Source of the DNA: Eledone cirrhosa
Lineage: Eukaryota
Direction: 5' to 3'
DNA length: 64,000 bases
NCBI GenBank assembly: GCA_964016885.1
Contig: OZ024742.1
Span: 123,380,001-123,444,000, forward strand
The notes under the pieces are model-generated. The model did no database searches and had not been told where the DNA came from. It saw nothing but the letters and a program-made list of their open reading frames with translations. Position numbers and translations under genes: made by a program. Below are positions 1 through 64,000 of this stretch, one piece after another; position 1 is the stretch's first letter; each line of letters starts with the position of its first letter.

Positions 1-219
1 GGTATATGCACAGGTATTTAAGTGTCGTTGGGTTAATCACCCCCCGAATGTGTTGGTGTCAATAACCGAACGAAACTTTTGTACATGTATACGTGTGACT
101 GTTGTAACTAATTAAACTTAACTCGTCCTATGGACTGAGTGTTCTAAACCCTTGGATGTTTACATCGAATTTGTACTAGAGTATATACATATATGTGCGT
201 GTGTATGTTTTGTGTGTAA

Positions 220-400
220 AAAAAAAACAGAAATAAAGTAAACGTCTCGTACAATGAAGAAATACATTGATATAGTTGGAAAAGGGTCTTAACATTTCGG
301 ACACTAATCTTTCATCAGAAGATAGAATGAGAAATAAAAGATGAAATAGAAAAATAGAGACTGAGAAGAGGAAAGAACGGAAAAAATGTTTTTTGATAAA
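220..400 (-). mobile_element. Short Penelope-like pseudo-LTR-derived repeat carrying a hammerhead motif
   Basis: Homologous by eye to 650-800 in the opposite orientation; contains a hammerhead core (next feature). Confidence 0.6.
287..322 (-). ncRNA. Type I minimal hammerhead ribozyme (partly degenerate)
   Basis: Minus strand reads tctt-CTGATGA-aagattagtgtcc-GAAA-tg-TT-aaga. Stem I is tctt/aaga; stems II and III are eroded. Confidence 0.65.
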
Positions 401-418
401 AAGTAATTATATTTGTAC

Positions 419-423
<5 letters not shown>

Positions 424-516
<93 letters not shown>
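424..516. repeat. (GT)n microsatellite
   Basis: Pure GT run of about 46 units. Confidence 0.98.
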
Positions 517-517
<1 letters not shown>

Positions 518-649
518 TATAAAAACATATTTGATCCATCCTACAATGAAGAGATTTAAATTAATGATGACTTAATCGAGACTGACGGTGATCGATTTGA
601 CACACACATATTATATATAGAGAGAGACAGATGACTGACTGAATATACA

Positions 650-800
650 CGTTTTTTCTCTCTTTCTATTTCATCATCTTTTTCTTATCCCATCTTCTGA
701 TGAAGGTCTAGTGTCCGAAACGTTAGGATTATCTTCCTACTATTTCAATCATTAAACAATCATCGTACTGTGTCGCTTGCTATGATACTTCTGTTTAAGT
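650..800 (+). mobile_element. Short Penelope-like pseudo-LTR-derived repeat carrying a hammerhead motif
   Basis: CT-rich leader, hammerhead, short tail. Same family as 220-400 and probably 15955-16100. Confidence 0.6.
692..729 (+). ncRNA. Type I minimal hammerhead ribozyme
   Basis: atctt-CTGATGA-agg tctagtgt cc-GAAAC-GTT-aggat. Stem I atctt/aggat, palindromic mini stem III (ACGT), predicted cleavage after GUU at 724. Confidence 0.75.
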
Positions 801-808
801 GTACACAC

Positions 809-869
<61 letters not shown>

Positions 870-2919
870 ATCCGTACTCGTTTCTCATCTGAGAAAACAA
901 CAATTCTAACTAATAAAGGATTTGGTTTATGATGACCCATCTAACCCATGTCAGCATGACAAAAAAGTCGTTAAATTATGATAACGAACAGGAGGACATA
1001 TATTACTAAAAAAATATTTATGTTTCGATGATTACTCTCTAGCAACTAACACATTTCTTTCAATATCAGGTAGCAATGACGATGTTGGTAGTGTATATAT
1101 TTTGTATGAATTATTAAATAAATATTTTGGGATGACGTGAATACCTCTGGTTTTGAGGTGTGGTTATTAATAAGGAAAATCCACATGAATTTTAAACATT
1201 AATATGAGTTTCCCATAAGAATAACAAAATTTACACTAGAAGAAGAAGAAGAAGAAGAAGAAGAAATCTCAAATTATATTATGTTGTATGGGTTGGAAAC
1301 ATGAGAATTATTACAATTTGAAATTAAATATCAAAATTTTTAAAAATCAATTTAAAAGAGACATTGATGTGTTTTCTCAGATACACAGCTCAAATTACAC
1401 ATAACATTTATGATAAACAGCCATGTATATATAAGTACGTGTGTGTATGTCTACATGTATGTGGGTGTGTTTACAATTTCTCCCTTCCCTTGCTTTCTGT
1501 CTTCTGCCTCCCTCACCCTCTCTTTTGCCTTTATACAATTTCAATTTAGAACAAAACACATATTTGTAGAAACACATTCTAAATTGCATTCATACCTACA
1601 TACACACAATTTTGACCTTGCTTCTGCCTTGATAAGCATAACTTGAATATTATCACTTGAGCAATATATCGACATAAATCAAATCTGCTAAATAATTCCT
1701 TTGTCTTTTAAGATTCTTTGCATATTTTTATATTAATTTTTTTTTTTCACACCAAAATATTACAAACCAGAAACACACATTCAAATATATATATACAAAT
1801 ATTTCTATATGCACTTATCTGTGCAGAAAAGCAAGTGTATACATATTGCAGCTTCACTGAAATGTAAAAAAAACCTCAGATTTGAATATCATAAATCTAT
1901 ATTTATGTAAACATACTCCCATAGAACCATGAATCATTCACTTTCCTTTTATACACATTTGTATTTCTACATTTAAAAGATATGTACTCAAAATTTAAAG
2001 TATATTAAAAGATAAATCCAAAAATATAAATATATATATATAAAATTACAAACACATTTATTTTAAGCCATAATACAATTTTAAATAATTTAATTCCTGT
2101 CTTGGGAAAAATACATCTGTCAGAAACTTAAGCTCTAATAAAATACAAGCAATATTTTACATTGCCATAAATTCAGGATTACCATTTCTTAACTATCAAC
2201 ACAGCAATATTTTATATCTTTTCAGCTCATAAATTCTTCAACCTATTTCTCTCCTCATTGCTACAAAACTGTTATTCATCATGTTGAAAATGTGGTCAAT
2301 TTCTCCCTAAACCAATCTATTCCCATGGTATTTGACACTTTCATATCATTTTCTGAGCTCCTGTGGTTCAAACTTTTTATTTATGTTCTGTCATTAATGG
2401 TTGCTAGAAGATCTTTCAACTAAATGTGTTGTTGGAAAACTTCTCAAGTACTGTAGTACAACATATTTGCTAAGCTTAATCCAAAGACTATATGACTGCA
2501 CCTCAACACAGGAAAAATAAATCAACAGCATCATCATTTCTACGTCGGCTCTTTCATGTTGGTAAAGATTGAATGGGACATTTTGAGGCAGAGTTTTATG
2601 GCTGGATGCCCTCCCCAGACCCAACCCTTTTTTACAACACATATAGATGTGCATATTCTAAAAGCTGAGATACACACTGTAAACTAAGATAATTCTGTAA
2701 TCATTTCTAACATAGGTCATGAATTTACATAGAGTGTAGAATCTAGTAAAGGCATCTTTCCATCCATAGCCAGTTATTGTATTGAGCACAGAAGGATGAA
2801 ATGCATAGTTGACAATAACATGAATTTAAATCAGTTAGTAGAGAGCTATTACTACATAGATACCAAAGTAATTTTGTTTGACACTCTTTTCTTTCTGTTA
2901 CTGTGATAATCTTCTTCTT

Positions 2920-3230
2920 CTCCCACTTATTGATGGGAGGGTTGTGGAGGCAGAGTAATTAAACACACCTTGTCAGAAGCAACCTTCTCCAATTGATTTG
3001 GCTGAGTCTCCAAGCTAGACCAGCCGAGGTCATCGATGTTATCCAACCATTTTGCTTGGCGTCAACCACTGGGTCTCCTATCAGTTGGTTTTGTTCATAG
3101 AATGTGTCCAGCAATTCTTTCCGGAGAGAATCTAACCCCAAGTCCATAATATTGAATCTGTGATCTCTCAATTCAGAGAAGTAGCAGCACCACTTGGAGC
3201 ACCTCTCTGATCTCTGAGCTACAAATTCTA
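2920..3230 (-). mobile_element. Old RTE-clade LINE 3' fragment (family B)
   Basis: Homologous to 10500-11030 and 18680-19070; degenerate RTE C-terminal coding sequence. Confidence 0.65.
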
Positions 3231-3784
3231 GCAATGTTAAATTAAGTACACAGCATAATAGTTTAGCCAAGTAAAATATGATATGATCTATGTTATACAA
3301 TTCTGATTGTACTAATTTGAACATAAAATTATCAGATTCTATATATTTTATACAAACTTCATTCTTATTCTCCATTATTCTGTTTGACTAAATTCTTACA
3401 AAATTTATATTATTTGATATTTTACACAACTATCATCACCATCCTCGTATATTTACTTTCCTCTCTAATAGGGGTTAGAAGTTATCACAGTAATCTGAGT
3501 CAGCTCTTATTTGTAGTTACTGCCACCCCATTCTCTAGATGAGACAGAGGATGATGTCTCACAAGTACATTTCATTTGTGGGTATAGCCTCTAAAGCTGG
3601 GTGTGCTGATTGCATTATATCATAGCACCAGTATTAAAAGTTTGCCTTTTATACCTCTCATGACTAAAGGGTACTCAATATTCTATATTGTCTCACTTTT
3701 TACAAAACAGCATATACAAAACAATTTATAAATGAGAAAGCAATGAAAATGAAAGAATCAAAGCTAGTAAGTAAAGTGAATATA

Positions 3785-4476
3785 TAATAATGATAATAAT
3801 GAAATTATTGTGTACAGTAGTCAGATACACTACAACTCATCAAAGGTTCATGTATAGTGCATAGAATAATGTACAAATGTCAGGAAAGTGAACAGTGTAT
3901 GAGTCATGATATACACAGAGATACATGCATGCGTGTGTATGGAGGGGAAATATCAGTTCTAGTGTTGGTGAATTTCAGAAAGCATGGAGGTTTTAAAAGA
4001 TGCAATGTCTCAGCAGCTAAAAGCTGATCCATGTAGTTTGTTCCATGCCTCAGCAACTGAGCGTGAAAAAATGTTTCCGAATGTCATGGGAGCCATGCTG
4101 TTTTCTGACTTTGTAGGCATGCCCATGTGTGTTAGACACATGGAATTCAAAATGGTGCTCAGGGTTGTTGGCAAGATGGTTAATAATTTTGCAGGTGTTT
4201 ACCATGTCAGTTGCCAGATGTCGGAGCTTCAATGTATACATGCCCAGGGAAGCAAGGCATTCAGAGTATGGTAGATGCCTGATTGAGGATATTTGCTTGG
4301 TTGCACATATCTGAACAGTTTCCAGGAGGTCAATATTCTGAGCAAGATAGGGGTTCCAGACTGGTGATGCACAAATTCTAAGTGTGGCAGCACCATAGCT
4401 ATATACAGCTTTAAATAGATACTTGGAGAGCTTCTGACAAAGGTCTTACTAAGTGTTAACCAAGATACCCTCAGCC
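3785..4476 (-). mobile_element. CR1-type LINE 3' fragment
   Basis: Minus translation gives KLYIAMV.PHLEF..., TLKLRHLATDMVNTCKIINHL, THGHAYKVRKQH..DIRKHFFTL, AEAWNKL, typical of the CR1 ORF2 C-terminus; followed by an (ATT)n-like tail. Confidence 0.85.
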
Positions 4477-5933
4477 TCCAAGCAGTAACACATAAAATGT
4501 GAGTAACATGATAACTTTAATGAAAACTATATTGAGGACAAGTAAAATCTTAACAATGAAATAAAGACAAGGGTGATAACTCATGCAGAAGGCAAACCAT
4601 CTAGTAGGGCAGTGGTTCCAAATAAAATAGGGTAGATGTCAGCTCCATACTCTATGGAGAAAGCAACCTGCCTAGGAGAGTAGTCACTCTGAATAAAAAC
4701 TAATACAGGGTAGAGAGGACCCAACAGTCCAGTTAAACAACTTCTCTGGTGTTGTTGGTACAAATATTGCACCCAGTCCACACTGTAATGTGGTTGGTGA
4801 TAGCAAGGGCATCCAGACAGTAAAACCTTGTAAAAACCATGTAATAAATATACTAATTTATACAAAACATTCTATCAAATATAATAAAATCACATCCCAC
4901 CACTGCTACCACAATTCTTTCTATTATTGCTGCCCAGTGAGAAATTGATAAAATTGTTACAGTGCATATCACTGAGGCATTTGTTCTTGTTCATAGCCTG
5001 CTGAGGATAGCATTACACTTTGGGGGTTGATAAAACAAAATAGCAGTCCAAGTCGATGGATTGGCAAAACTGGGATTGTAGTATGAAAAGATTTGTTGTA
5101 TGTATTCCAGCACTTTATGTTCTGAGTTGCTATGTTCTGAGTTCATAGACATAATTACATTTCCAGGTTTGGGATCAAAACTTAGTCCTTGGGTCCCTTC
5201 TGTTCAAACATCCTAGCCAGTTTGAAGACAGCTTTCTGCCTCTCTCCAATCAATCTCAGAGGACCCCAAAAAATTTAATTCATAGATAATATCCTCCCTA
5301 TATGATTAAATGGTAACCCCATAGTTGTTCAGTATATCATCAGTAATAGGGAATTTAGCGAAAGCTTTTCGTGTCAAAAACCAACATTTTCACTAACATA
5401 TAAAATGGGCAAAAGGGCAAGTCAATCTACAAGTTCCCTCATTAGCTTACTGAGTGTGGTGGCCTCGTCAAATTGGATCAAGGAAATAATATTTTCATTG
5501 GTCTTTCAATTACAAATACTATGTACGGATCATAATTCCTAGTACAAAGAGCAACAGAAAATAGTCTTACTCAAAGACATAAGACATCACTCAGTTTAGG
5601 AATTGAACTAGCAAACTCATGATTATGAATCCAATTCTCTAACTACTAACCCATGCACCTGAACATATATGGAGGTAAATGTTTCCAAGTGTGCCAAAAT
5701 CTTTACTGGATTCTATATGTACACACACGTGTTTGACTCTATGCAGTGGTTTACTGTTATGCTGCTGCGCATACATACATTCATTAAAATATCAATATAT
5801 ACAAAGATAGGAAGCAAATCTTTTTTAGACATGAGCTATATATGGTAACTATTTTTTCAAAATTTAAACATTTCTTTTTAATGAAAAGAAAAATAAACAC
5901 ACAAGCATGCAAGCAAATATCATCATCATCATC

Positions 5934-5968
<35 letters not shown>

Positions 5969-6060
5969 CGAAATAACAAAAAGAAACAGAAAACAAAATA
6001 CAAATGCAAGAGTAAATGTTACATGTTATTATTAGCTTCACTCTAAATATATATATATAT

Positions 6061-6110
6061 AGGTCCAACACTTGCTAGCAGGGACAGTGGACATTAAATG
6101 TTGATGATTA
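6061..6110 (+). mobile_element. Ultra-short RTE 3' tail (~50 bp) inside (TA)n
   Basis: gtccaacacttgctagcagggacagtggacattaaatgttgatgat matches the RTE terminal stem-loop plus (ATG)n tail. Confidence 0.7.
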
Positions 6111-6649
6111 TATATAAATATATGTTTATAAGAGAAAGGGAGGAGTGAAGGATTGAAACTTTATATAATCACAAGAAAAATATATAATAATTTAATACAT
6201 TCCATTCCTTTATTGAATGTCATTATATCAAAACATAATTAAATTAAGAACCAGAGAGAAAAAAATAAAGATGTAACATTTCTATACTACAGAAATAAAA
6301 TTGGAATGATTTACCATCTGTCAATTTATAAATTAACAAATAATATTTCAGTCCTTAGTTATTTTTTCTAGTCACTACATTTCTAAAACTTTTTCTCTTT
6401 TTTATCTACAAATATTTTTACAAATATATATACTAAAGATTATTTATTCATTTCGAGAACATTTTTTCTTCCCTTGTGTTTGTTATCTCTAGTTATAAAG
6501 TTAATTTCAATATATTTTAATTTTCAATTTCTATGTATATTTTTTTTTTCTTCTTTTTTTTCTACATTCCTGTCATCCAGTAGATGAGACTTATTACTAT
6601 GTCATTAATATTAACTCCACTTTATTATGTAATTACTTGTCTATCAACT

Positions 6650-7200
6650 GTGTAGAAGAATTTACTTATCCGGACAGTAAAGTTTCTAGCTGTGAAAGCA
6701 ATATAAACAGAAACATTGGTAAGGCCTGGGGTACCATTGCGAAGTTATTTCTAGGAAAAATCTACACTTCCAGACCAAGAAACTGTTAACTCTGTTCTAT
6801 TTAATGGCTGCTTTGCATGGACCATTACCTCAAAACTGGAAAGAAGAAGATTAGATGGAGCCTACACTTATATGCTAAGTGTGGCTTCGGAGAAATCCTC
6901 TGACCAATGTGTGATTGTATGGGAATCTTTGCCAGTGCTAGACATTATCAAAGAGCATAGAATAAGATTCACAGGACATTGCAGGAGATGTAAAGACAAA
7001 CTTGCTAGTGAAGTTCTTTTGTGGGAACCATCACAAGGAAGAGCTAGCAGAGGATGACAAGCCAAGACCTATATCAAGTAGATTTGTGGTAACATAAACT
7101 GCAATCCCTGTGTACTGCCGAAAATGATGAACAATATAATTAGATGGTGACAGAGAGTCAAGGGAGTCCGTGAAAGCAGTGTGACCTATTGATTGATTGA
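6650..7200 (+). mobile_element. Degenerate RTE-related non-LTR retrotransposon 3' fragment
   Basis: Translates VEEFTY..., GKAWG, LDGAYTYML, RIRFTGHCRRCKDKLASEVLLWEPSQGRASRG; ends in TGAT repeats. Confidence 0.75.
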
Positions 7201-8694
7201 CTTGTTTATCACTACTTTGATTATTTTCCTATTTGTAAAAATGATTTACTTAGCAATGACAGATATCTACTGTAGAATAAAGCTACATATCTAGTATACA
7301 GTATGTTTAAAAAAATTAGATATCATTTGAGAAGGAAATATCTCAGAAATTGCGCCTGGAATTCACCTACCTTTGAATTTCTCATTTAAATTTTGAGGAA
7401 TAAATCTTATATTGCTCAATATTACTCCACATCCATCTCTTTGTCCTAGACTTTGTAGCTTCTGGGATATTTAGATTTCAAATGATATCAAATTTTTATA
7501 TACACCCTGGATTTCCATTATATAGCTGGTTATATTTGAGTACTATAGGGTTGGACAAATGCTTACCAGTATTTATTTGGTTCTTTGCATTCTAAATTCA
7601 AATCCTACTGAAGTCAACTTTGCCTTTTATCCTCTTGAGTTCAAAACAAAAATACCAGTACAATACTTGGGTCAATTCTTCCTCTATATATTTCATTATC
7701 ACTTCTACTTTCTCTCTCTTTTTCTCACTTTGACTATCTCTCTGGTCAAGCCAGGTTTAACAATTGCCAAAGACAAACACTATGTTACTATGGCACCCCT
7801 ACAAATCCATCAGTAGTTACAGGCCTAAAAATACATTTGATTACTGAACTTTTAGACATTTTTCAAATTACCCATCTAAGAATTCTGAACAGATCCGCCA
7901 GATTTAGAGTTTGATATTCCAATTAAAGTCAGAATGATGGATCCATTGTAACTCACATCTTTACCAACTCTTAGTACTTTTAAGAACTAGCAATTGTGAT
8001 AGGCATTTCTGAGTTTCTAAACTATTTTGTACAACAATTGTTGTCTACATATTAATCTGCATCCAAACTTCGGTTTGGATACAGTTTAAAGACATTAGTT
8101 TTGCTTTTATATGATTATTTTTATTTCTGTCTCATACCCAAAATATCCAGCCAACAGAAAGAAGGAAACAATTTTGATCATACTGGACCTGCAAAATAAT
8201 AGTAAACATATTTTTTTGATTATGGTATTAGAAATAAAAAGAAAAACAATACACACACGCACAAAACAGCTGCAACTTATCTGCTTCAGTAATTCTAGCA
8301 AATACCATTGAACATTTGTTTGTCTAAAAAAGAAATATAAAAATATTAAACAAAATGAAAACTTTAGTCGTTTGCTTAGAGACAAGAATGAAAATTTATC
8401 AGCATAGAACTTAGGAATGTAGATTTACGTTACTCACACTCTTTTGTGTTTAGATCTTTTATGATTCTATTTTCTTTTTAAAAAAAATTCAGAAAAGTAG
8501 TTGTCAATGTGAACTCTTTGAATTCCTAGTCTTCTTTCTCAATGCTTTCAAACACTAATTGACATTAGAGTTTCCATGTTTATCCATAGTTATTGGTTAA
8601 AATACTGTTGGCGTTACATGCAATGCTTTCTTCATATTCTGGCAGACAAAAATGTTACTCTGTCATAGCCAAATGCATATATTAAAAGTTTGTT

Positions 8695-8900
8695 CAAAGT
8701 TGAAGGCTCATCTCTGGTTTCCTTAGCATCAAGCGACTGAGAGTGCAAGACTCTCTCTGGACAGGATGCCAGTCTATCACAGGTTTAACTCCCCAGCTAC
8801 TACTGTACTTACTTTCAGCTGAGTGTGCTGGAACAATGGGAAATAAAGTATTTTGCTGAAAAACCGAATGCAAGAATCGAATCAACAGAATTACAGTTGT
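8695..8900 (-). mobile_element. Degenerate tRNA-derived SINE (family with the gatagactggcatcctgtccag motif)
   Basis: Central block actttatttcccattgttccagcacactcagctg is shared with the SINEs at 32300-32625 and 33965. Confidence 0.55.
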
Positions 8901-10499
8901 ATGTCAAGCATCCTTGGTACAACAAGATGCAATGATTTAGTTTTCAGTGTGCAGTAGCAAATATTTTGGTGACATATTATCTATAACACTAATACCATTA
9001 TACAAGTATTGTTTATATATATTTGTTTAAGGTATTCTATCTTATTTTTAAGATGCTGTCCTAAAATATCATCATTTGATCAAATGATTATAAGTCCTAT
9101 GATTACAAGAAAAAAGGAAATGAACCAAATTTCACATCAAACCATGGAAACTATGTTTCCATTTATATTTCCATTGCTATTACTATCTGGTAATCACAAC
9201 TACTGACAGAAAGTGGCTAGATTTGAACTCAGAATGCACAGAACTGAGTCAAATACTGCAAATCATCCTGTCCAACACTTTAAAAATTGTGCCTGTCCAG
9301 CATCCCTGCATTAGTGCATTAATTATTACCTAAATGGGTGAACAAAATTTAACTCAGTGGAATCGAACTCAAAGTACAGAGAGCTAGAATAAATACCTAG
9401 GCCTTTAATCGAATAGTCTAACAATTATTCATGGCTTTGTATTGTCAACATAATCCAGAAAAGTTTTCAGCAATAACAAATCATAATTTTATTTCTTGTT
9501 TATGTTTGGTAAGATATTTGATCAGAAATCATTCCTTCAAACAGATACAAATCCATTTTCATAGAAATATTCTGAACATTTAATAAATATAAACATACAA
9601 TTGTTATTCCCTTCATTTTATTCCTATCAATATTTACAGGCATCAAAGATTTCATCATACTCATATGACCTGATCATAAATATACTACTTAAAACTGTGA
9701 AATAATATTATCATATAGATATTCTTCTCACTCAAGCTAAAGTTACATATTTTATTACTGTTATTATGCATGTAAGCACTGTAAAGTAGTTTTAAGTGCC
9801 CAGGAAGCCAAGTTTGTAATTCATATATGAGTCCTAGTTGAACCATTTAAAATTCACTTACTCATTCATGTTCATACTGTAGTTCCAGATGCATGTATTT
9901 ATTTATAATCTAAAAACTACAAATGGAGATGCTCAGCCAGATTGAGTTGGTTCTTGATGCACTAAATAAACATTGCAATCTAAAGACATCGTATCAGAGA
10001 TAAAGGGCATTATTATTCAATGTATAATCTACTCATTAAGAATGGATGTATTCCATAAGCAAATATATTTGTACTGATTTAAAGCAAAGAGGTGAAAATT
10101 GGTGTGCAAGTATAATGTAAATAGGAATATACAAATTGAAAGGTAGAAAATTGCAATTTGCACATATCTGTTGTCTCCTTAGAATCTAATAAAGCCAATT
10201 TTGAAACAAAACTCTTTAGAAATTCTTTGAGAATCTCGAAAACAGAAAATAACTGTGAACAGTTGTTTGCTACAAATAATAGCTTAGACAATTTGGTAAA
10301 ATACCCCTATAGACAGAAAAGGGGTCAGCACCCACTAAAGAGAAACAAGCTCTGTACATCTTTGTAGTGGTTGCTGGCTACTTTTTTGCCCGATTTTCTA
10401 AGCAATTATTTATAACAATCGACTGTGTTATTTTCTGAGTTCACGACATTCTTTACTTCCTAAGAATTTAAACTCACTCGACACTCCGATGGTTTGTTT

Positions 10500-11030
10500 A
10501 AAAACACTTATCTTTGCCAAATTATTCTTAGGAGGATCCTGGGACAGAGTCATCAAACTCTCTTTCCAGCAGGCCCTGTCAGAAACAATTTTCTCTCAAT
10601 TCATCTGACTGGATCCCCAAACAAGAATAGCCGAGTTCATGGATATTTTCCAACCATTTTACTCGGCATCTACCCCTGGGTCTCCTGTCGGTGGTTATGC
10701 CTGTAAAATCTGTTCAGTGATTCTTTCCTGAGATACTCTAACCATAGTATCTCATTTTGGAGTAGTAGTGTCTCTATCTGGAGTGATTTTCTAATCTCCA
10801 AACTACACACTCTATTGAGTAACATTACTCCAAAGACTCTTCAGAGGAATCCCGTTTCAGCCAATTGTATTCATAATTGTATTCTTTCGGTTATTGCCCA
10901 AGATTCATGACCATGTGTAAGTGTTGATGTGAACACCAAATTGAAGATAGCGAGTTTGGCTCTTACACCTACCTCCCTTCTTCTGATGACTGAATGTTGA
11001 AGCTGGTGCATTACTGTGTTTGTAAGCTCA
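10500..11030 (-). mobile_element. Old RTE-clade LINE 3' fragment (family B)
   Basis: Degenerate coding for TYGHESW, ETGFL*RVFGVMLL, R.SQER; homologous to 18680-19070. Confidence 0.75.
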
Positions 11031-11360
11031 GTAGAATTTATTCAAGATATATATTTAATGCAAATTAATGTTTCAGTTAAATAATGTCTTCGTGAGATCA
11101 TTCATACCTTCATTTCTTGATGTAAAGATGCAGATATATATCTATATATCTACATAAGTGTTTGTCTGTAAATATAAAGGTACACACACACACACACAAT
11201 CATATGGATATGTGTATATGTATGTGTGCATGTGTGTTTCTGTGTGCCTGAGTGTATGTATAGATACATATATTTGTCTATCTATACACCTAATTCTCTA
11301 TCTCTGTTTCAGCCTATGTACTCTTTTACTATCTGTCTGTCTAACTGTCAATTTATAGTT

Positions 11361-11560
11361 ATCTGAATGGACCACACCTGACTCCCCAGACCACTCATTT
11401 ACTCTCAAATATATATGGGGAAAAGAAACCAAGGAAGACTTAGACTGAGATTTAAAGATACAGCAAAAATGAATGTGAAGTGGAAAGGAATTGAACATAA
11501 CAAATGGCTAACTCAAAGAGCAAACTATCCATTATGGAGAAAGCTTATCAAGTCATGCCA
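11361..11560 (+). mobile_element. Old RTE C-terminal fragment
   Basis: Translates MDHT*LPRPLIYSQIYMGKRNQGRLRLRFKDTAK, an RTE C-terminal motif. Confidence 0.65.
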
Positions 11561-11656
11561 AAATCAAGAACAGTCATATTCACGTTAACTGACTGCTTCA
11601 TGATGTTTATTTATATTTACCAATGTAGCAAACTTGGGATAGAAACAACAATAGAG

Positions 11657-12020
11657 CATGTCACAGTAGCAATCTGATGATAGCTAGAAAGATGGATAGA
11701 CAAATAGATAAAAAGTCATTAGAATTTAGTAGAATGATTAAAGAAACTATAGGAGAAAAATACTGTAATAAATTTAAATGAATGTAAATAAATGTAAAAT
11801 GAAATACAGTGATAACCACAATGATAAGGAAAATTGAGGATTCAAACATCCATACATGGAAAGTTGTAATCACAAATTATTAACTTAAATACTTTCCACT
11901 GTAAGACAGATCATTTTTCATGGGTGCTATGGTAGTTCATACATATATAGGCACACATCACACACACACACATACATATGTGTGTGTATGTGTGTGTGTG
12001 AGTGTGTATGTATATATATA
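11657..12020 (+). repeat. Left arm of a ~370-bp inverted duplication
   Basis: Reverse complement of ~14888-15286, with a few substitutions and one 13-bp indel. Confidence 0.95.
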
Positions 12021-12029
12021 GATATATAT

Positions 12030-12067
<38 letters not shown>

Positions 12068-12069
<2 letters not shown>

Positions 12070-14886
12070 TCATCATCATCATCATCAACGTTTAACGTCC
12101 GTGTTCCACGCTTGCATGGGTTTGGACGGGGGTAGTCCCACTTGAGGCAAGAGTGATTGTCTTGCTCGCATAGGACTGTCTGGCAGGTTTTCTACAGTTG
12201 GATGCCCTTCCTAACACCAACCACATTTACAGTGTGGGTCTGGGAGGTTTTTACCGTGTTGCCTACACGGCCACATTACAGCGTGGACTGTGTGTTTTTT
12301 TGTCGTGACACCTACACGATCTCATTTGTTTCGGCCTCGATGGCGCGGCACCAACATAACTTTACATAGAACGGGGTGGTGTGGATGGGGTAGGGGTGGG
12401 GGTGGTGGGACGGGGTGTATTTTGTTAGGGATGCCTACTGGCTGGAGTAGGTTTTACTATATATTTAGGTAAGGCGGGTCTTCTCTGTTACTGAGTACCG
12501 CCAAAGGTCTCGGTCCAGTGACATTGTCTTGGAGAGGTGTAAGTGTGTGATGTCGGAGTTTATCAGCTCGTCCCAGGTTTTTCTAGGTCTGCCTATTCCG
12601 TGACTACCGTCTATCTTTATTGCCCTGCACTTTGTTATACAGCTATCGACTTTCATGCGCATCACGTGTCCATACCAACGTAGCCTTCTCTCGAGTAAAC
12701 AACATCTGATCCCTCTTATCTCTAATTTTTTCCTTAGTTCGTTTATGCTTTGCCGTTCACGTATATTACTGTTACACATCCAGCGGAGCATGCAAGCTTC
12801 GTTCCTCTCTAGTCTGCGTATATCCTCTGCACACAATGCCCAGGTCTCACTGCCATGCAGCATTGCTGTTCGTATGCAGGCATCGTACAACCTGCCTTTC
12901 ATTTTTAGTGAGAACCCTTTAGCAGCTAATAGTGGTATAAGCTCTCTGAACTTTTTCCAACCAGTTCTGACTCTAGCTACAGTACTTTCAGAGCACCCTC
13001 CCCCACTGCTGATTTTATCGTCCAGGTAACGGAAGCTGTCCACTATTTCTATAGAACCCTCTGCGCAATTGAAAGAGCTAGTAGCTTGTGGGCACTTGCT
13101 GCTACTTATTGCACCAGAGCACCGGCCACATGTAAAATCTATGTTCTTAGTTAGCTTACCTGTGATCCCACTACATCTTTTATGCACCCATACTTTGCAT
13201 TTAGGACATAAAATGGAGTTTCTACCTACGCCTTTCCTACACACCGAGCACGACCATTTCCCAGAAGGGACCGCCGCCTTGTTTTCTTTCCTACAAACTA
13301 GTACTTTGGTCTTAGCCAGGTTAATTTTAAGTCCTTTTGACTCTAGGCCGTGCTTCCATGTTTGGAATTTCTTCTCTAGCTCGGCCATTGATTCCGCTAT
13401 GAGTGTCAGGTCGTCTGCGTATAGGAGTTCCCATGGGCAGCCTGTCTTGAACTCCTCTGTTATAGCCTGAAGGGCAATAATAAATAGTAGTGGGCTGAGA
13501 ACAGAGCCCTGATGGACGCCAACTTTTACGCTAAACTCTTCACTATATTCGTTGTTAATTCTAACCTTGCTGACTGTTTCTTTATACATGGCTTGTATAG
13601 CCCTCACAAGCCATTCGTCAACGCCTAGTTTTCTAAGAGCCCACCAGATAATGGAGCGGGGACTCTGTCGAAGGCTTTCTCCAAGTCGACAAAAGCTAAG
13701 TAGAGGGGTTTACCTTTAGCTAGGTACTTCTCCTGTAGTTGTCGTACTATGAAAAGAGCGTCTGTGGTACTTTTGCCTGACACAAACCCGAACTGCATTT
13801 CATCTAGGTCAATTCTCTCTCTGATTAGTTGCGCTATTACTTTTTCTGTGACCTTCATGACCTGGTCGATTAATTTAATGCCTCTATAGTTACTCCTATC
13901 TAGGGCGTCTCCTTTACCCTTATAACAGTTAACGATGATGCTGCTATGCCAGTCCTTCGGAACAACCCCATTCTGTACGACTTGGTTAACTATGCGGGTG
14001 ACCATGGTGTGTCCCACCGTGCCAGATGCCTTCAGCATCTCAGCAACTATTTCCGAAGGCCCAGCCGCCTTACCCGTCTTCATATCCTTGATTGCCTTAC
14101 TTATTATACTCCCCTCGACTAACACTGCTGGTCCCTCTATTGGGTCGATATGGGGGAGACTGCCTTTCTCCCAATTATTCTCCTCATTTAGTAGCCTTTC
14201 ATAGTGACACTTCCAAGCTACCTTCTTATCCGCGTCGGTGATGGCAAGTGTGCCATCGTCGTTTAGTACACACTTCTCCCCGACAATATCACGGTTTTCC
14301 TTGACGCATTGCCTAGCAATCCTGAACACCTCACGTTTTTGGTCATCGCGTTGTAGAACATGCTTGAACTTTCTTTCCTCAGCTTCCCTTCTTGCTAAGT
14401 ACACTTGTCTCCTAGCTTCCCTCCTGGCCACTTGATAGTCCTCTCTACTTCCCCCATCCCGCCATACTTTCCAAGCCTGCTTTTTGGCCTTAAATGACCC
14501 CTCCACCTTACTGTTCCACCACCATGTTACTCTCCTCCTGCCTACAGGCCTGCTCCAGCCACAGACTTCGTCTGTCGCCAACAGCAGGTTTGCTTTCAGA
14601 AATTCCCACTCTCCCTCTATATTGTCCGACTCTAAATGTTCTTCCTTACTGTCGAAAGCATCAAGTAATATGCTTTGAAATTTATTCCTGGCTGTGGGGT
14701 CCTTTAGCTTCCATATTTTCCTCCTGAGGATAGTCCTCTTCTGTTATCGAGTACGTCTCGTCCTGACTATGAGGTCGCTAATTATCAGTCTATGTTGGGA
14801 GGTGCATTCTTCATGGGGGAGGGATTTAGTGTTTACAACAGACACTCTGTCACGTCTTCTGGTAAGGATATATAATCTACCTGGCT
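12068..14886 (-). mobile_element. RTE-clade LINE, 5'-truncated and inactivated (end of APE endonuclease, RT, PHD-like finger, 3'UTR, (ATG)n tail)
   Basis: ORFs 13625-14581 and 12465-13607 carry [35 protein letters not shown] and YADD. The 5' end encodes SQVDYI..SQHRL (APE C-terminus). Frameshift near 13655 and stop near 14745. (TA)n on both sides. Confidence 0.97.
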
Positions 14887-14887
14887 T

Positions 14888-15286
14888 ATATATATATATA
14901 TACATACACACTCACACACACACACACACACACATACACACACATATGTATGTGTGTGTGATGTGTGTGTGTGCCTATATACTTATATGTATGAACTACC
15001 ATAGCACCCATGAAAAATGATCTGTCTTACAGTGGAAATAATTTAAGTTAATAATTTTGATTACAACTTTCCATGTATGGATGTTTGAATCCTCAATTTT
15101 CCTTATCATTGTGGTTATCACTGTATTTCATTTTACATTTATTTACATTCATTTAAATTTATTACAGTATTTTTCTCCTATAGTTTCTTTAATCATTCTT
15201 AAACATATATCTACTAAATTCTAATGACTTTTTATCTATTTGTCTATCCATCTTTCTAGCTATCATCAGATTGCTACTGTGACATG
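14888..15286 (-). repeat. Right arm of the ~370-bp inverted duplication
   Basis: Reverse complement of 11657-12020; bounded by (TA)n at both ends. Confidence 0.95.
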
Positions 15287-15302
15287 TATATATATATATA
15301 TA

Positions 15303-15339
<37 letters not shown>

Positions 15340-15346
<7 letters not shown>

Positions 15347-15763
15347 AATAACAGGAGGCTTACGCCCCCTCACCAGATGGTCAGAAGTAGACTTAATAAT
15401 CAACACTCAAGGGCGATCGACTCAGGTAGAAGCTGCTAAATAGTCGGTCGTCCTCTTGTCTCTGATTTTCAGCTCCGTGGATTTCATCTGTTATATTCCT
15501 TTGTTATATTTCGAATACCTGATGATATCACCGGATTCATACTGAACCCGGTCATTGAAATGATCATAGTATAATAAACCTTTCAAGGATTTACACCAGT
15601 CCAGCCTCCTGTTATTTTATAATAATTAATTCCGTACTCGCACCACCAACTACACAAACGAAGACGGGTGAGTTGCATTACGTTGAGTACTCTCCATAAT
15701 ATTACATCGAGATTGACCATACGGACTGACCAGTTCTATCCAGTGGTGAACTAACTAACCTAA

Positions 15764-15766
<3 letters not shown>
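15340..15766 (+). mobile_element. Mini Penelope-like element with an inverted 5' copy and a hammerhead
   Basis: Perfect 21-bp inverted repeat 15340-15360 / 15603-15623, hammerhead at 15515-15572, 3' extension, (TA)n on both sides. Confidence 0.75.
15515..15572 (+). ncRNA. Type I hammerhead ribozyme
   Basis: atac-CTGATGA-tatcaccgg...ccggtcatt-GAAA-TGATCA-TA-gtat. Palindromic stem III ATGATCAT; predicted cleavage after AUA at 15568. Confidence 0.8.
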
Positions 15767-15821
<55 letters not shown>

Positions 15822-16267
15822 ATATATATGTAGTGGCTGCTAGCCACCCTTTCCTTTCACTAGGGGTATTATTACCTGATTTTCTAATTATAGAATACTG
15901 TGTTTGGATTTCAATGTTTCGAATATATATTATGCTTATATATATATATTCTTCCACACACCTCTTTCTCTCACTCTGCCTGGTGAAGGACTAATGTCCA
16001 ATACAGTGGAACATTGCTTTTACTTTTTCAACAAACATGAAACTAATAAGACTGTATGTAATTTTATCTCTGTTTGTCTGTTTCAATCTTGAACTACATA
16101 TATGTAATGTGTGGATGTGTGTGTTTCATTTGTATGTTTATATTTGTATAAAGGAGATACATAATATATTTCAGATAAGTTTAATAGATTTAAATTGCAT
16201 TTTTTCTTAATGCACAAAATATATATTTAAGGTAAAGATGCCATATTCACATACACAGTATATTTTC

Positions 16268-16341
<74 letters not shown>

Positions 16342-16581
16342 AGAGATAGAGAGAGAGTGAGAGAGAGAGTCAGATAGAGAGTGAGAGAAAGAGACAGAGA
16401 GAGAGTGAGAGAGAGACATGTGAATACACGCACACACACATTCTCATTCAAGATATTTTACAAATAATAGAAACAGTTTGTGAAAGATATTTCTAAATAT
16501 TACAGACCTTATGTAAAGCAAGTATCTTTTTTCTTTTCTACTTCTACTTCCACTTCCACTTCTTCTTCTTCTTCTAATTAC

Positions 16582-16621
<40 letters not shown>

Positions 16622-17049
16622 ATTATTATTATTAGATGGAAAATATGATTCTATTTTAGAAATAATAAATATTTGATGCAGAAAATTCTGAAGAATTATA
16701 AATTGAAATATTTCCTAGACACTATATGTTTTAGACAGATTTGTGTATTTGGGGAGTTATTATGTTACATGTTAAGGGAAATGAAATGTAAATGAAATGA
16801 AGAATGATACAAAACTAGCAGCAGTTGTGTAAATAGCACATCTTATAATCTTTCATAGTTTTGTTTTTTATGTATAAACAAATAGATATTCATACAATTC
16901 TTTCATTAGGTGAAACCTTTCAGTTGTATCTCTAACTTACCATATATAAGGATCCCATAACTCCTTATGGAGTCATAGAGGCACCATCAAACAGCCTGTC
17001 TAGGGCACTTTTAAAACTGGCGGAGCCCAACTCTCTCCAGGTCTCAACA

Positions 17050-17190
17050 CAGCTGATTATTTTTATAGAGGAAGAAATTGACCCCAGTACTCGACTGGTA
17101 CTTTTTTTTATCGACCTCGAAAGGATGAAAGGTAAAGTTGACCACAGCAGGATTTGAACGCAAAGTGTGCAATGATGGTAAAATGGTGGG
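17050..17190 (-). mobile_element. SINE family A, partial
   Basis: Reverse complement of gttcaaatcc...gtcaacttt.cctttcatcctttcgaggtcgataaaa..agtaccag. Confidence 0.8.
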
Positions 17191-18146
17191 GTTTCCATTT
17201 AAGGAAAATATTTTGCCGAATTTGACCAACTACAAATTCTTTGTAAATAATGTGCAAAAATATCTGGAGTGATTATTTGAAACACTGAAACACTGTTTTT
17301 CATTATTTACTTCTTCGTTCGTGTTATTTATACATTCCCTTGAAAATATTTTCAACAAATGTTTATAATTTGAACTTTTTAATACATATCTCATACACAT
17401 ACACACATGCACACACATACATGCATGCACACATATACACATTCACATGCATAATTTTTACACTCAAACTTGTTTCCTTGTTAAATATTTCCATTCATTA
17501 TCATCGTCTTTGCACCGTCTTTTCTGTGCTTGAGTAGTTTAGACAAGATCTTTTGTAGCAGGGTTTCTACAACTATATACCCTTCATTCCATAATTAGAG
17601 TTGCTGAAAGTGTAACACTCAGGTACATGTTGTGATAAGCAGAATAATATAAATGTCATAGAGTATAAACATAATAATTTGGTTATAAAGGGTAGACTGA
17701 GATTTTGGAGAGAATTTTTTTAAGCAGAGCATGAAACAACATACAGGCTTTTTCATTGGTTCTAGTATTATATTGATTGGTCTGTAATATCTTAGTTAAT
17801 ATCGCTGTTTTTTAGCCTCAGGTGAACCTTGATCAAGCAGATCTGTTATCAAAGATATTCTAGCACTGACCATTCCAACTTTTAAGAGTATAGAGTTTTA
17901 TCTGATCTAATATGTCCTTTATTGAGAGAGTTTTGACAGCTATCTCTCAACAGATTGCGTGACCATGTAGAGACTCCTTCATTGTATGGATACATAATGA
18001 GTGTGTAAATGTATGAGTAAATGAGTGTGTGTGTAAATGAGTGTGTGTGTAAGTGGCTATATGTGTATAAATATTGCCTACCGTTGTCTACAGTAAACAG
18101 TTGAAAATTCAGAAGGCCTGAGTCTTTGTTGCATGCATTATCGTAA

Positions 18147-18330
18147 GGCGGTGGATTGGCAGTATCGGTAGAGGGTCGGACGCCATGCTTTCCAGCATAG
18201 TTACGTCCCTTTACGATCTGAGTTCAAATCCCGCCGAGGTTGACTTTGCCTTTCATCCTTACGGGGTCGATAAAATAAAGTACCAGTAATGCACTGGATA
18301 ATTGCTGGCCTTGTGCCTAAAGTAGAAACA
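18147..18330 (+). mobile_element. tRNA-derived SINE family A, full length with TSD
   Basis: A-box-like TGGCAGTATCGG and B-box GAGTTCAAATC; exact 10-bp TSD ATTATCGTAA at 18137-18146 and 18331-18340; near-identical to 48311-48493. Confidence 0.93.
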
Positions 18331-18679
18331 ATTATCGTAATAAATGTTTGTTTTTGTGAGCTTTTTAGAGGTATGCAACACTGGTATAGAATAGAGCAAA
18401 TTATCTATACACTAGGAACCAGACCTGAATACTTGCAACAGAGTGAATTCTGCTAAAGTTGCACAGTGGTCATGTTAAACTGGTAACAAACCCAGGCTAG
18501 ATAAGAAATGTAGGCCTTCTAAAGCATATATACAGTATCCTCCACCCTTCCATATACACTGCCATGAGGACAGGCTGAAGTAAATGCATCTATTTAAGCC
18601 CCCAGTGAAGGTGCTAAATATCTGGAGTGATTATTTTACAATGAAACTCACATATACATGCCAGCTGTTTTTCTTTGCT

Positions 18680-19070
18680 TCTTCTTATTTGCCAACTTAT
18701 TCCTGAGAGGGATGTGGAAGCAGAGTCCTCAAACATTCCTTCCAATGGGTCCTGTCAGAATCAACCCTCTCCAACAGATCTGGTTGGATTCCCAATTGAG
18801 ACCAGCCAAGCTCATGGATATTATCCAACCATCTTGCTCGGCATCCACCCCTAGGTCTCCTACTGGTTGATTTTGCCTGTAAAATCTGCCCATTGATAAT
18901 TTCCTGCGATATTCTAACCACATGCCAATATTATCAGAGTTGTGATCTCTCTGATCTCTGAACTACATACCCTATCAAGTAACATTACACCAAAGACTCT
19001 TCAGAGGGACCTCATTTTGGCCTTTGTATTCACGATTGTATTCTTTTGATCATTACCAAAGATTCATAAC
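18680..19070 (-). mobile_element. Old RTE-clade LINE 3' fragment (family B)
   Basis: ORF VRISQE..QILQAKSTSRRPRG.CRARWLDNIHELGWSQLGIQPDLLE, an RTE C-terminus. Confidence 0.8.
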
Positions 19071-21254
19071 AGATGAAATGGTAAAAAATCATTACGTAAT
19101 ATAGATGTAAAAAAAACAACTAGACTCTAAATGAGACTTAAAATAATTTAAATATAAAAATACTAAAGCATCAAAAACAAATTCTCCACTCATGAGAATT
19201 TCAAAACTGTGCCATCTAAATATTTGCTGATTGGTTGCCTCATTTTATAAATGGGGTTTGGATTTTTGCTCATTTCTTAGACATAATATGGGGTATATAA
19301 TTTATATACCCATAATATAGGGTATATAATTTATATAATGTCTTTAGAAGTAACAACAGAGTAAAACAACTTGAACCTTTTATAACAGTCAAATCAGGCC
19401 AAATGGATTGCCTGTCCCTACACCTGTTCTGCTGGCCTGACTGTGTGGAAATAAAAATAGATGGAATATACGCTAGTGTGCTGTGAGTAGAATCCATGAT
19501 TAATGTAGGCTTTCTAGGAAATGACTTTAATATATGCTGAAGAAAACTTATCCTCATCCTTGGCAAAAGAACAGCTATCTGAAAGTGGTTAACTGCACAA
19601 CACAAGGTCAACCTAATTATTGTGAGAAAAAGTCATTAAATTGTAAAATAAAAATACACTTTAATGATTGTATTAATTTAAAGATGATTTAATACATACC
19701 ATTAAAAAATAGATAATTTTCAAAAATTATGGGTGATGATATTTGGCACTTGATTCTCTTATGATTGAAATAAACATTATCTTTTGTTTTTGAAATTATT
19801 TTTCTGTTATCTAGAAGATAATTGTTTATGACTTCTAGATGTGTCTGTAATTTTGTTTCTCCCAGTAGATTTTCCATACAAACTAAAAACAAAAAAAAAC
19901 AAAAAAATAAAACTATTGGAAAACAATATATATAATCGGTAAAATTCATTTATTTACCCCCACCATCACCTTACTATAACTTACATTCTTTTATATTTGC
20001 CTCAATAAAGATACTATTAAACTAAAATAGAGACAATTCCATTTTATAGTTGTTGAGATTTTTTAAAGGAAATTAAGAAAATGGACATTACATTAGTTTA
20101 CAAATATATATTTCATTTAAAGATGTTTTAATTAAGTTTTTTTTTCTTCAAATCAAAAATTAAAACAAGAAAAAATACTAAAAAAAAGTAACTGCAATTG
20201 ACAACAAAAGTATTTAGAAACCATTCAAATAGTTTTGATGTAAAAATGTAAGTATACATATTCACCATTCCCTGTCACCTCCATTGCTACTGTTGTCTCT
20301 TTCTCTCTTTCTTTCTCTCACTCTCCCCTATTTCTTTTTCACTTCCAACAGTCTCTCTCATTTCACGTCCCTCTCTCTCTCACTTCACATTCCTTTCTCT
20401 TTCCTCCTCTCACTTTTCCCTCTTACCCCCCCCCCCCCATCTCTTGCTTTAAAATTCATTTGTATTTTATGTTTAAATGTTGCTCAAGTGGGGGCAGGCA
20501 GATTCGATCATCTTAGTAAACCCCACCTCAGTCACAGTGGTTGTTTTTTGTATTGCAGCTCACTTAATTTCCTGAAAGTGAGCACTGAATTGTAACAATT
20601 TCTTTTGTCATGGCAATTCAATGTTTTTTGTCCTCCCTGCATCATTTCTTTAGAGTTTCTTTTTATAACTTTTTTAATTTCATTTTGTTTTGTATATGTT
20701 ATTTTTCGTTTCTGTTGCTCTATGTAACTGTATTCTAGTGAAGAGACTATGTGCGTGTACAGTCAGATGAGAGCATTCAATAGTTTGCTTTTTTGGGATT
20801 CAAAATACAAGTGAGGAGAGGGACAATGAGAGGGAAGGTTGCAATGAAAGAGAGGCAGGCCAAAATGTGTAGAAGAAAGTATAAATAAAACGTAGTTTAT
20901 AGAGTGAGTAATTATATAAACAAAGTTAGAAGAGATAGCAAATTGTGAAGTAGAATTGGGAGTTAGTGGGGAAAAACAATAAAGTTAGAGAGAACAATAG
21001 GCTTCACTTTATGTACCATTGTAAATGGGATGGGAATAGGAATATTGAAACAGAAATATTTATACTGAAATAATCATGTAAAATACTTATATATGGTATG
21101 GTCCTGTAACTCCTAGTGGCATGCAACATTTCTTGGGCATTTAAAGCTTGGCAGAGCCCATCCCCCCCCCCCCCTCCTCTCCAGTTGTAAATACAACAAA
21201 TGTCTTCCAGAGAAGGATAGAAAATGAGAGAGAAGAATGAAGAAAAAATTAAGA

Positions 21255-21385
21255 ATTGACCCTAATATTAGACTGGTACTTTTTTTATATGAAACTTGAA
21301 AGGACGAAAGGCAAAGTTGACCTCAGTAGGATTTGAACTCAGAGCAGCTAGGTGGAATGAATACTGCAAACATTCTATCTAATGG
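21255..21385 (-). mobile_element. SINE family A, partial
   Basis: gaaaggcaaagttgacctcagtaggatttgaactcaga core. Confidence 0.75.
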
Positions 21386-21559
21386 TCTATGTACATTATA
21401 TAGAGTTTATGCCTACTTTGTGTTTATATATATATGAAAGAAGACCTGATCAAATCAGCACCTATCTTCTTTCCCTTTATTTGCTAAGTTCACTCTCAAC
21501 TCTTTTGATTCTATGTTCTGTTTACACAGCCAGGATTTATTTTCTAGTTCTTACACAGA

Positions 21560-21833
21560 TTCAGCTATGAGGACCAGCTCATCAGCATATAAAGGTTAAA
21601 ATGGACAGCCAGTCTTAAACTCCGCTGATATGGCCTAGACGACTATAATAAACAGAAGTGGGCTAGGAACTGACCTCTGATGCACTCCTATCTGTACTTT
21701 GAATTCCTTACTAAACTCATTTCCTACTTTCACTATACTGACAGCTACTCTGTAAATTGCTTGCATTGCTTTCACACTCCACTCTTCTACACCTAGTTTT
21801 TTAATGACGATTAGATCAACAAAAGCTAGATAT
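21560..21833 (-). mobile_element. RTE RT-domain internal fragment
   Basis: Translates YLAFVDL..., [47 protein letters not shown]. Confidence 0.88.
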
Positions 21834-22073
21834 ATGAAGGATTATTCTTAACTAGGAACTTCTCTAGTAGTTGTTTCACTAAAAATAAGGCATGTATGGG
21901 GCTCCTGTCTGGCATAAAACCTGACTCTAAACACTAGATAATTTCTAAGTAAAGTATGGTAGTGTGTTCTCTGTTCATGTGAACAAATATCACTACTTGC
22001 AATGTTGAAGTGAACTGAAGCAAAAAGAGGCAAATACACTGACTCACACACAGACATGCACACATATATGTGA

Positions 22074-22220
22074 TGGGCTTCCTTACAGTTTACATCTAAA
22101 TTTATTCACAAGACATTGATGAACTAAACATGATAATAGAATACACTTGCCCAATAAGCCATGCAGTAGGATAAAAACCAAAACCATGTGTCTACAAAGC
22201 AAACTTCTCAACCTCACAGT
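22074..22220 (-). mobile_element. tRNA-derived SINE family B (ttgggcaagtgtcttctactatagcc core)
   Basis: Homologous to 34264-34425, 52185-52340, 52992-53135 and 57820-57950. Confidence 0.7.
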
Positions 22221-22896
22221 CTAGATGAAACTTTAACTTTTAACATTCTGTAATAATTTAGCAGAAAATATGTAAAAAGAGTTTAGTTAATTTAAATAGT
22301 TGTAGTATCTTAACTGTTGGGTAGATTGTTGTGAAAATTTGCAGTAAACCAAAGTAAAGTCTTTAATTTTTAATGTGATACTTAGTGTTGTTTTGTACTT
22401 TTCAATAATGTTTCACTAATGTTGTTTCATGTGGTACAGGACATTAAAAGTTAATCTCATTTCACAATATCTCTTAGAAGACTGCTGATGATTGGAACAA
22501 CATCATAAATTTATAGACAAATATCCATCAATTGAACTAAAACATAGTTAACCTCTTACCAAAATTAGAAACCACAATAAAATCAGACATTTGCTAAAGT
22601 CAAATAAATAGGTTGATGATCAATATTAATTTTACATCAGCAATTATTAGATACAACTCAAGACAAGTATGTTTGTAACTTGAAATCTTCAGCTGGGATC
22701 ACAGACATAAAGTATTGGTAATGTAATTACTTTATTAAACATTCCTACATTAATGTTTATTGGTTTATTGTGAGAGAATACGAAAAAAATTGGATTAGTC
22801 TCAGAAGCCATCTCTATGATAGTTAAGAGTTAAGTGAGTGAAATCATATTTAAAGTTCAGAACACCAAAAATTGCAAATATATAAAAGATTGTATT

Positions 22897-23151
22897 CAGT
22901 GTTTCGTTTGAAAGCTACAATGAGAATAGAACAGTAAATACCACAAATATAGTAACCACGGTGTTTGTAGTTACCTTGCAGTTCTTTATAGGTTCTTATA
23001 TTTCAGGATAAAATCCCTTCATCAATAGATTGATAAAAGAAACTCGTTCAGAGGTGTATATTTTTTGTTGTTCTTCAGCTGCCATTATTTTCTCATATTG
23101 TTAATATTTACTGTCCAAATCACATTGTGGTAGCTTTCCAACGAACTACTA
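22897..23151. mobile_element. MITE-like element with ~45-bp imperfect terminal inverted repeats
   Basis: ttcgtttgaaagctacaatgagaatagaacagtaaata (22903-22940) versus the reverse complement of 23105-23145; TSD unclear. Confidence 0.6.
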
Positions 23152-23156
23152 TATAT

Positions 23157-23205
23157 CATCATCATCATCATTTTAACGTCTGCTATCCCTGCTAGCAACG
23201 ATCGG

Positions 23206-23207
<2 letters not shown>
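23157..23207 (-). mobile_element. Ultra-short RTE 3' tail inside (TA)n
   Basis: (CAT)n-tttaacgtctgctatccctgctagcaacgatcggac. Confidence 0.7.
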
Positions 23208-23246
<39 letters not shown>

Positions 23247-23343
23247 CACCACTTCCACTGGACCAGTTGGGCAGGGTACTTTTTGTCATGACACCAGCAC
23301 AGTGGGAGAACAAGTGACATGAGTGTGTATGCATATATATATA

Positions 23344-23437
<94 letters not shown>

Positions 23438-24039
23438 ATATATATATATAAATGCCTGTTCTTGAGTGATTTGTGATGATATTTTACTAATAATTTATTC
23501 TTTTAATAAACTCTGATGATCCTAGTGTTTGTAATGATTAACAGCAAATTGTTGAATAAAATAATTTGCTGTTAAATGTACATTCTTATAGTAAAAAACA
23601 TCTAGTTGGTTTTATCTTGTGTAATGGTGGCTTCATACACTATTGACTTCACACAGCATCTTTGTTGTAGACTGTAGTCCTTTTTTACTCTGCATGAGCA
23701 TACCATGTTATCTTTGACTTCATGAGAGATGTGCAAGAATAGCTGATTTTCATCTAAGAATTTATCTAGGAAAGGGTTTTTGAGGAGAGGACAAAGAATT
23801 GTAATGAGTCGAGGGAAGCTGTGTGAAAAATGACCTGTCTGATCTATGCAAGCATGAAAATGTTGATAATGATGATAATTATATACATAATAGTAATGCC
23901 TCAGCATGGCCTCAACCAGAAGACAGGAACAGTTAAAAGATATCCTCATCATCTTAACATCTGCTTGCAACACCAGTGATTATGATAATTATATATATAT
24001 GAAGCAGTTCTAGTTCTGTAGAAGCCATTTCTTTATTAA

Positions 24040-24071
<32 letters not shown>

Positions 24072-24379
24072 ATGTATACATATCATTGTCATCATCATTT
24101 AATATATGCTTTCCCTACATGTATAATCTCATATAATCAGTGAATCATACTTATCTCAGTTATCTAGATTCAGAAGTGAATGGTAGATTTATAAATAGAG
24201 AAAAATGTATCTACTCTGATTAAGAATATCAACAGTACAGCGCATTGAAAATAAATCAGATGATACCCCATCTAATACCTCAAGAAACTGAATCTGGGAT
24301 CTAGACCCAAACATGCCAATAGATTTCAACAAGAACACTCTTATCTACATCATTCTTCTTGCTTTTCTTCATCATCATA

Positions 24380-24835
24380 ATTTATTTATCTAAGTAGAAA
24401 GCTTGCCAAACAATGTGTTGAGAGGACAGTTTAGTCATGTCAAGACCATGACAACCTCCTTTGTGTTGGTGATCTACATGATATATGCACCCAGTACATG
24501 TAAAATGGTTTATGATAGTAATGGCATCCAGGCATAGAAAACTTACCAAACAAAGGTTTGGGAGGGCTTTTATGTTGTGTCAAAGATATGACAGCCTCTC
24601 TAAAGTTGGTGATTGACACACTCAGTACATGTAAAGTGGTTGGTGATAGGAAGGGCATCCAGCCATAGAAATCTAGCCCCCAAAAAAGGTTGGGAGACCC
24701 TTCAGCTGTGTCAAAACATGACAACCTCTCCTGTGCATACAGGAGAATGTGAGATATAAGAGAGGTGCAGATCTATGCTTCAGTACTGACTTGGCCCTTG
24801 CTAACAGATGATGATGATGATGATGATGATGATGG
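24380..24835 (+). mobile_element. RTE-tailed non-autonomous element with ~125-bp internal tandem modules
   Basis: Repeated module atgacaacctc...gtaaagtggttggtgataggaagggcatccagccatagaaa; ends in (GAT)n; homologous to 31800-32290. Confidence 0.75.
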
Positions 24836-26407
24836 TAAAGGTGTCCAATTTAGCAGGGTTGATGCAGTATTGGATTGAATGTGTTGCTATATTTGTTCTG
24901 GTTCTCCGTACTCTGAATTCAAATCCCACTGTGCTCTAGTTTGTATTTCATCCTTTCCCTCTCTCACACACACACATCATGAATGTTCTACTGGGTTATG
25001 GATCTGAGAGTTGAGAGTGGGTCCATGTCTGCTTGAGACTACATCGACATCTAAAGCAATAGCATGATATGCACTAGGAATCTATACTTGTTATCAAGTG
25101 ACAGCCACAGATAGTTATATATATATATTCATTTATGGACTTATCAAAAACAAGTATAACAAAAATAAAAAAAAGTACTAAAGTGATTTTCCACTGCATT
25201 GATAGAAATGCTAATACATATTGATGTTCAGAGATAAGGTTTACAAAAGATAAAGATTTTCCCACCCCTCAAAAAAAACATTTTTAGAATTAAGTTGTAA
25301 ATTTTTCTTAGACAATCCCGGTTTTCTGATTTGTAACAGCAGTTGGTATAAAAAGCCATTTTTCTTTCAGTAACAAGTTGTGTAACTGATTTAGTTCTAT
25401 GAAATTGTTTTATGAAGATATGTCTGCAATATTAACTATTTCTGTATAGTTGAGAAATCCATTTGCTTTTCATATATATGAAAAATAAAATTGGTTCTAC
25501 AAACTGTAAATTGACTATATATGAAAAATAAACTTCTCATTGGAGAAATATTTTTATTGTACTTTTGTTTCATCAGAAATAACAAGCATAGTGAGACATA
25601 TATATTTGGTTATGCAGCTGCTATATTTATACATTAATAACGACAATAATAATAATAGCAGCAGTTATAGAAAAGAACATAATTTAGCAGAAATATATTG
25701 AGGTGTATAAGTGCATTGCAGGAGCTAGAAGACAAATTTAATGGTTCATTGAAAAGATAGCCAGATAGCTAAAGCTGCAAGAATAAATAAAAATGAAAAT
25801 TCCATTCAATATAGATTATAGAGAATGTGGAAAAGAATGGAAGAAGCAGAGAGACAGGGAGAGGGAGGTAAAGAGAGGGGGGTATGATAGAGAGAAAGAG
25901 AGGCTAAGATAAAAAGAGTGGCATGATGAGAAAGATGACAATTGTAGTGTATGAGGACCTAATGTGTACGACAATGAAGTCAAACAATGAATGAAAGAAG
26001 TAACAACTTCAGAAGAAAGAACTTCGAACAATAGGGGAGAATGGCACTGAAAGATGGGGAAGAAAGAAAATGATAAAAGGAAGGAAGAAAGTAAAAAAGA
26101 AAATAGATAGGTAGTGAGGAGATGTGGTGTGGTATGAAAGCTGGAGAGAGTGGGGAGAAATAAAGAAACAAATATCTAACAAACAAGCAATAGTAGTTGA
26201 ATTCCATGAAGGTTTAAAAGTTGCATAGATTAAACTATGATTAAAACTTCTGCTAATGTGAATCAGTCTTCTGCAGTAAAATTAATTAAACTCTTTTATT
26301 TATTGTTTAGATAGTTGAATTAATTAATAAAGATGAAAGTGAATGCATTTAATTAACTGCCCAATTCTGCTGCACATGCTACTATATATATATATATATA
26401 TATATAT

Positions 26408-27446
26408 GGGATAACAAGTTATCGTTATAGGTAATCCAGTTAGAGGTGATCCGGTTAGAGTACTCCGCATCGTGGATGGTTTTAACGTACGGCTTTGCTT
26501 GACTCAACAAGATGTTTCCATAGTTATGCAGCGAGTTCGCGGTATTTCTATGCAGGTTATACTTGGAGTAATAATAGTTAAAGAAAGAAGAGTAACATGG
26601 TTGGCTGTACAATAAGGGCTTTATTTAAAGTACTGACAATTGTTTCATTGATCAGGTGTGTCTTGAGGTTGCGATCTCCAATACATTGTTTACCACTGGT
26701 CAATACATTGTTTACCACATCAGAGCACGTAGATATGAAAATAATTCACTCGAGGCAAGACTTATATAGAGGAGTAGCGTAAAACAAAACAATAACATCA
26801 ATAATAAGATAGCGTATAATTAAAACAATAACATCAATAATAAAGCATGTATGGTAAATAGATAGAGAAGTTACAGATGTAAAAAGTGACAAGTAAAATT
26901 TAAGATAGGGTACATTAAAAAATAATAATAAGAAGAAGAAAATGAGGAAATGGAAAATACAAAGAAATAAAAGAATAAAAGAGTGAGACAGTATAGTTAG
27001 AATTAGATTTTAGTAGTTCTTGAGGAAGTGTTCTTTGGTGCTAACATGAGAGGCCAGATTTGAGATGTAGATAAATTTGTGTGGAGGGTCCGATAAAATG
27101 AAATACAATAAAATAGAGATTAATTGATGTATACTATTTATGGGTTGACAGGGCATTTGATAAACGTTCGTTGTAGATGTTTTGTTGGTTGTTCTATCTT
27201 AATGAGATTGATGGAGAGGGTGGAAGAAGTGTACAGAGATTTATGTTCCTTTGATCAGTTGGCAGTTTGATAGCTAATAGCGGTGTGAAAGTGTGTATTC
27301 TATATGTTTACCAGTGGTAAACAATGTATTGGAGATCGATTGACGCAACCTCAAGCGAACTCTAGACACACCTGATCAACGAAACAATTGTTAGTACTTT
27401 AAATAAAGCCCTTATTGTACAGCCAACCATGTTACTCTTCTTTCTT

Positions 27447-27453
<7 letters not shown>
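26408..27453 (-). mobile_element. Penelope-like derived element with an inverted terminal duplication
   Basis: Inverted arms 26574-26700 / 27310-27453 containing GAAACAATTGT(C/T); (TA)n on both sides; same layout as 42611-45660. No coding evidence. Confidence 0.6.
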
Positions 27454-27486
<33 letters not shown>

Positions 27487-27490
<4 letters not shown>

Positions 27491-28058
27491 CGGAGTAGGT
27501 AGACCCAGAAAAACCCGGGACAATCTGAAAAATTCCGACCTTACACACTTGCACTTCTCTAAGACAATGTCACTGGACCAATATCTTTGGCGCTATGCAG
27601 TAATACAGAAGACCCGCCTTGTCTATGTACAAAGCGAAACCTACAATCAGTAGCCACCTCTTAACCAAATATACACCCCAATCCACTACCCCTACCCTAT
27701 CCTCCCACTCCCACCAACACCACCCTCTCTCTGTAAAGTTCGTACCACAACATCCAGTCCAAATAAATGAGATAATGCGATCGAGATCGTGTAGGTGTCA
27801 CGACAAAAAAAAAAAAACTACTCACAGTCCACGCTGTAATGTGGTCGTGTAGGTAACACGGTAAAAAGTTCCCAGTTCCACACTGTAAATGTGGTTGGTG
27901 TTAGGAAGGGCATTCAGCCGTAGAAAGCCTGCCAGATAGTCCTATATGAGCGAGACACGGTCACCCGACCAACCTTGACTCAAGTGGCACAACTCCCGTC
28001 TAACCCATGCTGGCGTGGAAGATGGACGTTAAACAATGATGATGATGATGATAATGAT
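27487..28058 (+). mobile_element. RTE 3' end (subfamily of 12068-14886)
   Basis: YGVGRPRKT.D..SDLTHLHFSKTMSLD followed by a 3'UTR matching 12068-12465 and a (GAT)n tail. Confidence 0.9.
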
Positions 28059-29579
28059 ATATTTTATATATATATATTCATCCGAACCAAATTCCTATTC
28101 TGTTTTTCTAATGGTTTTCCCTAATAAACTAGTGTACATATGATTCAAACAAATTTAGAAATTCTATGTTCCTAAAAAATCTAACTGAAAATGTTTCATA
28201 AATACTACATAGTAGATATAAATCATATTTCGCTCAGGTGATAATAGAATACAATTTCAGTGACAGCCTATTGAGAAAGACATAACCTAATGCCAATAAC
28301 ATTTGTTTAAATATATTTGAAAGCTAATGCTTGACTACATTTTAATGAGATATTCAAATTCATCTACAAATGTAAAAATCAAAAGCAATTATATTTTTTA
28401 TCATTTATTTAAATAATTTTGTTCAAGACAGTTAACACAAGAGCAGATGCAAAGATGTAAGTATTGTATTCCTGCTGCTTTTCATTCTTTGTGTTTTCAA
28501 TCATATTATTTAGTCTGATCTTTCATGTCAGGAGTTGTGACTGGTAGATAGTATCAGCAATGGAATGGCCAATGGAAACATTATTTCCTTGGTCCAATTT
28601 GACGAGGTCCACCCCATTCAGTACACAAATAATGTCTGGGATCTTGTCAATCGATTTACTACTAGCTCTACTGTTAACTTCATTATTTGCAGGCTCTCAT
28701 AATTCTTTTCATGATTCTTATTAAATAGACCCCTACACCAGTTCTACTATGCATCCTGCCACAGCATTCCAGCTTGATTCATCATAATATACTACTCTCA
28801 CTTATTTATTCTGGTACTCTGAATTCTGAGTTCAAATCCTACCAAGGTCAACTTCAAATTTCAACATCTTGAGATTGATAAAGTATCATTCAAAGGTAGT
28901 AGATTGGGAAAATTATTAGAGCATTGAATGGTATGACTTGAGTGACTGATCTGAGTTTAAACCTTGCTTCCTGTCACCAGAAAAATAATTATAAGACAGG
29001 ACTGAGGCCTCAATTTTTAAAACCCACAAGAAATCTCATTTGAAAGCAACAAATACTACCTATTCAAAACCACAACCTATCAATCTTCACAGTGCTAAAC
29101 ATTGACAAATTTCTCTGCTTTTGCCTTACCTTAACTTTTGAAGGACAGCCTACCTCGACAAGGTTGCTTAAACTGCTGAAAATAGCAACCAAATATCAAT
29201 CAATTGACATTGCCTATTGTATTTCTTGGTACTCATAAATATATAGGATGTGCTTGGCTGGCATGCTTTCAATAACGGATCTGCTCGATCAAGTCTGACT
29301 GGGGCTAAACAATGGAAAATATCCTTTTTTATGAAATTTTTTTATTAAAGGAAACAATATTTAATTTGGTCAATAGAAAGACAAATAGAAACATTGTTTC
29401 CTTGGTTCGATTTGATGAGTTCCACCCTGCTCGATGAGCAAATGAGGTTTGAGATCTTATCGATCGAACTCTATCTCTATTAAACTTTCTAAGTTTGCTA
29501 CTTTTGAATACTATTGTGCATATAGACAAACAGGAAAGGAAAACTTTGTTTCTAGAAGATGCATAGAAGTAGTCATGGG

Positions 29580-30243
29580 GACAAGTGGCACTGATATAAA
29601 CCACTTCAAGTCATAGGAAGATTCCATAGAAGTGGCTGAGAGCTTCTGCTATCTAGGTGACTTAATTATCAGCAGAGGAGGGCACTCTGAGAGTATAATA
29701 GCTAGAATAAGGATAGGATGGAAGAAGTTTAGAGAGCTATTCCCACTGTTGACAAGAAAAGGTTTCTTCCTTAGTCCAAAAGAACAACTGTAAAATATGT
29801 GTATGTGAAGTGCAATGCATGGTAATGAAACACGGGCAGTGACTACAGAATACATGCATAGACTGGAGAGAAATGAAGCAGCCATGCTTCCTTGAATGTG
29901 CAATGTAAATGTGATAAAAAGACAGAGCTTGGGTGAATTGAAGGAGAAACTGGGTTTAAGAAGAATCTGAGGTGGTGTGCAGGAGAGATGACTGTATTGG
30001 TATGGATATGTGATTTACATGGATGATGATGAATTGGTGGCCTGGAAATGCCAGTGGATGGAAGCCACAGTAGAGTTAGACTGAGAAAGGCCTGGGCAGA
30101 GGTGCTCAGAGCTGACCTCAAATCGCTAAGATTTGCTGAGTAAATGATGAAGAAACGTGGCGAGTGGAGAGATACTGTACTGAGAAGTACCCGTCCAACC
30201 CATGCACGTGTAGAAAAAAGGCATACGAATGATGATGATGATT
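29580..30243 (+). mobile_element. Degenerate RTE 3' fragment
   Basis: [45 protein letters not shown]; terminal stem-loop plus (GAT)n. Confidence 0.9.
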
Positions 30244-31489
30244 ATTTTGATGATAAAGGCATGTAAGATATGTGATGGGTAATTGTTATAAGTTGGCGGC
30301 TTGGTTCAAATTATATGTTGAAAGTATCAAACTACCTTTCACTATAAGAGATTCTCAGAATATACAATCACATTCTCAATCTCACAAATGGTTCACTCTC
30401 CTTTCATTCTCTCTCCTTTCTTCGAGCAACTCTTCTCCTTACTTCCTTTACATTCTCTCTGAACTCAATAACCCATAAACTATGATATTAAAATTAAATG
30501 ATGAATCTGAAATTAAATGAAATAAATATTACAAAATTAATATTTCATTTGTTTTTATTCATTCTCTTTAGCTAATAACATTGGAATTTTTCAGAAATTT
30601 TAATTATGCATGCAAAATATTGCAATGATATATCCTTGTAAAAGAGATACAACAACATTTAATAAATTCTAATTAATATAACAATATTTTACTTCTTCTT
30701 ATACATTCATTGGATAACAAGACATAATGAATAAAAGTTCACAACTCAGTAAGATTAATATATGATGTAAAACAAAAAATATATATTTTAATAACTAGAA
30801 AATATTATATATTTATAAAACAATGATTTAAAACTAAACTAATGGCAATATAGAAATCATGGATGATTTGTAAGTTGAGGTGTTGGATTTACAACTGATT
30901 GATTCATGGCTCAAATTGAATCATTAATTATGAGCAAGGTGGAAAAATATTCTGACAATGAAAAAAACTATTTGGAAATAAGAAAATATTTTATAATCTT
31001 ATTCATATGTTACGTTGGTTTAGGAAAGAAATGACATATAATCTCTCTCATCATGATCATAAGATTTGTGTCCAATCTTCCATGCTGGCATGGGTTGTGT
31101 TGGGTGAGGTATATTTGAAATAGAATTCTAGAGCAGGATGCTCTTCCTGGCATCAACACTCATTTATTTGCTTTTTAACTAAGGTGTTGATCTTAGCATG
31201 TCTAACAACTAAGCAGTAAGATCTCTATTCATGCAGAACATAAACATATATCTCTGCTTATGATGTCAAATGTGAAGAAAAGGGAAGAGTCACACAGACA
31301 CAAACATACTGACATATCATCATCATTTTCATGTAGACATTCCATGCTGGCATGTGTTGGATGTGATATTTGAGGCAATGTTTCAGAACCAGATGGCCTT
31401 CCTAATACTAAACTATTTAGTCAACTTTTACAACATGCAGAGATTTCATGTACATATTCTAAAAAGCAGAATACACATGATATATATAT

Positions 31490-32290
31490 ATATTGCTACC
31501 ACATCTTACTCCCTCACAATCCCACTTTCTTATCATTCCACCACAACTCACCCTCTCTATCAAGCACACCCCTCACATTACTACATCCTCTCCCCCTTAC
31601 TCATTCCTTATGCACTATCTATCTCCCCATCATACCCCCTCTATCCACATGATATTGACCACATACCTCTCACCACTACATCCCTATACACAAATCAACC
31701 ACCCCTACTCTTTACTCATTGCCTTGCCAAATCTCCACAAACAGCTATATCTTCATACCTATCTCCCTCCCCTAGTCCTACCCACTCCCCACCCCAAGAG
31801 CTGAGAGGGCTCTACAGCTGGGTCTATGACCAACAACCTCTTGAGTGATGGTTCCACAAAAATGCACTGAGTACACTCCATAAGTATGTTTGAAAACAGG
31901 AAGAGTTCTGTGAAGTAGAAACTAAGTTGAAATGCGTTAGTGGACCATTTAGTTGTGTCAAAGACACAACAGCCTCTCTAGTGTTGGTGATCTACATGAT
32001 AAATGTACCCAATAGATGCTGTAAAATGGTCAGTGTTTGGAAGGGCACCAAGCCATAGAAAGCTTGCCCAACAAGGGGTTATGAGGACCCTTCATTTTAT
32101 GTCAAAAGACACAACAACTTCTCCTCTGCACTTGATATGACTGTACATAAGTGCGATACAGACTCCTCAGCCTATCTAGGTGGTCAGTACCCCTGCTTCA
32201 GTATTGACTTGGTCTATGTAGAGCCATCTAATCCTTGCTAGCATGGAAAGTGGATGTTAAATGATGATGATGATGATGATGACAATGATA
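31490..32290 (+). mobile_element. RTE-tailed element with CT-rich leader and ~125-bp tandem modules
   Basis: Three modules as in 24380-24835; ends ccttgctagcatggaaagtggatgttaaat(GAT)n. Confidence 0.7.
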
Positions 32291-32299
32291 TATATGTAG

Positions 32300-32625
32300 T
32301 TGTAAAGAACCCCTTCAGTCGTGAATGACCATGGGATTTGCACCTAGAAAGTTCTTCTCTGAGGCACAGGTCTGAGAAAGGTTGTTTGTGAAAGATCAGC
32401 AGTTGCCCATGCATACCTGCCTCTCATCTCCAAACATAACAGCGTTTCCCAATGGAAAGGCAATGGTTAATACAGCTTGGCACCAGTGATGTCACAGCTC
32501 ATTTCTACAGTTGAGTAAAGTGAGGCAACATGAAATAAAATGTCTTGCTCAAGGACACAAAGCATCACTCACATCCTCAAGATGGCAAAAAAAAGGCTCT
32601 AACTACTAAGCCGTGCAGCTTCACT
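32300..32625 (-). mobile_element. tRNA-derived SINE (ccttgagcaagacattttatttca CORE-like block)
   Basis: Shares the central block with the heads at 33965 and 38535. Confidence 0.7.
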
Positions 32626-32646
32626 TTATATATATATATATATATA

Positions 32647-32917
32647 CAGGGTGCAAACGATATTTGTTCGCAAGATTACTGTCTAGGAAAAATTAACACA
32701 GTAGTTTTATTTTTTAATATTTATTTATCAAACATGAGTCAGTTTGTCTTCATGGCTGGTTCTTTCGATCTCACTCGATAAACCCGCCATTGGCTTTGAT
32801 GACGGCCTCAAGGCGGCCTCGGAACCAACTACAGGCTTTTGTCATGGTCCCCCGACTTAGGCCCCTAAAGGCACTTGTGATCCTGGCCTTCAGATCGTCT
32901 TTCGCATTGCAGCTAGA
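32647..32917 (-). mobile_element. Tc1/mariner 3' end (DD37D/maT-like transposase C-terminus plus TIR)
   Basis: Translates SCNAKDDLKARITSAFRGLSRGTMTKACSWFRGRLEAVIKANGGFIE*; terminus TA|CAGGGTG; cut off at (TA)n. Confidence 0.85.
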
Positions 32918-32954
32918 TCTATATATATATATATATACATATACAAAAAAAATC

Positions 32955-33225
32955 GAACACAGACATATACATATATGAGTTCAAATCGTAAGGGACCTGA
33001 TTCGCTAAGGTGAAAAGAATACTAATTAGAGAATACTAATTTAAGAAAAAATTAAGAAAATAAATACAAACCGGAATTGTGGTAACTACCAATCACCCAG
33101 ACAACTTGTTGTTTCACAGAGTTAATTGAGGCAAGTGAACCCTATTGTCTATAGTTAGTATTCTTTTCACCTTAGCGAATCAGGTCCCTTACGATTTGAA
33201 CACATATATGTATATGTCTGTGTTC
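32955..33225. repeat. 71-bp inverted repeat with a 129-bp spacer (probably Penelope-like derived)
   Basis: 32955-33025 versus 33155-33225, one mismatch. Confidence 0.9.
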
Positions 33226-33933
33226 ATTTTTCTTTTTTATATTCTATTATAATATAAGGGTAACCTGGAAAGCAGGATATGCAGTCCAATCACCATGGCA
33301 GAAAGTGGGCTGTGCAGCCTTACCCCCCCCCCCCACCAATTCCTTCTCAATGACCCTCCCGGTCAAAACCACATGTAGTGTTATCTAGTGTGTATGTGTA
33401 TGTGTTATCTTTTTATGTGTCTATGATTTAGTAAGCAGTCAAAATTCTGCTTGCCCCAAAGCCCCTGATATATACATATATATATATATATGTATATACA
33501 CAGAGATATCCAAGGTAAGTTGTGGGGTCTATTCTGCATGAAGAACTCAATGTAATCCATATGTTGAAAGTGTTGTAGGTTAAGATAAATCCCGGAAAAC
33601 AATAAAACATTAAAAGTAAAACAGAGTCATGATATAAGTTAAAACAATATGATGGAAAAAAACAATTTGATTGGTTAGTTCTTCAACTACCTCCAAATAA
33701 GGAGAAGATACTAATATACTACTAATTCTGAATAAAAGTATTATTGCTTTTGAAAACAGCTGGTGATATGCATGTAAGTAAATATTCTCTTTATCTGATA
33801 TTATGTAACTAACCTTACATAGATCAATGACGAAGTATAGCTACAATGTATTATCATCATCTAGAAACGATCGTAAAGCAGTGAAGATATCTCTAATGAC
33901 TTGATTTTTTATTTCATTGTTTTAACTTATATA

Positions 33934-33964
<31 letters not shown>

Positions 33965-34259
33965 TGTTGGAGGCACATGGCTTGGACCAGGGGATGTGTT
34001 GTTTCCTTGAGCAAGACACTTTATTTCACATTGCTCCAGTTTACTCAGCTGTAGAAATGAGATGATAGGGACAGGGGTCCATATCATTCCACTGCAAAGT
34101 GGTCGTGGAGGTGCCACGGCAAAAAAGCACCCAGCACTCACTGTAAATGAGGTTGGTGTTAGGATGGGCATCCAGCTGTAGAAATCAAGCCAGAATCAGT
34201 TCCCGTCCCACCCTTGCAAGCAGGGAAAGCGGACGTAAAATGAAATGAAAAAAAAAAAT
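33965..34259 (+). mobile_element. Composite SINE: CORE-like head + RTE 3'UTR modules + RTE terminal stem-loop
   Basis: 34089-34203 matches 63201-63360 minus one module; 34204-34240 matches the tail type at 42241-42278. Confidence 0.85.
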
Positions 34260-34263
34260 ATGC

Positions 34264-34425
34264 ATGGGGTTTCCTTACAATTTTCATCTACCAAGTTAAT
34301 TTATGAGGCATTAGTTGGCCCAAGGCTATAGTAGAAGATACTTGCCCAAGGTGCCAGGCAATAGGATAGAACTGAAGACCACATGATTGTGAAATGAAGC
34401 TCGTACCCATGCAGCCATTGCACCT
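34264..34425 (-). mobile_element. SINE family B
   Basis: ggctatagtagaagatacttgcccaaggtgcc core. Confidence 0.8.
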
Positions 34426-35855
34426 TTTAAAGAAATAGTATATTTAAAAGGGAAATTATTTGACCAAATGAAATTATGGAAGAGCCATTTTACGTATTAA
34501 GAAAAAAACACACTTAATATCTTATATTTATATTTGATGTGTGGTTAAATATTTTGAAACCAACACACCCCAAACCCTTCTGTTTCTATGAAACAAAACA
34601 ACCCATTTTGAAGGGTTCTTATTTAAATTAAAACCTTCCAATATAATTTTACATAAGAACATTTTAAGGAAATTATAATTTTAGTAAATATTTTCCAAAT
34701 TTTTCATTAATAGTATTACATTAGGAATAGGGTAATGAAAGGGTTAAGTATTTGCACTATACATCTGTGTCACAAACTCAATTCCCCGACAGTGAATGTA
34801 ACAGTTTTTGTGTGTATTTTAAATATCTCAAATAAATCTTCCATAGTGCAATTATTTCGGTTTCAAGTCATGGTCTCATATCAAGTTATTTACCAAACAA
34901 GTGCAACTCAGAAATGAATTGCCATTCGTAGAAAATCACAGAAAGGGGATGTTGACTGTCTTTTCTATTGAGGCAGAGAAGATTATCTCCTCTTGTTTGA
35001 CAACATATAATATAGATATGTCTTCACAACAACCTTCATTTTATGAGAGCGTGACTGGTGTGAGAAAGTCATATACATAAAACAACTTACAAAAATATAT
35101 ATTACAAAATATTCATTTGATTTATTCAAAATGGCTATTTTTTTCTCTTCCATTCTATGTAGGCATTCCAAAGAAGACAAAACATAAATATAAATGGTAA
35201 AGAAAATGAGACAAAATAAAATTACAAAATAAAACAGATACGACAAATTAAATTTTAAATATATTCAGTCTACTCAACAAAAATTCTTTACAAAGAAATT
35301 CAAAAATGTTTGACTTAAATTGGAATTCAAATCACTGAAAGCATCAAAATCAAATATCAGATATAAAAATTACAAGAATAAAATAATAATACAAAAAAAG
35401 AAATGAAAAATAGATAAATAAATAAAAAATACCATTAACTACCGTCACACCAATCACGATATATGAAATGTAGAAATATGTAGAAATATGGGGTGGTGGG
35501 TGAATCCCAGAACATGAAGCATCATCAACAACTTATGTGTCGGACAACGTCACGTTATTTGAATGACATAGTAGTAATATGAAAGTATTCTTGGTTGGGA
35601 ATATGTTTATTTTATTGATTTCAATTCAGTTGAAAATTAAATAGAAAAATTGAAAGAGAGTAATCTACTCAGTAAATCTGAAATGCTTCAGCTTAGTTCT
35701 TGAAACTATTATAATTATTATCAAAATAGTAATAATAATAATAATTATTATTATTATTATTGAAGTTATTATATATATTATATATATGTATATATTTTAT
35801 TTTGCTATTAGCTATTTATTTATTTTTACATTTTACTACTCGTTGCTGTTGACAG

Positions 35856-35973
35856 AGTACTCAAAGCAGTATTTACCATCAAGAAACACAAGCAGCCAGT
35901 ATTGTTTTTGTTGCATAGAAATGTCATGGATGCAGAACAAGAAACACAGGCTCGGCTGGGAATGTTTGTCTAA
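35856..35973 (+). CDS. Candidate terminal exon of an unidentified gene (VLKAVFTIKKHKQPVLFLLHRNVMDAEQETQARLGMFV*)
   Basis: Non-repetitive island after a pyrimidine-rich ...gttgacag acceptor. Other frames are also open and no homology is recognised. Confidence 0.2.
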
Positions 35974-36124
35974 TTCATGTAGACACATTATCATGGGACT
36001 AACAGTTTCTTGAAATAATTGCACTGTCCCATTCAAAACAATGTATCTAATGTTTGATTCATATTAGGTGGTACATGTCTCTTATTTTATTCTATGTATT
36101 GATATAGTTCAACATTATATATAT

Positions 36125-36960
36125 TTATCATCATCATCAATTTCATGTACTTTTTCTATTCTCACATGGGTTGAACATGTATTTTCTCTCATACTAATGC
36201 AACACTTGTTGCTGTCAATCATCAACTTTTTTAAGTGTGATACAATTCTAATAGCAGCTACTTTACAGAGTGTATTTGGTGCATTTTATAGTGTCAACAG
36301 CATAAAAGAGATTGTAATGTGCTTACAGGACTAAAATCTCCTATTGAGCCTATGTCCTCTCTGCCCATTTGCCAACCAGTTTACAGAGTGTACTGGGTGC
36401 ATTGTATTCATGACACCAATACAAGAGAAGTAATGTTCATATCAGGACTAAAAGGGTCTCTTAACCTCACACTGTTGGCTTCATTCACCTACTACTTTAC
36501 CGAATGTACCTCCAACATTATAATCATTATCATTATTTAATGTCCATTTTCTCTACTAACAAAGGCTAGATGTATCTTTACAAATGAAATCAGTGCTCAA
36601 GTTGAGATACTGATTTCTCAGTGAGCTGGGGTCTTGCATCTTGCTTATATACAATCCCACACTCTACTAAGTGCATTTTATCATAGCACCAGCACTAAGA
36701 AGGTTCTTATGTATTTGACACAGGTGAAGGGTCCTCCCAACCATTTAATCGGCAGGTTTTCTATGACTGAATGCTCTTTGTATCACCAATAACTTTACAG
36801 AGTGTACTCAGTGCATTTATTGTATAGATCACAACAACTAGGGAGGTTGTCCTGATTTGACATGACTGAAGAGTCCTTCTGACCTTTTGCATATTATGTG
36901 CATATTATTGTGGAATCAGCACCAAAGAAGTTGTTTTGTATCTTGCAAAACTAAAGAAGA
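36125..36960 (-). mobile_element. Old RTE-tailed elements with tandem 3'UTR modules
   Basis: Repeated ctttacagagtgtactgggtgcattt modules downstream of (TCA)n tails at about 36127 and 36520. Confidence 0.6.
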
Positions 36961-37909
36961 CTCACTACATTATCTCTATCTATTCCTTTGAGTCAACATG
37001 ACCAATAGAAGTGAGAACAAAAACAGAGGAGAAAGCAGGATAAGTGGGTGAAGGAAGAAAAACGATAAAAGAAACAATGCATAGATATGTGTGTATGCAC
37101 ACATATACTCATATAAAAAAATATTGTGATGATGTATGTGGCTAGATAGATAAATAGATTGATAGGGCAGTAATTTTTAGAAAACAGTCCTACATTATGT
37201 TAGCAGTAAATAAAACAATATAGAAAAATAATCTCCTGTAAATTTAATGATATTGCCAAAATACAATTAATGAAAAAATATCTCCATATAAAACCCAATT
37301 AGATTGTCCTAAATCAGCCTATTCCTCTTCCACACATTATTTGACCTCGCTGACTCAATGTGATTCATTTCTTTCTTATAGCAAATAATTCTACACCAGC
37401 TTAGATATATATTTTTTATTCTTTTGATTAGATTAACCACTATCATGACTGAGAATTGGTATGATAAAATATATGCACCTTTCTTAATAGTTCATGTAGA
37501 CTTTCCAGAAGCTCTTCTCTGAAGGCAACTTGTTTGTTCAAATATAATTTTTTTTGTTTTTGTTTTGTGTATGTTTGTATTTTTTTAAATATCTACTATC
37601 TTTGTCTTTTTTAATATCCTTCCATCATTTACTTGCAGTAAATAAGTATTATATTAATCCATTACTATTTTGTAAAGGAGGAATAATATTTGTGATTTGA
37701 ATGTAATGGACTATTAACCATAATGTACCAGGTTCAAATCTTGCTAAAATCACTGTGCTGGGATTTTCAGCAATGCCCATATTTCAGGTTTCACTGAATG
37801 TACCCAGTTTTTGAAAGAAAATCATTGTTAGGTCGAGAGTGTTGGAACACATTATAGCATATCTAGGACAAATTAGTTCTAACTGTTGTTATTTAATCTA
37901 AGGATAGGG

Positions 37910-38360
37910 CATTAGATCGGAAGTATCAGTAGGTTGTTAAATACCATGCTTCAGTGCATAGAGCTATGTTCCTTACATTCTGTTTTCAAATCATACCAAA
38001 GTTAGCTTTGCCTTCCATCCTACGGGGTCGATAAAATAAAGTACTAGTAATTCACTGTAGTCGATTTAATTGACTTTCTCTGCACCCAAAATTGTTGGCC
38101 TTGTGCCTAAATCAGAAACAGTTATTTAACTTAAGGATGTTGGTAGACTGGCAGAATCATTAGAGTGTCAGACAAGATCCTTTGTAGCATTTAGTTACAG
38201 TCCTTTCCATTCTGATTTTAAATGCCACTGAGGTCCACTGTGCCATTCATCCTTCTGAGGTCAATAAAATAAAATAAAGTAAAATTCACATATTAGTTTT
38301 GATTTAATCAACTTTTCCCTCACCACAAAATTTCTCACGTTATGCATTAATCATAAACAG
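37910..38360 (+). mobile_element. Two tandem SINE family A copies
   Basis: ttgccttccatcctacggggtcgataaaataaagtac and ggccttgtgcctaaatcagaaac motifs; the second copy is more degenerate. Confidence 0.75.
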
Positions 38361-40469
38361 TTATTTAACTTGAGATCTGATTGAGCATTTCTAAGATCAG
38401 AGGTTTTCTAGTCATTTCTCTTTCACTGCAATTATCCAATGTGTCCTTCACTTTTACTAAGATGGCAAATTGGCAGAATTATTAGAATGCCAGATGAAAA
38501 GATTTGTGGTATTTATGTTGGTTACTTGTGAAGGCTTATGGCTTATGATTAGAGAATTGGAATCACAATCATGAAGTTGCAAGTTCAATTCCCAGCCCAT
38601 GCAATGCGTTATGACCTTCAGCAAGACACTTTATTTCACATTGTTCTTTCTGCCAGGAGTTGCAACTGGTAGATAATATCAGCGATTGAAAGATCAATAG
38701 AAACATATTTCCTTTATCCGATTTGACGAGTTCCACCCTACTCCATAAAAGAAAGAGTTCTGTGATCTTGTCGATCATTCCCTTTTTTTTTTAACCTGTA
38801 TTCCCAGTTCAAAATTCATCACCGTCAACATTGTCTTTTATCTTTTCAGGATTTATAAATAAGGATTTACTTTAAGGTAGGAATGTTGGTGGAATCTTGA
38901 CAGCATCAGTATTTCAGCTAGCACTTTCCATTTTGAGTACAAATCTTGTTGTGGCTTAATTGGGGGGTAGACTTAATCCATTGCTTGGTTTAGCACTGCT
39001 ACCAGGCCCTTGGGTGCATTTAGGATACTTAACCCCATTAAAAACATTCAGATCAGGAATCTAGTTAGAGGTTAACTTTTTCCTCCATCTCACCTGTCTC
39101 AGAGGCCCTGAAAACATAAAGAGTCAAGGATGCTGTACATCCTCATGATAAAAATATGTCAGAGTACAGTGTGATTAGTGGGAGTATTAGCAAGTCAAGC
39201 AATGCTTCATTGGTCTGACATGAGGAAGTTCGGCTTTGTAGGGTTAACTAACAAAGCAGTTATAAGATCAGCTGCCGTTATACAGAGTTTTATAATTAAA
39301 GATAGATATATATGAACTTCCATCATGATGAGTACTCTAGTTGTGTAGTCAAAGGAATGACCAAATTATTAACTTTATATGAAAGTGGCTGAGTATTCAA
39401 TACACATACATATTTAATGTTAGTCTCAAGGGAGAATCAGCATGAGAGAATGTAGACAAAACTGTCCCTTTGAATTGCAAGGACAGTCAATAGAATGGAC
39501 TTCCAGACAGTTTCCATCCATTCAGTTCAATAACAATTCTTGGGTAGAGTTGAGGCTACACAAAAACCAATTTCCCAACATGCGACACAGTAAGACTGAA
39601 CCAGTTTCACTTTCATGGCTTGGGTAGACATGAGGCTATGCTAAAAAACACTTGCTTCACATTCCACAGTGAGATTGAACCAAGAAGCCTGATTAAGAAC
39701 TTACTTTCTTTTATGCTACATCCATGGTATCTATTTAAAGGTAGAGAAACTGGGTCATTTCTAAGTTAAGGTCAGTAGCCACAAATACAATGCTTTATAA
39801 TGTTAGTAACAGGATATAAATTTCTAATCTTTCAGTTGGGTAACTACTTGCCTATTTATTAAGCTTGGTCTCCATACTGTCTCTAACAATATATATCTGT
39901 CCCTTGCTAGCAATTAATGGGGAAAATATCTAGATATAAAAACCAATTAGATTCTTCTAAATCATCCTATATCTCTTGCACACTTTATTTGATTTTGAAA
40001 GGTGATTCATTTCTCTTATAAAAAAACTGTTCTATTATTTCTTTGCATTGATTGATAACTGATTGAGTCACAGAGTCTCAACTTGATTACATTGAGTGGT
40101 TCTAAATATCATGTGTAAGGATCCATTTTTCACTACACAACATTAATACATAAGGATGTCAACTTAGAAGCACAGACTAAACTTTGTGACAAACACACAT
40201 ATGTATATATATGTACATGCATATATACATGTGTGTTTGTAAATATGTATATATGTATGTATATGTATATATTTGTTTATGTATATATATATATATATAT
40301 ATACATATTTACAAACACACACACACACACACAAAAGACAGACATGCACAAACACATACATAACAATAAAATCAAAATGTTAGAAGATTAAGAGTTTCTG
40401 TACAAATCTTGTTATATTCAGAAAATAATAATAAAGATTTGAAGATGCACCTAATGTTATATATATATA

Positions 40470-40519
<50 letters not shown>

Positions 40520-40794
40520 AAACGTTGCATGTATATATATATATATATATATATACATGCAACGTTTACAATAAACAATGAAAAAGGAATTAATTTACAC
40601 GAAATATAAATTAGTTTTTTAAAGATATATGTAGGTTTTCAAGTTTATTTACTATATATATATATATATATGTATAGACACATACATATCTATCTATCTA
40701 TCTGTATATATATATAAATATATATATAAATATATATATGTATACACATGTATATGCGTATGTATATATAGATATATATACATATCTATCTATC

Positions 40795-40825
<31 letters not shown>

Positions 40826-40830
<5 letters not shown>

Positions 40831-41071
40831 ATTTAAGTATCGAGAGAGAGATGAAGAGATAAGCAATACATGTAGTTATTTGCCAATAGCATATACAAAA
40901 GGTGCTCAATACTTGTGCCTGCAGTGTTAAATATTAGAAGTGTTAATATCTAGTAGCCGAGAAAATCAGCAGAACGGATATACGTGGAGAAATATATAAA
41001 GGAGAAGAAACCGTTAAAACATGTTTATTTAAAATAGCACCTATGTACGTTTCGCCCGAATGGGCTTCTCA
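40826..41071 (-). mobile_element. Penelope-like pseudo-LTR fragment cut by (TA)n inside its hammerhead core
   Basis: Minus strand: (TA)n-GAGA-agccc attc gggc-GAAAC-GTA-catagg. Stems II and III are intact; the 5' part of CUGANGA is missing. Confidence 0.6.
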
Positions 41072-41103
41072 TATATATATGCATACATATACATACATAT
41101 ATA

Positions 41104-41495
41104 TATGGTGGCTGCCAACTCGTTTTCGAGTACGGCCACTACTTTATATCCATATAGGAGAACCCCTACCGATGCACTGAACGAGTGTGACTTTTTAGTC
41201 CAGCTCTGGTACAAACACTACACATGTGACAATTATTGACACATAGTGCTGGGCCCATGGTACCATGTGACGACAAGTGCAGAGAGTTCTCCAGATATAA
41301 AGCAATGCCTGTGCCGTGAAGCTTTTATAGTGAGCAAAGGCACTGCACAAAGCCAGTCCCACTCTCTTAACCAAGATGATATTTACCAAAAAGAAGAACA
41401 ATTCAACATCATTGGATACCATCGGGGTTGCAGGTGTTATATCAGAGTTTTCCTTCTCCTAGAATTCTGCCTTGACAAAGGCTAAGGGGTCATCT
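41104..41495 (-). mobile_element. Probable non-autonomous RTE-derived element (5'UTR motif + 3' tail)
   Basis: Minus strand has ctaggagaaggaaaactctga (a motif I associate with RTE 5'UTRs) and a tail also seen at 47218-47260; (TA)n on both sides. Confidence 0.45.
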
Positions 41496-41569
41496 CTCCC
41501 GGATATATATACATATATATATACACACACACATATATATCTATATATATATATACATGCACACACATG

Positions 41570-41601
<32 letters not shown>

Positions 41602-41611
41602 CACACACATG

Positions 41612-41645
<34 letters not shown>

Positions 41646-41649
41646 TAGG

Positions 41650-42195
41650 CTGAAGTGTACGTATAGTATGCACCATCTTCACATCAATCTCCATTCACCT
41701 CTCATGAGCCCAGGCTGAAGAAAACATCTAGTATGCAACCTTCACCTCAATCCCACCTTCCATTCACCTCCCCCATCCTAACACGCTGCCTCTTATACAT
41801 GCCCATATAGCCAAGTCCCCAATCCCAATCCACCTCTCCCACCAAAGTCCCTAGCCCACATTGTAAAGTGGTTGTGATAGCAACATGACAAAACTTGCCC
41901 AGCCAACACAGTAAAGTGGTTGTGCAGGTGTCATTAAAAAGTACCCAGCCCACAATTTAAAGTGGTTGTGTAGGTGTCATGATAATAAGGACTTAGTACA
42001 GACTGTAAATGTGATTGTGCACGTATCAAGAAAAGAAGCACCCAGTAGTCATTGTAAATATGGTTGGCATTACAGAGGGCATCCAGCTGTAGAAACCAAG
42101 CCAAAATCACCTGACCTGGCCTATCTCACAACAGGGCAACATGTCTAACCCATGATAGCTTGGAAAAATGGACGTTAAATGGTGATGATAAGGAT
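41650..42195 (+). mobile_element. RTE 3'UTR with five to six ~43-bp tandem modules
   Basis: Repeats of cccagcccacactgtaaagtggttgtgtaggtgtcatga; ends gtctaacccatgatagcttggaaaaatggacgttaaatggtgat. Confidence 0.8.
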
Positions 42196-42214
42196 CATTA
42201 TATATATATATATA

Positions 42215-42580
42215 ATCATCATCATCATCATCATCATCATTTTACGTCCACTTTTCCCTGCTTGCAAAGGTGGGAAGGGTCCTATTCAGCACAGCATCTC
42301 TCCACTTGTCACAGTCCTTTGTCATCTCCACCGTGAGCATCAGCGATCTGATGTCTGCTCTCACCACCACCGCCCATGTTTTCCGTGGTCTTCCTCTACT
42401 ACGTCTTCCTTCAACTGGCATTTCTTGGCACTTCTTCACCCAATGGTCATCCTCCATGTGCATCACATGTACATACCATCGCAGTCTCCTCTCCAGCACA
42501 CTACAATTTATCCCTCTCAGACACAGTTTCTCTCTCAACACATCCATCCTCGGTCGTTCACGCACATTGACATTGCACAT

Positions 42581-42585
<5 letters not shown>
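42215..42585 (-). mobile_element. RTE 3' end (short-UTR subfamily)
   Basis: ORF MCNVNVRERP..LREKL.LRGI..ERRLRWY.HVMHMEDDHWVKKC..GRPRKTW; (CAT)n tail. Confidence 0.92.
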
Positions 42586-42618
<33 letters not shown>

Positions 42619-42655
42619 TACACAAGTATCAAAGTTATGTTCAAATCATTTAATC

Positions 42656-42700
42656 GGTGACAATTGTTTCTTCCAAACTTTAGTTTGGAGTCATCGGAGC
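42656..42700 (-). ncRNA. Type I hammerhead, mutated copy
   Basis: gct-CCGATGA-ctccaaactaaagtttggaa-GAAAC-AATT-GTC-acc. Core U4 changed to C and a stem I mismatch. Confidence 0.75.
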
Positions 42701-43009
42701 ATTATTAATGTTTGTACATATAATTAACCTCCTATTCAACTGAACAATCATATAGATACATATATATTGATGTTGTGAACAACAGTTTAGTATTTACAGG
42801 GTGTAATGGATGCGACATATATTATACGAAAATTGTACAATAATTCAAATTCAAATTCAAATTAAAATTAAAAGCACAGAGTGGAATACATACGACAGAT
42901 AATACAAGAGAATAGTCTAATAATTAAAGAGGCATTGAGAAAGAAGTTCATATTAAAGCGTGTAGAGATTGGACATGCGTTAGTCATATATATGAGAAGG
43001 AAATTATGG

Positions 43010-44293
43010 ACCCGCAAGGATACGCATAACAACTTTGACATAACTATGGGATCTAGTGACTCGGCGCAGGTCACTGATTTGGTGCGCCTATATCTACTAA
43101 ATGAAATTCATAAGAACCTACCCTACCTCAATGGTGGTTTATACCGCAATGATGCACTTTATAGACTATAAAAAATTTAATATAGAAAGAACTAGGAAAC
43201 TATTACATAACATTTTCAAAAACTTCAACTTAAGTATCACCTTAGACAAACACACTAAAAACGTTAACTTCCTCGATGCTACCCTTTACCTAGACTCTAA
43301 AATATATACAGCCTTTCATAAACCTAACGAAAAACTAATTTATGTGGATATCAAGTCTAGCCACCTTATATCTATATTAAACTCAATCACTAAAGGAATA
43401 TCTAATAGAATCTCTAATCTATCATATAACAAAGCCATATTTAACAATAATTCCCAATACTATAATCAGGCATTAGCTAAAGGAGGCCATAAAAATGGGA
43501 TTGAATTCCTACCTATAAAATCACATAGTTACAGCATTATTTCTCACAATATGGCCATGAGGAAAAATAATAAGAGTACTAGCCACTCTTACTCTAATAC
43601 GAAGGGTAATATCAAACTTAACTCGCACCAAAGTAAACACCACAATAATAATATAAACAGAAATACCTCAAAAGATATTACAAAAAACAAAAATAGAAGA
43701 ACTAATACATTCTTCAATCCCCCTTTCAATCTAAACGTCTCTACCAACTTGCCTAAGGCTTTATTCTCAATCCTAGACAAAAACTTCCCATCTGACCACA
43801 AATACCATAATCTTATAAATAAAAACACCATTAAAATCTCTTACTCTACCACACCTAACATCGCATACCATATAGCTAGTAGTAATAAAAGGAAGATTAA
43901 TAATTATTTATAACTAATTAAAACACAGCAGGAGGTAAACTTACAGAACAACATAATACCTACAAACCCTAGTAGCAATAGTAATAATAGTAATAACACT
44001 AATTAAATCAATAACAATAGGAACGACAACCATCAAAACCCTAATGCAACCCATAGCAACCAGACTTCTACACAACATAATAACTGGCAAGATAACATCC
44101 AAAATAAATGTAACTGTAGATCAAATAGAACTTGCCCATTAGGTAATAATTGCTTAATCAAAGACATCATTTACTACTGCACAGTCAAAACAAACAACTC
44201 TTCTAAAACATATATTGGCTCTACATTGAACTGCTTCAAGACGAGATACAACTCGCACCTCCACTCATTCCATAGCTTTAAACCTAGCCGCTA
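43010..44293 (+). pseudogene. Disrupted Penelope-like RT + GIY-YIG endonuclease ORF
   Basis: Frameshift near 43160, stops after 43913. 44104-44293 reads NKCNCRSNRTCPLGNNCLIKDIIYYCTVKTNNSSKTYIGSTLNCFKTRYNSHLHSF. Confidence 0.9.
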
Positions 44294-45481
44294 GTATATA
44301 ACAATGTCAGATTTGAATTCCTCACCACCATTAACACTTCCCCTCTAAGATTTTATCCCCCACAGCATCACACTCTTTGATCTGCTCTTTCCTCTACACA
44401 AATCATATTTATCTCTAACATTATACTCTACGATAACTATTAGAAATAAACATCTAGTCACCACCTTTTAATATAAATACTTTAGATTACTTATAATATA
44501 TACAGTAATTGATATATAATGTGTATAGACATTGAATGTAATATGTGACAATGAATTATATATACATTTATAATTAAAGGTATGAATTAATAACATTGTA
44601 TATAAAGGATTAATTTATTAACATATGGGATTTATCTAATTTAACATGTAAACAGCTATACATTATTCCATATCTTGCCTAGTATTGGGTAGATAACAAT
44701 CTAATGAAACCTTTAATATATTATGAGAGAGTAGACTGTATTTAAAATTAAATATAAATATATAACATTATGTAAAAGGGATTCAATTGTGACACTATAT
44801 AATGTCTATTAGAATTTAAATAGTGTAATGAGCTAGTTACCTCCCCTTACGCATTAGCTCCCCTTAATTTTTTATCACATTTCCACTTCCGGATATTAAA
44901 CCGTTGGAAAATCTCGCTGTAGAACAACTCTAATCCATGAATATGAATACAATAAGACCAAGTTACAATCCATTACTATAACTAACTAAAAACATTCAAT
45001 ACAAACATTAACTAAAATATAACTTAACATATGTAATGGATGGGAAATCAGTAACTTTCATATTCTACACAAATACAAATTTGAACTCTACAGAAACTAT
45101 CATCGCATTACATCCTCCATAATACACTAACATATTCGCTTAAAGTGCTTGTATTTTATGTAATACCTTGCCATACAGTTTCCTTCTCATATATATGACT
45201 AACACATGTGCAATCTCTACACACTTGAATATGTACTTCTTTCTCAATGCCTCTTTAATTATTAGACTATTCTCTTGTATTATCTGTTGCATGTATTCCA
45301 CTCTGTGCATTTAATTTTAATTTTAATTATAATTTTAATTATTGTACAATTCTCGTATAATATATGTCGCATCCATTACACCCTGTAAATACTAAACTGT
45401 TGTTCACGACATCAATATATATGTATCTATATGATTGTTCAGTTGAATAGGAGGTTAATTATATGCACAAACAATAATAAT

Positions 45482-45526
45482 GCTCTGATGATACCAAACT
45501 AAAGTTTGGAAGAAACAATTGTCAGC
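45482..45526 (+). ncRNA. Type I minimal hammerhead ribozyme, core intact
   Basis: gct-CTGATGA-taccaaac taaa gtttggaa-GAAAC-AATT-GTC-agc. Palindromic stem III ACAATTGT; predicted cleavage after GUC at 45523. Confidence 0.88.
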
Positions 45527-45709
45527 GATTAAATGATTTGAACATAACTTTGATACTTGTGTAATTTATATTCCTGCTCTGTAAAACACCTGATGTTCTT
45601 ACATTGAGCTATTTCTCTTACTGCTAATAAGGTAGTAATAAATTACTGACCTTTCCTGTTTATAGTTATTTATAGTATTGTATATACATAACTATAAATA
45701 GTATCATTA

Positions 45710-45820
45710 TCCCGCCGAGGTTAACTTTGCCTTTCATCCTTCCGGGGTCGATAAAATAAAGTACCAGTAATGCACTGGGTAATTGCTGGCCTTGTGCCAA
45801 AAGTAGAAACAATTATTATT
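45710..45820 (+). mobile_element. SINE family A, 5'-truncated
   Basis: cccgccgaggttaactttgcctttcatccttccggggtcgataaaataaagtacc...gtagaaacaattattatt. Confidence 0.9.
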
Positions 45821-45880
45821 ATATATATCTATATATAGACATATGCATAAATATAGATATATATATATGTATATATTTAC

Positions 45881-45934
<54 letters not shown>

Positions 45935-45935
<1 letters not shown>

Positions 45936-46300
45936 TGTTCTGAAGACCTGCGTAGATTAGAAAGAAACGACATGCTCCGATGGATGTATCATAGTAATGT
46001 GCATGAATGGCAAATCATAAACGAATTGAGAGAGAGACTAAGCATAAGAGGTATCAAATGTTGTGTTCTGTAGAGGAGATTTCGTTGGTATGGGCATGTG
46101 ATGTGTATGAAGGACAACACCTATATATAAAAATGTGCAGGGCAATGAAAATTGATGGAAGCTACGAAGTGGGTGGACCAAGGTCAGTTTTTATCACCAG
46201 GGATGAGGTGATAAAAACTGACCTTGCTCACTTACACCTCTCTATGACAATGACACTGGATTGAGATCTTTGGTGCCATGCAGTTTACAGAAGACAGGAT
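45935..46300 (+). mobile_element. RTE 3' coding fragment
   Basis: [31 protein letters not shown]; starts at (TA)n. Confidence 0.9.
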
Positions 46301-47177
46301 GGGGGAGGGTGATGAAGCAAGGCCCCTTTCATCAGTTTTTTCTGAGCATTTGATCTTGATAGCCATTCGTAACTGCCTCAGCAAGGCATAGTACTGTCCA
46401 TTGATGGTCTGGACCTTTTGAAGTCAATAAACACAATGCCTTTTACATCCCCCAAAATGGAAGTCATCACTGATCTTGGTCTTCTTTGGAGCAGGTGAGG
46501 GGGTGTTTCCACTGCATGGATTGTCTCTTTGTCTCTGGCTTAAAGTGATGAAGCCAACACTCATCTTCAGTTCGAAATAGTTTCAAGAATCGATTTGGAT
46601 CTGCCTCAAACAATGGAAGATTTTTCAGTGTTTTGATCAGCCTTCTGCCCTTTTGATCAGGTGTCAGAATCCTTCACCATGCCAAGTTCATTGTGCACAA
46701 TATTCTTAACTCTCTTATAGGATATGTTAATAGCATTGGTTCTTTGATTTATATCCAATCATCTGTCATCCATCACCCTGTGGTGAAAACAGTCAATGTT
46801 TCCCTCTGTGGTGGCAGTTGCAGGACGTCCAGACCTTGGCTCAACTTCAAGACTCCTCCTTCTCCTCCTAAATTCAGCAGCCCACTTTTGCATGGTTGAT
46901 AAAGCTGGATCACCATTACCTAATGTAGCAACCAAGTCAGCATGAATATCATTGTTGGCTAAACTCTTTTTCTGCTGGTACTTGATAATACCACAATGAC
47001 AATTCTTTTCAATTTTCAAAGGAAATCACTACTAGTTTCTTTTGAAATCTTTGAACAGTCAGAAGTCATTTACTTGGAAAGAAACACTGCAGTTATTAAT
47101 AAGAAGTGTGAGAAATTAATGCATTAATATTTCTCTTCTCTAGCATCACTCCAACCTATGAACTTTTCATCCCCCAC
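46300..47177 (-). mobile_element. mariner transposon remnant (Himar1/irritans-like), 5' TIR plus partial transposase
   Basis: GIIKY..DIHADLVATLG..PALSTMQKWAAEFRR..PRSGRPATATTE.NID, then ECWLHHFKPETKRQSMQWKH; TIR-like gggggatgaaaagttc at about 47161-47176. Confidence 0.9.
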
Positions 47178-47407
47178 ACACATATATATAAACATACACA
47201 TATATATATATATATGATGGCTGCCCCCTCATTATCGAGTATGGTCATTGCATGATATACCATTATTAATAATTATTAATTAATTCTATCGTGCAATGCC
47301 TGTGCATTATTTTTTAAAGTGAGGAAAGACTGTGCATACAGAAAAGGATAGAAAATGTGACAGAAAAGGATAGAAAATGTGAGAAAAAGATATAAAGGAA
47401 GAATAAA

Positions 47408-47570
47408 CACCAGGGTTAGACTGGTACTTTTTTTATGGACTTGAACTGGATGAAAGGCAAAGTTGCCCTTGGTGGGATTTGAACCCAGAGAGCAGAGAGC
47501 TGGAACGAATACCACAAAGCATTCTATCTAATGATTCTGCACATTCTATCTAATGATTCTGCACATTCAC
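47408..47570 (-). mobile_element. SINE family A variant
   Basis: gatgaaaggcaaagttg...gggatttgaaccc core. Confidence 0.75.
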
Positions 47571-48310
47571 CAACTATATTTACTCAGTGTAACCTGTGAT
47601 AAAAAAAAGGAGAATATATCACATGTTTAGTAATTTATATTCTTTCTTCTTCATTTCATGCTAACCTCATACCCTAAAACTAAACCCAACCCCTAATCTC
47701 ACATGGCAGTGGTATTGGGTGTTACTGCAATTAAACCTGAATGGAATAATTTATAGAAAACACCATATCAAATATATATCTGTTAGATTTGTGGTAGTGG
47801 TTAAGAAGAGCACTTTACAACCACCTAGTAATAAAATTGATCTGGTGTCTTCTACTGAAGCTTATGGTGAATAACTGAAACCATTAAGATATGATTCACT
47901 CTTTTATTGTAATTGTTCTTTAGCTCAGTTTATGAATGAAAAAGAAAATAGTGATTTCACTAAAATATATGAAATGTATAACATTTAAAGCATGTGTGTG
48001 TGTATGCATGTGCACACATGAATGAGAAGGTTAGATCTCAATTCATTCATGTTTAGCTGTGTGTGCATGTGTTTGAAATGTATGTGTCTAATGTATGTTT
48101 GTGTATGTTTTCATATGCATGTCCGTGCATTAAGTGTTGTTTTTATCACTGCAAATGGCATTTTTCTGTATTGCCTCATAAATAAACTGGGATAAATAGA
48201 TAAACAGAGAGAAGATCTTCCCAAATAGAAGTTTGCTTTATATGCAAATGTTGTTTACCCAGATTCATATCCCTTTTTGTTTCATTTTGGCCATCATTAT
48301 GTATGCATTA

Positions 48311-48493
48311 GCGGTGGATTGGCAGTATGGGTAGAGGGTCGGACGCCATGCTTTCCAGCATAGTTACGTCCCTTTACGATCTGAGTTCAAATCCCGCCGA
48401 GGTTGACTTTGCCTTTCATCCTTACGGGGTCGATAAAATAAAGTACCAGTAATGCACTTGGTAATTGCTGGCCTTGTGCCTAAAGTAGAAACA
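48311..48493 (+). mobile_element. SINE family A, full length with TSD
   Basis: Near-identical to 18147-18330; 15-bp TSD ATTATGTATG(C/G)ATTA at 48296-48310 and 48494-48508. Confidence 0.93.
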
Positions 48494-48540
48494 ATTATGT
48501 ATGGATTAGCGGAAGTCAAGACAGATTTACATTCTTTCAA

Positions 48541-48575
<35 letters not shown>

Positions 48576-49108
48576 TACATATATATATATATGTATATAT
48601 GTGTGTGTGTGTATAATATTCTTAATATATTTATGTATGTATGATAAAAGTCTATGAGGACATAGAATACAGAGTTCTGAAACTAAATAGTGTATAATAT
48701 TTACCTACCATTCCAAAATTTCTGGTATGCCTCCATACAGACACACACACACACATTTGTATGTATATATATATATATATATATGTGTGTGTTTATATAT
48801 ATATATATATACATATATATATAAACACAAATTGAAATTTTGAAAACCGAACAATGCGTTAAAAGAAAGAGCACTAAATCGCCAAGATAATAAAAGAATC
48901 TTACCTTAGCAAATTTACTGGTCCCAAATATGTTTGGGTTTAAAAACCTATTATCAAGGGAGTAACCCTATGAGAGATTTTAAAAATCGATCGGATTGAC
49001 TTGCTTGTGTGGAGAGCATATTTCAGTTAAATAAAATGAAAAAGGTTAAAATTTCGAACGTTTGCGTTGTTAAATGTATGATATATGCATGTGTGTGCAT
49101 TTTATTAA

Positions 49109-49218
49109 GGCTAAATGGTAAGTCTAGTTACTCTGGAGTCCGTCTGCTAATCACAGGATCATCCTTGTCTAATGAACTTAGGATTAACAGGCAAGAGTAA
49201 CTAGACTCATATTTAGCC
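49109..49218. mobile_element. 110-bp MITE, TTAA-flanked with GG...CC termini (Kolobok-like)
   Basis: TTAA|ggctaaatggtaagtctagttactct ... agagtaactagactcatatttagcc|TTAA. Confidence 0.7.
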
Positions 49219-49222
49219 TTAA

Positions 49223-49441
49223 CCCTTTAGAGTTCAAACTGGCTAAAACCGGCCAGAATTCTCTACCTCTTTCTGTTGAAGCTGGCAGTAACCGGTCGCT
49301 CAAACTGATGTTAAGGTATTGTTCTCAAAATAAATACTTTCAAAATCTCATAGATTCGATATTATGTGAGATAATTATGCAGGGTAAAGCCTTTACATGA
49401 AAATATAGTAGTATATATAGAGTAATGTGAATACTAAAGGG
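49223..49441. mobile_element. piggyBac-type MITE
   Basis: TTAA|ccctttagagttca ... tgaatactaaaggg|TTAA; 14-bp TIR with 2 mismatches. Confidence 0.85.
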
Positions 49442-49509
49442 TTAATAAAATGAATATGTAAACTCTACTTCGGTATTTGGAACACTTTTCTCTTGGTGGT
49501 CAAATGGAC

Positions 49510-49865
49510 GATTTTTTATGTCATCATTAGGCCCATTGATTGGCAACAAACGTTTCGCTATTGATCATCTCAAGGTTTGATCTGCATCGATCTGGCTCGA
49601 CCGTCAATGGGTGTAGTGATGACATAATAAATCGCCCTTTTATTATCTACATCTCAATACAGATTTGAACCTCAGCATCAAGTACTCAAAATGCATGGTG
49701 GTACACTTGTCAACAGTGAGCTTGAGTTGTCAGTCCGTGATGCGCGTTTCATTATTGACCGTCAGGCCAGATCAATGCAGATCGAACCTTGAGCTGATCA
49801 ATAGCAAAACACGCATTGCGCATCAATGGGCATAGTGATGACATAATAAATCACCCTTTTATTAT
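49510..49865. mobile_element. Foldback element with nested inverted and direct repeats
   Basis: Inverted arms 49510-49608 / 49754-49852; direct repeat 49604-49646 / 49823-49865. Confidence 0.7.
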
Positions 49866-49869
49866 TATA

Positions 49870-50045
49870 TATCGGTAGAAGGTCGGACGCCATGCTTTGT
49901 AGCATAGAGTTACGGCCCTTTATGATCTGAGTTCAAATCCTGCCGAGGTTAACTTTGCCTTTTATCCTTATGGGGTCGATAAATAAAGTACCAGTAATAC
50001 ACTGGGTAAGTGCTGGCCTTGTGCCAAAAGTAGAAACAATTATTA
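49870..50045 (+). mobile_element. SINE family A
   Basis: Colinear with 18163-18335. Confidence 0.9.
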
Positions 50046-50311
50046 TATTTACACTCTGTTTAGCTCTACACCTTGTTACAGACATGGACCTAAGCATCCA
50101 GTGCTCACCTGGGTGAACCAACAGTAACTTCACATTACATACCCTGGATATATATAGATGCAACCGGTACTAGCAGTGAAACCCATGCTAGTGCAGTCAA
50201 CTTATTATGTATATATATTGTGTTTCGTTGACAAGTATATCAATGCGACCAAATACGCAGGTATATTGGTGACGCGGCTTGATGGAGCATGCAACTATTG
50301 ATATACTCTTG

Positions 50312-50370
50312 TTTATCGGCTCTGATGATTCCTGCCATAGGGTATGGATGAAACACTGTTAGGTAATAAA
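50312..50370 (+). ncRNA. Type I hammerhead in a Penelope-like fragment (~50050-50410)
   Basis: tttatcggct-CTGATGA-ttcctgcc atag ggtatggat-GAAAC-act-GTT-aggtaataaa; stem I pairs at 8 of 10 positions. Confidence 0.75.
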
Positions 50371-50479
50371 ACAATGTATTTCTAAGCACTCTTTGGTTAT
50401 TCCTAAAATTATATATATATATATATACATACATATCTATATCTATATAAACATATCTATATAAACATATATATATATT

Positions 50480-50513
<34 letters not shown>

Positions 50514-50562
50514 TATGTATTTATTTTTATATATATATATATACAAACACATATATATATAC

Positions 50563-50620
50563 ATGTCTAACCCATGCTAGCGTGGAAGAATGGATGTAAA
50601 ACGGTGATGATGATGATGAT
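50563..50620 (+). mobile_element. Ultra-short RTE 3' tail inside (TA)n
   Basis: gtctaacccatgctagcgtggaagaatggatgtaaaacggtgatgatg is nearly identical to 63415-63479. Confidence 0.85.
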
Positions 50621-50633
50621 ATATTTATTTATT

Positions 50634-50687
<54 letters not shown>

Positions 50688-51960
50688 TACACACACATAT
50701 ATAGATATATGGATATATATATATATATGCATATATATATGTGTGTGTGTTTGTGTATCTACATATACCAACATATATATATATGTGTGCGTGTTTGTAT
50801 ATCTACATATACAACAAATGTATGAAAGAGAAATATAGGTAGGTAGTAATAGAGAAATAAACATATGCAGCCATTGACATTCACACATGTGCAGATAGGT
50901 ACACACACACACACATCATATGTATGTGTGTCTGGCTTATAAGATTTCAAGGAGTTTTCCCAATAGTCTAATGACATTTATATATTGGTTTGTAATTGAA
51001 AAGTGAGACAACCGCTATCTTTACATTCCTAACAATGACAGTGATATCCTTTCATTTCTCAGAGTAGTTTTACTAATTTAATATTATTGATTTCTGACTT
51101 AGGCACAAGGCTCGGGGATCTGTTAGACAGAATATAGTTGATTGCATCAACCTCAGTACACAGCTGGTACGTAATTGATTGTCTTTTTATTCCGATGTGG
51201 GTGGTTTTGCAGTTACATTGTTGGACACATAATCATATGTTTGTGGATTTCATCCTCAGATCAAGAGGCATATTTTGTCCTTGAGCGCGGCATTTCATTG
51301 CTCCAGCATACTCACCTGAAAAATGAGTACCAACAGCTGTAACTGAATTAACTTTGGCATAGCCTGGTATTTGTTCTAAGAGGGACCCTTGTATTCTCAG
51401 TACTTTAATGAATCTAGATTTGCCATGCCATATCATGTTCATTCACAAAAGTCATATATATTTATTTATTTAATCATTTTAAATATCCATATAGAGATAG
51501 TAAACTGAGACTCACTAGGAGAAGTATCTATTACTTACAGTTGAGAAACAAAAAACAAAATATACAGAATATAAAAACAAATATAAAAAAAGTAAAAATA
51601 AAATAAAATAAATACTACTCTACTCATCAAAGATCTACTACAGTAACAGTTTAACATATGGTCAATAACTTACAAGGTGAAGAAAGTTTTTCATAAAATA
51701 ATTGAAATGAAAAACAAACATATTCAATTTATACAATCACACAAAGTCATGAAAAACCATTGACATTATACAAACATAATTGAGCAATATTTAATGAAAA
51801 CAAAACAAATTATTAAAGGGAAGACAAAAAAGGAAGAAAAATGAGATGAAAAGAAGACAGGATCAAGCAATGAAAGAAAGTGGGAGGGAAGACACTACAT
51901 CCCAGTCTGGGTGGTTCTTCAGCAGTGGCCTGCAGACAAAATGGCAAAGTCATTACCTAT

Positions 51961-52002
51961 TATTCACTGAAGAGCTCTAAAATGACAGAAACATGTCTGT
52001 AG
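51961..52002 (+). ncRNA. Degenerate type I hammerhead
   Basis: ca-CTGAAGA-gctctaaaatgaca-GAAAC-AT-GTC-tg. Core and palindromic stem III (ACATGT) are intact; stems I and II are eroded. Confidence 0.55.
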
Positions 52003-53291
52003 TTGTCACAATACTGCCAAAAGACCAAACTCATCTTCCTCTGCATTCTATATTTAGTTTTCAATTAATTAAATTTCAGACCCCTCAACATTTCTTGACT
52101 AGAGTATGGTATATATACCATCCCAACTAGCTTCATCCCAACCCATGTAAAATTGGAAATAAGTGGACTTTAAAATGATGGAAACGGGCTTCTGCACAGT
52201 TTCTGTCTACCTAATTTCACGTATAAGACATTGGTTAGTTAAAGGCTAAAGCAGACGATGCTCGCTCAAGAGGCAATACAGAGGGACTGAAGCTAAAATC
52301 ATGTGGCTGCCAAGTGAATTTCTGCAGTATATAACCATGATATGTTAACATATTATGTGAATATGTTTCATTCAAAATAACATATACTAAAATAAAGAAA
52401 AATACAGTGCTACAACAGTAAATAAATAAGTAAAAACTGTTCAATATCATTATGATAAGAGAAATTAAGTGACTTTAAAGTTACATTTTTTTTTCATTGT
52501 CAACTTGTACAATAATAAAAATTAAATAATATTTAATATGTCTAAGTTTGGTACTCTATTTCAGTTTCAATAAAGATAAATAAAAATTCATCTTTACATC
52601 ATAATTTCTTATAACATTATTGCATAGAATCACCAAAGCTTTAAATGTGTGTGGCTGAATGCATTTTTCATTACATGTATGAAAAATTTCTTTTGACTGA
52701 AATTGTCCTTAAAGTATAACTTTGTCATAAAAAAAAGTATTTAGATTTTTTTTTCTTTTTCCATTTTTTAACTTCTGGAAATATGAAATTTATTTATTTA
52801 ATATTTGTTTAGTTTTGGCAAGAAGAAATGGAAGATATCTTTGTACCATATAAAGCTATTTACAATGAAGTCACTAACATTAAATGTAATGATTAAAATT
52901 CATTCTAATAAAGTGCTATTGTGAAGAAATGTTTGAAACTGTTACAAGGAATTAGTCTGTAGCTACCATTTATAACTTCTTTTAGATATATGGGTGCAGA
53001 CATGGTTGTGTAGTCAAGTAGTTCACTCTACAACCACACACACACATTGTAGGTTGTCTTAAGCAAGTAACTTCTACCTTTGAATAATTCCTTGTGAATG
53101 GAAATTGGCAGTGGTAGACAGAAACTGAGCAGAGACTCATATATATATATACATAATAAATGTAATCTGAGTTTTTCGAATGTTAATAATAATATTAGAT
53201 TCGTTTGCAATTATGCAAACAAGCCTCAATTTTTAAAGCCACATCAGTAGAATGAGCCCTTCATTCTTGTTCTTGTGTTGGCATCTAAACA

Positions 53292-53341
53292 GAACTGCAG
53301 ACACTAATGTTTCTGGGTATTACCCTTCATCAGTACAGTTC
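53292..53341 (-). ncRNA. Type I hammerhead ribozyme, well formed
   Basis: gaactgta-CTGATGA-agggt aat accca-GAAAC-attagt-GTC-tgcagttc. 8-bp stem I; predicted cleavage between 53300 and 53299. Confidence 0.85.
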
Positions 53342-54329
53342 ACTGTTCACCTGCCAACTGCTAGTGAAAATATATGATATTTTCTAAACTATACAGTGAC
53401 TGATTGTCCTGATTTTCGTTTTTATTTTTTTTTTATATATATATATAATAACGAAAATAATAATTTATGAATTTGAAAGGAGCATCAACATTGTTTGACT
53501 ATGAAAAAAGGTCTTATCAGTTGGCCATATAAAACCTGAAGATGGAAAAAATGTGTACAGCACCACCTGCAACAACAGGTTCTGATTTAGACACAAGGTC
53601 AGCAATTTTGGGGGTGGGGAAAGTGTTGTTGATTTTACAAACCCCATTAGGTTGAAAGGCAAAGCTAACCAAGGAAGGATTTAAACTCAGAATATAAAGA
53701 GACATAACTTTATGTAGGAAGCATGTTTTTCAACACTCTACCGATATTGCAAATCTAATAACTTATAGAGCATTTGCAAGTTTGAAATTATAATTGCAAC
53801 AATTCAAATAATGTGTTGATAACTATAAATGACAGTTGTTTAAATAGGGTAAAGTACCACTGGAGACAAAAATAGTGGACAGAGATTGCAAAGAAATGAA
53901 CTGTACATCTCTCATATGCCAAGCAAGCTCTTTTTCAATCTCCTTTAACTATTATATTTAATAGAGAATTTCTTTTTCATTACAGAAAAATATTTTTCTT
54001 TGGCAGCGAGGCTACCCATATTGTATATATATATGTTTATATATGTTTTCAGATACACCTCTATAATACTTAAACACTGCCTTAGTGCTACCACCAATTA
54101 TGTGTGTGTGTATGTATAATTAGTTAACATTCATCCAGTATCTTGTTACTCTGGAGTTGCTTAATCATTGAATATTCTGCTCCACCACAAATGTGAGCAT
54201 TGGTGCATATTCCACTTTTGAATAATCAAAGAAATACTAGAGCAGCTAGTCACTGGACCAACCTTGATAAACTATAAAACACTAGTATAGTTTTTAGTAC
54301 CCAGTCCATCTTGAGCATTTAGTCTTCTT

Positions 54330-54715
54330 TGTAAGGTGGTTGTGCTGGTGACATGAGAAAAAAGCTCTCAGTTCACCCTGTAAAGTGGTAATGTTGATTC
54401 CATGACAAAAAAAACATCTAGTCCACCAAGTAAATTGTACTGGTGCAATGACAAAATACAACCAGTTTCCCCTGTAAGACGTTCAGGCAATGCCAAAAAT
54501 GTATCCAGTCCACCTTGAAAGGTAGTCATGCTGGTAACACAACAAAAAAACACTCTGTACACCCTGTAAAGTGGAAGGGTATATGGTCATCGAAAACCAA
54601 GCCAAAGAGGGATGATATGAGAAAGACATGGTTACATGTCACATGGCAATCCATCTAACTCATGGAAGTATGGAAAAAAGATGTCAAATGATGATGATGA
54701 TGTTGGTGATGATAA
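54330..54715 (+). mobile_element. Old RTE 3'UTR with about six tandem modules
   Basis: Repeated ccagtccaccctgtaaagtgg...catgacaaaaa units; stem-loop and (GAT)n tail. Confidence 0.7.
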
Positions 54716-55564
54716 TATATTTCCCTTTCTCTCACCATTTCTTAATCTGAAGCAAATTTAGATTTGAATTAAGTAGTTGTGTTACTGTCTTTAATATGTT
54801 GGTGACCTGTATAACAACAACAGCAAGCTGAAGTGACAAGATGATGGTAGTATTAACTATTACAAGTTATATAAGATTAATTTGACTCTGCTACAGGTAC
54901 TAATCTATTATATTATGATAATCAATACCACATAAAGTGCTTCTCTAACAATATCAATAATGACTTCTTTTGATTAGGCTCAGGGGAAAATTTTGTAAGG
55001 GAGCTAGCTGTACATTCTATTGAATCAACAAGAGTTAGGAAAATCAAAACTTGCTTGAGCTTAAATTCTGAAATTAAAGCAAAGACACCAAATACTCTAA
55101 GGGATTTGAAAAGTATTATTTTATTTTAGATACTTTATATTACTTTATTTTACATTTATTCAATTTGGCAAATGGTAATGGCAAGAGTGATAATGTAGTG
55201 TCTATAACTCAATCATTATCATCATCATCATCATCTTACATTCATTTTCTCATGATGGCATGGGTTGGATGGGTTTTTTTTCCAGCAGAATTTCTTTGCT
55301 GCTACTCATTGTATTTCTTTATCACCACCAGTGTGAGCTTCACCAATTTGAAATCAGTTCTCATATAGCGCTGCCTAAGTATTCCTTCTCCTTCCTCTAC
55401 TGCAGCTTCTTTCCACTGGGATTTCTTGGTATTTCTTCACCCAACAATTACCTTCAATGTAGAATAAAACTCACTAGATATATTTGATAAACAATGCCAG
55501 CATTTCAGTTCTTTTCACCATTCTTTATATTTACTGAGATAAATTGGTAAAATATGTATACAAA

Positions 55565-55855
55565 TCATCATCATCGTTTTTACATTCATTTTTCCACACT
55601 CACATGGGTTCGACTTATCTTAATCAACACAGCATCTCTCAACTCATCGTATTCCTTTGTTCTTTGTCCTCTCGTCTGTGGGTCCCCAGCAATTTGAGAT
55701 CAACTTTCATTACCACTGCCCGGGTCTGCATCAGTCTACCTCTACTGGGGCTTCCTTCCACTGGGGTTCCCTGGTAATCCTTTACCCAGCGATTATCATA
55801 CAGGTACATCACATATCCATACCAACACAACCTTTTCTCTTGTACACCACTACAG
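55565..55855 (-). mobile_element. RTE 3' end (short-UTR subfamily)
   Basis: VQEKRLCWYGYVM..DNRWVKD..PVEGSPSRGR; homologous to 42215-42585. Confidence 0.85.
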
Positions 55856-57518
55856 ATATCCATACACATCATCATTGTCATTGCTGTCTTATGTCGGCTA
55901 TTCATTATAGCATGGGCTGAGCAAAACAATCTGTCAAAACTGGTATATGAACACAAACCAGTCAATACTCTTGTTAGAAATGAAAAATGCAAATTGATCC
56001 TGGTACCTTAGATCACACAGCCATGTACACATGCATCTAGTTTAGAATAGGTTCATTTTATACCTGAACATCCTAAGAGACTAAAAGGGATAGTGTGAGG
56101 AAGGGCATCCAAAACATTGCCTTGAAACATTTCTTGATAGAAGAAAATGAACGTGACAAGATCACACACACATCTTTTGACCTCTTCACCTCTGAAACAA
56201 GCTGTGGTTTCACACAATTCAATTTGAAAGGACCATGAGAAATATTTGTTTATATGTATAGAGCCCCCAGTCTATACTGTAAATGCAGTTAGCATTAGAA
56301 AGAGTAGTCAACCATAGAAATCAAGCCAGAAACAGTTCTGCATGAGCAAGACATGGTCATCTGATCTGTCTTGTATCACAAAGCTAACCTCTGTGGGATT
56401 TGAACTCAAAATGTAAAGGGATGTACTATACGCTGCAAAGCATGTTATCCAATACTGTAAATCCACTGCCCTTCGATGCTGTATAATATCAACAACAATA
56501 AAAATTGTCCCTACTTTTGACACAAGGCTAGCAATCTGAAGGGAATGGGAATGTCTGTTAAATCGACTCCAGTGTGTTATTGGTACTTTATTTTATCAAC
56601 CCTGAATATATATAAAGGACTATAGATGATATAATCAACTACAGTATATAATGGGTAATAATTTACTCAATCTCTAGAGGTTGAAATATAAATCAATATT
56701 TCCAATGTTTAATGTAGTAGTTGAAACTAACTACAATAAGGTATATAGTATGGTGGTCTTCAATTTCTCTTGTAATAGGAGCTGTTTTAATTGTATTCAC
56801 AAGTAGAGCTAATACAGCTTGATATCAGCTGATGGCAGCATATAGCCTGAAACTGAACTGTGTAGAAAATAAGATGCAAGGTAGAGACATATATGAAGAT
56901 TGTTAACATAGATAAACAGATATACAAAATATTGATGATGATGGTAGTGGTGGTGGCAGTAACAATAGAAGTAACAGTGTTGGATATATTTAGTGACGTT
57001 TGAGCATACTGTGCTATATAAATAAATACATACATAGAAATTGGAAAAAAAACATGCCTAACCTGTCAACTGTTCTGCTTTTTTACATTTTATGTCCTTT
57101 GACCTTTCATTTGATGTGTCATGGGGGAAATAATTCCCCATACTATAGACTATGAAAAGAAAACATTTAAATATTGACCATTAGTTCCTCTGATGCTGAT
57201 ATAGTTCAAAAGTCAGAATAATAATTTTACAAATTACACCTTTTGGCAAATCTATCTGCACAAGATGAGAAATGTCCAGAAAGTTAAAAAAAGAAAAGTA
57301 GCCACCTGTGGGAATATCAAGTTGCAGATGTCAGTTAAATGAAATGTTGAAAATACTGCAATCCCAAGAGAATTCTGATTGAAGGTGAGAGAAATTGAAA
57401 TAAAACAAATCTTAGAATCAAACTTCTTAGAATCAAACAAGAAAGCCTCAAACAATAGGACTATAGTAAATCATCATAAAATAATTTAAACAAATTTAGT
57501 GCTATATACGATACAAGT

Positions 57519-57804
57519 TGGCTATGGATAGGTATTAGAGATTGGGGAGACCTGATCTGGGGTTCATTGCTGGTCAGGAGCTATACATAGGGAGTCTTAC
57601 TAAACCTTTGTAGCCTTCTTGGTGGCCTAGTGGTAGGTATTAGAGATGATGGATATCCTGGTATGGGGTTTCAATTCTAGTCGGGAAATACACACAGAGA
57701 TTTACTAAACTTTTGTAGCCATCTCTCTGGTCTCCTAGTCGTAGATATTAGAGATAGTGGAGATCCTGGCCTGGGGTTCAATTCTGGTCTCATAGGGAGT
57801 CTTA
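57519..57804 (+). repeat. Tandem ~105-108-bp tRNA-like repeats (about 2.7 units)
   Basis: (g/a)tattagagat recurs at 57531, 57636 and 57744; units contain A-box-like TGGCCTAGTGG and B-box-like GGTTCAATTC. Confidence 0.7.
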
Positions 57805-58509
57805 ATATACATGAAGTATATGTGCAGGAATGGATGAGTGGCAAAAAAATTTGCTTTGCAGCTATTTGGTTTTAGGTTTAATCTCACTTCATGGCACCTT
57901 CATGTTTTCTACTACAACTCTGGGTCAAATAGCTTCCTGTCAGAGTTGGAGTGATTTTACTTTCCTGTCTCTGTAAGTCTCTGCACTGACTCATATGTTC
58001 TGAAGGTTAGGGATTCATAGAAAATCAGTGATATGTATCATAGTTGAATATAAATATATGTCAGTGTCAGGAAGTTTCCAGTTGTAGAAAAAGTCTGTTG
58101 CAGAAATCTCATCCAAACAATGCCAGCATGAAAAAGTGGACATAAAACCCATGTAGATTTAGCTTCATTCTCACAGCATGGCATCACAGACAAGTGTCTT
58201 TTTCTATAAGCTAACTAATGTTGTTTTCTATAAGCTAACTAATGTATGATAATCGCTGGGTGAAGGATTTGTGTGTCTATGAGGTTTTGTGTGTCTATGA
58301 GGCTTCATGTGGGAAGTGTTTAAACCAGGTGTGACATTTGTTTATGTTCTTCATCATAAGGATATAGTCCAACCCATGCCAGCAAGGAAAATCAAGGATA
58401 AAAACAACTCAAATAATTTGTATTACTAATTTCTAATGAAAGAAATATAGTGAGGCCAACTAAAATGTTCATTTTCTTGTAACAGTTGAACCTCAGATGC
58501 CTAATATAT

Positions 58510-58697
58510 AATTGTTTCTACTATTGGCACAAGGCCAGCAATTAGCCCAATGCATTATTTGTACTTTATTTTATCAACCCCGTAAGGAGGAAAGGCAAAT
58601 TTAACTTCAGCGGGATTTGAACTCAGACCATAAAGGCGCGTAACTCTATGCTGGAAAGCATGGCATCCAACCCTCTACCGATACTGCCAATTCACCT
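58510..58697 (-). mobile_element. SINE family A, full length
   Basis: Reverse complement of 18147-18335 with scattered substitutions. Confidence 0.9.
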
Positions 58698-59824
58698 ATC
58701 TGTTATATGTGTTTCACTCATATTCTCAATGTATTGCAATATACATGTGGCTTAAACAGGATCAATGAAGTACTAATAATAACAGTAACAGTTTATTAAA
58801 TTAATATGTGAACAAAGAATATATATAGTACATATATATATATATAAATATGTCCATCTGAAAACAAGGTAAATATACACCAACTGAAACAGTGATGAAA
58901 AATACATAAATAAATATAGTTAATAGCCTGACCAATCTTTAATACAGTAGTTAGGGTACCTCATAAATATAGCAATGTCTAAAACTGAATCATTAGACAA
59001 ACCAACAGAGGAGATTTTATTCTCTATCTCTCACTTTTTGTTTGGGAACCTGTTAGAAATAACAACCAAAAGACCCTTAAAAAATACCCTAAAAACTTAC
59101 AAAATGAATTCATATAGGATAGGATAATGTTTTTCTATACAAAATATGTGATAAAAAAATAAAAAATGCTATATAGGATAGTCTGGCTAGAAGGTCTTTG
59201 ATCATAGGCTTCTTTGATCAGAGTTCACCTGGGGCTAATCAACAACAAATAAACCATTAATATAACCACAATCAAATGTTGTGAATTTATTTTGTATGTA
59301 ATAGTATTTCACTATTACCATATCCTCAATTCAATGGTGTAAAATGTTATCTCCACACCCCAGCTAGACTTTCTGATAAAAAAGCGAAATATATATTTTG
59401 AGAACAGGTATTTTGTTGTTTGTTTTTCTTGTAGCTTTTAGTTTTTGCTGTTTTTATCTTAATTTTTTTTTCCAATTTCGTTTAAAATAACAATATTGAA
59501 CTGAGATATCCTAGAGTTTCACTTATGACAATTTTACTTTCAACATCCCGAGAGTATAGAAAACTCAGAAAATTTCATTACCATAACAATCTAAGTTTGT
59601 TTGTGACTATTTGCGTATAATCACTTGTATATATAATACATAGTATCAAAATACGAAAGCAAAATGATGATGATTGTGAGGATTATATATGATATACAAA
59701 CACCATCAACATTTTATGTGGCTCCGACTCTTTCTAATACAGTCATACTATACTATCCCAAGTATCAAGTAATCTGTTGAGTAATGATATAACTAGTTCC
59801 TGATAAACATATATATATATATAT

Positions 59825-60115
59825 GTTGTGTTGGTGCCACACCATCCAGGCCGAAACAAATGAGATCGTGTAGGTGTCACGACAAAAAAACACACAGTCC
59901 ACGCTGTAATGTGGCCGTGTAGGCAACACGGTAAAAACCTCCCAGACCCACACTGTAAATGTGGTTGGTGTTAGGAAGGGCATCCAACTGTAGAAAACCT
60001 GCCAGACAGTCCTATGCGAGCAAGACAATCACTCTTGCCTCAAGTGGGACTACCCCCGTCCAAACCCATGCAAGCGTGGAACACGGACGTTAAACGTTGA
60101 TGATGATGATGATGA

Positions 60116-60119
<4 letters not shown>
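59825..60119 (+). mobile_element. RTE 3'UTR-only copy
   Basis: Almost identical to the reverse complement of 12068-12360; (TA)n on both sides. Confidence 0.93.
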
Positions 60120-60154
<35 letters not shown>

Positions 60155-60161
60155 AATATAT

Positions 60162-60191
<30 letters not shown>

Positions 60192-60193
<2 letters not shown>

Positions 60194-60519
60194 CATCATC
60201 ATCATCATCATCATCACCATTTTATGTCCGTTCTTCCATGCTAGCATGGGTTAGACAGGTTGTCCTGTTGTGGGCAGTGTCTGGTCAGTTGACCATGCCT
60301 TGCTCATACAGGAACTGTTTTTGGCATCATTTCTACAGCAAGATGCCCTTCCTAACACCAACCTCATTTACAGTGAGTGCTGGGTGCTTTTTCCGTGGCG
60401 CCTACACGTCCACTTTACAGTGTGGGTTGGGTGCTTTTTTGCCGTGGCACCTCCACGACCACCTTGCAGTGGGAGGGTGTGGGGGCATATTGTCTATATG
60501 CTTCAGCTTGTACCCATGG
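60192..60519 (-). mobile_element. RTE 3'UTR-only copy
   Basis: Close match to the reverse complement of 63154-63479; tail-to-tail with 59825-60119 across (TA)n. Confidence 0.93.
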
Positions 60520-60564
60520 TATATATATATATACACACGTATATGCATACACATATATATACAC

Positions 60565-60603
<39 letters not shown>

Positions 60604-60644
60604 CAAAAAATAAGTCAATTGCATGAACTCATAATCGTTTATTT

Positions 60645-60700
60645 ACTGTTATATATATTTCGATGAGAGTCATTGAATGGCTATGACCTCATCAGGCAGT
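60645..60700 (-). ncRNA. Type I hammerhead with aberrant stem II (in a probable Penelope-like fragment ~60600-61380)
   Basis: actgc-CTGATGA-ggtcat agccattca atgact ctcatc-GAAA-tatata-TA-acagt. Confidence 0.65.
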
Positions 60701-61392
60701 TAGTCAGTTCTTAGATATGACAGCTCTGTGTTTATGGTGTTCATGGTATCAGAGCCTTGGGACATATATATATATATGGGTGTAGGAGAGAATCAGTGTG
60801 ACAGAGTGGGCACTGCCAGGGTGAATGGTACAGATGGTGTGGTGGTGGGAGTATAGGCAGTGATATGGAGTGACAAAGGTCATGGTGTGGGTGGTGGTAT
60901 GTGTATATGCTGGTGATAGTGCTGGTGATAAGTGCACTCACAGATGTACAAGCACACATATATTTATACACAGGTATCTGTGGTGGGTGAGTTAGCAATG
61001 TAAATGGTGTTAGTTGTAAAATGTGTGGGTGTTCTAGTCAATATGTTAGCTGGCCATATATGTTTGGGGTCAAATGTGCGCACACATAGTTGTCAGTGTG
61101 CATGCATGTACACATGTTCATGTGCAGTTACAGAGGCGTGTTCATGGTACATGTGCTGATGCTCATGCATACTTATATATATATTCACAAGTGTGTGCGG
61201 TGGTATAACTTAGTATTGTTACTTCATGTTGGTTGTAATAGATGGAAAAGGTGCGAGTAGTTGGGCCATACTGGTTGGGGAGAGGTTAATGAGTATTTGT
61301 AATGTTAACTATCCAAGTGTTTCGGGGTCAGCTGCACACATGCACGTAGATGATCAGTGTGTGTATGTGTGCATGTGAGTACATATATACAA

Positions 61393-61457
<65 letters not shown>

Positions 61458-61510
61458 TATATAGATATATATATATATATATAGATATATAGATATATAT
61501 ATATATATAT

Positions 61511-61571
<61 letters not shown>

Positions 61572-61574
<3 letters not shown>

Positions 61575-63479
61575 GGTATAGCTGCCGAGATGCTGAAGGC
61601 ATCTGGGTCTGTAGGTCACACTATAACCACACGTATCGTTAACCAGGTAATACTAGAGGGGGCCATACCAAAAGATTGGTGCAGTAGCATCATTGTCAAC
61701 TGCTACAAAGGTAAAGGCGATGCACTAGATAGAGGAAACTATAGAGGTATAAAGTTGATAGACCAGGTCATGAAAGTAACAGAAAGAGTTATAGCACAGC
61801 TGATTAGGGACCGGGTGAATATAGACGAGATGCAATTTGGGTTTGTTCCAGGGAAAGGCACCACTGATGCGCTCTTCCTTGTGAGGCAATTACAGGAAAA
61901 GTACCTAGCTAAAAGTAAGCCACTCTACTTGGCATTTGTCGACCTTGAGAAAGCCTTTGACAGAGTTCCACGTGCAGTAATCTGGTGGGCTCTTAGAAAA
62001 CTAGGAGTAGATGAATGGCTTGTGAAAGCGGTACAAGCCATGTATAGGGGAGCAGTCAGCAAAGTTAGGATTGGCAATGAGTATAGCGAGGAATTTAGCG
62101 TACAGGTTGGGGTCCACCAGGGCTCTGTTCTTAGCCCTCTCCTGTTCATCATAGTCCTGCAGGCAATAACGGAGGAGTTTAAGACCGGATGCCCATGGGA
62201 ACTCCTGTATGCTGATGACCTCGCACTCATAGCTGAATCTATGGTAGAACTAGAGAATAAATTCCAAACCTGGAAGCAGGGACTAGAGAGAAAGGGCCTC
62301 AAAGTCAACATGACAAAGACTAAGGTCCTTATAAGTAGACGAGAAAACAGAACCCAGATCCCCTCAGGGAAATGGCCTTGCTCAGTATGTAGGAAAGGTG
62401 TAGGTAGGAACTCCATTCTTTGCCCCAAATGCAAACAATGGGTACACAAGAGATGTAGCGGGATCTCAGGAAGCTTAATTAAGAATGTAGGATTCACATG
62501 CAGCAGCTGTGCTGAAACAGCAAGCAAACAGCCACAGGAAACAAGTACCACCAATCTCTGGGAGGGCCCTGTAGAAACAGTAGACAGCTTCTGCTACCTA
62601 GGTGACCGAATTAGCAACGGAGGTGGGTGCTCAGAAAGTACAATAACTAGGGTAAGAACGGGATGGAAGAAGTTTAGGGAACTACTACCACTGCTAGCTG
62701 CAAAAGGCTTCTCCCTCAGAATGAAAGGCAGACTGTATGATGCGTGTATCCGAACAGCGATGTTGCATGGTAGTGAGACCTGGGCGCTGAAGGTGGAAGA
62801 CTTACGTAGATTAGAGAGAAACGAAGCCTGCATGCTCCGATGGATGTGTAACAGTAATATACGTGAACGACAAAGCATAAATGAATTGAGAGAGAGACTG
62901 AGCATAAGAGGAATCAAATGCTGCGTGCAGGAGAGGCGGTTACGCTGGTATGGACATGTGATGCGTATGAAGGATGACAGCTGCATAAAAAGGTGCAGAG
63001 CACTAGAAGTTGATGGAAACCGCGGAGTGGGGAGACCCAAGATGACTTGGGATGAGGTGATAAAAGCCGACCTTACCCAACTACACCTCTCAAAGTCAAT
63101 GACACACGACCGTGACTTCTGGCGTCACGCAGTAATACAGGGTACCCGACCTCCCATGGGTACATGCTGAAGCATATAAACAATATGCCCCCCCCCCCCC
63201 CCACCGCAAGGTGGTCGTGGAGGTGCCACGGCAAAAAAGCACCCAGCCCACACTGTAAAGTGGACGTGTAGGCGCCACGAAAAAGCACCCAGCACTCACT
63301 GTAAATGAGGTTGGTGTTAGGAAGGGCATCCAGCTGTAGAAATCAAGCCAGATCAGTTCCTGTATGAGCAAGGCATGGTCAGCCGACCAGACACTGCCCA
63401 CAACAGGACAACCCGTCTAACCCATGCTAGCGTGGAAGAACGGACGTAAAACGGTGATGATGATGATGATGATGATGAT
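61572..63479 (+). mobile_element. RTE-clade LINE, 5'-truncated, young
   Basis: Uninterrupted RT frame, modular 3'UTR, terminal stem-loop and (GAT)n tail; (TA)n on both sides. Confidence 0.97.
61590..63170 (+). CDS. RTE ORF remnant: reverse transcriptase + PHD-like zinc finger + C-terminal domain (lacks endonuclease)
   Basis: 526-aa open frame with [45 protein letters not shown] and [11 protein letters not shown]. The ATG is internal to the original ORF, so expression is not implied. Confidence 0.9.
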
Positions 63480-63517
63480 ATATATATATATATATAGATA
63501 TATATATAGATATATAT

Positions 63518-64000
<483 letters not shown>

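What the first reader, a model, noticed from the sequence alone, without database searches (positions are those of the whole stretch)
11657..15286. RTE LINE enclosed by a ~370-bp inverted duplication of flanking DNA hinged on (TA)n
The structure is A-(TA)n-RTE-(TA)n-reverse-complement(A)-(TA)n, where A looks like ordinary unique flank running up to the microsatellite. LINEs normally make short direct TSDs. Two models: snap-back synthesis at the self-complementary (TA)n made a palindrome that the RTE later interrupted, or the RT switched template at (TA)n during insertion and copied the flank backwards (an inverted target duplication). The result mimics a composite TIR element and would form a long dsRNA stem if transcribed.
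Basis: partly seen in the sequence, partly recalled or inferred. Interest (0 to 1): 0.75.

Follow-up and report, generated by a model that had tools for sequence, protein, structure and literature searches.

The report
TA-repeat fold-back duplication holding a LINE
A 380-base piece of neighbouring DNA is copied backwards around a young jumping gene; similar mirror copies occur at TA repeats elsewhere in this genome with no such gene, so a broken TA repeat likely folded back first and the gene likely landed in it afterwards.

Summary
The structure is real. Arms at 11657-12036 and 14887-15286 enclose a young, 5'-truncated RTE-like LINE (99.7% to sister copies). Read-derived contigs hold both arm variants and the outer junction; they are probably from the assembly's own sample. 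The left arm is the original; the right is a local copy ending at (TA)n. A is an old decayed repeat, not a TIR or MITE arm. The RTE is not needed for this shape: 1.46 Mb of sampled genome gave 8 microsatellite-hinged inverted duplications without an RTE, 3 shown locus-specific, one with a bare (TA)n hinge. RTE copies usually abut (TA)n, and 1 of 57 other copies has the same structure, near background. In both cases the arms are about threefold more changed than the RTE (7 events against 2.2 expected, P=0.007), with derived changes in the original arm. Best reading (0.55): fold-back repair at (TA)n, then RTE insertion into the hinge. Rival (0.3): made during insertion; both cases have the polarity this predicts. 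Known relatives are yeast break fold-backs and LINE-1 inverted duplications. The scan noted a similar mirrored flank elsewhere in this genome.

The parts
11657..12036 (+). Left arm A, the original. Non-microsatellite part 11657-11947 is a decayed old repeat whose homology continues left of 11657. Carries a derived 13-bp deletion.
   Evidence: (L012 aligns from 11609)
12007..12067 (.). Left hinge, interrupted (TA)n
12068..14886 (-). 5'-truncated RTE-like LINE with (TGA)n tail at 12068-12087. RT and PHD coding region split by a frameshift (frames 13625-14743 and 12465-13709). 5 substitutions and 2 indels private in 2799 bp.
14887..15286 (-). Right arm, the inverted copy of A. Starts with (TA)8 at the RTE 5' junction and ends at CATG.
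15287..15345 (.). Outer (TA)n with a TGCA interruption; the inferred rejoining point of the copy
   Evidence: (48-bp contig 15257-15302)
15358..15763 (+). Element X: stub of a high-copy repeat with no long ORF seen, abutting (TA)n. 22-bp inverted self-copy at its left junction (15339-15360 = reverse complement of 15603-15624). Older than the arms (10 private substitutions in 406 bp).

Best explanation
The two arms are a local inverted duplication, likely made when a break in the self-complementary (TA)n let the free 3' end fold back, copy about 380 bases of its own flank and rejoin the far side of the repeat, and the RTE likely inserted into the (TA)n hinge afterwards. Shown: local duplication, which arm is original, RTE-free examples of the same shape, RTE preference for (TA)n. 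Inferred: the break, fold-back priming, end-joining, and the order of events.
For: (1) Microsatellite-hinged inverted duplications without an RTE: 8 kept of 14 other candidates inspected, from 39 inward-hinge pairs among 1886 arrays in 1.464 Mb. Three are locus-specific in genome searches: C1:200080574 (257 bp, 95%, 2 matches), C4:200088131 (229 bp, 99%) and C4:200153296 (about 205-bp arms, 4 mismatches, bare (TA)n hinge). (2) RTE copies commonly abut (TA)n: at the 5' end 26 of 36 and 8 of 21. (3) Only 1 of 57 other RTE copies with both flanks readable has the structure, and 0 of 14 other tail-bearing pieces in the contiguous sample. A background of 8/1886 gives at least one in 57 with P=0.22. 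(4) Arms are more changed than the RTE in both cases: 4 events against 1.46 here, 3 against 0.74 at L234, combined P=0.007; substitutions only P=0.035. (5) Derived changes lie in the original arm in both cases, which copying errors in the new arm cannot explain. (6) The RTE 5' junction looks like those of sister copies.
Against: Both RTE cases have the original arm at the RTE 3' end and the copy at its 5' end, which has chance 0.25 if orientation is random. Taken alone, this locus's age gap is weak (P=0.06 all events; 0.28 substitutions only). AT-rich inverted repeats may mutate faster than RTE coding DNA, which would inflate the gap. With a stricter background (2/1886) one hit in 57 has P=0.06. 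Three of the 8 RTE-free cases have arms 95-97% alike to other places in the sample and may be element ends; two of the three verified cases hold other repeat stubs or 2 kb of DNA between the arms.
Confidence: 0.55

Rival explanations
1. Made during the RTE insertion. After target-primed reverse transcription the new cDNA 3' end folded back onto the (TA)n of the strand it was attached to, a polymerase copied A backwards, and the end then joined the far (TA)n: an inverted counterpart of a target-site duplication.
For: Predicted polarity in 2 of 2 cases. Substitution age of the arms here fits the RTE (2 observed, 1.04 expected). R2 cDNA ends snap back onto cDNA or, less often, nearby target DNA (PMC11371274, passages). 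Primary RT ends of LINE-1 can be resected and remodelled (10.1101/2024.12.14.628481, section 9). One sister copy has an imperfect direct repeat of about 45 bp across a 99.7%-identical element (L017), so target copying might be error-prone.
Against: RTE-free cases exist. Frequency 1 of 57 is near background. Derived changes in the original arm and a threefold excess of changes need error-prone refilling of the resected original arm.
Confidence: 0.3
2. Made when element X inserted: the upstream host end folded back at (TA)n and joined X's left end, the geometry of LINE-1 reciprocal-end inverted duplications. The RTE came later and gene conversion kept the arms alike.
For: Geometry fits, and X has a 22-bp inverted self-copy at that junction. 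The LINE-1 precedent includes a TA/AT microhomology.
Against: X has 10 private substitutions in 406 bp, predicting about 14 between the arms; at most 4 events are seen (P=0.001). Only 11 other X copies were compared, so a closer source copy could have been missed.
Confidence: 0.09
3. Assembly artefact or haplotype fusion.
For: Arm differences (about 1.4 events per 100 bp) are of a size that alleles can show. The RTE junction could not be read. The runs are probably the assembly's own sample.
Against: Both inner arm variants appear at equal contig depth (12-13), the outer junction at 10.9, the left flank at 11.8 and the shared arm at 20.9. The arm contig breaks exactly at 11657. A second case and RTE-free cases exist.
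Confidence: 0.03

Closest known systems
LINE-1 insertions with inverted duplication of genomic DNA (10.1101/2024.12.14.628481; passages and section 9 read)
   Same: Inverted copy of flank DNA beside a non-LTR insertion, explained by self-annealing of a resected end, once with TA/AT microhomology.
   Different: The two reported duplications are on the reciprocal (5'-flank) end and do not enclose the element. Here the 3'-side flank is copied and the element lies between the arms. Somatic or cultured human cells there, inherited DNA here.
Local fold-back inverted duplications at double-strand breaks in yeast (PMC11724301; abstract and outline read)
   Same: Fold-back priming next to the break, synthesis, then capture by end-joining.
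   Different: Mostly 5-34 bp there; 41-380 bp here, hinged on a microsatellite.
Snap-back 5' junctions of R2-protein insertions (PMC11371274; passages read)
   Same: cDNA 3' end primes antisense synthesis on cDNA or nearby target DNA before 5' joining.
   Different: Engineered R2 in rDNA, mostly copying the cDNA itself. Here no RTE sequence is copied.
Inverted structures of Penelope-like elements (PMC8557442; passages read)
   Same: Inverted repeats next to (TA)n; the likely source of most local inverted repeats in this genome sample (23 of 38 have a microsatellite at one outer end only; 2 of these tested and high-copy).
   Different: Those arms are element sequence with (TA)n outside. Here the arm is locus-specific flank with (TA)n inside.

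Membership tests
RTE-clade LINE | single ORF with AP endonuclease and RT | tested here: met
   Sister copy L022: one 991-aa ORF with Exo_endo_phos, RVT_1 and PHD; the window copy keeps RVT_1 and PHD
RTE-clade LINE | 3' tail of short tandem repeats; 5' truncation | tested here: met
   (TGA)n at 12068-12087; sisters extend further 5'
RTE-clade LINE | RT phylogeny within the RTE clade | not tested
   No reference set on hand; the RTE label rests on anatomy and recall
RTE-clade LINE | direct target-site duplication with the T-stretch signature (PMC6007223, abstract) | tested here: inconclusive
   Any duplication is hidden in (TA)n on both sides
LINE-1-type reciprocal-end inverted duplication | duplicated DNA comes from the element's 5' flank | tested here: not met
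   Relative to the RTE the original arm is the 3' flank. Relative to X the geometry fits but the age does not.
Break fold-back inverted duplication | copy starts at a self-complementary sequence and ends at a join to the other side | tested here: met
   (TA)n hinge; copy ends at CATG joined to (TA)n
Break fold-back inverted duplication | typical size 5-34 bp (yeast) | tested here: not met
   380 bp
Break fold-back inverted duplication | dependence on a break, resection, polymerase and end-joining | not testable with these tools
   needs experiment
Composite TIR element or MITE | near-identical arms at many loci, outer target duplication, transposase | tested here: not met
   Only the two arms exceed 79% identity among 40 scored matches; outer flanks unrelated; no transposase-length ORF
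Penelope-like inverted insertion | arms are the element's own young terminal sequence | tested here: not met
   A is 67-79% to other places and runs on into the left flank

The most novel reading that the evidence does not exclude
RTE insertion at (TA)n makes 'inverted target duplications' on the primary reverse-transcription side in about 2% of events, enclosing the new copy in 180-380-bp mirror arms, with error-prone refilling of both arms. This outcome was not among the LINE-1 inverted duplications read here, which were all on the reciprocal end.
Probability: 0.3. Interest if true: 0.6.

Novelty: new variant of a known kind. Interest (0 to 1): 0.33.

Why it matters
On the best reading, (TA)n microsatellites in this large animal genome are recurrent hinges for inherited fold-back duplications of 40-400 bp (3 to 8 cases plus this one in 1.46 Mb sampled). 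They add inverted repeats that look like TIR elements and can mislead repeat annotation. This shows a repair outcome known from yeast and cancer cells at work in a germ line. If the rival holds, it adds a new integration outcome for LINEs. No function for this locus is indicated.

Tried and rejected
Composite TIR or MITE: rejected. X as cause: disfavoured on age. Penelope-type inverted end: rejected for this locus. No RNA holder was listed, which says nothing on expression. The RAD-seq run X4 did not cover the locus. The RTE junction and RTE zygosity could not be read because 14800-14976 was skipped. Rfam on five loci gave only sub-threshold microsatellite matches and no hammerhead in X, so X's class stays open. 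Two genome searches with RTE 3' ends returned nothing, probably because very common words are skipped; a third gave positions but no DNA, so the RTE sample stayed at 57. Dropped rows: 24 of 81 distinct RTE loci lacked 300 bp on both sides; 8 duplicate loci removed. Of 39 inward-hinge pairs, 15 were inspected; the rest were judged from coordinates to lie inside larger inverted repeats or to repeat an event. Six inspected were rejected as low-complexity, multi-copy or tandem-derived. The C5 block (200 kb) is satellite with no arrays and is included in the 1.464 Mb. Literature: searches listed no paper whose title or abstract start describes (TA)n-hinged flank duplications around RTE elements; the library lacks most subscription journals, and no supplements were opened (bioRxiv supplements are closed and may hold further LINE-1 cases).

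Full report
Setting. The window is G000:C3:123380001-123444000 of a 3.0-Gb animal genome, rich in (TA)n (71 tandem-repeat rows). A cephalopod origin is my inference and was not tested.

Observation. The arms are real: 11657-12036 and 15286-14887, 401 columns at 91.5%. Outside the microsatellite they differ by two adjacent substitutions and indels of 13, 1 and 6 bp in 291 bp. Between them lies a minus-strand LINE (12068-14886) with a (TGA)n tail, RVT_1 and PHD domains, truncated at its 5' end and split by a frameshift. A sister copy has one 991-aa ORF with endonuclease, RT and PHD. The RTE label rests on this anatomy; no tree was made.

What A is. A matches 38 other scored places at 67-79%; only the two arms are near-identical. 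It is an old decayed repeat duplicated locally. Its homology to relatives continues left of 11657, while the right arm stops at CATG and joins (TA)n. So the left arm is the original and the right arm is the copy. The relatives keep the 13 bases that the left arm lacks, so that deletion is derived in the original arm.

Read support. Contigs from three runs of one sample, probably the assembly's own, hold the left arm without a difference from 11657 to 11947 (depth 20.9), both inner variants (12-13), the left flank (11.8) and a 48-bp piece across the outer junction (10.9). This argues against mis-assembly and suggests that both haplotypes carry both arms, although the tool warns that contig depth is not copy number. 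The RTE junction was skipped as repeat.

Is it tied to RTE insertion? Of 81 distinct other loci from two young RTE-like families, 57 had 300 bp on both sides. Many abut (TA)n (5' end: 26 of 36 and 8 of 21). One, L234 (C4, 223.57 Mb), has the same structure: 178-bp arms at 96.6%, the original at the RTE 3' end, the copy at the 5' end bounded by (TA)19. In the contiguous sample 0 of 14 other tail-bearing pieces had it.

Does it occur without an RTE? Local inverted repeats are common: 38 locally specific pairs in 664 kb, 23 with a microsatellite at one outer end only. Two of those were tested and are high-copy elements; they fit the inverted, microsatellite-biased insertions of Penelope-like elements (PMC8557442, passages; the Penelope label for their coding remnants is by eye, and Pfam found nothing in window 43101-43910). 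A separate scan of 1886 microsatellite arrays in 1.464 Mb found 39 inward-hinge pairs and none in a 20-26-kb control. Of 14 other candidates inspected, 8 are hinge-type duplications with no RTE. Three are locus-specific in genome searches. One of these is a palindrome with about 205-bp arms around a bare (TA)n, the intermediate that the palindrome-first model needs. Three of the eight may be ends of elements. At 8/1886, one hit in 57 RTE copies has P=0.22; at 2/1886, P=0.06.

Ages. The window's RTE has 5 substitutions and 2 indels not shared with any of 14 close sisters that cover the site, in 2799 bp; X has 10 substitutions in 406 bp against 11 copies. The arms show 4 events where RTE age predicts 1.46 (P=0.06) and X age about 14 (P=0.001). 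At L234 the arms show 3 substitutions against 0.74, two of them derived in the original arm. Combined, 7 against 2.2, P=0.007. The duplication is therefore much younger than X and probably somewhat older than the RTE, provided mutation rates are alike.

Mechanism. Most likely a break in (TA)n left a 3' end that annealed to (TA)n on its own strand, primed about 380 bases of backward synthesis and rejoined the far (TA)n. The RTE then used the hinge as an ordinary target. These steps are inferred. They follow fold-back duplications at yeast breaks (PMC11724301, abstract) and at LINE-1-induced ends (10.1101/2024.12.14.628481, section 9). The coupled model remains open because both RTE cases have its predicted polarity and R2 cDNA ends are known to snap back onto target DNA (PMC11371274, passages).

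Verdict. Real, not a TIR element, and no function is indicated. It is a variant of known fold-back duplication with a microsatellite hinge. Interest 0.33; 0.6 if a genome-wide count shows coupling to RTE insertion.

Noticed in passing
window 61573-63479: A second RTE-like family with at least 39 other copies at about 100% identity over 1883 bp and a 561-codon open frame here; likely active very recently.
   Followed up: partly
window 42611-45571: 393-bp inverted arms (95%) of a high-copy element with (TA)n at the left outer end, enclosing decayed coding remnants that look Penelope-like by eye.
   Followed up: partly
window 59825-60519: Two RTE 3' stubs of different families face each other tail to tail across one (TA)n.
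   Followed up: no
L017 (G000:C1:291217819-291223616): A 99.7%-identical RTE copy is flanked by an imperfect direct repeat of about 45-50 bp at 90%; either error-prone target copying or an older tandem repeat.
   Followed up: no
L234 (G000:C4:223574519-223577991): Second RTE enclosed by an inverted flank duplication, with the same polarity as the finding.
   Followed up: yes
L047-L057: Family X is at least 1.9 kb long with no long ORF seen, sometimes tandem, and has inverted segments upstream in 3 of 11 copies; class unresolved.
   Followed up: partly
G000:C5:60000001-60200000: The block begins with a 19-bp satellite and has no dinucleotide arrays in 200 kb.
   Followed up: no
sampled blocks of C1, C2, C3, C4, C14: RTE-like pieces are very uneven: 36 (GAT)n runs in the 264-kb block with the window, 0-7 in each other 200-kb block.
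   Followed up: no
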